A DNA stretch of 64,000 bases. Origin: Podarcis cretensis. Lineage: Eukaryota. Under the pieces are notes generated by a model. The model saw only the letters and a program-made list of their open reading frames with translations. It had not been told where the DNA came from and made no database searches. Below, piece after piece: positions 1 through 64,000 of this stretch (the first letter of the stretch is position 1; the number at the start of each line of letters is the position of its first letter). The translations under genes and the position numbers were made by a program. The stretch lies in NCBI GenBank assembly GCA_951804945.1, contig OX638162.1:24676001-24740000 (forward strand). The letters are read 5' to 3'.

Positions 1-239
1 AGTCCAAAATCCTGGAGAGCTTTTGCCAGTCAGTGTAGGCAATAGTAAGCTCAATGAGCCAATGGTCTGATTCAGCTTCCTATGCTCCCATGCAGTTTCT
101 TGGTGCTGAAATATACCCATCCCTACGTCTGTTTATGCAGGATATTATGTCGGATATGCTTCATTAAAATGAGCATGACAACATGTGTCAGGTGCTGCTT
201 GGGTGTGGCTCAGAGAAGTTCCTGTCCTGGCAGGTGATA

Positions 240-400
240 ACCTAAGAAGAGCCCTGCTAGAACCAGCCAGTGGCCCATCTGGTCCAGTGTCCTGTTCTCA
301 CATTGCCCCACTAGATGTTTCTGGCAAACCTGCAAACGGGACCCAAGCACAAGAGCACTCTTCCCTCTTGAGGTTTCTAGCAATTGTTATTCAGAAGCAT
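240..400 (-). mobile_element. CR1 LINE 3' end fragment
   Basis: taagaagagccctgct...ccagtgtcctgttctcac matches the reverse of the CR1 3'UTR seen at ~11020-11090. Confidence 0.6.
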
Positions 401-661
401 TAATAGCAGGAAGGGCCCAGATTCAAAGCCCTGCTCATCCATAAAGTGCATCTACTCCAGCAAAGCAACAAACTTCTTTGTTGAGATAAAGTTGCATGAT
501 GTCATGTATATTGCCCTGCAGTTCCTGGAGGAACCTAGGGATGTAATGAAATGTTTATTTTCTTCTGTTTAATGTATCTGTATCATGTCACTTTTAGCAA
601 AGCAACCTCCACACCAGGACAAATGAAAGCAAAGATGCATAAGAAACAAAAGAGCATTGTA

Positions 662-662
662 T

Positions 663-697
<35 letters not shown>
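662..697. repeat. (AAC)n microsatellite
   Basis: Direct observation; other microsatellites at ~7139-7179 (ATT), 24555-24585 (GT), 28428-28470 (CT), 63003-63050 (TCTA). Confidence 0.95.
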
Positions 698-699
<2 letters not shown>

Positions 700-2263
700 T
701 ACCAGTAATAATAATTTATGAATTGGGGCAAAAAAGGAAGACTTAAGAGAGGTTGCCTCTGGTTGTTGTTTTTTGGAGCGATTTCTAAATGGAGGATGAG
801 GGAGATGATATTTAGAACAACTGTCCTTTGCAAAAAGGAGAAGTAAAAAGTTACACTTTCATTCTAACTTCTTTCGTATTCTCTCCCTGCTGCTGCAGTT
901 CTATAGACATGCAGAGGACAAACACAATATCCACCTCTGTTAAGCAAACCGGTGTCCATTCCTGCAAACAAAGAGAAGGGGGATAATATGTAAATTTCTT
1001 TTTCTTTCAACTCTCCCCTTTTCCTTTTTGTAAAAGAGAATCACCCTCCCCACCACATTATTTGAAAATAGCCAGGCTGCTGCTAGAGTAATGTTCTTAG
1101 ATATAAATTGAAATCCTTTTTGATATTTACACTACTGATTTCTGCACTTTCTTTAATCTCCTCTTTCAAATTAATAGACAATAACAGCAGATTCTTTCTT
1201 TGGCTGGCCTGCCGCTTGTTCATATTTACCCAAGTGTCTAGAGAGGAGATTGTACACATTGCTCTAATCCACCTGGCTGTGTTAGTTAAAAGCCCAGATA
1301 AAATCAGCTGCACTTAAATCTTAACCTTTTAAGTCTGAAATGTTTTTGAACGTCTGGGATCATGGCAACTGTCCGGAGGGAGGGAAGGAAGGGGACAGAA
1401 GGAAGGGGAGCCCTCCAGCATTGCAGGGCTGAAACAATTTGTTTTCTCTGCCCCCCCCTGCCCCCATGCTCTTAACTTGCATGGATAGTCCACACAATCA
1501 AGTAAAACAAAGAGGACTGCAACACTTTATAAGCAAGGGTGGGGCAACTTGAGGCCCTTAGCCTAATTTCATGTGATTGGCAAGGAAGGAGAGATGAGAA
1601 ATAGGAAGAAAGGGGGTGGCAGAAAGAGAGAGTGAAGAGGTGGCGGAGATGGGGTAGCAAAACAGAGAGCAGAAAGGGGGGTGTCGGAGACCAAGAGGAA
1701 TGGCAGAGACACCCAGAGTAAAGGGGGTGTCAAAGAATGAGAGAGGGGGAGAGAGCAAGGGGGACAGAGAAGGGGTGACAGATGCACAGGGAAAGGGGGT
1801 GTCAGAAAGCAAGTGTGAGAGAGAAGGAGGTGTCTTGCTCACATTTAGCCATGGCCCCACCCACTTTAAATTTAAGTCCTGCTGGCATGAGGCTCCCAAC
1901 AGATTTCCTTCAAGGGAATGTGGCCATTGGCAGAAAATATAAAGTTTCCCCACCCGCTGTTTTTAAAATTCTGATATATTTATTGTGGCAGAGACTTACA
2001 GGAAGATGAAGACCATTATATATAGATGTCTGGGGAGGCCATGGGGAAGGGCACCAATGGGCACCAATGCCACAGGGAATTTTGTCAGGAGACACCACTT
2101 CTCTACTTCCTGCTCCACAGGGTTACAGTTCAGTGGATGTAATCTCACGCATTTCAGGTCAAGATGCAAACACAACAGAGCAGAATCTTTGTGGCTGAGG
2201 GCACTGAGGGTGTTGCCTTGGAGAGAATAACTCTTTCAGCTGTTGAGCTCCCAGCTGTGCTGT

Positions 2264-2498
2264 GCTCTCGGTTTAAGAACAGCCCTGTTTACAAACTATT
2301 CGGTATATGAACTCCGCAAAACCGGAAGTGGTGTTCTGGTTAGCATACTTTACCTCGGTCTACGAATGGAAGCCAAATGGTGGAAGAGCACTGGCAGTGG
2401 GAGGCCTCATTAGGGAAAGCATGCCTCAGTTTCAGAATGGCTTTGGTTTAAGAATGGACTTCCGGAATGGATTAAGTTCATAAACCAAGGTACCACTG
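2264..2498. mobile_element. Tc1/mariner (Tigger/pogo-like) MITE, left end truncated
   Basis: Ends ...aaccaaggtaccactg|ta, the same TIR as the complete copy at 20714. Confidence 0.75.
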
Positions 2499-2689
2499 TA
2501 CATATAGAGGGCACAGTGTTCTTGATGGAAGATACTGGTATTCCCCATTGCATTTCCAAAGGCCCAACAGCAGTGCACCAGGGAATGCTAGTTTCTGGGC
2601 AGGGAAGGTGCGAGTGAGCGAGAGTGCTATTGCCCTGTTTGTCAGCTTCCGGAAAGCCAATTAGGATGAATGAAACATAACCAATTTGT

Positions 2690-3080
2690 TTTATTTTATT
2701 TATTTCTAAGATTTCTTACCCACCCTTCACCATAAGGTCACAGGGTAGGTTACAACAATATAATATACAATTAGAAGAACAAGTAACTCATAAAACAAGC
2801 AAAACCATTCCAGATGGAACAAGATAGTTTGAATTTAACAAAAGAGGCAGGTCCCCACAAAACAAGATACCTTAACTTCTAGAGGTCAGGGTGAAGAGGT
2901 GCCTATTCAGCATATGGGGAAAGCTGTGCAGTGAAGATGCTAGACAGGCCCATCTTTGTAGAGAAGGAGTTCCACCACTTAGGGGCTGCCACAAAGAATG
3001 CCTTCTTCTGGGCTGCCATCCACCGCACTTCTGAGGGTGGCAGAATCACTAAGAGAGCCCCCCCTTCTAATCTTACAAGG
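2690..3080 (-). mobile_element. Old L2 LINE 3' fragment
   Basis: tttattt tail; gagttccaccacttaggggctgccacaaagaatgcc is the reverse of the L2 'AFSVAAP.LWNSL' region. Confidence 0.55.
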
Positions 3081-3796
3081 TTGGTAGGGATTTTATTCCA
3101 TAATTGTTGAATTATTATGAGAAATATTTCTTTGCTTCACTCAGATTTAATTCCATTTGGGACTTTTGATTTTTGCAGTGTAGATGGTGGAGGTTGTAGC
3201 CAAAGTAGGTCTAGGCTAGCTTCCTGTCACCACAAGGGTTTCCTATGTAGGTAAGTTTTTAATGGTTTATGTTTTGTTGTTTTGTTGTTTCTGTATATGC
3301 TGGAAACTGCCCAGAGTGACTGGGGTACTACCCCCCCCCCCATCATCATCATCATTATAGAATTGGGCCGAATCTGGCTGAGGTGAATTCCATAATGATT
3401 TCTAAACAGGTTGGGTGTAGTAAGATGTTGTAAGTGGATCAGTAAAACCAATAAAAGTCCTAAGAGAGTTTTTGGGAGAAGGGTCTCTTTCTTCTACCTG
3501 ATCTCTGATGAATTGGTAGATCATTCCTTTCTTTCCATTTCAGACAATCCTTAATCTTCCTGGAGGTCTTAAGAGCAGTGTCATAGACTACATCATAAAT
3601 GCTTCTAAGTTTACTGAGCATGATTTCAGCAAACATTGCTTCATTGATGCCATGCATGAGCTGGCAGTGCTTCAGAAGAGTACTTGGAGATAGGGGTTTG
3701 GACTCCTTCATGCTTTGCTTTGGCAGAGGTCAGCAACACACACACACTTTCATAAACAGTAACCCTAAAATTATTCAAAAAAAATAAATTAAAAAA

Positions 3797-3865
3797 TTCC
3801 TTCCAGTAGCACCTTAAAGACCAACTAAGTTAGTTCTTGGTATGAGCTTTCGTGTGCATGCACAC
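3797..3865 (-). mobile_element. Penelope-like element terminal fragment (partial hammerhead-like motif)
   Basis: Reverse strand reads gtgtgcatgcacacGAAAgctcataccaagaactaacttagttggtctttaaggtgctactgg; same family as 62551-62960. Confidence 0.7.
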
Positions 3866-4619
3866 AAGGAGGGTGGACAGCCTAGCTGGTAAGGGGTGTG
3901 GCCTACAGAGAAACCTGAGGGCCATATAGAATGCTCCAGAAGGCCACATTCAACTGCTAGTCCTGAGGTTCTCCAGCACTTCAGTTGTGGATTGACATAT
4001 AAATCTCTCCTGTATTATAGATTTCTATTGCAGTAATAATTTTCATAAAGCAGCCATTATTGGTACCAGATATGTTACCATGAAGCTTATACTTCCAGCA
4101 GTGGGCTTAAATCAGTTACGTTTTATATACAAGACTTGAAATAGATCCATGCAGTGCTTTGCCATGTATATAAGACAGTTAATTTGCAAAGCACTCTGTA
4201 ATAAAAATATTATCTATTTTATGGCTTTTCACATAAGAAATGAGTCTAATCTTAATCATAATGAATGCTGAATTACTCTGGCCATACCTAGATGATGCAA
4301 AGCACTTAGAAAGGTAGCTTTTTAGTGGAACAACTAAAGGTCATACAAGTAATAATAACATTTAACACTTACTGTATATAGCACGTGTTGAGTGTTCAGA
4401 ATGCTCCACATTCATTCGTCACACCAATAATACATAAATATATATACCATTAGCATTAGTGTCTGGTCTCCTGAATCTTTCAGATACCCTCAACATAAAG
4501 CTTGCATCATACTACAGTAGGAAATCACAGTAGAACGAGGTGGCATTGTGTGCATGCCTGTGTGTCATAGTGTTGGGGCTGTTGCTTGGTGTGACCTGGC
4601 CTGGCTGGGTTGAATAGCC

Positions 4620-4668
4620 ATGGGAAATGGCCACACAGTGCAGCCTAATGAAGCCCTCATCGTGTCAG
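4620..4668 (+). CDS. FLOT2: First coding exon of a flotillin-2-like gene (MGNGHTVQPNEALIVS-G); paralog, alternative exon or relic
   Basis: Matches the vertebrate FLOT2 N-terminus MGNCHTVGPNEALVVSG at 14/17 residues. Kozak gccATGG; 49-nt exon ending in phase 1 at CAG|GTAAGG, as I recall FLOT2 exon 1. Orthology is uncertain and downstream exons were not seen. Confidence 0.75.
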
Positions 4669-5312
4669 GTAAGGAACCCGGGGGTGGGGCGTGGGTGAGC
4701 AGGGGCATGATTTCCTCAAGTGGGGGCATCTGTGGGGAAGGAATGCTCACTGAACTCCCTCTTTCCCCTTTCACATGTCTGCACCTACCCCCCCCCCCGT
4801 GGCTCCTCTTCTGCCTTGCAGGGTTGCATCACCCTCTTCTTCTCCTTCCCTACTTCCTCCTGTTCTCCACCTTCTTTCTCCTTCCATCTCTGCTTTTTAT
4901 GTGAGGGAAGGTCTTCCTTCCTGAACTGGGCAAGCCCTGGGAGGGGGGCTTTATGTCTTCCATTCCCACCCCTCTTTTGGTGGTTGGGTGGATGTGCTAG
5001 ATGCATGCAGAAGACACACACACCTCAGCATCTCCTCATTGGGCTTGGAATGTCCTTTGCCTGAAACCCTGGACAGCCACTGCCAGTCAGTGTGAACAAT
5101 AGTGAGTTAGGGCCTCTTACCAGCTCTTAGCGCCCTTAGCAAACCACAGCTCCTAAATTTGTTTGAGAGAAGCCATCACTGTCTAAAAACTGTATCATGA
5201 AATGTATTGTGTGAATGGGGACATTGTAAGGAGATTCCTGTTCCCCTCACAGAGCTACAGTGCACAGGGTGAGCCTAAGGAAGAAAAACTGATTGTTAAA
5301 CTACTCTGTGAA

Positions 5313-6935
5313 CTTCCGGGTTGGCGCCATCGCCGAATGGCGGACTCCCTCCGAGCTCCGGAGGGAGCCTGCTCGGCAGGGGCTGGGTTCTACTGCGCCG
5401 GCGACGCGGGGACCCTCAAAAACCATGGGCGCTGAAACCCATGGGCATGGTGACTCGGCGGGCACCGTTTGCGCCCCCCCGACCCGCGAAGGAGCCTTTT
5501 TAAAGGCTGCGGAGCGGGTGACGGGGGGGGGGTGCTGTGAGTCCTCCGCTTCCCCTGCCGAGTGAAGCTGCATGCCATTCGACGGAGAGCGCTGACTTCT
5601 TCCATTGAAAATTTGGTCTTTAAAAGAATAACCGGTGAGTAATTGGAACTTGGATTAAAAAAGGGGGAAAATTCTATTTAAATTCGGAGCGAGCGGGGGA
5701 GGTGCAAAAAGGAAGTCAGCCTCCCCCCTGTTGTAGAGGAGCTAAAGCAAAGGATTTGACAACTAAGATCGAGTGTAACCTTTTTTTGATAAAGTTATTA
5801 ACTTCGCGATGGAAAATTATAAGACTGGGCTGGAGGAGAAAAGTGGAATGTGAATTAAAATGCAACCCCCCCCCCCCGGAAACCCCGGGAGCGATCTGAA
5901 AGAGCGCCGGGAGAGGAGAAATAGAGGTTTTGACAGCTGTCAAAGGAGCTGTCAAAGCGGAAGAACAAAAAGAGAACTTTGTTACGAGGACTTTGCTGGT
6001 CACATTTGTTACAAATTGGATATAAATTGTTTAAAACAAGGAATAATAAGTTACTTTGACTGTTGGGTGTGATCGGGAAGGAAACTGAGTTACTATAATC
6101 CCTCTAGAGGAGCTGTGGGACACTACAAGTATTGTTGGCATAGAATTTGAATAGGACTTTTTATCGCCTGGGAAACTGCAGAAATGGAACACTATTTTGT
6201 CTACAGAGGTCTACACACTAAAGGAGACAATAGATTTATCTATTGAAGAATGGAAGGGACTTGACGTAATGTTTTGTTCCTGAATAACAAAGCCTCTGCA
6301 GAGGAATTAGAAGCTTTTTGGAATTAGAACATTTGTGCAGGAGAGCAGGGGGGGGGAAGAGGAGGAGAGAGAACAACAAGAACAACAAGAATAACAAGAA
6401 CTGGACAAAGTTGGAAGATAGACTCCTTCCAAGATTGGACATTCGAAACCAAAGATGACCAAAAGATGGCAAAGACTAATAAAAAGACGGCAAAGCGGAC
6501 TGGTGAAGGACTGTGGTTTAGATGTGGGAGCTCCAGGATGACAGTAGACATTGATGGACATTGGGAACGCAACCGGGAAAGGGGGGAGGGAAATTTGGAA
6601 TCCAAAGGGTGTTAAATTACATTTTATTCTTTTTTTTATCTTTCTGTTTATCTTAATCTGTACTGCATATTAAAGACGGGAACTCGTGGAAGGGAACAGG
6701 TTGATTTTAGGGGATGGGAAAATATTTTTTTTAAATTGGGCCAATGATAATAATTTTAAAATTTGGGGTAAGAATTTGTTGAATCTATTTGAAAGAATTG
6801 GAATACAAGAGGGGGATGGGAGGGGAAGTCCTGGAAAGATGCCAGTGAAAATAAGGTTTTAAATTTGGATGTTTTTCTTTTTCTGTTATATTTGAAAATC
6901 TTTAATAAATATTATTAAAAAAGAGAGAAAAAAAA
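5313..6935 (+). mobile_element. Non-autonomous L1-type retroelement with CpG-rich 5' end and A-rich tail
   Basis: Starts cttccggg..cgccat..atggcgg (ETS/YY1-like motifs); CpG-rich first ~300 bp; no long ORF; GGGGAAGTC 3'UTR motif shared with the L1 at 11560; AATAAA at 6904 then A tail; interrupts a hairpin-type repeat (~5120-7040). Confidence 0.65.
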
Positions 6936-7139
6936 GAATTGTAGCTCTGGAAGGAGAATAGCACCCCACAGCTCCCATAATTCTTCACAATGAGCCATGA
7001 CTTTCTAATGTACCACGGCAGCACTTAAAATGTATGGTGCAAATATGACTCCAGTCTTATAGACCCTTCGTCATGCCATTGATGACTCCAACCCTAGATG
7101 TCGCTGTTCAAGACTATTGCAATGTGACTATTTATAGCA

Positions 7140-7180
<41 letters not shown>

Positions 7181-7959
7181 TGAAGTTTCAAACTAACATG
7201 ACTACTGAGAAAAATATTGGGAAAGGGGATGTATGTGTACATCACCCCCCTGCCCCATTTTGGGTTCTTTCTCTCTGTTTCAATCTAGCTTCAACAAGGG
7301 TGTTTATAGAACACAGCATAATGGAGCATTGTTTGGCTCGGGATTTAATTTCCCTCCATCACAAGCTGCCACGGCAGCCCCTGTCATCACGATTGGTCAC
7401 ACTTTTTGTGCGCGCTATATCTCGCCGAAAGTCACAGCCCCTCCTGGGTTGCATAATCTCCCTCGTCTGGAGCGGAGCTCCCTTGACATTATAAGAAGCG
7501 GAGAGGGGGGAAGTCAGGGGCCACCATTGTCAGCAGAAGCCTCTCTGTCCTCAGGCTTCCCCCATGCCCCCTTCACTCCGTAGATTCACACACACTGAGC
7601 AAAGCAAACTTAAGAGCCAAAGCACATGCAGTGCTGTGTTCCTGCGTTTTCTATATTTTTGAGTCTAGAGGCAACCCCATTGGTTGATGGGAGGTGTAAT
7701 CCAATCCTCTCCAATGGTGGGCCACCAACTGGAGCACTGCTGAGGGATGCCACTCAGTCTCACCAGGGAGCCAAAAACCCTCTGAAAGGATTTCATAAGG
7801 AAGTGAGGGGGAAATAAGAGAAAGGCCAGTTTGGATTAAAGGAAAGAGCTGACCCTAATCTTGACCCAACCCTATACTAAATTGATGGGCTTTTTTGGAG
7901 TGGGGGGTGAGATAACCCTCCATGAGTGGCCATTGAAGCTCAGTAGGCAAATCCCCTCC

Positions 7960-8340
7960 TCCTCCCATTGCCCCCCCCATCTGTCAAAACTGACAGCTGG
8001 TAAAATAAGACAATTTTATTTTTAACCATTGTGTGATAAATCATTTCTCCCGCTAATGCTTCATAAGTGAGGAGCAGGTTGTCGGAGAGTTAAGGTTTCC
8101 ACACAAATTCTCACACCCACAGGGAAGGGCGTTTATTTGATCTACACACCAAAAAGTAAAGGTAGCGGTAAAAGCTTCTGCAGGGTTTTTTTCCTGGAGA
8201 TGAACTGAAAGCAAAATTTCACCCCCCACAGAGGGAGGATTCGGCTTGTCTGTGTTCACCACATGAGTCATCGCTTGGATGATATGACTAGAATCTGGGT
8301 GGCTGTGCACCAATCAATTCCCAGCATGCCATTTTCCAAG
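7960..8340. promoter_or_regulatory. Candidate enhancer/CNE (Meis dyad plus Pbx-Hox site)
   Basis: CTGTCA 7981-7986, TGACAG 7991-7996, ATAAATCA (TGATTTAT reversed) 8036-8043; repeat-free. Confidence 0.4.
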
Positions 8341-8589
8341 CCTGCAGTTGGTGGTTAGAGCAGCCTCCCCACCAACCTGATGCCCTCCAAGTGTGCTGGG
8401 TGAAAACTTCCATCAGCCTCAGCCAGCCTGGCACCACTGAGTCCAAACTGGCTGTGAAGGCTGCAGTTGATGGGAATTGTAGCCCATACTGGCTCTGCTA
8501 GCTGCAGTTGGTAGGAGTTGGAGTTACAAATGGCCATGTTGGCTGGGGTTGATTGGGGTTGTAGTCCAAACTTGCTGTGCTGTATGGCG

Positions 8590-8717
8590 TAAGGTTCCCA
8601 GACGTCCCCGTTTCCCGGGGCGGGGACAGTCCCCGGATTTACAAATAAGTCCCCATACAAAATCCATTGAAGTTGAAAAGTGTCCCCAGATTCACTGAAA
8701 AAAATCTGGTAGCCTTA
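8590..8717. mobile_element. hAT-type MITE
   Basis: TIR taaggttcccaga / tctggtagcctta; 8-bp TSD gtatggcg / gtatgggg; internal GTCCCC repeats. Confidence 0.75.
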
Positions 8718-9121
8718 GTATGGGGTGATGGTTGTCCTGATGGTAGTTCAACATAGCTGGAGGGCAACAGGTTAGAATGAGGGAGTCAAAGTGTTGTCCT
8801 GTTGACCAGGTGAGAGCAAACAAGGCCAGGTTCCTACTGTAGTCCACCACCTGGCCTGGCCATTTTTCAGCCAACAACAGAGCCTGATGTAGAACAACCC
8901 TGTTCTCTTCCACAACTGGAGAAGACTTCAGGGTCTGAGCACAGACAGAAGTGATACACTCATTTTAAGGAATTTACTCTTTATTACAGAACTTGAATAT
9001 TTTGGCACTAAGAATGAATAACTCAAGTGAACAAATGGAAAGGAGATGAATTTGATCTCTCTCCTTTCCCTGGAAACAAAATTATCTTTGATGGCCTTCA
9101 AAGCATACTATCTTGCACTGG

Positions 9122-9122
<1 letters not shown>

Positions 9123-9167
<45 letters not shown>

Positions 9168-9575
9168 TATTTCTACCCTACCCAACTGTCCGGGTTTCCC
9201 CAGCCACTCTGGGTGGCTTTCAACAGAACATTAAAAACAGAATAAAACTTCAAACATTAAAAACTTCCCTAAACAGGGCTGCCTTCAGATGTCTTCTAAA
9301 AGTCAAATAGTTGTTTATTTCCTTGACATCTGATGGGAGGGTGTTCCACAGGGTGGGCGCCACTACTGAGAAGGCCCTCTGCCTGGTTCCCTGTAACCTC
9401 ACTTCTTGCAGTGAGGGAACCACCAGAAGGCCCTCAGTGCTGAACGTTAGTGTCTGGGCAGAACAATGGGGTGGGGGGGGGAGATGTTCCTTCAGGTATA
9501 CTGGGCCGAGGCTGTTTAGGGCTTTAAAGGTCAGCACCAAAACTTTGAATTGTGCTTGGAAACATAGTGGAAGCT
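9123..9575 (-). mobile_element. L2 LINE 3' fragment with (TTA)n tail
   Basis: ORF 9250-9540(-) VLTFKALNSLGPVYLKE...RAFSVVAPTLWNTLP is an L2 ORF2 C-terminus. Confidence 0.9.
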
Positions 9576-10289
9576 GACCTTTCCTTTTCTTATGCAGGCA
9601 TACATCTGCATGTCTGAAAGCCAGATTTCAATAAACCTTCAAAAGAAGGAACTTAGCCAGGAGAAGACTGCACTGCAAAAGCTTTACAGTGCAAGATTTG
9701 GCTGACAGTGGATACAAGTGGGGAAAAAAGATTTTTAATAGGTTATGGCAATAAGACATCTTTGGCTTCTAGTACCCTGGATGAGGTCTTGCTTCCGATT
9801 TAAGTTTTCCTTGGAATACTCTCCAAGTTATTAATCCTTCTGTGCTCTCTCTAAGCCAGGGGGAGCAGTTGTCAGCATGCTTTGGGGGCCATCTCTGAAC
9901 ATGCTGGCCTGCTGCTTGGTATAGTATTTCTCCAGGAAGATCCCTTGGGTGGTCTTGTCTTGTGAAGGCAGAGAAGGAGAGATAACGGAATCCTTTCAAG
10001 CATGTTGTTGCTGGTCTCTGTCCTTGGGAGGGGCACAGATTCACCTTGAAGGAGACAGATTGCCCCCCAAAATGCAAAACAAAATGTAGGAAGAGGTCGG
10101 GAAGAAGGGCAGCCAACTCAAGCCCCTCTTGAAAGAAAACACTTTTGCTTGTGTGATACTGAGTGGCTCTATTTCATTGGCACCGGGGTTTCCCACAGCA
10201 AAAAAATCCACCCTGAAACCCACACATAAAAATAAGGTCTGAAACAGGAAAGATGCAGCACAGCATCACCAGCCAAGCATAGTGGCCTA

Positions 10290-11092
10290 CCACATGTGTG
10301 GTGTGGAGAAAGTGGATAGGAAGAAGTTTTTTTTACCTTCTCCTATAACACTAGAAAGGGACGCAGGTGGCGCTGTGGGTTAAACCACAGGGCCTAGGGC
10401 TTGCTGATCAGAAGGTCGGTGGTTCGAATCCCCATGATGGGGTGAGCTCCCATTGCTCGGTCCCTGCTCCTGCCAACCTAGCAGTTCAAAAGCACGTCAA
10501 GGTGCAAGTAGATAAATAGGTACCGCTCTGACGGGAAGGTAAATGGCGTTTCCGTGTGCTGCTCTGGTTCGCCAGAAGCGGCTTAGTCATGCTGGCCACA
10601 TGACCCGGAAGCTGTATGCCAGCTCCCTTGGCCAATAAAGTGAGATGAGCGCCGCAATCCCAGAGTCGGTCACGACTGGACCTAATGGTCAGGGGTCCCT
10701 TTACCTTTATAACACTAGAACCTAGGGGCATCCAGGGAGGCTGAATTTGGGAAAATTCAGGACAGACAGAAGGAAGTCCTCCATACAGCACATAGTTAAA
10801 ACCATGGAACTTGCTCGTACAATATGTAGTTATGACCTCCAGCATGGATGGCCTTAAAAGAGGATTAGAGAAATTCATGGATAAATCTGTCAGTGGCTAC
10901 AAGAGACAATATCTATGTCCAGCCTTCACTGATGGAGGCAATCTTGCTCCTAAATACCAGTTGTGGGGATTAACGAGTGGGAAGAATGCTATTGTGTTCA
11001 CGTGTTTCCCACAGGGGCATCTGGTTGACCACTGTGAGAATAGGATGGTGGAGTAGATGGCCCTTGTCCTGACCCAGCGGGCTCTTCTTATA
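10290..11092 (+). mobile_element. CR1 LINE 3' fragment, interrupted by a Sauria SINE
   Basis: Degenerate ORF2 C-terminus (GKFRTDRRK...DGLKRGLEKFM) followed by the CR1 3'UTR. Confidence 0.85.
10358..10707 (+). mobile_element. Sauria (Squam1) SINE
   Basis: gggacgcaggtggcgctg head, B box ggttcgaatcc, ACCTTT tail, 13-bp TSD tataacactagaa (10344-10356 / 10708-10720). Confidence 0.95.
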
Positions 11093-11559
11093 CTGTAAGC
11101 AACAAAACAATTGAAACATGCTACCCTGGACTTCTTTGGAAGGAGAGGTGGAATATAATATGAATAAAGAAATGTAATGAAAACATCCCAAAATACTACC
11201 AAAATCTAAAAGTATCAAGAACTTCTAAAAAGTCTAAAAACAATTCCAGTACAGATGCATACTGGGAAAGAGCTCAACCTGAAAACTCATCAGAAGAAGA
11301 CCTTCAGTAGACACTAAAATACAACAGAGATGGCAGCTGTTTAATATTGTTATGGGCCATCCCAATCTCAGAGTGGTGTGAGATTCCAGGGGTCTTGGCA
11401 CTCAAGCAGGGAGACTGCAGTGTCTTTATGATATGTGGTATATTTACACCTATTTATACATACCTGAGTCAACAGTAGAGGGATTTCCAGCATTCAAATC
11501 ACAGAGACACAGCACTGGATTCAACAGCAGCCAGACAGCCATCTCTGTGTTTCTTTTTT

Positions 11560-13246
11560 TTTATGATAATTTTTTATTAAGGTTTCAACAAATTTTATAA
11601 TAACACAAAAAGCAAAACATCACAACAACAATACAAACAAACAATACAAAACAGAAATCAAACAAAATTAAAAGGTTCAATTTTTGGTTTCATACAGCTT
11701 TCTTTCCGGACTTCCTCACATCTCCCTTTTCTGTTTTCAAATTTCCAATTTAATTTTAGCAGATTATTCCCCTATTTTAACCATATTAATATGTCTTAAT
11801 TTCTTTTAAAGTTAACCATTCCTGCTGCTATCCACTCATCTTTTTCTCTTCCCTCCTTAGGTTAACTAAACTGTGGTTCTCTTATTTGTTACTAATGAAA
11901 CATCTTTGCATATTCCTTCAGCTTTATCACTAATGCCACATTGTCTCAATATCCTGCATCATATTAACATTCATATAATTTACAATGTTTTTGCAGATAA
12001 TCTTTAAATTTCTTCCATTCTTCTTCTATTTGTTCTTCTCCCGTATCTCGGATTCTGCCAGTCATTTCTGCTAAGTCCATATAGTCCATCAATTGCATCT
12101 GCCATTCTTCCAGAGTGGGCATATCTTGTGTCTTCCAATACTTTGCGATGAGTATTCTTGCTGCTGTTGTTGCGTACATAAAAAAGGTTCTATCCTTCTT
12201 GAACACCTTCTGATCAACAATGCCCAAAAGGAAGGCCTCTCGTTTCTTCAAGAAGGTATACCTAAATACCTTTTTCAACTCATTATAGATCATTTCCCAG
12301 AATGCCTTTACCCTTGGGCATGTCCACCAGAGGTGAAAGAATGTTCCCTCAGTTTCCTTACACTTCCAACATTTATTATCGGGCAAATGGTATATCTTTG
12401 CAAGCTTGACTGGTGTCATGTACCACCTATAGATCATTTTCATAATATTTTCTTTCAAGGCATTACATGCCGTAAATTTCATACCAGTGGTCCATAACCG
12501 TTCCCAGTCAGCAAACATAATATTATAACCAATGTCTTGTGCCCACTTAATCATAGCTGATTTAACCATTTCATCCTGAGTGTTCCATTTTAACAGCAAG
12601 TTATACATTCTTGACAATGTCTTAGTTTTAGGTTCTAACAATTCCGTTTCTAGTTTTGATTTTTCCACCTGGAAACCTAGTTTCTTGTCCATGTTAAAAG
12701 CCTCTCTAATTTGGTAATAATGTAGCCAGTCTCGCACTCTATCTTTTAGCTTCTCGAAGCTCTGCAATTTCCATGTGTTTCCTTCCTGTTCTAATATCTC
12801 CCAATATTTCGGCCATTTGGCCTCCATATTGAGCTTTTTCAGAGCCTTAGCCTCCATAGGTGACAACCACCTTGGGGTCTTATTTTCTAGCAAGTCTTTA
12901 TATCTTATCCAGACATTAAAAACTGCTCTCCTGACAATATGGTTCTTAAATACTTTATGAACTCTTACCTTGTCGTACCACAAGTATGCATGCCATCCAA
13001 ACGCATTATTAAACCCTTCCAAGTCTAGAATGTCAGTGTTTTCAAGAAGTAGCCAGTCCTTAATCCAGGAGAAAGCTGCTGATTCATAATAAAGCTTCAT
13101 GTCTGGCAGGGCAAACCCCCCTCTTTCTTTAGCATCGGTTAATATTTTAAATTTTATTCTGGGCTTTTTGCCCTGCCAGACAAATTTAGAAATATCTCGC
13201 TGCCACCTCTTGAAACAATCCATTCTGTCCACAATCTGCAAAGTCT
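11560..13246 (-). mobile_element. 5'-truncated L1-clade LINE with open ORF2 C-terminal part
   Basis: ORF 11964-13277(-): GGFALPD motif and CWKC...HLWWTC zinc knuckle; AATAAA and polyA; TSD catctctgtgtttctttttt (11540-11559 / 13247-13266) at a TTTT/AA site. Confidence 0.95.
11964..13246 (-). CDS. L1-clade ORF2 remnant (post-RT region plus CCHC zinc knuckle)
   Basis: About 428 stop-free codons; the first ~11 aa of the listed 437-aa ORF come from flanking DNA beyond the truncation. Confidence 0.85.
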
Positions 13247-13884
13247 CATCTCTGTGTTTCTTTTTAACAGCTTGCACCAGTCAGTCCCCAGAACTTCTGC
13301 CCCTGCTCTTCTTCCCAGAACCCCGTGCCAAATACAGCTTCCCCTTCTGCTGACATCATCATCCACTGTAACCCTGGCAACCTCCTCCAATGTGCCCAGC
13401 AGAGTCTTCTGCCTTGTTGATGGCTTCCATTGATGGGTTAAGGACTGGCTATTTCAACCTTTGTTTCTTAATGCATTCAGAATCCCCTTTCATAAGTTTA
13501 GGGTTGGAGTAGGCTTGTTTGCATCCCCTATATCCCCCCATTCATGTTGGCATTCTTTGTTCAGACATGATGCCCAGGCAGGACTCTTATGAATGTGGCT
13601 TGCCAATACATTATGTTATATTGTTATATTTCTAGAATTGATATGTGTTTTTCTCGGGTGTATGTTAGCACATATGCTATTGTTTTGCTATATTATGGAA
13701 TTGTTGCAATGTCATTGTCCTGCTATGTTATTACGAAATTGTTTTCATAGTGTTTATTTGAAATGCACTCCTCTTTCTTTGCTGTAAGCCACCTTGAGCA
13801 TGATTTTTGTGTGCAGAAAAGCAGCATACGAGTAAAATGAATGAATGAATGAATTTAGCCTCCCAGGGCTAACAGTTTGTGGAA

Positions 13885-14072
13885 GGACTGTAACTCAGTT
13901 GCAGTGCATCTGCCTGACATGCAGAAGGCCCCAGTTTCAAACTTTGGCAACTCCAGGTAGAGCAAGGAGAGACTACTGTCTGAAACCCTTCAGAGCTGCT
14001 GCCAGTCAGTGTGGACTGTACTGAGCTAGATGGACCAATGGTCTGATTCAGTAGATGGCAGCTCTTTATGCT
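13885..14072 (+). mobile_element. tRNA-Ala-derived SINE (Squam2-like, name tentative)
   Basis: tRNA-Ala(TGC)-like head, then gctgccagtcagtgt...gagctagatggaccaatggtctga tail; related copies at ~1-90, 25670-26190(-), 31985-32140(-), 44305-44466(-), 45454-45636, 61137-61700. Confidence 0.75.
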
Positions 14073-15949
14073 CATATTGTACACTGCAGAAATCTGACTG
14101 AAGCATTCGAATCTCAGAGGAGAATGTGAATAAAAACCCATTGGATATGATCATCCAAAGCCTATTCAATACCAGGCCTTGTTCTCTAAGGAGTTAATGG
14201 GAGGCAGGGGGTCTGAGAGGGGTTGAAGTCCAAAGCTGATGGAGTCAGGAACAGGGGGAGGGAGGGAGGGAGGGAGGGAAGGAAGCGGAAGAGTGGATGA
14301 GCTGACCACGACAGATCCCCAAAGTGCAACAGCTGTTCCTCGTCTTTGAGGAGCGAGGATCAAGACGAGAATATGAGATAGGCAAACGTTGGCTTAAACT
14401 TTCTTCTCCCTTTGATTGTCCTTGGACATCTGCCCCCATCTCCCGTCAAGAATGCTTGCCAGCTGGTTGCTCAGAATAACAGCCCTGCTCACTCTCCGAG
14501 ACCTCTAATACTTTAAGCCAACGAGTCGCCACTGTGTGCCTCCCGACTGAGGCGGAACTATGCTAATGCCTCCAGCTCATTTCGCCTTTCTACCCTCTCC
14601 AGCCAAACACCGTTGCTTGTTTGCGCGATTTATTTGGCTCACGTGCTAATTGGCTTTAATTTGTTGGCCAATTGGATTTTTTCACGTGCCCCCCCCTCTC
14701 AAAAAGAAGAAGACAGTTGTGGACAAAAGAAGAAGCTTTGACTGAAGAGCGTGGGATCCAGGGGCTATTCAGCCTGGTTTCTCATGCCACCGGCTCTTTA
14801 TGCAGATGTGTTAAATCTTTGGGCAAAGGGTGTCCTAGAAAGATTGCTCAAGCATGTCCTTTTTCTTCTTTCAAATAATATTCATTCATTCATTTTAAAA
14901 AGCACTTTATTGCCAATCAATCTGTATTGCTGTCAAAGACCAGACAACAGAAATAACATCAGCAACATAGACTACATCAGCACCCAAGGGCCGGACGCGA
15001 AAGACAAAATTAAAAATTCCCCATATACTTATTTACATTAAAAACAACACTCCTTCAGCTAAAATCCATTATCCAGAGTTTAAGATCAGTATTTATTCAC
15101 CAACCATCGCTGTCACTGCAGGCTCTTTATTGCTGTATAAAAGGCACCTGGTAAAAACATAACTTTTTTGTTCATGCTTTTGATGGGCTATGATGACGAT
15201 GGATTTGGTTTTAGAGTGGCTGTTATTTTGTATATTTTTAAAGAAGCCCGTGTGTTTCTGTATGATTGTATCTAGAGTATGGACACAATAATACAGAAAC
15301 ACATCATACAGAAATATAATGTATTTATTACCTTATATAGACATATATTGCAAGTCGCTTGGAGACCCTTGTGCTGAAATAGGTACTAAGTATAAGGCCC
15401 CCATCTGCACTTTGCATTTAAAGCTGCATCGTGCCACTTTAGATAAGATGGCCCCTGCCTCCCCCCCCAGCTGTAGGGCAGCCAAGGCCGCGTGCAGTCA
15501 GTATGGGTGCTGCTTGCACAGCGTCTGTACAGACAGCCACTCTCACCCGCTGTCCATACGGGCGTCCATATGGACTGCCTCTCACACGCCGACCATACAG
15601 GCTGCCACACGTGCGCTGTCTGTACAGACGTCATGGTGCACCACTGGGCGGTTTGCCCTGCCCCTTGGCGTCCTGCCCTGGGTGCCAGAGAGGATTCCTC
15701 CGCCACTGCTATGAACAGGGCCTCCCCAGGCAGTCTTAACATTGGGGTGGATTGATAGTCCCCATGTACCTACAACTGCATCAATCATATGTCTGGTGCT
15801 CAACTCTGTATCCTAAACTTCATTAAAAACATGGCTCTTGATCTTGTGTGAGGCTAAAAAATTGAGACTATCGTCTGATGAACTTTTGGCACAGGACTTG
15901 TGTGGGAGAGAAGGCTGGAGAACTCCTTGGCTGGCTGCTCGTACAACTA

Positions 15950-16440
15950 AAAACATATAAAGAGCCTTGCTGGATCAGGCCAAAGGTTCATCTAGCCCAG
16001 CATCCTGTTCTCACAGTGTCCAATTACATACCCTCCAACATGTTGAGTCCCAAACTGGGATGCACATCTTCCCGTATGCGTTCCTGCAGGAGTCACATGA
16101 ACTGTGCGAGACCATGGAGCTCAAAATGTGCACTTTTGCTTTCAAAGTGCCCCAAAACACACGTTTTTGGGGTGCCATGTGAGATTGTGGTCCTGAAAAA
16201 AGCACGGGAGAGATTTGAGCATGAAATCACATGAAATCACAGTGACCAAAATGGCTGCCATGCTCACATGGGATTTCCCAGTTTTTCTGGGACACTTGTG
16301 GGGTATGCAATTAGTTGCCTATGGGAAACCCACAAGTAAGAACCCCAAGCACAAGAGAACTTTCCCTCTGCTGTTGTTTTCAGCAGCTGGTATTCTACCC
16401 CCAGAGGTAGAAAATAGCCGTCATGGCCAGTAGCCATAGC
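15950..16440 (-). mobile_element. CR1 3' end fragment split by a MITE
   Basis: aagagccttgctggatcaggcc...cctgttctcacagtgt resumes as gttgcctatgggaaacccacaag after the insertion. Confidence 0.7.
16027..16306. mobile_element. CATACCC-ended MITE with 6-bp TSD
   Basis: caatta|cataccctccaac...gggacacttgtgggtatg|caatta. Confidence 0.8.
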
Positions 16441-16839
16441 ATTCTACAAGAAGTAGAACAGCATTATGCAGATTAAGCACATCTAGAATAGCATTATGCA
16501 GATTAAGCAGACCCGGTGCACCATCTGGCCCACTTTTTGGCCACATCAAAGAGGAACTCTCCATAAACGCCTATTAACAATGTAATTAATTCAGACAAAC
16601 AAACCATGATGCCTTTTTCAGAATGGAAACAACAACAAGGAACATTTCAGCAATGTAAAAAAGTATTCAGAGGACAGAACTTCCCAATGCAAAAATGTCA
16701 CAGTAGAGCCCAGTTTGGCATCATGATGTGTCTTATTTAGCTTTTTTATCAACAATTTGATGATGATGATGACGACAATAATAATAATAATTCTCCTATT
16801 GCAAAGTGGAGAGAAGGCACGGCAAGGCACGGCCATCCT

Positions 16840-17150
16840 TCAAAACCTGCGCTTCTCTGAATTTTTCAGAGCAGAACTTCAGCCAAGTAATGTGTAGAAA
16901 AATGCATATACTAAAGTATGCATAAAAATACATATATTTAGTGAAATTAACGTGCAATAATGCATTATATTGGGGAAAATATAAATATTATGGAAGGTGT
17001 GCTTTGCACAAATGTGTGTGTTAGGAGAAATGCATACCATAATGCTAGCAACTTTTCATGAGGCGTTAACAAAATATTTCCCTGGAAACTGTTTTGGAAA
17101 TGTGAACTAAAGTTAAGATTGAAAAAAATGAGAGACTGATCTGGATTCCT
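16840..17150 (+). repeat. Old AT-rich interspersed repeat (recurrent family)
   Basis: cttctctgaattt...aaaaatgcatata...ggagaaat...aatgct core recurs at ~19490, 31190(-), 36120, 36620, 42020, 49661, 57715(-). Confidence 0.7.
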
Positions 17151-17170
17151 ATCTGCATGATTGTCTAGAA

Positions 17171-17778
17171 CAGTGATTTTCAACCAGTGTGCTGTGGCAC
17201 CCTGGGGTGCCTTGAATGATGGTCAGCGGTGCTGCAGGCAACACTGGCCACTGTCCTTCTTCTTTCCCTCCCTCCTCTGATACCCTCTCGCATCTCTGTC
17301 TCCCAAAGGCTTGCGCAGCTATTTGTTGCAGTGGTCCTGGCTACAAGCTCCACAGGTGAATGGTGCCTCTGGGACTGGTCAGGGAGTGCTGGTAGCCAGG
17401 ACCTGAAGCAGCCTCAGAGCAAGCATGTGAGGCAGCACAGCCAGTCAGTTCACCACCCCTTGCTGTTGGGAATGGACAGACAAGTCCCAGGCCCCTATGG
17501 GGCAGTGTGAAGAGGCACCTCTCTTTGGCGTAGGGTGGGAGTGCAGCCCAGAGACCAGGGGCAGCAGTAGCGCCTGCCCAGAGGACTCCCAAGGAGAGGA
17601 GAGAGGAGAGGAGGCTGAGGGAACACTCCATCAGGGAGGGTGTTTGAAAAAGGGTGAGAGGCTGCCAGCCCTGCAGGCGAGGGGTGGCACAACTGGGTTT
17701 CTGAGCCCCACAGGGGTGCCACAGAAAGAATGTAGTTGATCAAGGGAACCATGGACTCAAAAAGATTAAAAACCTCTG
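17171..17778. mobile_element. hAT (Charlie-like) non-autonomous DNA transposon
   Basis: TIR cagtgattttcaacc / gattaaaaacctctg; 8-bp TSD gtctagaa / gtctagga. Confidence 0.8.
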
Positions 17779-19027
17779 GTCTAGGAGGTATGGATCTTGG
17801 TCAGTTTGTACCAGAATTGGCCAGGACTGAATTTCTTAATTATCTCCACTTCACAGCTCAGGTTTCTTTACTGAGTCTGCTCCACCAGGTCTAAAGAGGA
17901 ATGCAAAAGTTTGCTCCTTCTCATCTGTCCTAGCGAAGCTAAAGAAAAGGATTAGATGCGACTGGGTGGTAGTTGTTTCAGAGAAGGCAGTGCAATCCAC
18001 TCCCCTGCACACATTTCTTTCCAATCTCTCTCTTTATCATGAAGCTAATGGTCTATTTCCAGCTCATCATGAGCTTTGCAGACAAATGGGGAGCACTGGG
18101 TTTGAAGAAGGGCTGCATTTGTTAGAATTTGAAGCTCAGTTGAGCACTTCAGTCTGCTGGCTGATGTTATGTAACATGGGTGACCGAGAGGGAACATCAG
18201 ACCAACATCAGGGTGACCAGATGCAGACCTAGAGGGGAAATGCTGCAATCCACCCACCCACCCACCCCCACCCCTTCTCACCTGCCTTTTCTGGTATGAG
18301 GATCCCAGGGTGAAATAAAAAAGAGCATTTAGAAAGTTCATGAGTCATGCCACAGTAACATCGGGCATTTTGTTTCAGCAATCCGACTCTGGGAACTTCC
18401 TTGCAAAATTGCTTGGGGCTGACTCAGAAAAACTACATCCTCTGGCCTGATGCTTGGAAATTAGAAGATGGTTCTCTGAAGTTTAGTGTTATGTAGAAAT
18501 CCATCCTCTGGGTCCTTGGGAGTTTTCTTCTTTTTCTGCAAACGAGGCTGCCATTTCTCTCATAGTGTGGAACACCTGTGAGACAATTTGTAGAATGAAA
18601 GGAAGAACACTCCCAAACCCTTCTCAGCCACCTCAGAAGTAAGCAAACCACGACAAAAACAAAACAAAACAAAACACCCTGCACCCCACCCCTGAGAATT
18701 TCACTGGAAGTTTCTCTCCATTTGGATAATTTCAGAATGCAAATTCTTTCTGATGGATGGTTAAAAAGAAGCAGGAGAAATTTCCAGCACAGAGATTCCC
18801 AAAATAACAGGAGATGGAGTCCTCTGAAGTCCTCCTTCAGCATAGCTTAACAGTCACTCATTAAAGCAGGAGGAGATGCTGCTGGACTCCACCCCACCCC
18901 CCATGAACCCCAGCTCATATGGCGAATGGTCAGACAGGGATGGTGGGAGTTGAAGGCCAAAAACATCTTGTGAGTCATAAATTCCCACCCACTGTCATTA
19001 AATTGACTAAAACTAGGTATCTCAGCA

Positions 19028-19391
19028 GGGACGCAGGTGGCGCTGTGGGTTAAAGCCTCAGCGCCTAGGACTTGCCGATCGAAAGGTCGGCGGTTCGAAT
19101 CCCTGTGGCGGGGTGCGCTCCCGCTGCTCGGTCCCAGCGCCTGCCAACCTAGCAGTTCGAAAGCACCTCCGGGTGCAAGTAGATAAATAGGGACCGCTTA
19201 CCAGCGGGAAGGTAAACGGCGTTTCCGTGTGCGGCTCTGGCTCGCCAGAGCAGCGATGTCACGCTGGCCACGTGACCCGGAAGTGTCTCCGGACAGCGCT
19301 GGCCCCTGGCCTCTTAAGTGAGATGGGCGCACAACCCCAGAGTCTGTCAAGACTGGCCCGTACGGGCAGGGGTACCTTTACCTTTACCTTT
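19028..19391 (+). mobile_element. Young Sauria (Squam1) SINE
   Basis: Full length, CpGs retained, (ACCTTT)n tail, perfect 14-bp TSD taggtatctcagca. Confidence 0.97.
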
Positions 19392-20713
19392 TAGGTATCT
19401 CAGCATCCCAGGGTCCTGTTAAGTTCAATAAGCATGGTGCTGAGGGGGTCCTGTGCGTAGATGCTTGGTGATGAGATATCCAGGGTTTGCATCAGTGGAT
19501 TTCACAATGCCGTTCTCCAAACAAACTGTGTAGGAAAATGTATATATTTTGGGGGAAAGTATCCATAAAAATGAATGTGTTGATGAAAATAGCACACAGA
19601 AAAATGTGTGATGCAAAAAAACTGGTGATAAAAATGTGCATCCAGCTGCAGAAATGCACACTGAAATGCTGAGGATTTTCGTGTGGATTTTTTTTTTTCA
19701 TTGACAAACTGAGGTGGGAGTGTGATGAATGGAACTGAATATTGGGGGGAAATGAAAAATGAAGTCCAAAATAGATTCATCTTGTTAATTTATTGGGAGG
19801 TATCTTAACTGATTCTCCTGCCCCCACCCCAAAAGCTGTACACCCCAGTATAGCAATCCCACCATCATTAACCTGGCCAGGGTGTAAGAGGGTTGAAAAC
19901 TGACCTTGGGAAAGCAGAGCAGCAGAGAAGCATTCCCCCCCCTCTGCCATTAGCTCGTCACATTGGTATTTATGCCTCATTTTAACTAGGGTGCACAGCC
20001 AGCCATATTCGTATCCTTCATATTTAGCCAGAGCAACCTTGCATATGTTAATAGTAACAACACAGGAGAGTGTTGGTGTGTTTGCACTATATCAGTTGAC
20101 ACCTCTATAAAATTTTATATCAGATGCCTCTGGCAACAACGTCTTTCGGGGGACCTGAAAAAGATTTGCCCTTTCACCATTGCTTGCTTTCCTCATTTTT
20201 GCGAAACAGAATTCCCCGCTAGGCCACTCGCTTCTCTCTCTGTACAGGTCCAAATCAAGGGGCAGCTTAATCTCCCAATGTTGCGTAAATTCTGTGGCCT
20301 GGCTGCATCCCACACAGGGGCTTTGAGAAGTCTGTTCCAGGGTGTTTCAGGGGTTTGCAGCCTTTGGATAGCTTTTGTCCTGCTGAGTTTGGTGTGAGGT
20401 TGAGGGAAGGAAGAAGAGTCAGAGTGTTAGATTGTGACTGAATGGATATGAATTCAATCCTCACTCTGCCATGAGGCACAATGAAAGATCTCGATTTGGT
20501 CTCTCTCCCTCCCCCATCTCTCTCTTTTCTCTCTCTCTCTCTCTCTTCCCATAACTTATCTCACAGAATCATTGCAAGGATCATGATGAGGGAGGATGAG
20601 ATAACTATGGACATTGCCTTAAACCTTTTGCAGTTGGTGGGGTGGGGGGAGGGTGGATGCAAATGGAATAAATGGAGAAAAAAGGATAAAATTAACTGCT
20701 ATCATTAGACATA

Positions 20714-20939
20714 CAGTGGTACCTTGGGTTACATACGCTTCAGGTTACAGACTCCGCTAATCCAGAAATAGTGCTTCAGGTTAAGAACTTTGCTTCAGGA
20801 TGAGAACAGAAATCGTGCTCCAGCGGCACGACAGCAGCAGGAGGCCCAATTAGCTAAAGTGGTGCTTCAGGTTAAGAACAGTTTCAGGTTAAGTACGGAC
20901 CTCCGGAACGAATTAAGTACTTAACCCGAGGTACCACTG
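20714..20939. mobile_element. Tc1/mariner (Tigger/pogo-like) MITE
   Basis: ta|cagtggtaccttgggtta...taacccgaggtaccactg|ta: TIRs plus TA TSD. Confidence 0.9.
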
Positions 20940-22693
20940 TATTGCTCTGGAATGCAACCAAGTGACTCAGACTTCAGCAGGATGCCAGGAGGACTACTCT
21001 GAGGTAAAGAGCTGATGAAGCACAGCCTTCAATGAACTTCATCCACCTCTCTTTCTCTATTATTCACCCCCCCTCCCCCAAAAATAAAGTTGGGGAAAAG
21101 GTGTCTTAATCATACAAGAATGGCACCTGCACCGGCTGATTAACCCGGCAAACTTTGTGTTAGTAATTTAATAAGGGCGTATGGACAGGGGGGGAAAGGG
21201 CTGCCAACACTGCTGCTAAAAATAAGTGAATGTTGTAACAACAGACTCTCTCTCTTTCCCCCAACCAGCTTCCAGGCACAATGAATGTGCTCATAGCAGT
21301 TTCACATTTATGGAGCCACACATCTGAAATATGCATTACTGCAAGGGATGCTGGAGGGAGTCAACTTTTGCTACCAGTTTCTTCCCAGGCACAAATCAAA
21401 GCATCATGCTTGACAGGTGAACCCCTAAAAAAGGGTTAGGGGACCTCAGGCCCCAGGTCCAAATATGGCCCTCTAGGTGTCTCTTTCTGGCCCAAGGTTA
21501 CACCCTCTTTTAGGCCACAGCCCTCACATGTCCTGTTTTGTGCCCTCCTTGAGTGTTTTTGCCTGGATGGCTGGAGGATGGAGAGAAGTGTGTTGGAGAT
21601 GTAGAATCATGTGACTTTTGTTCTGCTGGAATGGAACCTGCTGTTGCTTTGCCCACCTTTGCCCACCAGCATGAAGGAATGTGGTCCTCAAACTGAAGAT
21701 GCTCCCCGCTCCTGCAGTAATGGTTTGAGAACGAGCCATCAGATGAAATCCCTGCTCCCAAACAAATCCACGCAACTGTTCAAAACTTACTAAAAAACAA
21801 AGCACGAGAAAGTGAGAGAAACCAAAATTGCCAGGTTTGCTCATCTCTACTTGTGGACCTCTACTTGGCTTCCTTCTGAAAGCAATTGTGGGCCATGGAA
21901 TAGCTTCTGGAAGGAATTGGATGGTGAGATAGGCTCCTGAAGAAGGAGGGGCAGTCCCAGCTGTTTAGGTCTGTAAAAGTTAAAACCCAGCTCCTTCAAT
22001 TGGGCTCGGAAATATGAGGCTCTATAGTTGTGACAAGGCTACATGAAAAATAAAAATGAAGGTTTTGTGTTTGTCTCTCTCCGTCTGCTGTTCCTCCTTT
22101 TCTACTGGGAAATCTCAGGGGCCTGGCTTAAACCAGAGTTTGTATTGGGGTAATGGAAAATATGACCTCATTAGCACCAAGTTTGTCATTTGTTCCATAA
22201 CAAAAAAGTAAATTACAGTGTATTAATGCAGTTTGTGTTGTTTTTAATGTGCACAGAGACACAATAAAACTTTTTTATTGGGGAAGTGTGATGACATGTT
22301 CGCACTTCAGGACTACCACCGGGGCTCTGATAGGGCGCACCAATTGGATGGCTCTGTGGAACACTCTTATAATGATGTAGTAAAATTTGACTCTGATGTA
22401 GTAAAATCTGTTTATGGCAAAGCTGTTTTCTCCCTGCAGAATCCTATCGGGCTAGGCCGGGGAGCTGAGTAGTGGAGTCTGTATGTTTGTGTGGAAACCT
22501 ATAGAGCTGTATTTCTTTAAAAGGAAATGACTTGGATGAAATTTTTGAATGTTTTGGATTCCATCAATAAATCTGCCCATCTCACTCAACTCTTCCCAAA
22601 GATGCAACTCATGTGTTGTAGTGGGCAGTGTACTTCCAGGGCCTTCCCTTAGATGGGTTCCCCAATATTTTGTAGATCAAGCCGATTTAAGTA

Positions 22694-22855
22694 CAGTGGT
22701 ACCTCTGGATACGCACACCTCTGGTTGCGTATCCTTCAGGATGTGAATATGGCAAACCTGGAAATAGAAGCAGAAGCAGTCCCTCCAGTTGCGGAAACCT
22801 CAGGATCAGACCAGAGCTCTGGAACGGATTCCATCCACAACCGGAGGTACGACTG
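22694..22855. mobile_element. Tc1/mariner-type MITE
   Basis: ta|cagtggtacctctgg...ccggaggtacgactg|ta. Confidence 0.85.
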
Positions 22856-24550
22856 TAATACATTTCCAATCTGTCTTTTCCTTTGGTTATGTACCAAAAT
22901 TAGTTTTCCATTCGAAGAGCAGGCTGATCCGCTCTTTCTCTTCATTTGACAACCAGCTAGCAGTGTCCTGGTCAAATCTGTAAAACGTTCTTCTTGTTAA
23001 AAACCAGAACTGGGATGCAAAAAGTTAACAAACTCCAGATTCTGCCAGATTTTGCCTATATGCCAGACTTAAAATTGAAATGGAGAGAAACCAAAACTGA
23101 GAGATTATTCCACCTCTACTTGCAAGATGTTGATATTTGTGGAGGAGAGAAAAGAGTGTACTCTGGATTGTTCAAAGCATAGTGTGAATGTTCTTTTCAG
23201 TGGAAGTCCATGGAGTCAGTTACTGTTGCCCAACCAATCACTTTCAGTATACTTGTGATGCACTATAATAATGCAGAGTACTTTTCTTTGCCTACACAGA
23301 AATGCATCCTTGAAGCATCACTGACTTAGCAGAGCAACACAAATTCAGTGGTTATCAGAGGGCTGAAGAACAGGAGGTCGCCGAGTGCAGCATCGCTGAG
23401 GTTCAGATGACTCTTCCATGATCTGTTCTAAGTGGAAGTGGCTTAAATAGCTTTCCATTTTGTCTCTCTGTAAGCAGAACACTCTGGGTAAGGAAGTCTT
23501 TCCTTTCTTCTCCACTTCACAAGAAAGTGAGTAGATTTCTCTCCCCCAATAACTTCCCACAGTGGTTCCTTAATGAAGCCATTAAATGGGTAGGCTTTGT
23601 TTTTATCAATTCAATCACCAAAATGAAAATCATTATAGTTCCCTCCAATTTATTAGGTGTCGTTATTTGCCATCATGTGTAAATTCATTTAACGAAATAG
23701 CCGTGCTGACTGCTTTGGAATCACACTGCTGGTGCTATTGGAAGTGTAATTCAGACTGGCGGATGGTTGCGTTTCAGGGTTTGTCTTTAGATTCTTTAGC
23801 AACTTATTTTTGTAGAAAGTCACAAATGAAATTACCAAATGAAGAGAGCTTTATTTTTAAAAGGGAAAGCTAGAAGGGCATTCCGGGCTCATTGGAGTAT
23901 GTATGGAGTGCAGAGTAACCCTGGTGTGCTTTCAATGCCTATTAAAATGGAATGTAAACCCTAGCTGAGTGTGGCTTTTTAATATCTACTAAGAGAACAC
24001 ATAGCAGAGAAAAGAATTGACTTGATGACCTACTGGATCACAGTTCATTCTTCTTGCCACTATGCCATGCTAGCTCTCTTCTATTCCCTGAATAGTCTCT
24101 TCCTGATCACCTGGAGTCTATTCTGCTCCCTACAGGTGAGCAGGTGCCTGGCTGTTTACAAGCCCACATAGCCATCATCTGCCTAGTTAACCAATACTAT
24201 GCAAGTATTCCTGGGATTTTAACAAGCAGCCCCTCTCTCCACTAATTTGGAAATGTCACATTGAAAAGGTATCCATCTAATCAGAATTACAGCTCCCTGC
24301 TTCATTGATCCTTTGTACAGCTCCATACGGCATTCCTCCCAAATGGCAGAGCTTTCTGATAGGCAGAGAAGAGTATTTTTGGCTGAGTTTTCAGCAGGAA
24401 AAAAAAAATCCCAGCAGTGAGGACAATAAATCATTGGGTTTGATGGAACATTGTTATATAGACAAATAACTGGCATGCCAGGAAATAAATGATGTGCGTT
24501 TTCCAAACATCAATAGATGCCTGGGCAAAAGCCATTTAAAATGGGAACAG

Positions 24551-24587
<37 letters not shown>

Positions 24588-25090
24588 TGGACATATTGCA
24601 GCTCCTAGTTCTGAAAATGTACCCCATACATCTCCACACAAATAATTCTCTCCTCTAAGCAAATGCACACCAGGTTTATGGATGCTCTTGAGTGCTCCCA
24701 GTCCGACCATTATAAATAATGATGCTTCCATGCCCTCGGTCTTATACTTCGGAATTCACTAAACTAAGCTGACATATAGATTCTCAACACAAGTTCTTTG
24801 CAGCAAAAAATTCCTTCCATGGTGCATAGCCACTAAAGTGATGGAACGTGTCACAGTTCTGCACCAAATCGCACCCCTCCCCCCCAATTATCCTCACTTG
24901 ACCTTCTCCCCAGATTTTGGAATTCTGAATAATGTGATCTTGTTTCCAAAGCAGAGCTGGTGCATTAGGCAGGGGTGGCGAACTGGATCTGGCCAGATGG
25001 CAGGATACAGAAGAGACCTACCTTTTGCAAGCCACTTTGACAAGTGGGGAGGGCCACTTACCTGTCAGCCATCTGATGTTCAAGCCTCAG

Positions 25091-25394
25091 CCCAGTATAC
25101 CTGAAGGAGTATACTGGACAGCCTGGACACTGAGGTCCACCTCCGAGGGCCTTCTGGCGGTTCCCTCACTGCGAGAAGTGAGGTTACAGGGAACCAGGCA
25201 CCCGCCCTGTGGAACGCCCTCCCATCAGATGTCAAGGAAATAAACAACTATCTGACTTTTAGAAGACATATGAAGGCAGTTCTGTTTAGGGAAGTTTTGA
25301 ATGTTTGATGTTTTGTTGTGTTTTTAATATCCTGTTGGAAGCCGCCCAGAGTGGTTGGGGAGGCCTGGCCAGATGGGAGGGGTGTAAGTAATAA

Positions 25395-25439
<45 letters not shown>
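25091..25439 (+). mobile_element. L2 LINE 3' fragment with (TTA)n tail
   Basis: Near-match to 9123-9575 in the opposite orientation (EGLLAVPSLREVRLQGTR). Confidence 0.9.
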
Positions 25440-25440
<1 letters not shown>

Positions 25441-25787
25441 CTGCAAAGGAATGCTTTTCTTTTGCTTCCCCAGCTCTTTATTTGCATCCCTGGCTTGAAG
25501 ACACACTTGCAAAGGGCAATTTGAGCTAGGGATGCAACACAAGGCTCAGGAGTGCACTCCTTCTACCTTTGCAGCCAAAATCCAGTCCTTTTTGAATTTG
25601 GTGACTTTTTCTGTTGCTGTGCAGGGCAATATATAAAGGTACCACTTTTTATGCCCTGCAAAAGAGCATAGGAAGCTGACTCTTGCCAGGTCAGACCATT
25701 AGACCATCTAGTGCAGCTTACACTGACAGGCAGCACCTCTTGGCTCGCCAGGATTTCAGGCAGGATTCTCTCCCAGCCCCACCTGGA

Positions 25788-26126
25788 CATACCCTCCAAC
25801 ATTTCTCCAATGAAAATAGGGACGTCCCATTCCATAATAATAATTTTACTATTTACACCCCACACATCTTACTGGATTGCCCCAGCCACTCTGGGCAGCT
25901 TGCAACATATATAAAAACATAATAAAACATTAAAAAACAACCTTCCCTATACAGGATTGCCTTCAGATGGCTTGGGAGTCAACTAACTCCATAACCTCAA
26001 ACATTTCTCCAATTAAAATAGGGACGCCCTAACGAAAATTGGGACATTCTGGGAATTAATCAGAAACCGGGACGGCTTCTCTAAATCAGGGACCCCCCTG
26101 GAGAATAGGGACACATTGAGGGTCTG
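25788..26126. mobile_element. Composite CATACCC-ended MITE with 6-bp TSD, carrying an L2 3' tail; nested in a tRNA-Ala SINE
   Basis: cctgga|cataccctccaac...ttgagggtctg|cctgga; six GGGAC motifs; internal reversed L2 tail; duplicated 5' end at ~25990. Confidence 0.8.
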
Positions 26127-26627
26127 CCTGGAGATATCAGGGATTGAATCTGGGACCTTCTGCATGCAAAATGGATGCTGTATGACTGACACATTCCAGT
26201 CAGGCAAAAGCAGTGTGGAGCAGAGCTGATGAGTGTCACCTGGAGAGATGGGGTGTGGCCTGAGTCATGGGTGTGGTCTAAAGAGAGTCCCGAGGGCCAA
26301 ACAGAGAGCCCCGGAGGGCCGCATTCAGCCAGAGGGCCTGAGGATCTCTGGTTCTGCCAGCTCTTAATAATCATAGTGAGCTGTCCAGAACTGTCTGAGA
26401 ACAAAGCACTTGTAATGTGCACACCTGCCTTTCTTTCAGGATGTTAAAGGCCCATTGTGGAGCGGATAGGGGCAGGAAGAAGGAAAAGAATGGGGGCCAT
26501 ATCTGCAAAAGCCTGCGAGCAGATGAAATCTCAGTTCGATCTGTTATCTCCCGGCGCTCCAAAGGTCTTCCAGTGGGAGATTAAAGAGCAAGGTTACTGT
26601 GACAATTTGTTTACATGCAGGGAGAGA

Positions 26628-26767
26628 NNNNNNNNNNNNNNNNNNNNNNNNNNNNNNNNNNNNNNNNNNNNNNNNNNNNNNNNNNNNNNNNNNNNNNNNN
26701 NNNNNNNNNNNNNNNNNNNNNNNNNNNNNNNNNNNNNNNNNNNNNNNNNNNNNNNNNNNNNNNNNNN
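26628..26767. other. Assembly gap (140 N) between GA-rich ends
   Basis: Run of N. Confidence 1.
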
Positions 26768-26949
26768 GGGAGGGAGAGGAAGGAATTCGTGTTTCAGATG
26801 CCAATCTGTTAGCTATCGGATAACACTTTTGGATGACCCAAACACCACAGCATATGCACAAGAGGAAGGAGAACTTTTCTTTTGCTTTAAAATAAACAAT
26901 GAAGCTAGCTGGATATTAGTTTAAAAATGTCACTTGTTTCCTGTACGAA

Positions 26950-27290
26950 GGTGTGCAAGGTTTTGCACGGTGGACAGCAAGATGTCTTCTTTCATCATAC
27001 TAGAACTGAGGGCCTGAAGCTCATTGTTGGAAGATTCAAGACAGACAAAAGAACGGACTGCTTCAAACAACAGATACTTAAACTGTGGCCCCCCACTAGA
27101 GGTAGTGATGGCCACTGTAAGGTTATCAATGACTACTAGCTCCAATAGCTGTCCACAGGCAGTATGCCCCCAAATGCCAGTTGTGTCCATGTCCTGTTTG
27201 CAGGATTTCAATGGGCATCTGGTTGTCCACTGTAAGAACAGGATGCTAGAAGAGTTGGGCCTTTTGGCCTGATCCAGCAGGGCTCTCCTT
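26950..27290 (+). mobile_element. CR1 LINE 3' fragment
   Basis: KLIVGRFKTDKR...LKLW followed by the CR1 3'UTR. Confidence 0.8.
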
Positions 27291-27545
27291 GTATTATTAA
27301 GCTCAACTGCCTGAGAACTAGACTCAGAGGCAAGCCAGAGCTCAGTGGACAGATGGCCTGACTCAGAATAAGGCAGTTTCCTATGTTTTAAATCAGCCTT
27401 CCCCTTAGGTATTGTTGCGGTCCATAAGAACATAAGAAGAACACTTTTGGATCAGGTCAAAGGTCTATCTAGTCCAGCATCCTGCTCTCATGGTGGCCAG
27501 CCAGATGTTGGTGGGAAGTCTGCAAGCAGGACCTAAGTGTAATAG

Positions 27546-27672
27546 CAGGCATAGGCAAACTCGGCCCTTCATATGTTTTGGGACTACAACTCCCATCTAA
27601 CAGGACCAGTGGTCAGGGATGATGGGAGTTTTAGTCCCCAAACATCTGGAAGGCCGAGTTTGCCTATGCCTA
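27546..27672. mobile_element. Palindromic hAT-type MITE nested in a reversed CR1 tail (~27425-27790)
   Basis: caggcataggcaaactcggcc...ggccgagtttgcctatgcct long inverted repeat with gggactacaactcccat core. Confidence 0.8.
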
Positions 27673-28426
27673 CTGGTAGCATTCTTCCCACTGGCATTCA
27701 GAAGCATACTGCTTCCAACAGTGGTGATAGAACACAGCTATCCTGGCTAGTAGCCGCTGATAACTTTGCCTTTCATGGATTTGCCTAATCTTCTCTTCAT
27801 GCCACTCGAGTGCAGAACGGTTGCCTTCTTCCCCATGAACTTCCAAAAATAGATTTATCCTTCCTGCTTTGATTCACCTTTTTAGGAACTCTGTTCCATA
27901 GAAAGAATGCTGGGAAAAGTGTGGTGGTACTTTTGGAATATGGCAGGGCAGTGCAGAAATCTGCCCCCGATTTCTTGTAAGTTTTCTTTCCATGACAAAA
28001 AGGCTTCAATTTTTCTATCTCATTCAAAAGACACATTAGAATTTACATAGAATGTCTGTGGGCATGGGATTGTGAGCTGACTTTAGGAATATATGTCAAT
28101 TTTATATAATCTCAGAATCTCATTTCCCCCAATTAGTTTCAATTTGAATTTTTTTTAAGGCAGTCCCACATATCTAGGTAAAGATAGAGATAGATATTGA
28201 TATAGAGTTACTTTTTTTACAAGAATGTTTAGAAAGATCATAGCGAGGTACAATAAAATAATTAAAACCTTATAAAATCATAAAATTCAGAACAAGTGAC
28301 CAACAATTAAGCGATATATGACTTACAATAATTAAAAATACAAGGGTACAAAGATAGATTGTTAGAGTGATAGATCAATTTATAGATTGATGCTTCTAAT
28401 GCCCATGCACCACTCAGAATGGAAGC

Positions 28427-28475
<49 letters not shown>

Positions 28476-29419
28476 TCCCTCTCTCTCCTTCCATTTCACT
28501 CTTTCCCAAAGAAACAGCTGCACCATCAACCTAGAGTGTCATTAGAATCTGGACCAAGAGTCCCTTTGAGAACCCCCCCCCAAAAAAAAAAAAAAAATCT
28601 GCAGGAAGGAAGTTGCCCAGCAGGGAGCCAGGTGGATGGCAAACATGTGCTTTTCAATTACAAATGACTCAAGGGAAAAAGTTGTTGTTGTTTATTTTTT
28701 TTAAAGAAGAGTCATCCTGGCTGTTTTGACCAGATTAAGACCCAATGCAATGCCCCTTGGTCAGCTCCAAGCCCAATGTAAGTCCCACAAATCTATCCCG
28801 TTCTCCACTCCCCCCATTTATTTTTGTTTACAAACATGTTTACAAGTACTTGATAGGTGACCTTATTTACTTAGCAACCTGTGGATTCATTTATCTTGAA
28901 ATTAGTAGGTAATGAACTGGAAAGCTCCAACAACCCTCCCACTAATTAACATGATAATGGGATTGTTTTGCTACAGAGGTACAATTAGCATGGAGGAGCT
29001 AGAGGAAGAGAGGGAGGGAAAATCAATAATGTGTCTGAAGGGTACTGCCAATCCCATGACTAGAAGGGAACCAAAGGGGAGACCTCTGTGGTGGGGAGAG
29101 AAATGTGGGGGGGGGGGAGGTAAGAGCCGCCCATAATGATATTTTGTAGGTGGCAGGAGAGTGAGTTTACAAACCCCCAGTTCAAATCTTGTCTCAACCA
29201 GGAACTTATGAGAAAATATCGAAAACTGTGCTTAGAATTTGTGTGCTGCATTCACAACACTCCACAAGCAGGATCCTGCCATCACAGGCCAGATCTGAAC
29301 CATGATAACTTTTTAAGTGGCCACCTGTCAGATTATTTATCAATGGTGGGGAAAAAATGATGTGCATACTATTTGCTAGTCATCCCCATCTGAGTGTTGG
29401 AATTTGTGCAGAGGAGGGT

Positions 29420-29789
29420 GACTAAAATGATGAAGAGTCTGGAAACCAAGCCTTATGAGGAACAGTAGAAAGCGTTGGGTCTCCTTAGCCTGGAGAAGAG
29501 AAGACTGAGATGTGCTATGATAGCCATATTTAAATATCTGAAGGGTTGTCCCATGGAAGATGGAGCAAGCTTGTTTTTTGCATCTTCCTAAGGAGAAGAC
29601 CTGAACCAATGGATTCAAATTGCAAGAAAGAACTTTCGAGTTGTTCAGCTGCAGAGCAGGCCACCTCAGAAGGTGATAGATGGACTTTCATTGGAGGTTT
29701 TTAAGCAGAGGTTGGATGGACACCTATCAGGAATTCTTTAACTGTAATCCCTGCCTTGCAGGGGGTTGGACAAGAGGCATTTTGGTGTA
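29420..29789 (+). mobile_element. CR1 LINE 3' fragment (second subfamily)
   Basis: SLEKRRLR..IAIFKYLKG motif; ttccaattctacaattc tail resumes after the LTR insertion. Confidence 0.8.
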
Positions 29790-29794
29790 CCTTC

Positions 29795-30075
29795 TGTTAA
29801 GTTGTGGGTGAACATATCAGACGACACAGCGATTCTTCAAACAGCTCTTGTTTATTCACAGGCCAGAACAGAACTGAACTGAACTGAAGAGTTCAGCCGG
29901 CCTGCTTATATAGAGCTCCAGTACAACACAACTGTAACAACTTTCTGTAACTATCCAATCCCTGAACGTCACTTTCAATCCCTTATTTGCATATGTGGAC
30001 CTGAGTGAAAACTATCTACAGTATCCCCCTGCTGGCCCAGGGTGAGAACTTCCAATTCTACAATTCAACATAACA
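29795..30075 (-). mobile_element. Solo LTR
   Basis: tgtta...taaca termini, 5-bp TSD ccttc, TATATAA and AATAAA on the minus strand. Confidence 0.8.
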
Positions 30076-31736
30076 CCTTCCAATTCTACAATTCAATGGT
30101 TTTACTCCTAAACAGCACTGCAGTGGGGATGAAAATACAGATTTCATTGCTCTTCATATAGATTAGTGCAGAGAGGGCTTGATTTTCCTCCCTATTCTGT
30201 CTGCTCAGCCCAGTGTGGCAATGAGGAGGAAAATATTTGGATAGGTTGGTTGCAAAGGGAGGCTGTGTGTGTATCTTTCCCCTAAAGATGTTCCCACTTG
30301 CAGCCCAAAGTGGTACCGGTATGATGTTTTGCCTCATTGGGACAAGGCCACCTCATTTTTCCATATGTGCCAATTCAGCTCGATCTGGTTTGAAACCAAG
30401 AGGCAGTGTACAGAATGCCTAAAGCTGGGATATTGGTGCTCTACTTCCTCACCCATAAGAAGAAACCAGGAGACAGAATTCACAGCGCATGAGTCTTGGG
30501 TTTTAATTTGGTCAAATGCAGCCATTGACTGTGTTGGTGCAATCGCAGGGCAGAGGGCTGTGAACAAGCCCTGTGTTCCAGCTGAGCAGTCATTTCATTA
30601 CAGGTCCTGCCACCTTTGCAGGCAGGGATCAGTGCCTAGTGTGGGAAAATAAATGTGGGAAGAGCTTCAAGCTTGGGAAGAAGAAAAAGGGGGAAGGAGG
30701 GAGGGAAGGAATCTCTGTCATTATCAATGGGCACCAACCCCAGGGGGGAATCATGATATATGCTTTAACTCTCTCACCCCCTTCTGCCCAGCATACACCT
30801 GGTCTGCTCATACTTTCTTGAGAGTGTCTTTTGTTTATTGTTGCATAGGGGAGTTAGTTCTTTCAAATGAAGGAAATGCTTCTAGGTTCCATTGCACCAT
30901 TCCACCCTCCTTCCTGGTTTGCTGTTCAGTAATGGGGGAAACCAGCACTTTGTTAAAAACTCTCCTTGCCTTCTTTGCTGGGAAATTTGTGCGCCCCAGT
31001 TGTCTTTCCCAGTTGCTTCTAGAGGTGGTGGGGGATAGGCAGAAGGTAAGTGAATGATGCAAGAGAATTTCCTGATACACCTATCTTCAGGATTACTTCT
31101 GGTCAGTCTGTGCAACTCTGAAGGGCAATTATAGAGCTATGTTTAAATCCGTCAGTTTTAGTATTGCAGACACAGATTTATATAGACAATCTCAGTTTCT
31201 CACTTTTCCAATCTTAAATTCAGTTTGACCCATTTCTGCATAGATGTGCATTTTTAAAAATGAAATCTGCATGGAAATTTGTATACATTGTTGTGCACGT
31301 CCTAACAGACACATTTTTTCTTGCAATCTCATGTAGTATATGCATTTTTGCAAGCAATTCTCTAATATTATGCATTTTAAACATTTTTTTCACCAGTGTA
31401 CACATTTCTGCATGTTAACTACATCATTTAGTTCAGAGAAGGACAGATTGCTAATGAGAGCAGTGTTTGAGATCCTATGTTGATTTGGAAGGTGTGCAGT
31501 TAGTTGGTTTGTATTAAGATGCAAGCTGAATGAATTCATCCCCCACTCCTAGAAACTCAGGTTGCAGCTGTCTCTCAGAACAATTTTTTTACCAGCTTCA
31601 GCTGGTTTGCCAGCTGCACTCTCCCCTGGAAAATGGGGACCTTGCAATTTGAGGTATGTAGTGTGCTTCTCTGTGGGGCTGCTATTGAATACAGTTCAGA
31701 AACTGCATCTGATCTATAATACAGCAATGAGCTGAG

Positions 31737-31978
31737 GCACATGGGTAGGAAAACTAAGGCCCGGGGGCCGGATCTGGCCCAATTGCCTTCTAAATCTGGC
31801 CCGTGGACGGTCTGGGAATCAGCGTGTTTTTACATGAGTAGAATGTGTGCTTTTATTTAAAATGCATCTCTGGGTTATTTGTGGGGCATAGGAAAATTTG
31901 TTCATTATTTTTTCAAAATATAGTCCGGCCCCCCACAAGGTCTGAGGGACAGTGGACCGGCCCCCTGCTGAAAAAAAA
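31737..31978. mobile_element. hAT-Charlie-like MITE, degenerate
   Basis: aaactaaggcccgggggccggatctggccc...gaccggccccctgctgaaaaa pattern. Confidence 0.6.
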
Positions 31979-33425
31979 TGTCATGGGAACATAGAAAGCA
32001 GCTTATAATGAATCAGACCATTGGTCCATCTAGCTCAGTATCATCTACATTGACTGGCAGTAGCCCATCATGGAGATACCGGCAATTGAACCTAAAACTT
32101 TCTGCCTGCAAAGCAGATGCTCTTATCACTGCGCCACAGTTCTTCCTTGTTAATGATGTCTTCTCAGATCATATTATATCAGGGCAAAGAGTACCTTGGG
32201 GAAAGGTCATAATTTTGCATGGAAACGACTCCAGGGCAGGTTCAGAGTCCCGTTCATCTTCAGATTGGGCTGGAGAAAATCCTCCCCTGAAACCCCAGAA
32301 AGCTGATACTGAGCTAGATGATCTGACTTGGAATAAGGCAGCTTCCAATGTACACCTGGATGCTGGTTAGCCTGTGGGTTAAGTTTTGGTGTTGACCCAA
32401 GCCTTAAATGGATCAAAGTATCCCAGAGAATGCCAGCTCATTAAATTTCAGGTAGGGCTTAGCTCCAGGGGCTATATTTGTTAGAATGATGTCCACTAGG
32501 GAAAAATTCCTCCTTTCCTTGGTATTTTCCTTGTGGGATGCTATCCCTGAGGGAAAATCAACAGGACTAGCTGCTTCGTGCTTTTTGTTTGTTTTAAACA
32601 ACTATTTCCCCTGTTAGCCAGACCTTTGGGACACAGCATCTTTGCAGCCGCTTGTTTCCAAAGGATAGTAGAAAGAATCCATAATTAACCAAAGTGGGTC
32701 AAAGAAGTTTCGACTCCTGTAGAGGCTGGTTTCTTCTAAAAATATTTTAATTTTCAAAGCCTACCCACCTGTCTTGAGCTAGGAATAAATACCTCCAAAG
32801 GGTACAGCAGAGCAGATCCGTAGAGTATTTTGGAGTGAGCAATCTTCATATGGCCTAGATTTGTATCTTCCTTGAGAATATCTATAATTTTAGATCTGCT
32901 CTGTTGCTGCAAATCCCCCCACCATTAACCAAGCTTTCCTTTTCAGTCCTGCTCTGTAGAACTTGTCATGGAATGCTGCCTTATTCAAAATCAAAGCAAG
33001 TCTCCGTCTTTGTCAGTGCTGACAGCTAGCAACTCAAAAGGGTTTAATATAGGGCATTCCCCAGACCTACCTGGGGGCATTGTGGATTGAACCCAAGGCC
33101 TTCCTAATACAAAATGTGTGCTCCATCACTGAGCTATGGCCATTTCATAAGCTGCCTTAGGTTGTGAGGTAGGGCAGTGCACCAGATCTGGCAGAATCCC
33201 AAACCAAATTGGCCCAATTTGGGCCAATGCAGGTTTTGGCCAAATTGGGTTGAGACACCCATGACTCACCCCATGTCAGGTTGGATGACCTGGTGGAAGC
33301 TGGGGTTGTTAAAAGGCAGAATGGTCAGGTGTTGGGGAGGGAGAAGGAGTGGGCATGCAGTCTTACTAGAAAGTAAACCCCTTTAACGTACTGGGGCTTC
33401 CTTTCAGCAGCCCTGCCTAGGGAAG

Positions 33426-33826
33426 CCTTATTGTTTTTATATATGTTGAAAGCTGCCCAGAGTGGTTGTAGTTTCCAGGTCACCTTCAAAGGTAGTCCCA
33501 TGTAGATTGCATTGCAGTAGTCCAAGCTGGAGATAACCAGAGCATGCACCACTCTGGCTAGACAGCCCATGGGCAGGTAGCCTGCGTATCAGATGAAGCT
33601 GGTCACTGCCCTGGACACATAATTGACCTGTGCCTTCCTGAACAGCTGTGAGTCCAAAATGACTCCCTGGCTGCACACCTGGTCTGTCAGGGGCACAGTT
33701 ACCCCATTCAGGACCAGGGAGTCCCCCCACACCTGCCCACCCCCTGTCCCCCCAAAACAGTACTTCTGTCTTGTCAGGTTTCAACCTCAATCTGTTAGCC
33801 GCCATCCATCCTTCAACTGGCTCCAG
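33426..33826 (-). mobile_element. L2 LINE fragment, internally deleted
   Basis: ORF pieces MAANRLRLKPDKTEVL and VVHALVISSLDYCNAIYMGLPLK are L2 ORF2. Confidence 0.9.
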
Positions 33827-35039
33827 ACACCAATTGCTCTTCCTAGGAAACTCTAGGAACTGTAGCTCGGGGGGGGGGGGGGACGTAGGGGTCTCCTAAC
33901 AGCTCTCAGCACCCACAACAAACCACAGTTCCCAGAATTCTTTGAGGGAAAGCTTGACTGCTTAAAGTGGTATCATGGTGCATTAGCAGTGATAACACTA
34001 AAGAACTAAATGGAACACCCATAGCCAGGAGAAGTCTTTCTTTAAAATCAGGTGCTGTGGCCAAGCAAGAGAAGGAGTCTGCTACCTCCATACCCTTCCA
34101 ACTATCCAGTGTTGGGGGCAAAATAAACCAGGCTACGTTGATGCTTGGCCTGATGCTGCCAAGGTTTTTTATGCAGAAAAGCAACTTCAGAGGGATCTTG
34201 AGTGGGGATGGATAACATGTAGCCATCTAAGAGGTTCTCGGTCCACAACTCCCATAATCCCTGACCATTGAACATAGGCAGGGGTTGATGGGAGCTGGAG
34301 ATCAACATCTGGAGGGCTACAGGTTCCCGACCTCTCTTCTAGAGAACACTGCTTTTTGTTATATAGACTAATGTGAATTATACAAGTCTGTTCGAGTGTC
34401 GGCAACATCCCAATGACCCCTTTTTAATGGGTGAAATTCCTGATTTGTTTTTGTTCTATTTATGTGCTTTATTTTAATTAAACGTACCTCAACAGCAGTT
34501 CTCCAGGTGAGAATCATTCTTCCTAATAACAAACAACTTGCATATTAACGGTGCTTGAAATAAATCTTTGCCTTGACTAGTTGGGTGCAGGGAATGGGGC
34601 GGGGAAGGAAATTGCCATGATTTGTTGATGCTTTTTGCCTGTCACTAAGCTTGGAATAAATATAAATAAGTAGAATTGCATTTAAAATATCTATCACATC
34701 ACAATATGGACTGTGGCAATGAGTGAGCTGTAATAGGAGAATATACTTTAAATGTGTCATAATCATTCAGACACCAGGAACTCATAAGCCTCTGGTCCAA
34801 GAGCCAGGCAATAAATCACAGGGCTTTTTTCTTTTCTTTTCTTCTTCCTCCCTTCCTATCCTTCCCTTTCCCTCAAAGTCACATGTCTCTTTTCCCACGT
34901 GGACTTTGGGAACTGCAGTTTAAGGAATGCCTGCTGCAAAAATGGCTCCAGAGTTCAATTTTACACCTTGCAGGACGATGAATGCTGAAAGATTCGGGAC
35001 AGATAATGTCCTCTTTTTTTATTACATAGTGCATAGTTA

Positions 35040-36010
35040 CACTTCCACAAGAGACAGAGATGGCTTCCAACTTGGATAGTTTTAAAAGAGGGGTGGATAA
35101 ATTCATGGAGAATAAGGTTATCCATGGTTGCTAGCCATGATGGGTATGTTCTGCCTGCGTGGTGCATGATCCCCAAGACAGTGATGCTCCTGGGTGTCAG
35201 CTCCTGGAAGCCACAGTTGGGAGACTGCTCTTGTGCTTGGGTCCAGCTTGCCAATTTACCATGGGCATGTGGGTGGCCACTGTGAGAACAGGAGACTCAA
35301 TGATCCCCAAAAATTCAAGAGAGATATTCTTGTATGCAAATGTAGCGGCTCGAATACGAGTTGCCAAGGGATGGAAAGATCAGGAGGCTCCAAAAATAAC
35401 AGACTGGCAAATTAAATTACAGGAATTTGTGGAGATGGCTCAATTGACTAGCAAACTCAGAGGTAACTCAAAGCAAAAATTTGAAGAAAAATGGGATGGT
35501 TATAAAAGATATGTTCAAATATACAATAATAGTTTTGACTCCGTGCTAGCGTTCGAATGACAAAGGAAGTAAAAGGAGGTGGAAAACAATTAAGGATTTA
35601 TTATGTTTTCTGAATGTATTGGAAAATCTATATAGAAAGGTTTATTGTTTTGTGTACATTCAATTGTAAGATAAAATATATGCGAAGGGACTTGACAGGA
35701 AGTCAAAATTGAAGAAACGATTTTGTAAAATTTTCATTATTATCGCTATTTTTTATTTTTATTTTTTGTGTTTGTGTGGGTGTATGTTTTGTATGGAATG
35801 TTTGGGAGGAAATAAGATGGTAAATAACATAACAAACAAAATATTGATGTATGTAATTTTTAAATTATATTTTGTGGGTAGTATGGTTGTAATGTTTTTT
35901 GTAACATAAAATCATTCAATAAAAATTATTTTATTTTTTTTAAAAAAGAGAGAACAGGGGACTCAGTGGACCACTGGGCTGATCCAGCAGGCTGTTTGCA
36001 TCTTCTTATG
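35040..36010 (+). mobile_element. CR1 3' fragment interrupted by an L1 3' fragment
   Basis: ttttaaaagaggggtggataaattcatgg...ggccactgtgagaacagg, resuming at 35950. Confidence 0.75.
35303..35949 (+). mobile_element. 5'-truncated L1-clade LINE
   Basis: FLYANVAARIRVAKGWK...DWQIKL is homologous to the 11964 ORF C-terminus; AATAAA and A tail; 19-bp TSD gagaacagg(a/g)gactca(a/g)tg. Confidence 0.85.
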
Positions 36011-37454
36011 TGAACTCCCCCACCCCAAAATGCAGAGCTTCCATCTACCCGCTAACATTTCACTGATGAAAATAAGGACCTGCTTAAAAAATGCCTACCT
36101 TTATTAACAATGATTGCTGCCTAGGAATGGAGGAGAAATTTGTTTCAGTTCATGTTTAGAGGTGAGCCCTACCTACTTTGCAGTTTCTGAAAACAATCTG
36201 TAAACCCAAACATAGTCCTCTTTTGGAATTCAGATATTTTCAAATTCTCCAAACAAATAATTTGTAAATAGAGGCAGACACACACGTAAAGTGCACATAA
36301 AATGCACATATTAATGAATGTAATAAACAAAATGCATTATTCCAGGAGAAATTGTATCAGGAAAAATTGCATGCAAACCTGTGCATATTAACAGAAATTC
36401 ACACTAAAATGCTGGTGAATTTTCAGGAGGATTTTTTATTTTATTGGAAATAGTTTAATTGGACATCTGGAGAGCACATATTAACTTACATGTTTGATTG
36501 TCACTTTATTTGCAGTGTGAACTGATGGCGGTCAGCTGTTACTATTTGTATTGGTTTTTCCTCTTCTTCTTCTCTCTGTCTCCTTTAATTCGTTTTCTTC
36601 CATTTCTTGTTAAATTTGCAAATATAAAATCAATAATGATTGGAAATAACATGCAAGCATGCATTATATTTGGGAATATTGCTTTGCAAAAAAAAGTATA
36701 TATCTGGCAAAATTACGTACAAATATTTGTACAGCAGGAGAAATTTGCATTAAAATGCTGATGAATTTCCATGAGGGTGCCAAGCAGGTCTGGTGAGGGG
36801 GTGTGGCTTGTGGAGAGAGGTGTGGCCTGTGGAGAGAGGTGTGGTTGAGAAGGAAGTATAACTTGGAGAGAGTCCCAAGCGGACAGATAGAGAGGACTGG
36901 AGTAGGACTGAATATGGCCCCCAGGTCTAAGGCTGTCTATCCCAGTGGCATAGCATGGGTTGCCAGAGTCCAGAGCCTTGCAGAGGGGTGGGTGGGTGGG
37001 AGGGAGGGAAACGGACAGAGTATGCATGCACATTCAACTGCTTAATGACGTCTACACCACACAAGAGACAGCAGCCACGGATATATGAAAATAAGAGTTG
37101 TTTGGGGAGGTCACTTCCTGGTTTGCATAGAGAAGCCCAGCAACAGAGCCCAGCAATGGAAGTGTGCAGCTGTATGGAGGCAGCACTGGGTGTTGAAATT
37201 TTGCACCCCCTAAAATTTTCGCGCCCCTAAAATTTTTGCACCCGTGTCAGCTGCCCCTGTGCTATACCACTGGCCCATCCCTGACTTAAGGTAAGGATTT
37301 GTTACCATGATACACTAAGCAGGTGTTCCATTGACTTCACTGGGGACTCCTAATGAGTCAGCAGTTGAGGGCCTGCCAAAAATGCTAGGATGAAATGGAT
37401 TGCACAATGCAGCAAATGTGTCGCTCAGCAACACACACACACACACAAAGGGCT

Positions 37455-38038
37455 AGGAGTAAAATTCCAATTGAGGGTCTCGGTGCCATCATCAACCCTC
37501 TGGAGATTCACTCGGCTGATTTACGGCATCTCCAGCAACCTTCAGCGGGATCGTTTCTGCCGAAAACCCTGTCGCCAGGCGCAATAAATAAATGTGTTTA
37601 ATATACATACACTTGCTTATGTTTGTTTCCATACATATTAAACAAGATTAGACAACCCTCTTGGGAGTTACCCTCCTTGGGTTTCAAGGAGCTTGAACTT
37701 GGCGATCTGCGAAGCCTCTCGATCTATAATTCGATATGAATTGTCGCATATGCTGGGTATATAATTATACACATACCAAAATGAAAGCCGCATGCATCAT
37801 TAAGCCACGGAATTGAAGTATTATCATCTTATCGGCATAACAAAGCTAAGATTTACTGGCTCCTTTAGGGGACCAACAGCAGATCTTCCACAAATCATGC
37901 CTCTTAGCCCTCAAGTTGATAAACTTTTGGTGCTTTTGACAGGTAAAGTCTACTTCAGCCCTCTTCATCCTGACAAAAAGGACGTAACAAATGGATTTCC
38001 AGTCACCCGCCAAATGTAGTTAGATGACAGATATATAC

Positions 38039-38069
<31 letters not shown>

Positions 38070-38430
38070 TCCCCTTTTTTCTAAAAAAGGAGAGCAGCCT
38101 TTTAACTTGATGGATGAAATTATATCTAAATCTGGTAAATTGGGGACTTCAAAGGCATTTTTCCTCTACTCAGGGTGTCCCTAGATGAGAGGGGTGCATG
38201 CTATTTGTACCAAACTCCTGTGCTCAAGTGGTTTGCTAATTGACCCCTTTGTAACAGGTTAAAGGTTCCGCACTAGATAACAGCGCTTCGTTTTGATTAA
38301 TTATGTCAGGGAATTAATGTATGATTACTAACTTTTAGCAGACCCTGCTCCTTCTGACCCTGAGCTGCTTGTTTGTGTGGCTGGTTGTAATTTTCGACCG
38401 ATGGGTTACGAGAGGTCACAGTGTGGTCAG
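37455..38430. promoter_or_regulatory. Candidate long conserved non-coding element/enhancer
   Basis: ~1 kb without TE sequence, AT-rich yet CpG-retaining; TGATTTAC 37517, TGACAG 37937 and 38025, TGATGGAT 38108, TGATTAAT 38294. Confidence 0.5.
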
Positions 38431-38874
38431 CGTACTTTAAACAAAGAAGAAGGGATAGTGGAGGGAACCCAAGAGAGAAAGGATGGAGAGAGGTATCATA
38501 TCTGGGAAGCCATGCCTTTATTTACAGCCTGACAGGCAAGATGGGATCAGTGTTTTTAACAGTGGGCGTTTATACATTTAGCCTTTCCAGTGAAAGATTC
38601 TTCCCAGACAGAGCAGAGACTTTTGGAGCTAGGAGGAGTATAATGGAAGAGTTGAACTTTAGGTCCATAATTCCAATTCATACTGAAATTCAAAAGCAGA
38701 GGACCTTGTTAAATTGAACTTTAAGCAGGGCTATGGTGAATCTTCCCCATTCGTGGGGAGAGATGTTAAAGGAAGACTTTTCATTAAGCTAATGAGATTG
38801 AAAGAGTGGTTAGAAATAACAACAACAACAACAACTTCTGCTTAGAAAGAAGAATAGAAATAGAAAGGACTGCC

Positions 38875-39200
38875 TCTTTCCATATGAACCTACCCAGAAC
38901 CTGAAATCATCTTCTGAGGCCCTTCTTCATGTGCCATCTCCTCGAGAGGTCCGGAGGGTGGCAACACGAGAACGGGACTTCTCTGCAGTGGCTCCCCATC
39001 TGTGGAATACTCTCCCCAGGGAAGTTCACCGGGCACTTTCATTATATACCTTTATGTGCCTTTTTAACCAGGCCTTTGGTTGACCTGATTGACATCCTAT
39101 ATCTTTTTCAAATGTGGCTCTTTTTGAGGGTGGTATTATTGGGTTATTGTTCTTATTTTGATTTTATATATTGTGAGATTTTCTGTGAACCGCCCTGTGA
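38875..39200 (+). mobile_element. L2 LINE 3' fragment
   Basis: ttctctgcagtggctccccatctgtggaatactctcccc (FSAVAPHLWNTLP). Confidence 0.75.
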
Positions 39201-39220
39201 ACCGTATTCTGCATGGTGCA

Positions 39221-39580
39221 TATTTTCCAAAAACATATCATCCTTGTTTCCCCCCCCCCCATTTTTCCTCCCTCCCCCCCCCACAAAACTCCCCCACCCC
39301 ACCCCAACTTCCCTCAGTTCCAGTCTTTGGTTTCTCTAAGAATGCTGTTTTCTGCATGTTACAAAGTTGTATAAATCCTCAAACTATTTAGCTGATTATT
39401 ATCAATAAAAAGTTTGTGAATGTTTATTCAAAACCTGCCAAGGAGTCCAGTTCGCTTTGTTGCGTCTTCAGATACTTTGTAAAGGGTTCCCATTCATCCT
39501 TAAAGTCACAGTTATCCTTGTCCCGTAGCTTATATGTCACTATGTCTTGTTATAATTTTGAATAATAATAATAAAAAAAG
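39221..39580. mobile_element. L1-clade insertion with 5' inversion (twin priming)
   Basis: 14-bp TSD ttctgcatggtgca; 39221-39540 reversed (VTYKLRDKDNCDFKDEWEPFTKYLKTQQSELDSLAGFE*); 39541-39580 forward with A tail. Confidence 0.85.
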
Positions 39581-42500
39581 TTCTGCATGGTGCAGACAAG
39601 GTAGATAGAAAAATGTTTCTCTCTCTCTCATAGGATTAGAATGTGGGGCCATTGAATAAAGCTGGATGATGGGAGTGTCAAGAAAAACAAAAGAAAGGCT
39701 TCTTCACACAACACATAGTTAAACTGTTTGTTTGTTAAACTGGTGTTTGTTCCCACAGCAGGCAGTGATGGTCATTACCTTAGATGAATTTAATGAGAAG
39801 CCCACAAGCAGGACCTAGGCACAACATTTCCCTCTCCGCTTGCGATTCCCAGCATACTGCCTCCAATGCTGAAGACACAGTATAGCTGTCATGACTTTCA
39901 TGAATGACCACCAGCTCACCCTACCTGCATCAGAGACTGGAAACTTGAATGAGGGACTTGAATGATTGTCTCAGGCAGGGATCTAATCAGGTAAGAAATG
40001 CAGAAGGTGATGGGAGAGCGAATTAGCTTGGCAATTCACTGTGACCTAGAAACCCCTAGATTGGCTAGGTTGGGATAAATGGGTCTGTCCTGGTCAGTCT
40101 TCTGCCTTGGGCTTTAAGCAACTCAAAGAGTTCCTTGGAAAGAGAGGTTTTCAAACCAGCCAGAGAACTGCAGGAGAACTACTCTCTGCACCCTTAACAA
40201 ACCACAGTTCCCAATATTCTTTGAGGAAAGACTTGACTCTGTTCTTTCATGGGGACAGAAAACTTTCAAGAAACACGAGGACAGGTTTCAGCATAGCAAC
40301 AGTCAGCACCTGAATACTAATTGCGGAATATGTGCAAGGAATCACACTGTGTGTTTGTGCCGTCCCCCCACCATGGGCTGCACATGCTTGCTGGACATTT
40401 TGCAGGTGTGCTGACATTAAGTATTTTGAGCTGCACTATTAATTTGCACTTAATGAGTTATAGCGGGGCTGGGGGGTGGAGGTGGAGGGAAAGTCCTGAA
40501 CAATTGTACATGTTTCAACCTGCACCATAATTAGAGGGGGCTATAAAATCAGTAGGCCAACCAATTTTGTGCGTGTGTGTGTGTGTTTAAATGAGATCAG
40601 AGGTGATTTCTCCACCCCCCCCCTTTTCTTGAGGGGGAAAAAACACACCAACAAAACTTCAAAACCGGCCAGCCTAACAATGAGCATTTCTGAGCCCTGT
40701 TCCCATTTAATCATCAGCGAAATCTATCACACATGTTCTTTCAAGTAAAGTTTATTAGAAAGGAATTGCTACTAGGGAGCCACATGTGGGCTCCAACTTG
40801 GCAAGGTCGGGCTGGGGCATAAAACCCTTGAACTTTACAAATATGCAAAGCTGACATAAATAACAAATTAAACTTAGCCAGGTGTAGAGCTGGGTTGAGT
40901 CACTTGCCAGAGAGAGAAATTTCAGGTCTTGTTAGAATGACCCAGGTTAGCATGAGGGTGAAGGCTGGCTTATCTCATCAGATTGCTTGCTGGTAGGTTC
41001 ACATCAGAGGGTCAGGCAGTTCCTTTGATTAAAAAAGAACATCTGCCCATTTTTGAAGAATATCATTCGTTTATTTACTTATTTCTATGTTCGTTTTGCT
41101 TCTGTGAGTAGGAGATGGGATATAGCGCAGCTGCTCAGTGACATAACTGCAGACCAAAAGTATGATTATTTCCATTTATAGACTGCTTGGTACCTGAAAG
41201 ACCTTGAAGTGCTTTACAACACATATGCACACACACATCTGCACACACAATACATAAAATAAAACCATGTCAAATGTTCACATAACAAAATACAATCAAT
41301 GCACATACACAAATGTATACAAGCAATACATAAACGTAAAATAAAAATAAATAAAATCAGAGAGGCAGTATAATATAAAATGTCAAACTCAACATGCATA
41401 CAACCTTTCAACCATTCATTCAATCTCATTCACCATCCATTTCACACAGACACTATAATCATTCACTACTTCAAATATTACCTTTATCAACCACGTATGC
41501 ATAAACCACTCACATTCAGCAGTATTTTAATTCACATAAAAAGGGTCATTGCCAAGCATACACATATCAGATATACTCATCATACCTGAAGCAGAAATGG
41601 ACTCATGCTCCATCTCTGTTGGACCATCTAATACTCACCTCTCCCACCTCTCACCAGAAAGGGGCCCAGATCTCACCATGGACGGTTCCATCCACTCACT
41701 CCTAACTAGCATGTATGGTACTATACATGTATGGTACTATACAAGCTCAACGCCTGATTAAAGAAACCATCAGCACTGGTAGAAGGCACAAACATTGGTC
41801 TCACACTGAAATTAACTTGTTCCAGCCAACCCATTGCTAGGCTCTCATTCTCCACCAGCAGCTTGGCTTGTTCTATCTCATGCGTCATTGATGTCTTGTT
41901 GGCCAGCAAATCTCACTTCCACTATGAACTTACCAAGTTATCTCTAGGTCCAAAGTCCCTTTTTTTAGTTCCAGAGATTCATTTGCAGTGTGAGAATAAT
42001 AACAATATGGATATATAGGAAATTCAGTTTGGTTAGGTTTTGAACCTTTCCAATTCCACTTTCCAAAACCATACGTGCACAGAAACAAAGTTATCCTGCA
42101 AAATTCACACCTCTCTGAACTATGTGATGCAGGTCTCCAACAAAATACTGTGTATCAAAATACATATAATTAGGGGCAAGTGTGCCTGAAAATGCACCTC
42201 TTCATAAAAATAACAGACAAAACAAAAAGGTATTATGTTAGTGAAAATTGCCTGCAAAATTGTGTATGTCAGGAGAAATTTGCCCTAAAATGCTGACATG
42301 TTTTCACAAGGATTAAAAAACACAAATTTGCAAACTGATGTGGAAGTATGGCAAATTGAATTTAAGACTTGAAAAATGAGAAACCGATAAAAGAAACTGA
42401 AATGGATAGATTTGGCCACAAATAGCATTTAAATTACTGGATTATTTATAAGGATTGTAATCAGTGCAGGTGAAATACTTTGAACATTTAAGATGAGCCA

Positions 42501-44019
42501 GCAGCTAAATTTCTCAGTGCATCCTCACCTCCTGACATGGTTCCAACCAGTCAACAAGGATGACTGCCTCCAAAATACATATAGATGTGAGCAAGGGAGG
42601 GTCAGTAAGGAAGTCGAGAAGGCTTAGAACCAAGAAACGGGGATGAGATAGAGGCAACATCTGTACCATGCAGCATACATTAAAAGCACTATGGATCTTA
42701 AAACCAAGAAATCAGGTCAAATAGAGTAAGCAGCAGTGATAACAACACTCTCTGGAAGAAGAAGAGTGAGGAACTTTTTTCACTTCAAGGACCACACAGC
42801 AATGGTGGAAAAGTGGGTGGGGCAACATGTGCAAATTTTGCCTCTGTACCGGAGGCTAGTTCCACACCCACACCCACCTACTCACCCACCCTTGTCTTTC
42901 CTCTATCGAGATGCACAAGGGGTTGGCCTGGGGAAAATTCTGAGGGTGATCTAGAGAGGTTTAGAGGGCTGCATTTGTCCTTCCTACAGCCCTGCTGTAA
43001 AACTACATCATGGAAATAATATCCTCAAGATCCAAATCCTGGGCAAATAAAAATGCACCAGGGTAGCAAAGGCTGCTGCTATGGATCTCAGGTGCTTGAA
43101 CAAGAATGAGCAAGAAGGACTTTGCAGGTTTAGCATCAGCCATGCTTCTTAGCAAATGCTTTAGCTGCTTTTCATAGAAGAAGAAGAAAACCTGTGTGGT
43201 AGGGTGAGGGAGACTGCTTTGGCTGCTGCTGAATGTTCATCCCAAATTGGCTCTGCTCTGCTTAAACAACAGGATCTCAGGCTCACCTGGGACCTATTGT
43301 GTGTCCTCAAGTTGTCCTGCGTCCCCAACTCACCTCCCCCCCCCAGGGTGGGGGAGTGAACACGGATAGTGCATTTGACCCTTCCCTCCAAGGAGTCAAA
43401 GGATCTGTTGTGTGTTTGTGTGCCATAGCGGCAAAGAAGTTGGACGACTTGTCATGACAAATAATTAAAAGTCCCTGTGGGAAAGACTGTATCATGGAGA
43501 GAAAACAGAGAGCTGACAGTTTAGGGAGGAAAGCGCCGGGTCCCTCGGGGGAGATAGAGAAATAGATCATGTTTCTTTGCTTGCGGTCTTAGATCTGGCA
43601 AGTGTAACTTTTCCTGAAAGGTTGATAGGTAGGTCAAATGGTAAATCAAGCTGAGATAGAGTTAGGACTTCTACTTATTATATTGTTAAAACACAGCCTG
43701 CTGGGGTGGGAGGTGGGGAGAGAGAGGCAGTCCTACAGAGGCCCATTGCTTGGTCTAACCTCAAAATGTTTGGGGAAATATGGTTATTGTTATATCAGTA
43801 TATCAATGGAAGGCTTGTGTTCTGTTCTGCTTCTGAGGATTCATTCCTCACAACAACTCTCTGAGCAGCAGAGACAAGGAAACTCAGGCCAAAGACCTTT
43901 GCACATTGCACAGGAAGATATCTTCACACAATCTTGGTCCATAATTCCTGCCCTGTTCAAATGTTCACCACAAATGTGTGAAGGATCGGGGCTGCACATT
44001 AATTTATTTTATTATTAAT

Positions 44020-44235
44020 TTATTACATCCATATGCCTCCTTTCCCACGAAGGAGCTCAAGGTGTTGTATATGGTTCTAACCTTCATGTTTTATGGCCAC
44101 AACAACCCTGTGAGGTAGGTTAGGCTGAAAGACAGTGGCCAGCCCAAGGACACCTAGTGAGCTTCATGGCTGCTTAGGGATTTGAACCCTTGCCTCTTAG
44201 GTCCTTGTCTGACACTCTAAGCATTACACCATATA
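44020..44235 (-). mobile_element. MIR/Ther1-like CORE SINE
   Basis: acaacaaccctgtgaggtaggt...ggatttgaaccc; related copies at ~20400-20620 and 57500-57715. Confidence 0.7.
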
Positions 44236-45699
44236 GGATATCCCCAGAATGTCATCACACCTGCCAGCTGTACCCTCAGATTTTGGGGGGCTGAGTGGGC
44301 GGGTCATAGGAAGCAGTGAGTCACACCCACTGGTCCATCTAGCTCAGCGTTGTCTACACCAACTAGCAGGTGCTCACCTGTGTTTTAGACTAGGAATAAT
44401 CAAAGTCTTACTTGGAGATGCTGGCGATTGGACCTTGGACCTTCTGCATGCAAAGTAGATGCTCTGCCTTTCCCCATAAGGTCTGAAAGGGGGATATGTA
44501 TGCATTCTGTTGAATGCATTTATAATGTACAGAGTTGCTGACTGCATGGAAATGCGTCCAGCAAAACAAACAAACAAACAAACAAACAAACAAGGAGATT
44601 CCCAGTTAAGTGTGCAAGGTCTGAGGCTGCAGCTGGCACACCCCTCATCCAAAAATTGCCCCTTCCAGAATGTCTACAAGGCTTAGTCAAAAGCCCCCCT
44701 GAAACCGTTACAGCCTTACTTTTCAATGGTTAGTTTCAACCAACCACTTTTGGGTGTGTGTTCTTAGAAATATGGTCACTCTAAAGTCACAATTCTCCCA
44801 GCAGAATTTCTACACTCAGAGGAGCTCAGAGTGAAATATCTTAAAATCCACGCAATATGTTGCTCAGAATGTGGAATTTAATTTACCTGCTAGGACTCTT
44901 GACAGTGGGCACTCCACAAGTCCCTAAGACAGATAGATGGATAAGGCTCGTAGCCTGAGGACATACACTATTGGAAGAGTATTAAATATTTTAAAGGAGG
45001 TTTATTTAGAGTCCCTATGAACTGACAGGTTCTTAAATACAAGATCATATGACAAGGAGATTCAACATCGTTCTTGTCAGAGGATGAGTTAAATGTGGAA
45101 CTGAGCCCTGTGTGAATAAACAGCCATGGAAATATTTTCTCTGTAGCACAATCTAAGCATTGAACTGTAGCCTCCTCAGCCAGTTCGCCCATCTCAAAGC
45201 AGATCTCAGAGGTGGGAAGTGCCAATTTAGTACACATTTCAAGGCAAATCCTTGTTTCATTTGGAGTCTCTCTCTCCCTCTCTTTCAATAGAGTAAATAG
45301 AACATCAACCTTGACAATACTCAACTTAGGAGGGCATGAAATGAATGGGACTGTGAGATCCTGCAATATTATAGCCATTGTGAAATCATAATTCTTCAAC
45401 TAAGAATGAAATCTTTTGAAGTCCATGGTTTGCTTATATTGCAGGATTTAATGCATAGCTCAGTAGTCGAGCTTCTTCTTTGAATGCAGAAGGTTCTAGC
45501 TTTGATCCTTGGCATCTCTAAGTAGGGCTAGGAATGGGCCCTATCTGAAATGCTAGAGAGTTGCTGCCAGTCAGTGTCAACAATATGGAGCTAGATGGAC
45601 CAAAGGGTATGACTCAGTATAAGGCAACTTCATATGTACCCCAGTTCCCTGATTGAATCCCAGTAATGGACACTTGCTACAATTCTGCACACCTTCTCT

Positions 45700-46092
45700 G
45701 ATAACACTCAAACTCATGGACATCCAGTGAAGCCTGGGTGATTTAGAACAGAGAAGAGAAAGGTCTTCTTTATGCAGTGAATAGTCAATAGAACTCACTT
45801 CCACAGGAGGCAGTGGTGACCGCCAACTTGTGTGGCTTTCAAAGAGGATTAGACCAATTCATGGAGGAGAAGCTAGCAACAGCTACTAGCCATGATGGCT
45901 ATGTTCTACCTCCACAGTTTGAAGGCAATAATACTTCTGAATATCAGTTGCTGGAAGTCACAGGAGGGGACAGTGCCCTTGTGCTCATGTCTTGCTTGTG
46001 GGCTTCCTGTTGAGGCATCTGATTGGCTACTGTGACAACAGGTTGGTGGCCTAAGATGGGCCATTAGTCTGATCCAACAGGCTCTTCTGATG
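45700..46092 (+). mobile_element. CR1 LINE 3' fragment
   Basis: TANLCGFQRGLDQFMEE followed by the CR1 3'UTR. Confidence 0.8.
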
Positions 46093-47024
46093 TTTGTACA
46101 GGGTGACCTTTATCTTGGGTATTACAAAGGAAACAAATGGAAAAGAATGCCTAATCCATTCACCTCTTCCTAGTTTCTGTTTCTGAGACACCATTCCCAC
46201 CCACTGCAGTACAACTGTGCATCAGAACAATCTTAAAGATCTCAGTTGTGTTGGAAAAGTCTCTCCCTTTTAATGTTATAACCAAGAGCTGCCGAGTCGG
46301 CATTTGTGCCGTCGGGGGAGTCTCCCTCTGGAAGGTCAGTGGGGAAGTATAATCAGTTTAGCACTGACTGTTGTAACTTACTTGAATGAAAGATTTTTCT
46401 AAAGGTGACATTAAGATGAAATATTTAAGATAAACTGAAAGATTTGACTGGAAATTCACAGTGTCCCTCTGAAACGGCCTGCGCTGATTTACTGATCTTC
46501 CATTTTCAATTTATGAGCTGAGACCTATGTATACCACTGGAGGATGAGAATAGAGTAGTCGTATTAGAGCGAGCTCATATATCCTAAAGACAGACTTTGG
46601 AAGAATTAGAAAGTATAATAAAGTGTTGGTCCCTTTAAGGCTGAGACTGGCTTACTGCCAATTTAGAACCTGGAGCATTAGATATTTTTAAAGCCCTTAA
46701 AGCTGTCATTTTGTTTGGGGGGGGGGATGTCTTGGTGTGTGCTTTCTATTTTGCTTCCCCCACCCTGGTATGATGTCTCATCCTTTTGTCAATGAAGAAA
46801 CAATAGCAGACTCCCTTTGCATGAAATATGTGGATCTATGGCTTATTGTGGGACGGTTCATCTTGATGAAAGTATTGCACCTGTATCTGACAGAGACCAG
46901 GGGGGCCTGTAATCTCTTCTGAGATTCTCTGGGCATCTGCTAGCTCTGAAGGCTGCATCTCAGTCAGCACCTTGTCCTGAATCTTGTGGAACAAACTGAG
47001 TAAGTTAAAATTTCCTGCTTTCTC

Positions 47025-47136
47025 CAAATACAGGCAGCCCTTTATTGGGAAGTTTTTAATGTTTGATGTTTTAGTATGTTCTGATATATGCTGTGAGCCA
47101 CCCAGAGTGGATGGGGAAACCCAGCCAGATGGGTGG

Positions 47137-47184
<48 letters not shown>
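47025..47184 (+). mobile_element. L2 3' tail with (TAA)n
   Basis: cccagagtggatggggaaacccagccagatgggtggggta(ata)n. Confidence 0.8.
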
Positions 47185-47185
<1 letters not shown>

Positions 47186-48029
47186 TAAATAATTGTTAAA
47201 TACCCTCCCTCCCCTTGCCAGTTTGCCTGGTTCAGCACAATGGTACCTGCATCTATCTTGATGGGTGCTTTATTGGAATGGTGAGGAGTCCGAAGAGCAC
47301 TTTTTAGATGAGGGATGCAGTTGATAGAAGAGGGTCAACTGCCCTCCCCATATTTCTGGTATGTCGCTGGAAAGGACAGGATGCAGAACCAAGGTGTGGC
47401 TTCTAATTGGCTGCAGGAGCTTCCTGCACTTAAGCAGAAGCTGTGTTGGACGTTCGGCTTCTGAAAAATATATTCAAAAACACTTACTTCTGGGTTTTCG
47501 GTGTTCGGGGGCTGATTTGTTCTTTAACTAAGCCATTCAAGAACCAAGGTTCCACTGTAGTGGCACCCTGCTATATGGAGTTTAGTAGTTGGGCTGTCTT
47601 CTTTAGCAAGAGTAGCCAACATGGTGCCCACCAGATGTAGTTGGACCCCAGGTTACTCCAGTTTTCATGACCAGGTAGGCCTCCACTGAATGGTATGGTA
47701 ACTGAGATCCACAAATGGCACCTGGTTAGTTTTGCCATGCCTTGATGAATATTGGCTTGTAGTAACATGGAGATGGGCTTTTTCACTGGTGGCGCCAATG
47801 CTGTGGAATGTTCTCCCTGCTGAAATATGAGAGGCTTCACTGAGATAGGTATGCCACTGGTTCTTAAAGGCACACCTGTTTAGACCAGCATTTCCCTGTT
47901 CTCCTAACTTGAATCCCCTGCCTTGATTGTTGTTTTAACTTTTATGCTGTTTAAATGGGCTTGTAAATAAACCATATATTTAATTATGGATGTTTTAATG
48001 TGCTATGTATTTTAATTATGAGTAGTTGT

Positions 48030-48063
<34 letters not shown>

Positions 48064-49660
48064 TTATATAAGTGGTGAGGTTCTTGTTATTTTCCTGTAG
48101 GATTTTATTTCTTTGTAAACTGCCTTGATATTTCTTTGTGAGATGAAAAACTCTCTTATTTGCAACACAAATGGGAGCTGTAGTCCAAGAACAACTGTCG
48201 GGTACCACATTTATCACCCCTATTTTATACTATCGTATTGATTTAATGAAACTCAGGTCCCCCTAGCAAATAATGTTTCTAAGATGTGCAGCTATCATCT
48301 TCTTTCTAAAAAACACAAAATGGCAATTATGCACCTAGAATATGATGCGTGAGTGACAAGCAAATGTTTGAGGACACGTATCATTCGAGACATACTTATC
48401 AGAAAGCCAGTAATGGATGCAGTTCTGTGATAAGTGCAGTTGAGGCTGGCCACTGTGAGAGCAGGATGCTGGGCTAGATGGGCAATTGGCCTCATCCAGC
48501 ATGTTCTGCGGTTATGATTCAACATCTAGTATGGCCATGGCAGAGGCAGCCTTTAGAAAAGCTACAAGGGTCCCCAGGAAAATGTAATTTCCCAGGGTGG
48601 CCAAGTCCATTGAATGGACCTTGGATTGAAGAGCATTCTGCCAACCCAGGAAATTCTTTGGCATTGCTTTGAAATACATCATAGTGTATTTTTATGTCGT
48701 ATTGTGTTACTGGTCTCCCCATTCATGTTCCAGAAACCCATGAGAAAGTGGAAATTCATTTTTAAACATTTGTATTAACAATGCACACACACCACAAAAA
48801 GTCAATTTCTTTTTTGGCTGAACTTGAGGCAGAATCTTGGCAGGGGGATATGGATACCTTACATCATGTTTTCTATCTGTAGCTATTCGCTTTGGGGGGG
48901 GGGGAGTCAAGAATTGCAACTTACTGCAAGCCTCTAATTTCCAGTGCCTTAAAAAAGCTTGAAGCTCAATGTGCTTATATTGCTTTGACTTGGACAATGA
49001 TATGGGGGTTGAGGGGGGAATCTCAGCATTGGAAGAGATTAAGTGTAACTTTTAGATCTTTCTTTGTGTGCCAAAGGGAATATTCCATATTCCTATCCTC
49101 TGAATATTGTCTTCCTGGAGATTATGAGATAATGCATCTGGAACAACATTAGCTCATCCAGGTTTGAGTTTTTCCCCGTTGAAAATCAAACCACCGTAAT
49201 CTCATTCTCCATCTGTCTGAACATATTTTTGAGTAAAAGGGTCAGCGTTGGCCATTGCACAGGAGTGTGGTCAGAGTTTCAAAACATAAGAAGGAAATTT
49301 CTGCTCTCCCCTTCGCCCAGGCACCCTCAAATGATACCTAGACAGACTTTGTTCAAAATTCTTTTATGTTGTATTTTCTTTCAAAAACTGAATGAGTTAT
49401 CCCAGCCTAAGACAGCAAAGTGTGTTTATTTCTCCTTTGGTAGTGTTTGCTCAGCAGATGCCTAGTCTTTAATCCAATCCATTCATAATTCCGGGCTAAA
49501 GCGAGGCTGGGATCCAATGAACTGATGTCAGCAAGCTCCCAGTGTGATTTCTGACCTAGGGGGCAGTTTCTAAACTCCTGGCAAAGACGTCTGAGAGGCA
49601 ACTGGAAATGGCAGCCCTCTGTCTCTGTGGTCAGATTGAGAGGTCAGAGGTCACAAAACT

Positions 49661-50120
49661 CCAGGGATGAGGAGAAATTCAGTTCAGTTTACTATGTAAA
49701 GATGAACCTACTCAGTTCACACTTTCCAAAGCAATGTGAAAACTGAAACACAACCCTCCATTGAAATTCGCACTTCTCTGAATTTTGCAATGCAGTTTTC
49801 CAACCAAGTGGTATGTAGAAAAAATGGACACAGTGGGGTAAAGTGTGCATTAAAATGTGTGAAAAGTGTGAAAGTGTGAAAAGTGTGAAAAGGACATACA
49901 GAAATGTGTTATATTAGGGAAATTGCTTTGCAAAAAGGTTGTATATTAGGTAGAATTGCAGGCAAACCTATGTACTTTAGGAAAAATTGACGCTTATATG
50001 CTGGTGAATTTTTACCAGCATTTCAAACCTTTATGGAAATGTGAAGATTTGAATTTAAGACTTTAAAAAATGAGAAACAGAGAGATAAACCAAAAAGGTC
50101 AAGATTCACCCCTTCCCAGA
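49661..50120 (+). repeat. Longest copy of the AT-rich interspersed family (possible old MITE)
   Basis: cagggatgaggagaaattc...gattcaccccttccc weak terminal complementarity; same core as 16840. Confidence 0.6.
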
Positions 50121-50387
50121 ATACTGCAGTGGTTGAAAATTCCATGACTGTCGCTGAACCATCTCCCTCTTGGTGTTCTGAGGGAAATAGAACCCCAAAG
50201 GGAGACATTATGGGGACATATTGGATGAGGCATTGGATTGAGCAAATCTATAGCCTCCTCATTCACTGGGCATGTTTTTGGAACAGGGGAGAGATTATAC
50301 CAGAACTGGAGATGGAATTGTCACCCCACCCTTTTTGAAGTTATGGGATGGGTGTGTTTAATAAAGAGGAACCGCTGAGAGGGAAGC

Positions 50388-50636
50388 AGAGCCAGCATGG
50401 TGTAGTGGTTAAGAATGGTGGACTCATAATCTGGTGAACCGGGTTTGCTTCCCTGCTCCTCCACATGCAGCTGCTGGGTGACCTTGGGCTAGTCAACACT
50501 TCTCTGAAGTCTCTCAGCCTCACTCACCTCACAGAGTGTTTCTTGTGGGGGAGGAAGGGAAAGGAGATTGTTAGCCGCTTCGAGACTCCTTAAAGGGAGT
50601 GAAAGGCAGCATATCAAGTCCAAACTCTTCTTCTTC
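50388..50636 (+). mobile_element. Squam3-type SINE (Ther1/MIR-derived)
   Basis: A box tggtgtagtgg, core gctgggtgaccttgggctagtc, (CTT)n tail. Confidence 0.85.
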
Positions 50637-50878
50637 AGAGGCCTTGTCACCTGCTCATCATGAGACTGGCAGGACCTTGGAAGTAGTGGTTCTGCCACCA
50701 TAGACTCCCCCTGCCAACCCCTTTGTAGAGTTGCTCTGTCTAGATAGCAGCAGGACTTTCGCACATTATCCTAAACTATGTTTGAAATACTCAGATTTCA
50801 AAAGCCATCTGTTGGGCACACTGAATTGGTTGCATGGCAGAACAAAAGGCATGAAGTTTCCCAGCCCTAGAATTTTAT

Positions 50879-51728
50879 TGCGTGGACAGGCGGAGTCCCC
50901 AGATCCCGAGTGGTCCCCCCCGTCATGTGGAATAACGACTCTAGACAACGTGCTATGGGATTAAATTGGCCACAACTTTATTAAATTTCAAATGTGGGTA
51001 GACCTTGGCTCAGGCATTGGGCGTTCTCCCTCCCTAGTCCCCAGCCGGGGACCTAGGGAGCATCAGGGTTATCCAGTGTGTGTGTGGGGGATGGGCCGGC
51101 TCTGGAGAACATATGTTCAAGCAGAGATAGCCGCCCCCGTTACGCCGCCGCAGGGGAGAGCAATGACGACCTTTCGGCGTACGGCCAAAGCCTCCCTTCA
51201 AAAACCCCTTTAACGGGGAACCCTGGTATCGCCGCCGCAAAGAGGAAGATGGACTAAAGGATTCCGCCCAAGGCCTGATACCGCCAAAGTTGTGACGTTT
51301 TGCTACGGGAAAGGCGAAACCTGCCAATGCAGGGAAATTCCTTTCCGGCCCTTTAACAGCGACCTTATCGTAGCCGCGCCCGCATACCTGTGGAGAGGTT
51401 AACCTGCAAAACCTATGAAGAAAAGTTAACCTGCAAAAGAAGACATTAACTGAGGGTGGGTAGGGTGGGAGAAGCTCTGGAGCCAAGTGAGGATTAACAA
51501 GTAAGATCCACCCTCTATTGTGTGGGCAGGTAATCCCTCCCCTTACCTGGCCTGGTTTCCCTGGCAACGCTTCCCCCAGGTGGGACTGGACAACTCACTG
51601 GGGTAGGCGGGGACCTCCAGGTATCCCACCTGAGGGAAGGCAAAGCCTATGCTGATGGGGCCACTCCAGATCCAGGGCTGCACGCGTCCACGCAAAAGGC
51701 GCCCCCCGTTTTAAGTGGGGAGCGGTCA
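50879..51728 (-). mobile_element. CpG-rich solo LTR, probably Gypsy-type
   Basis: TG...CA termini, 4-bp TSD ttat / ttac (1 mismatch), minus-strand aataaagttgtggcc near the left end, CpGs retained. Confidence 0.6.
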
Positions 51729-53250
51729 TTACCAGAAGTGACTCAGGTATGTTTTCATAAGGACTTTGCTGAGGCAGCTGAGTGATATTATGGGTTGTAT
51801 TCAACTAAGTTTTACCAGCCATAGAACCACTCAAGTTAATGGACATTACTAACTTAGTTCCATTAATTCCACTTGGTCTATCTGGAGTAGGACTTAGTTG
51901 AATACAATCCACTGTATTGTACTTGAATCCTACTGTTTTAATTGAATGTGTGCTGTTGGTTTTCATTACATTTTAAATTGTTAGTTATCAACCCTGAGAT
52001 GATTTATGAAGCATATAAATTGTAGAAAATAAACAAGATCACTTCCGTCAGGAAGGGGTTTATAGTGAAAAATGTGATGTGAAAAAATAATATAAAAAAT
52101 GAATTAAGTTCTTTGGAGATTCACCAAAACCTAAGCAAGCACATTTTCTGGAAGCACTGTGTGGCATCTTTATTGAAATTGGCTTTTGGTGGTTATAGAT
52201 AGGAAAGGGCTGGGCAAAACAGCCAATTGTTACCTGCCTGGAGACTTTTTTGACCATTTGTGCTGCAAGTCCAAACGAAACAAAGAGATAGGATTGTGAG
52301 TACCATCAAATAAAAACAGCTGTGTTTTTTTTTTTTTTTTTACTAAAAATAAAACAAAACTCATGTTAGGATACCTATACACATTTTACTGGACAAATAA
52401 ATATTCACTCTCAGTATTCCCTAAAGAAGTTAGAATGCTCTTGAGGATTCCATAACATCACTAGCTCATCAAATGGCTAGAGAGAGGCATACGGAAAGTG
52501 GTTTACCCCTTCTTGTCACATATAAAACTAGTAGATTCAGAGATGATTGGCAATAAAGAGATTAAAAAACCACTGCTTTTGCCACCAGATGTCCACAGAC
52601 ATACCTGACTTCTGTGAGTTTTTGTACTTCACAAAGTGAAGGTAGAGCAGGGATAAGATAAGTGGAATGAACCAGAGAAATGTCAGAGAGCCTGAGCACT
52701 CTCCCTGAAAAGGAAAAAGGGGGGAGGAGAGAAAAAGAGCCAGTTGCTGATTATTGCCAGGCGGTTTGAGGTGAAGCCTCATATCTTTGAAAGTCATACC
52801 AAATCCCAAAGGTCAGTGCAGCACTGAAACCCTTCCCATCACATGATTGTGTGTGCGCGATTTGCCTCTATAAAAATGTCGACAAATTTATGTGGAGTGT
52901 GGTCACTCAAGTCTGAGGGCTAACACGTAGCAGGTTTTCACGAGAGAAGGGCAATGACATCATGGAGTTCTAATGCGAGGTCATTTTTTTTAGACCTCGG
53001 CTGTGCCAATCATTTATTTGTTTTTAAGGCTATTGTGATGTCATGGAGAGCTCAGTTGCATAAATCAGGATTACTCTGGCATTGGAAAAAGACCACATGT
53101 CCTAAGGAATATAAATGGTGATTTACATACAATTTTTGAGACAACCCTATGAATGCAAGGTCTCTTTGACTAATTCTTGCTATCTCATTCTTTATCCAAA
53201 GGGTTTATTTGATATGGAACTACAACCGGCTTGGCCTTTAGGAAATAAAG

Positions 53251-53294
<44 letters not shown>

Positions 53295-54199
53295 AACCTG
53301 CAGCTAGGCATTTCTGCTTGCTATTACGACTGGAGTTGGCATTCTTTAGGACCTTGGGGAGTTTCTGAGTTCCACTGGTATGCAGCAAATGCCTTGTAAA
53401 TTAAGAGTCCCTAATGAAAACGCGCTGGTGTCCAAGCGGAGCAATCATCTGGTTAAAATCAGCCAGTAATTCCACTAATTTTACTGCCCTTCTCCCAGCC
53501 CTCAACGCCTCATTTAGGAAAAAAATGTTTATGTTCCCCTCGAAACACCTGCGTATTTTAACTCAGGGGGTCCCTGAAGCAATTATTTTTATTTTATTTT
53601 ATTTTCATTTTTTTAAGGCTTCGTGTTGGGAAATACACCAACATTCATCCTTCTTCTGAACCGAAACGCATCGATGTCCTGGGATTCCCCACATTCAGAC
53701 ATGCTTAACTAGGACTGGTTCCTCTCCCCCCCCCCTTCCCCTGCTTCCACACTTCACAGGCTCCATCAGCCAATATCATTTCCTTCCCACACAGCTGCTT
53801 TCCAGAACCAGGTATGTTGTTTTTTTCCTGTCCACCAGCTCTTCCACTCCACATTAAAACATGAACTAGGTAGCTGAGGCAATGATCCTAGTTGCACTGA
53901 TTTAGGAGTGTGCCTTGCTGATTTAGGAGTGCCTTACTTCCAAGTAAGCATGCTTAGGATTGGACTACACATTGGTTGATTAAGAAAGAAACTCTTCTTC
54001 TCATTGTTGTTGTAAAAAACAAAACAAAAACATTTTATTGTGATGCATCCAAAGTACCTTAATGTTCCACCTTGATTGCTGAGGTCTTTTGATGGGGCTG
54101 CTTGGGGATTTCCACTGCTCCTGGCGTTCAGCTGGCCTTTACTGGGGCCCACCCTGTGAAACTCATTGCCAATAGATGTTCAGCAGGAGCTGTTCACCT

Positions 54200-54560
54200 T
54201 ATTCTGAAACACCTAATGGCTGTTCCCAAGAGCTTCATCTAGATACAGTGGACGCTTGGGTTGCGAACGTGATCCATGCGAGATGCACGTTCACAACCCA
54301 CAGCGTTTGCAACCCGTGTCTGAGCATGCGCGGGTTGTGATTCGGTGCTTCTGTGCATGCACAAAGCACAATCTAGTGCTTCTGCGCATGTGCGACCGCC
54401 AAAACCCAGAAGTAACTCGTTCCAGTACTTCTGGGTTTCACAACCTGAAAAAACACAACCTGAAGCGGCTGTAACCCGAGGTATGACTGTATTAAATAGC
54501 ACCAGACATAAGATAGACCCCTGCAGCACCCCATAGCATAATGAAAGGACTGATGCCACA
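54200..54560 (-). mobile_element. L2 RT fragment split by a MITE
   Basis: LCYGVLQGSILCLVLFN on one side and MKLLGTAIR on the other resemble the RT motif GVPQGSILSPMLFNIYMKPLG. Confidence 0.7.
54246..54489. mobile_element. Tc1/mariner-type MITE
   Basis: ta|cagtggacgcttgggtt...aacccgaggtatgactg|ta. Confidence 0.85.
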
Positions 54561-54851
54561 ACTTTGGAATTATTTTGCCTAGGATAGGATCATGCCGCAG
54601 TGCATCCTCACCATTTTTAGAATAAATTTGTTATTGTGTTGTATTGCATTTTATTGTTTTGTCCAGATACGGATCAATAAATGGCAAATGTAGTAACTGA
54701 ATAGATGAGCCCCATTGAACACAGCGGGACTTTTCCTCATAGTTAAAACATGCACAGGTTCGCCATGCCTTGCTGCAATCCTTAGTCACAAGCGGATGGA
54801 GCCAATCAGAAGTGGGATAATGAACCTGATGTCACCAAGGGTAAGTGAAGT

Positions 54852-54991
54852 CATAGAATCATAAAGTTGGAAGGGACCACAAGGACCATGGAGTCGAACC
54901 CCCTGCAGTGCAGGAGTCTTTTGCCCAGCATGGGGTCCAAACCCACAACCCTGAGATTAAGAACCTCGTGCTCTCTGGACTGAGCCATCCC
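54852..54991 (-). mobile_element. tRNA-Lys(CTT)-derived SINE with CR1-like tail
   Basis: Reverse: ggctcagtccagagagcacgaggttcttaatctcagggttgtgggtttggacccc, then gtcccttccaactttatgattctatg. Confidence 0.75.
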
Positions 54992-55976
54992 ACACTATCC
55001 CATTGAGAGCAACAAGGGCAAAACAAATGGATGGGCAAAGAGTTGTGCAAGTGGGTGCCAAAAATAGCTGGAAAAGGGAGGCATTTTTCTGACACTCCCA
55101 AAATCTTTCATGAAACAGTGAGTGCAGTTTTGGCTCATCCTGAGTTGACACAATGCAGAAATATTAGGTGAGAGGAGCAGTAGAAGAATGTTAACTTGTT
55201 CATTTATTATAGCGTTGCCAAGGAAGGTCAAACAACCTGATTCACTGCTTCTCTCTCTCCAGCCCTGTCTGCAAAGTACATTGAGTAAGTTGGAAAGTAT
55301 TTCCATTTGCAGAACGCGCTTCCTCTTCATTTCATACATCTGCAGGCACAAGAGAAGGCATAACCGACCACAAATGAGATCAGGGAACTGAAAAACTTGG
55401 TCTGGTAATATAAACTCCAGGCCTCTGAAAAATCTGGGAAGGGGGTTGGCTACGGAAGGCAGAGGCAAGATTATTGCTGCTTCTTTTCTATTAAAAAGAA
55501 CAGCATATCACTTGATTTTTGTATTCTAATAGTAATAAGCTTTTCGGTTTTCAAAACTGGGCAAAACCTGCATCCCACTATATTTTAACTGCTGCTCAAA
55601 GGCTGCAGTGATATGCACACTTCTAAGTGGGAGATGTAGTTCTCTTTCTTGATATAAAAGAAAAGTGACGAAATAGCTTGAGCTTGCTGGAAAGAGTTGT
55701 GGAAGAGAAATAAAACACCTGCAAGAAAAGAAAGCTGGAAACTCAAACTGTGTTGATATCCCTTTGGTCTTGCTGAATATTGATTGTAACATCTGAAAGG
55801 GGGGGCACGTGCATGAATAATATTTACAACAACACTCTAAGGTTGCACCCCCCATATTTCAAATGAGGCAGGGGTCTGGTTCAGAGAGACAAGGCCACCC
55901 AGTCCATTCATAGCAGAGGTGAGATTTGAAACAACAACTTCCTGAGTTGGAGCACACTCACTTTAGCCACTACCAC

Positions 55977-56407
55977 CGAGACCACATAACACTGGTCTTG
56001 AAAGACCTACATTGGCTCCCAGTTTGTTTCTGAGCATAATTCAAAGTGTTGGTGCTGACCTTTAAAGCCCTAAATGGCTTCGGTCCAGTATACCTGAAGG
56101 AGCGTCTCCACCCCCATTGTTCTGCCTGGACACTGAGGTCCAGCGCCGAGGGCCTTCAGGCCCTCACTGCAGGAAGCCAAATTACAGGGAACCAGGCAGA
56201 GGGCCTTCTCGGTAGTCGCACCTGCCATGTGGAACGCCCTCCCACCAGATGTCAAAGAGAACAACTACCAGACTTTTAGAAGACATCTGAAGGCAGCCCA
56301 GTTTAGGGAAGCTTTTAATGTTTGATGCATTACTGTATTTTAATATTTTATTGGAAGCTGCCCAGAGTGGCTGGGGAAGCCCAGCCAGATGGGCAGGGTA
56401 TAAACAA

Positions 56408-56450
<43 letters not shown>
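55977..56450 (+). mobile_element. L2 LINE 3' fragment with (TTA)n tail
   Basis: LVLTFKALNGFGPVYLKERLHPH... Confidence 0.9.
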
Positions 56451-56451
<1 letters not shown>

Positions 56452-58419
56452 TACACCATGCCAAATTCACCACTGCTTTTTGTATTTCCTCTCTTTCTAA
56501 AGGAGGGGGTGGAATGCCCACTGGTCTGCCTCACCTCATCTCAGGAAGAAACATGATCCAACAGGTGAACGGCAAATGGCCTTAAAATGGTATCTTTAAA
56601 CTCAAAAGTACCCATCAGCACCCCCCACACACACAATGTTGGGAAGCTGAAAACTGCAGAAAATTTGAAGGTAAGAGCATAGAAGTTGGAAACTTTTTTC
56701 AGGCTTAGAGCCACATTGTGTCATGGGTAACTTTCCAGAACAGCATTCTAGTGGTAGATGGAGCCAGAGGAAGAAATGGAGAAAGCAATGGATGTGATAC
56801 TTTCTGTAGGCTACATTCCTGGCATTGAAAGTTTTCTACAACACACTTCTGTATTCAGCCAGGCAAAGGTTCATCACAGCTCAAGGATGTAGTCTCGCCA
56901 GACAAAAATGATGAGAGAAGAGCAGTGAGGGACATGGACGGGGCACAGGGGGCCAGATAGAGGCTGCTGGGGGCCACATTTATTCCCTGGCTTGTTATTT
57001 TCCCCACAGCTGGCAGAAGCTGTGGAAAGGGCTCCAAAAGGGATTTGGCAAATGCAATGGATTTCCGAGTACATTAGGAATCTGTGCATTTGTGTTCTGA
57101 AATGAATTAGGATTGGAGAGAGGGCACTTTTTCTATAACTGCAGGTCAAAATAAAACACACACACAGATACCCTGTTCTCTCATCTGCTTGCGGTAATTA
57201 CAAACAGAAAGTCCTTTTTGCCAGCTGCAAGGTTCATGGAGAAGTGGAAGGAAGATGTATTACTTTCTAACTCCTGAATCTGTTGGTTTTTTGTTTTTTA
57301 AGAAAGGGGAGTGAGCCAAATCTTCTGTTTCAGCTTCCTGATAGGGTATATTTCATATACCTGGCAAAGTCATGATTCCATTTTGGTGGTATATCTATAG
57401 CATCAGTATCGAAAGTCGGATGCAAATACATGTGTTCTCAGGCCAGGTTCAAGTTTTGTGTATTAACTGACAAGGCTCTTAACAACTTATGTCCAAGTGT
57501 TGGAGTGTTGGAATAGGATCTGGGAAACCAGGGTTCAAATCCTTACTCAGCCTGTGAATCTCACTGAGTGGACCTGGGCCCAGTCTCTGTCTCTCAGCCT
57601 GAACTACCTCACAGAGTTGTTGTGGGGATAAAATGGGGAGGACAGCACCATGTAAAACACCTTAGGCTTCTTGGAGGAAAAGGTGGTATATAAATGTAAG
57701 AAATTAAATAAATATGATAAGCATTTTTAATACACACTTTCCTCATGTGTGCATTTTTGTGCAGATTATTTCGTACAAATTTGCAAAATTCAGAGTAGTG
57801 CAAAATTGTTCCCTGTGTTTCCTTGGAGAGTATGAATTATGTAGGTTCACATTAAAATCCAAAACAAATTTCTTCCTTGTCCCTAATCTGGGTGAGTTTT
57901 GGGCGCAATTGAGAGAGAAGTCAAGAAACTCAAATCTCCTCCATCCTTTGTCCATCTACTCATAACTCCCATAAACATGACTGTGGCTTGGAAGAGGGCC
58001 ATTTTTCAAATTGCACAACTGTACCAAAAAACCAGTCAGCCTCAGGTAACACTGACTCTGTTTTAAAGTGCACCTTTATAACTTTCCTGCTGCTGAATGC
58101 AAAAGCCTATTATGCAAGCTACTCTCTTGATTTCTGACTGCCTGTTTACACATAACAGAAGGGGGCAAGCTGAGAGCAGGTCTGTTTTCTGCACCTATTA
58201 TTCAGTTGCATTGTTGAAGTTCAGTGCTAAGCTGCCTTTTCAAATATCTATCTATCATCTATCATCTTTCTATCTATCATCTATCTATCACACAGCAAAA
58301 TGTCCTATGATTCTAGAACATTATAGCAGAATTGTTTTCTGCTCAAAGAGAGAGAGAAAAAACGGAAGAGGCTGAGATGTGGGGTGGAGGAAGATGAAGA
58401 AACAGCTTGGGACTTAATA

Positions 58420-58960
58420 AACACCTTAGCCTGGAGCTCTAAGCTTTTATTCATGAGGATGTTTATCTCGATGTACTCGCTGTGGCTCCTTTACTGCACA
58501 GTCTTAAATTACCATTGCAAAGGTTATATGTTTATTTACAAAAAGCTGGCTCTGAATGGTGATCCTTAAGGCAAAGAGGGTGTCTCACGCCAATAAACAT
58601 CGCTTGCTCTCTTAAACGCCGAGGCCAGATGAATGAGGTGATGTTTAGTGCCGTGGACATATTACAGTTTATGGCTTCATTAACTACCTGACCTGTATTA
58701 TGTGAAAATTTCATCAAAGTGCAATGCATATTTATTCCCTGAGGTGGGCTGGCCGCTGATGCTTGATTCTTAAAGGAAAAAGAGCAGGTAATTACTTATA
58801 ATTAGAGTGCTGGGGAAGTGAGGGCATTTGAGGAGGGAAGGCAATTTTCCTGGGCTTGTGATGACACTTAGCCAAGTGATTGCTTGGCGTATCGAATTCG
58901 CACGCCGAGGTGAAAGAGAGATGGGCAGGAAGACGTTGATGTGGCTTCTGTGGAAGCTTC
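58420..58960. promoter_or_regulatory. Candidate conserved non-coding element/enhancer
   Basis: Repeat-free, CpG-retaining; TTTATGG, ATCAAAG (TCF/LEF), TAATTA x2, TATTTAC (Fox). Confidence 0.4.
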
Positions 58961-59271
58961 AAGAATGTGAAAGGCATCTATAGTCCTTAGTATGGCACAG
59001 CTAGGTCCCCAAATCAGCAAGGGGGCTCAGCAACATTGCACTTTGAATGGCGCACCCAAGAGGAACACAGAGGGCATGACAGAATTCTGGGTTTTCATGG
59101 ACTTTCATGGACTTAAGTAGGTTAAAGGCCTACTTAAAGTGCTTTGGCCAGTGGTATGGACAATGTTAGAGACAGCAGCAGGGGACTCACCCCTAAATGT
59201 GCTCCAGATGGCACAGGCCCAGACTGAGCCCCAAAGCCTCTGGGTACCCTGAGATGTTCACCAGAGAAGTG

Positions 59272-59314
59272 CATACCCTCCAGCATTTCTCCGATGAAAA
59301 TAGGGATGTCCTAA

Positions 59315-59349
<35 letters not shown>

Positions 59350-59369
59350 ATGTATACCCCATCCATCTG
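59272..59369. mobile_element. Truncated copy of the composite CATACCC MITE
   Basis: cataccctccagcatttctccgatgaaaatagggatgtcc, then (taaa)n and reversed L2 end; similar junction to 25788. Confidence 0.65.
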
Positions 59370-60716
59370 TTTATGGAGAAATCTGTTTTATGGGTGGTTT
59401 TAAAACAAGTTTTTAAATAAGCCATCCCAACCTCCTCCCCATCTTCTTCAGCAAGGTATCACCAAACCAGTCACTGGGAAGACTCAATGCACAGTGAATG
59501 AGGACAAGAAAGAAGCTGGTATCATTGTCACTCCTACGCATGGACATCTCTGCCTCTCCTGCCTGTGCTAAGCATAGAACATGCTGTGCTTCTAAAACAA
59601 TGCAAGCGCTGGAAACAGCAAACAGTGATTGAAAGACAGCAGAATGCAGGAGGAGATGAAAGTGTCACCATGAACCATCTTTAGACCAGTAACCCTCTCG
59701 CAAGCCCTAGAATCCATGCATAGCACAGTGTAAATACACTGTGGTGTCTCTTCCCAGGGAAGGTTAATTTTTATAGACGTCAGGACAGCCTTTTCACAGG
59801 GCAGCAAAACTTTCTAATATCATTAAAACCCAACTGAATGGAACGCCTAGCTGCAAAGACGTTAAGGCCAGTTGTGTGACCTTCTCAAATACAAATGGCC
59901 TGGCTGTTTGCCAGCACTTAAAAACACCCCAAACCTGCTAAATCTCTTTCTTAAAACAACTGTAACTCTTCCCTTTCAAGTTTTTCAACCTTTCACCCGC
60001 CAGGTTCCTAGCCCTTCACCCCTGACCCACGGCTGTGTTTGCTTAGTATTGTGCCAATCGAGTTTAGAAAGGTGAAAAAACTTGATGGTGCAAAGGAGGG
60101 AGAAGAATCCAGGAAGCAAACCTATGCAAAATCCCAGCACAACTCTCCCTTTTCAAAGAGGTGCAACTCCGATGGAACTTAAGAGATAATTCAGAACTGT
60201 ACATAAACTGGCTGTTAACTAAACACAAGCGGCATGATCTGGTCCAGTGATATAGTGGACAGGTGCACTTAGGAGAGTTCTTGGATGAGTCAGGTGGAAA
60301 TGCAAGTGGAAATTGCTGGTGTTTGTTTATTTGCCCCATGTTTGAATTGGAAATCAGTCCAGCAAATATGAACAGTATTTGCAGTTGTTGTTTTCAGTTC
60401 ACAAATGATACATAATCAATTGCACACCACCACTCATTTTCATTATATTTCCTTTGCATTGAAATGAATGGGGTGGGAGGGAAATGCACTGCAGTGGAAT
60501 GGGAACACTGCTGCATGTGATGGGAACACGGCAGAGTGGGAAACTATGCTTTATTACATCCCTAGGTGCACTTCGTGAGAACCCATGAAGCCAAGCCCCT
60601 TCCAAGACTATGCAACTTTTGACCAATGCAGCCATTTGGGACGATGGCATCTGCAGAAGTTCTACTGAGGGACAGGGAGCTCAGGGCATTATGTTCCTAT
60701 ATTTCCTTCTCAGCCT

Positions 60717-61078
60717 AGGTAAAGGTAAAGGTACCCCTGCCCGTACGGGCCAGTCTTGACAGACTCTGGGGTTGTGTGCCCATCTCACTTAAGAGGCCAG
60801 GGGCCAGCGCTGTCCGGAGACACTTCCGGGTCACGTGGCCAGCGTGACATCGCTGCTCTGGCGAGCCAGAGTCGCACACGGAAACGCCGTTTACCTTCCC
60901 GCTGGTAAGCGGTCCCTATTTATCTACTTGCACCCGGAGGTGCTTTCGAACTGCTAGGTTGGCAGGCGCTGGGACCGAGCAGCGGGAGCGCACCCCGCCG
61001 CAGGGATTCAAACCGCCGACCTTTCGATCGGCAAGTCCTAGGCGCTGAGGCTTTAACCCACAGCGCCACCTGCGTCCC
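60717..61078 (-). mobile_element. Young Sauria (Squam1) SINE
   Basis: Reverse complement of the 19028 copy with about 4 mismatches by eye. Confidence 0.97.
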
Positions 61079-61275
61079 TAGGAACTGCTTAATTGAACGT
61101 CTCAGTCTAGGAACTGCTTAATTGAAAGAGTGTAGCCCACAGCTCAGTGTTAGAGCATCTGCTTTGCATGCAGAAAGTCTCATGTTTGATCACTACCATC
61201 TCTAGACAGGGCTGGGAAAGTCCCCTGCCTGCAGCCCCTGATAGCGGTTGCCAGTCAGCATAGACCAGCATAGAC

Positions 61276-61650
61276 CAGGGGTCAGCAAGGCTTACTGGGC
61301 ATGGGCCGGATCACTCCTGCGGAGATCCTCCGTGGATCGGACCAGCACAGCACGAAGCCGGAAATGGTGTCAAAATTGCTTCTGTGCAGATGCAATTTTC
61401 GGTGTCTAGGCATGCGCAGAAGTGATTTCCAGTGCTGTGGACATGCGCAGATGCCATTTCCGGTGCCTCAGCATGTGCAGAAGTGATTTCTGGAGCCGCA
61501 GAAGAGAGGTCCCATGCCGCGCTGCGCTGGTTTAGCGCAGCGTGCGGGGACTCACCAAGCAGGCGGCTCGGTTTGGGGGTGGCTCATGGGCCAGTTAAGC
61601 GACTCTCATGGGTTGCTTCTGGCCCATGGGCCTTAGGTTGCCAGCCTCTG
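61276..61650. mobile_element. hAT MITE nested in a tRNA-Ala SINE
   Basis: Perfect 8-bp TSD gcatagac; TIR caggggtcagcaa / ttgccagcctctg. Confidence 0.85.
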
Positions 61651-62618
61651 GCATAGACAATACTGAGCTAGATGGACCAGTAGTCTGACTTTCCACAAGC
61701 CAGGAACACAACTGTAGCTCATGGGCTGAAGCAGAGTGGTAGAACATCCTCTTTTTCTTGCAGAAGGTGCCATGTGCTAAAAAGGCTAGCAAACACTCTT
61801 GTCTGAAACTCTGCAGATCCACTGCCAGTGAGAGCAGGACAACAGTGAGCCAGAAGGACAAGCTCTTCTAAGTTGTTGTAATGCCACTTCCTGTGTTCCT
61901 AAGAGTTTATAGAAGACAATAGCCAGAACTTCCAGCATAGGAGCTGTGAATGAATTAGACCCATTGATTCAGGAATAATGCAGCAGGTTATGATTAATTC
62001 TGCTATTTTCCGCAGGACCAAATTTGTACCAGATCATTCTGTCACATGGTACTAATAAATTACCTGAGGGCATTGCATTGTTGTCGGGTTTTGTTTTTGT
62101 TTAGTATTATTTAGCATAATGTTGCATTTTGGTTATTACATTATTTATCATGTTACATGTCATCAGCCCCTCTTTAATTAAGGTGATGGAATCCAGCAGC
62201 ATGGAGGCTCACCCTATCCTTGTACTTATTTGGAAGAAAGATACATCTTTCTCATACACACACACACACACGTTTTAAAATGCAAAGTAAAACACCATGC
62301 TCTTCTGTGCAGTAACCAAGCTGTGTGTACACATGCAAACATGTGTTTCTGTCACAAATTGATTGCAGGGATACCACAAAGGCATTTCTTGCATCACCCA
62401 AAGGGAATGTAGCATGCCCAGTAAATCACTGAAGGGAGAAACAAGTAGAATTTCCTGCTTCACTTGCACTCCCTGCCTCTCAATTGAACCAGATTCAGCT
62501 AGGTAGCTGTGTTGGTCTGACACAGTCAAAATAGATAAAAAAATTAAAACATTGTCCAGTAGCACCTTAGAGACCAACTAAGTTTGTTCTTGGTATAAGC
62601 TTTTGTGTGCATGCACAC

Positions 62619-62655
62619 GTATCTGAAGAAGTGCGCATGCACACAAAAGCTTACA
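62619..62655 (+). ncRNA. Degenerate minimal type I hammerhead-ribozyme-like motif
   Basis: gtat-CTGAAGA-a-gtgcgc-at-gcacac-AAAA(GAAA in the 3797 copy)-gctta; stem I partner disrupted by the MITE. Confidence 0.5.
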
Positions 62656-62915
62656 CAGTGGTACCCCAGGATGCAAATGGGATCCGTTCCGGAGACCTGT
62701 TTGCATCCTGAACAGAGCGTAAGATGCGACAGCGCGTCTGCTCATGCGCGGGTCGTGTTTCGCCGCTTCCACACATGTGCGTGACGTCATTTTGACCGTC
62801 TGCACATGCACAAGCGGCGAAACCCAGAAGTAACACACTCAGTTACTTCCAGGTCACCGCAAAGCGCAACCTGAAAGCGCTCAACCTGAAGCGTATTTAT
62901 CCCGAGGTATGACTT
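62656..62915. mobile_element. Tc1/mariner-type MITE
   Basis: cagtggtaccccagg...cccgaggtatgact; related to the 54246 copy. Confidence 0.8.
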
Positions 62916-63002
62916 TTCCATGAACAAACTTAGTTGGTCTATAAGGTGCTACTGGACAATTTATATATATATATCTCAATAGAACCTTTATGGATGTCAG
63001 GG

Positions 63003-63050
<48 letters not shown>

Positions 63051-64000
63051 GAAAAGGCAGTTGAAGTGAACCACCTCTGAAATTATTTTTAGGGTTAGTT
63101 TAGGCAGGTGCACAGATCACTTAATTTTTCAATGCCCAGCCTCTTAACACAGTTCAAGACCGGGGACTCATTGCCGGGGACCAAGCGCAGCCTTTGAGGC
63201 CCTACTGAGACCACACGCTCTCTTCCCAGACCACACACCTCACTGGTCCTGCTTCTCCCCCTTAGTGTTTTTGCCTGGCTGAACTGTATGTTAGCAATGC
63301 ATGGCAATCACAGATTAAGGAGGGAACTGGGTGGGACAAACCTGTGAATGAAGACATGTGAAGGTGATATAAATTGGGAACAGACTGATTTGTCCATTCC
63401 AACTTCAAGGGCCCCTGTTCAATTTAATTATTAGTCTACCACATTTAAAGACCCTCCGTTCCTCTGACAGAAGCACTGGGTGGCTAATGACAGGAAATCT
63501 AATTAGAATGCATTTCTATCATAGTAAAACCATCAATTGAAATCTATCAATTAGAAGCATAATTCTGTAATACCGTCCCGGTAAAATACCAAATTGAACT
63601 GGATTCAAAAGCCTGTTTTGAGCTGTATTTAAAATTTTCCACTGTGTGTGGGGGCAGTTAGATGTTCACTGGGGGGGGGGGGTCCCACATACAGGGCACC
63701 ACCACCAAGAATGCCCTGTCTTGCATCACCTGGATTCTGGTATGGATAGAATAAGAAGCAAAGCATCCTCCGCTGACTGTGATGTAGTGGTGGGGAATCT
63801 CAAGTTCTGGGGACCATTTATCTGGCTGTTGAGGCTTTCCTTCAGAGCTACATTCTTCACCAGCCCTGCTTTTCACTTTCCTTGAATGTTTTTGCCTGGC
63901 TGTAATGTGTCTTTGAAGTCATGTGGCTTGTGGAGGCAAACTGCCTCTGGCATATCACACTCTGCTTGTGAGATTTGCATTGGCTACCAATCTGCCACCA

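Follow-up and report, generated by a model that had tools for sequence, protein, structure and literature searches.

An isolated exon descended from the first coding exon of flotillin-2 in a repeat-rich region of the lizard Podarcis cretensis

The stretch of Podarcis cretensis DNA analysed here (64,000 nt of contig OX638162.1, assembly GCA_951804945.1, positions 24,676,001 to 24,740,000; hereafter the window, with all coordinates counted from its first letter) contains a short unit resembling the first coding exon of FLOT2, which codes for flotillin-2. From ATG to donor the unit spans 49 bases of the plus strand (4620–4668). It is composed of the ATG (4620–4622), 15 further codons and the initial base of a codon that the boundary splits (phase 1), the G at 4668 being the last base of the unit, and encodes the peptide MGNGHTVQPNEALIVS(G). 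An in-frame TGA (4611–4613) lies 9 nt 5′ of the ATG, which is the first start codon in the open frame and stands in a strong context (gccATGg, with G at −3 and +4). Directly after the exon follows a splice-donor-like GTAAGG (4669–4674; GT at 4669–4670). The full site, CAG/GTAAGG, fits the donor consensus, MAG/GTRAGT, at eight of nine positions. The preliminary description of this DNA, made from the letters alone, had quoted the exon and placed its boundary at 4668/4669; the quotation and the boundary are both correct.

A 20-residue read of the exon frame, searched against all PDB chains, matches only 9bq2_A and 9l3g_a, both of them Flotillin-2 (E 0.009). Residues 1–17 align to residues 1–17 with 14 of 17 identical (pattern MGN.HTV.PNEAL.VSG), the three substitutions being C4>G, G8>Q and V14>I. 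The similarity to FLOT2 stops at the GT donor, after Ser16 and one base; the boundary of human FLOT2 exon 1 presumably falls at the same codon (phase 1 after Ser16). A chance model built on the window's own six-frame residue frequencies predicts 6e-10 matches per window with 13 or more of 16 residues identical to the FLOT2 N-terminus, while the real window has one and the best match in 20 simulated windows reaches 7/16. A chance origin of the peptide is thereby ruled out, and the unit at 4620–4668 descends from the first coding exon of FLOT2, as had been proposed from the letters.

The donor belongs to this inheritance. Sites of the form MAG/GTRAG are few, only eight on the plus strand across the whole 64-kb window, and this one sits exactly at the codon where the FLOT2 similarity ends, so it was inherited and did not arise by chance. 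Because the donor is kept and non-exon sequence comes after it, the unit derives from FLOT2 exon 1, together with its donor, by copying at the DNA level. The same features, along with the lack of an exon-2 motif following the exon, rule out a processed retrocopy, a distinction that the preliminary description had already drawn.

According to PMC3215287, flotillin-2 carries a myristoyl group on Gly2 and palmitoyl groups on Cys4, Cys19 and Cys20, which bears out what the preliminary description had stated for Gly2 and Cys4. In the lizard peptide Gly2, Asn3 and Thr6 are all present, while residue 4 is Gly, so that the Cys4 palmitoylation site is lost. With Gly2 and Thr6 in place, the consensus myristoylation pattern is intact, and the myristoylation signal at Gly2 is predicted to be kept. 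The Cys19 and Cys20 sites of FLOT2 presumably lie in exon 2. Gly8 belongs to the G-P-(N/D)-E turn and is not known to vary among flotillins, whether bacterial or human (FLOT1 and FLOT2); a change from Gly to Gln requires two base changes under the standard genetic code. V14I, a conservative change, is the one substitution that the PDB alignment adds to the retained Gly2, the Cys4>Gly and the Gly8>Gln noted at first reading. Residues 7–16 would supply strand one of the SPFH fold. Relaxed constraint would account for the three amino-acid changes, the loss of Cys4 and Gly8 among them.

The exon lies in a single-copy island of ~1.2 kb (3866–5057; GC 0.45), without another copy inside the window. 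One contig of 2,305 nt, from a related species (organism G, sequencing run X14), lies over the locus, with a depth of ~124 corresponding to single copy. It aligns to 3341–3775, 3861–4934 and 4969–5312 of the window, and over 3861–4934 differs from it by 46 other letters and 10 gaps (~95% identity); the island stretch is single-copy in organism G at a likeness of at least 88%. The presence of this contig at single-copy depth indicates that the local assembly is sound and that the locus predates the split of both species. The observed-to-expected CpG ratio is 0.13 in the island and has a median of 0.21 across the window; the exon itself holds one CpG. Thus, no promoter-type CpG island surrounds the exon, and 3866–5057 stands at the background CpG level.

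Repeats border the island on both sides. Upstream lies a fragment of an extremely high-copy interspersed repeat (3786–3865), marked by loose contig ends at 3786/3791 and 3865; the summed contig depth of the bin 3700–3899 amounts to 1,330,627, compared with the single-copy level of ~124 in organism G. A second copy of this 80-nt fragment is found near the other end of the window (62537–62618, 89% identity). Downstream lies a SINE-like repeat, old, diverged and high-copy, which is best preserved at 5058–5093; 145–160 contigs of run X14 carry loose ends at 5058 and 5093, and the bin 4900–5099 has a summed depth of 74,018. Beyond it extends a high-copy repeat of ~1.6 kb on the plus strand (5313–6935), comprising a CpG-rich 5′ part (~5300–5900) and ending in AATAAA and an A-rich tail (~6905–6935). 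Its left limit is set by the end of the single-copy contig of organism G (5312). Summed depths in the bins from 5300 to 6900 range from 550 to 248,408, three of the eight bins being below 1e3. All three of the probable-RNA runs considered below contribute contigs to this repeat, and its open pieces contain no Pfam family; the family may be transcribed.

The preliminary description had stated that no CpG island surrounds the exon, which holds for the island at 3866–5057, and had overlooked a CpG-rich patch 600 bases downstream of the exon (~5200–5900, observed-to-expected ratio 0.8–0.9). The patch starts where the single-copy contig ends and sits in DNA whose contig depth is 1e3–1e5, compared with ~124 for single copy, and it is therefore repeat sequence and not a promoter island. 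A promoter CpG island at 5200–5900 is ruled out, as the patch falls inside the high-copy repeat that ends in AATAAA and an A-rich tail. Further CpG-rich patches are found at 50900–51400, 60600–61200 and 62400–63200 (ratios 0.77–0.92). Another one, at 19030–19390, appears by eye to be a young copy of a tRNA-headed SINE; ARAGORN makes no tRNA call there.

Elsewhere the window possesses a stop-free frame of 438 aa on the minus strand (11967–13280) without a Pfam match at E ≤0.1. Its tail shares 37% identity over 75 residues (E 1e-19) with a 139-aa frame on the plus strand (35141–35557), and by eye the longer frame resembles what we take to be the C-terminal part of a LINE ORF2. (ATT)n microsatellites occur at five places (7129–7180, 9123–9168, 25395–25440, 47139–47202 and 56405–56453).

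The remaining exons of a flotillin gene were sought by cutting the six frames into stop-free pieces and scanning these against Pfam, with pieces containing X from an N run left aside on both strands. A run of 140 N, unreadable, is located at 26628–26767. On the plus strand all 703 of 703 open pieces of at least 30 aa were scanned, and on the minus strand the longest 450 of 453 pieces of at least 40 aa, the scan thus leaving out three pieces of 40 aa and 237 of 30–39 aa. Neither Band_7 nor Flot appears among the matches listed for these 703 plus-strand and 450 minus-strand pieces; for two plus-strand batches the matches comprise the best 25 of 33 and the best 25 of 30 families, the remainder apparently having E-values above 0.15 and 0.29, respectively. 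Over all families, the lowest E-value is 0.0013 for plus-strand pieces and 0.00018 for minus-strand ones. These values are at noise level for 1,153 queries, and the families concerned look unrelated to any gene here. With pieces of 30–60 residues, Pfam has limited sensitivity for short or decayed exons, and weakly scoring or frame-shifted ones would be missed by it.

The exon-2 motif, as quoted in the preliminary description, has no six-frame site at five or more of eight positions within the window. Consequently the claim that no partner exons are visible stands for the window, at the limited sensitivity of the Pfam scans and the motif search: no exon of the SPFH/Band 7 domain or of the C-terminal flotillin domain is recognised in it, including the 59 kb downstream of the first exon. 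An Rfam scan of the window at gathering scores gave no matches and ARAGORN no tRNAs, and the window looks gene-free. The neighbours of FLOT2 in human are DHRS13, ERAL1 and miR-144/451, and the gene is presumably compact there. No short-chain dehydrogenase or Era family was found in the Pfam scans, the window reaching just 4.6 kb upstream of the exon. PMC3215287 describes human FLOT2 as a single-copy gene of 11 exons, and PMC3445523 places its start codon in the first exon.

Evidence on transcription comes from 24 listed sequencing runs, none of which is recorded as RNA. Twenty of them, from organisms A–G, hold part of 3600–6600, and six hold at least half of its words. Four runs were compared over 2500–8499, namely three probable-RNA runs (X15, X16 and X17) and one DNA run (X14). 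The probable-RNA runs are small (15–110 million letters of contigs), contigs resembling human genes may be silently dropped from them, and their contigs prove presence but not absence. Contig depth in all three is zero in the bins 4500–4699 and 4700–4899, that is, over the exon, with the RNA label itself a guess; it follows that these runs contain no joint leaving 4668. We regard this as a weak negative. Their contigs fall on repeats, apart from a single faint one from organism G (record 21 of X17; 210 nt, depth 2.7) that covers 4286–4495 with four differences from the window and ends 125 nt upstream of the ATG; faint transcription or DNA carry-over may account for it.

The same N-terminus was also looked for in other proteins. 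A read-through frame of 94 aa, compared with a word-indexed protein set whose length filter bars full-length flotillins, gave 38 candidates, none at E ≤1. A 30-aa read-through searched against 1.84 billion representatives (50% clusters, with isoforms hidden inside them) gave one match, P0001, a repeat protein of 1,196 aa that contains a PN.ALVISG-like repeat, which we set aside as an unrelated coincidence. Hence neither the representative search nor the word-index search, both of low power, yielded a flotillin with the N-terminus of the exon. A degenerate pattern of the peptide has no match in metagenome contigs, and a literature search returned no paper containing the 7-residue peptide of the exon or the phrase 'FLOT2 pseudogene'.

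We consider a non-functional DNA-level fragment copy of the FLOT2 5′ end to be the most likely reading of the locus, with roughly an even chance of being the right one. The 5′ end of the gene, that is, its first coding exon, the donor and some flank, would have been copied at the DNA level and either inserted into a gene-poor and repeat-rich region or left there as a remnant, and the fragment would have been drifting there from a time when at least two related lizard species had not yet diverged. The duplication itself would thus have involved the 5′ end of FLOT2, and the exon at 4620–4668 is probably spliced to nothing. The ATG, its start context, the open frame and the near-consensus donor are all intact, which speaks against a relic. 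However, when neutral drift is simulated for a 51-nt unit that must keep its ATG, open frame and GT, 51% of the copies are still intact at 10% divergence and 26% at 20%; a unit this short so often survives neutral drift that its intactness says little about function. Three origins had been put forward in the preliminary description: a paralog or ohnolog with a giant first intron, co-option of the exon by another gene, and the relic of a lost flotillin. The dead relic is favoured among them, but not as the remains of a whole lost flotillin, because similarly preserved SPFH or flotillin exons would then be expected downstream, and the 59 kb searched there yielded no recognisable one. Remains of a whole gene, or partner exons nearby, were set aside after the Pfam scans of both strands of the window found none. 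A partial fragment copy looks like the better fit. An origin as an old ohnolog surviving as a neutral relic is unlikely, since 13 of 16 residues could not have persisted that long without selection.

Several functional or mobile alternatives must be weighed against the fragment copy. The exon could be a working first coding exon, either of FLOT2 itself, used from an alternative far-upstream promoter outside any CpG island, or of an unannotated paralog, in both cases with an intron of more than 59 kb. The intact ATG, start context, open frame and CAG/GTAAGG donor, the retention of Gly2 and Thr6, the single-copy state of a locus that a related species also carries and the faint probable-RNA contig upstream of the ATG are all consistent with it. 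We nevertheless find it doubtful, though worth keeping in mind: the 59 kb searched contain no exon 2, SPFH exon or other flotillin exon, the CpG content is at background, G8Q alters a residue that is not known to vary between bacterial and human flotillins, contigs of the three small probable-RNA runs leave the exon uncovered, and the low-power protein searches found no flotillin beginning in this way. In addition, human FLOT2 is described in PMC3215287 as a single-copy gene of 11 exons. The corollary, that lizards of this group make a second flotillin-2 in which the myristoylation signal is kept, Cys4 is missing and the Gly-Pro turn is changed, we regard as a possibility of the same modest order.

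Co-option is considerably less probable. A myristoylation-signal exon serving a different, non-flotillin gene downstream, inside or beyond the window, would be in keeping with the intact donor and the predicted N-terminal acylation signal, and a foreign partner would suit the missing downstream flotillin exons. But the plus strand offers no convincing protein family to play this part (best E 0.0013 over 703 pieces), neither RNA support in the three small probable-RNA runs nor a promoter signature is seen, and it is not obvious what a non-flotillin protein would gain from the first SPFH strand (residues 7–16). Capture and transport of the fragment by a Pack-type cut-and-paste (hAT) transposon could be imagined from the ~1.2 kb single-copy island with repeats on both of its sides. 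Here the sequence argues against any such element, and we judge this about as improbable as co-option, or marginally more so. The 743 exact 8-bp direct-repeat pairs around the exon have a best adjoining inverted match of 10/16; for the 71 inverted 14-mers (at least 12/14) the longest flanking duplication is 5 bp; and no inverted pair does better than one of 13 nt at 92%, which chance alone would give. Terminal inverted repeats with an 8-bp target-site duplication were accordingly not found around the exon at any better than chance. Moreover, the stretch is single-copy in organism G at a likeness of at least 88%, no second copy exists in the window, and the bounding repeats continue differently in their other copies, looking like SINE fragments and unlike the two ends of one element. 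Transposon capture of the exon is therefore not supported, decayed termini being possible.

If the exon is part of a dead fragment, it represents one more partial gene duplicate and a warning for annotation, as a false 'flotillin-2-like' model may be started on it by gene prediction programs. Should it be spliced, flotillin-2 would have a natural variant that lacks the first palmitoylation site, which would bear on how acylation sets the membrane targeting of flotillins, and the exon would be an unusual example of a first exon duplicated and placed tens of kilobases upstream.

Comparison with known systems places the locus as follows. Like exon 1 of vertebrate FLOT2 (reggie-1), the lizard exon starts at the ATG, agrees at 14 of 17 residues, retains Gly2 and has its GT donor after Ser16 plus one base. 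Unlike it, the lizard exon lacks Cys4, a palmitoylation site according to PMC3215287, and differs at positions 8 (Gly against Gln) and 14 (Val against Ile). The locus as a whole also departs from vertebrate FLOT2, as it lacks a CpG island, any of exons 2–11 within 59 kb and, in three small probable-RNA runs, support from RNA. With a processed FLOT2 retrocopy it shares the condition of an orphan coding piece away from the other exons, but what comes after the lizard exon is a donor and then non-coding sequence, where a retrocopy would have exon 2. Unlike Pack-type hAT transposons, it has neither inverted termini nor an 8-bp duplication and is single-copy in organism G. Gene-fragment pseudogenes, meaning partial unprocessed 5′ duplicates, differ from it in that the lizard fragment is still formally intact and its duplication is presumed. 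They resemble it in the kept exon/intron boundary, the isolation, the background CpG level and the position among repeats, and a gene-fragment pseudo-exon, belonging to this already known class, is our best reading of the find.
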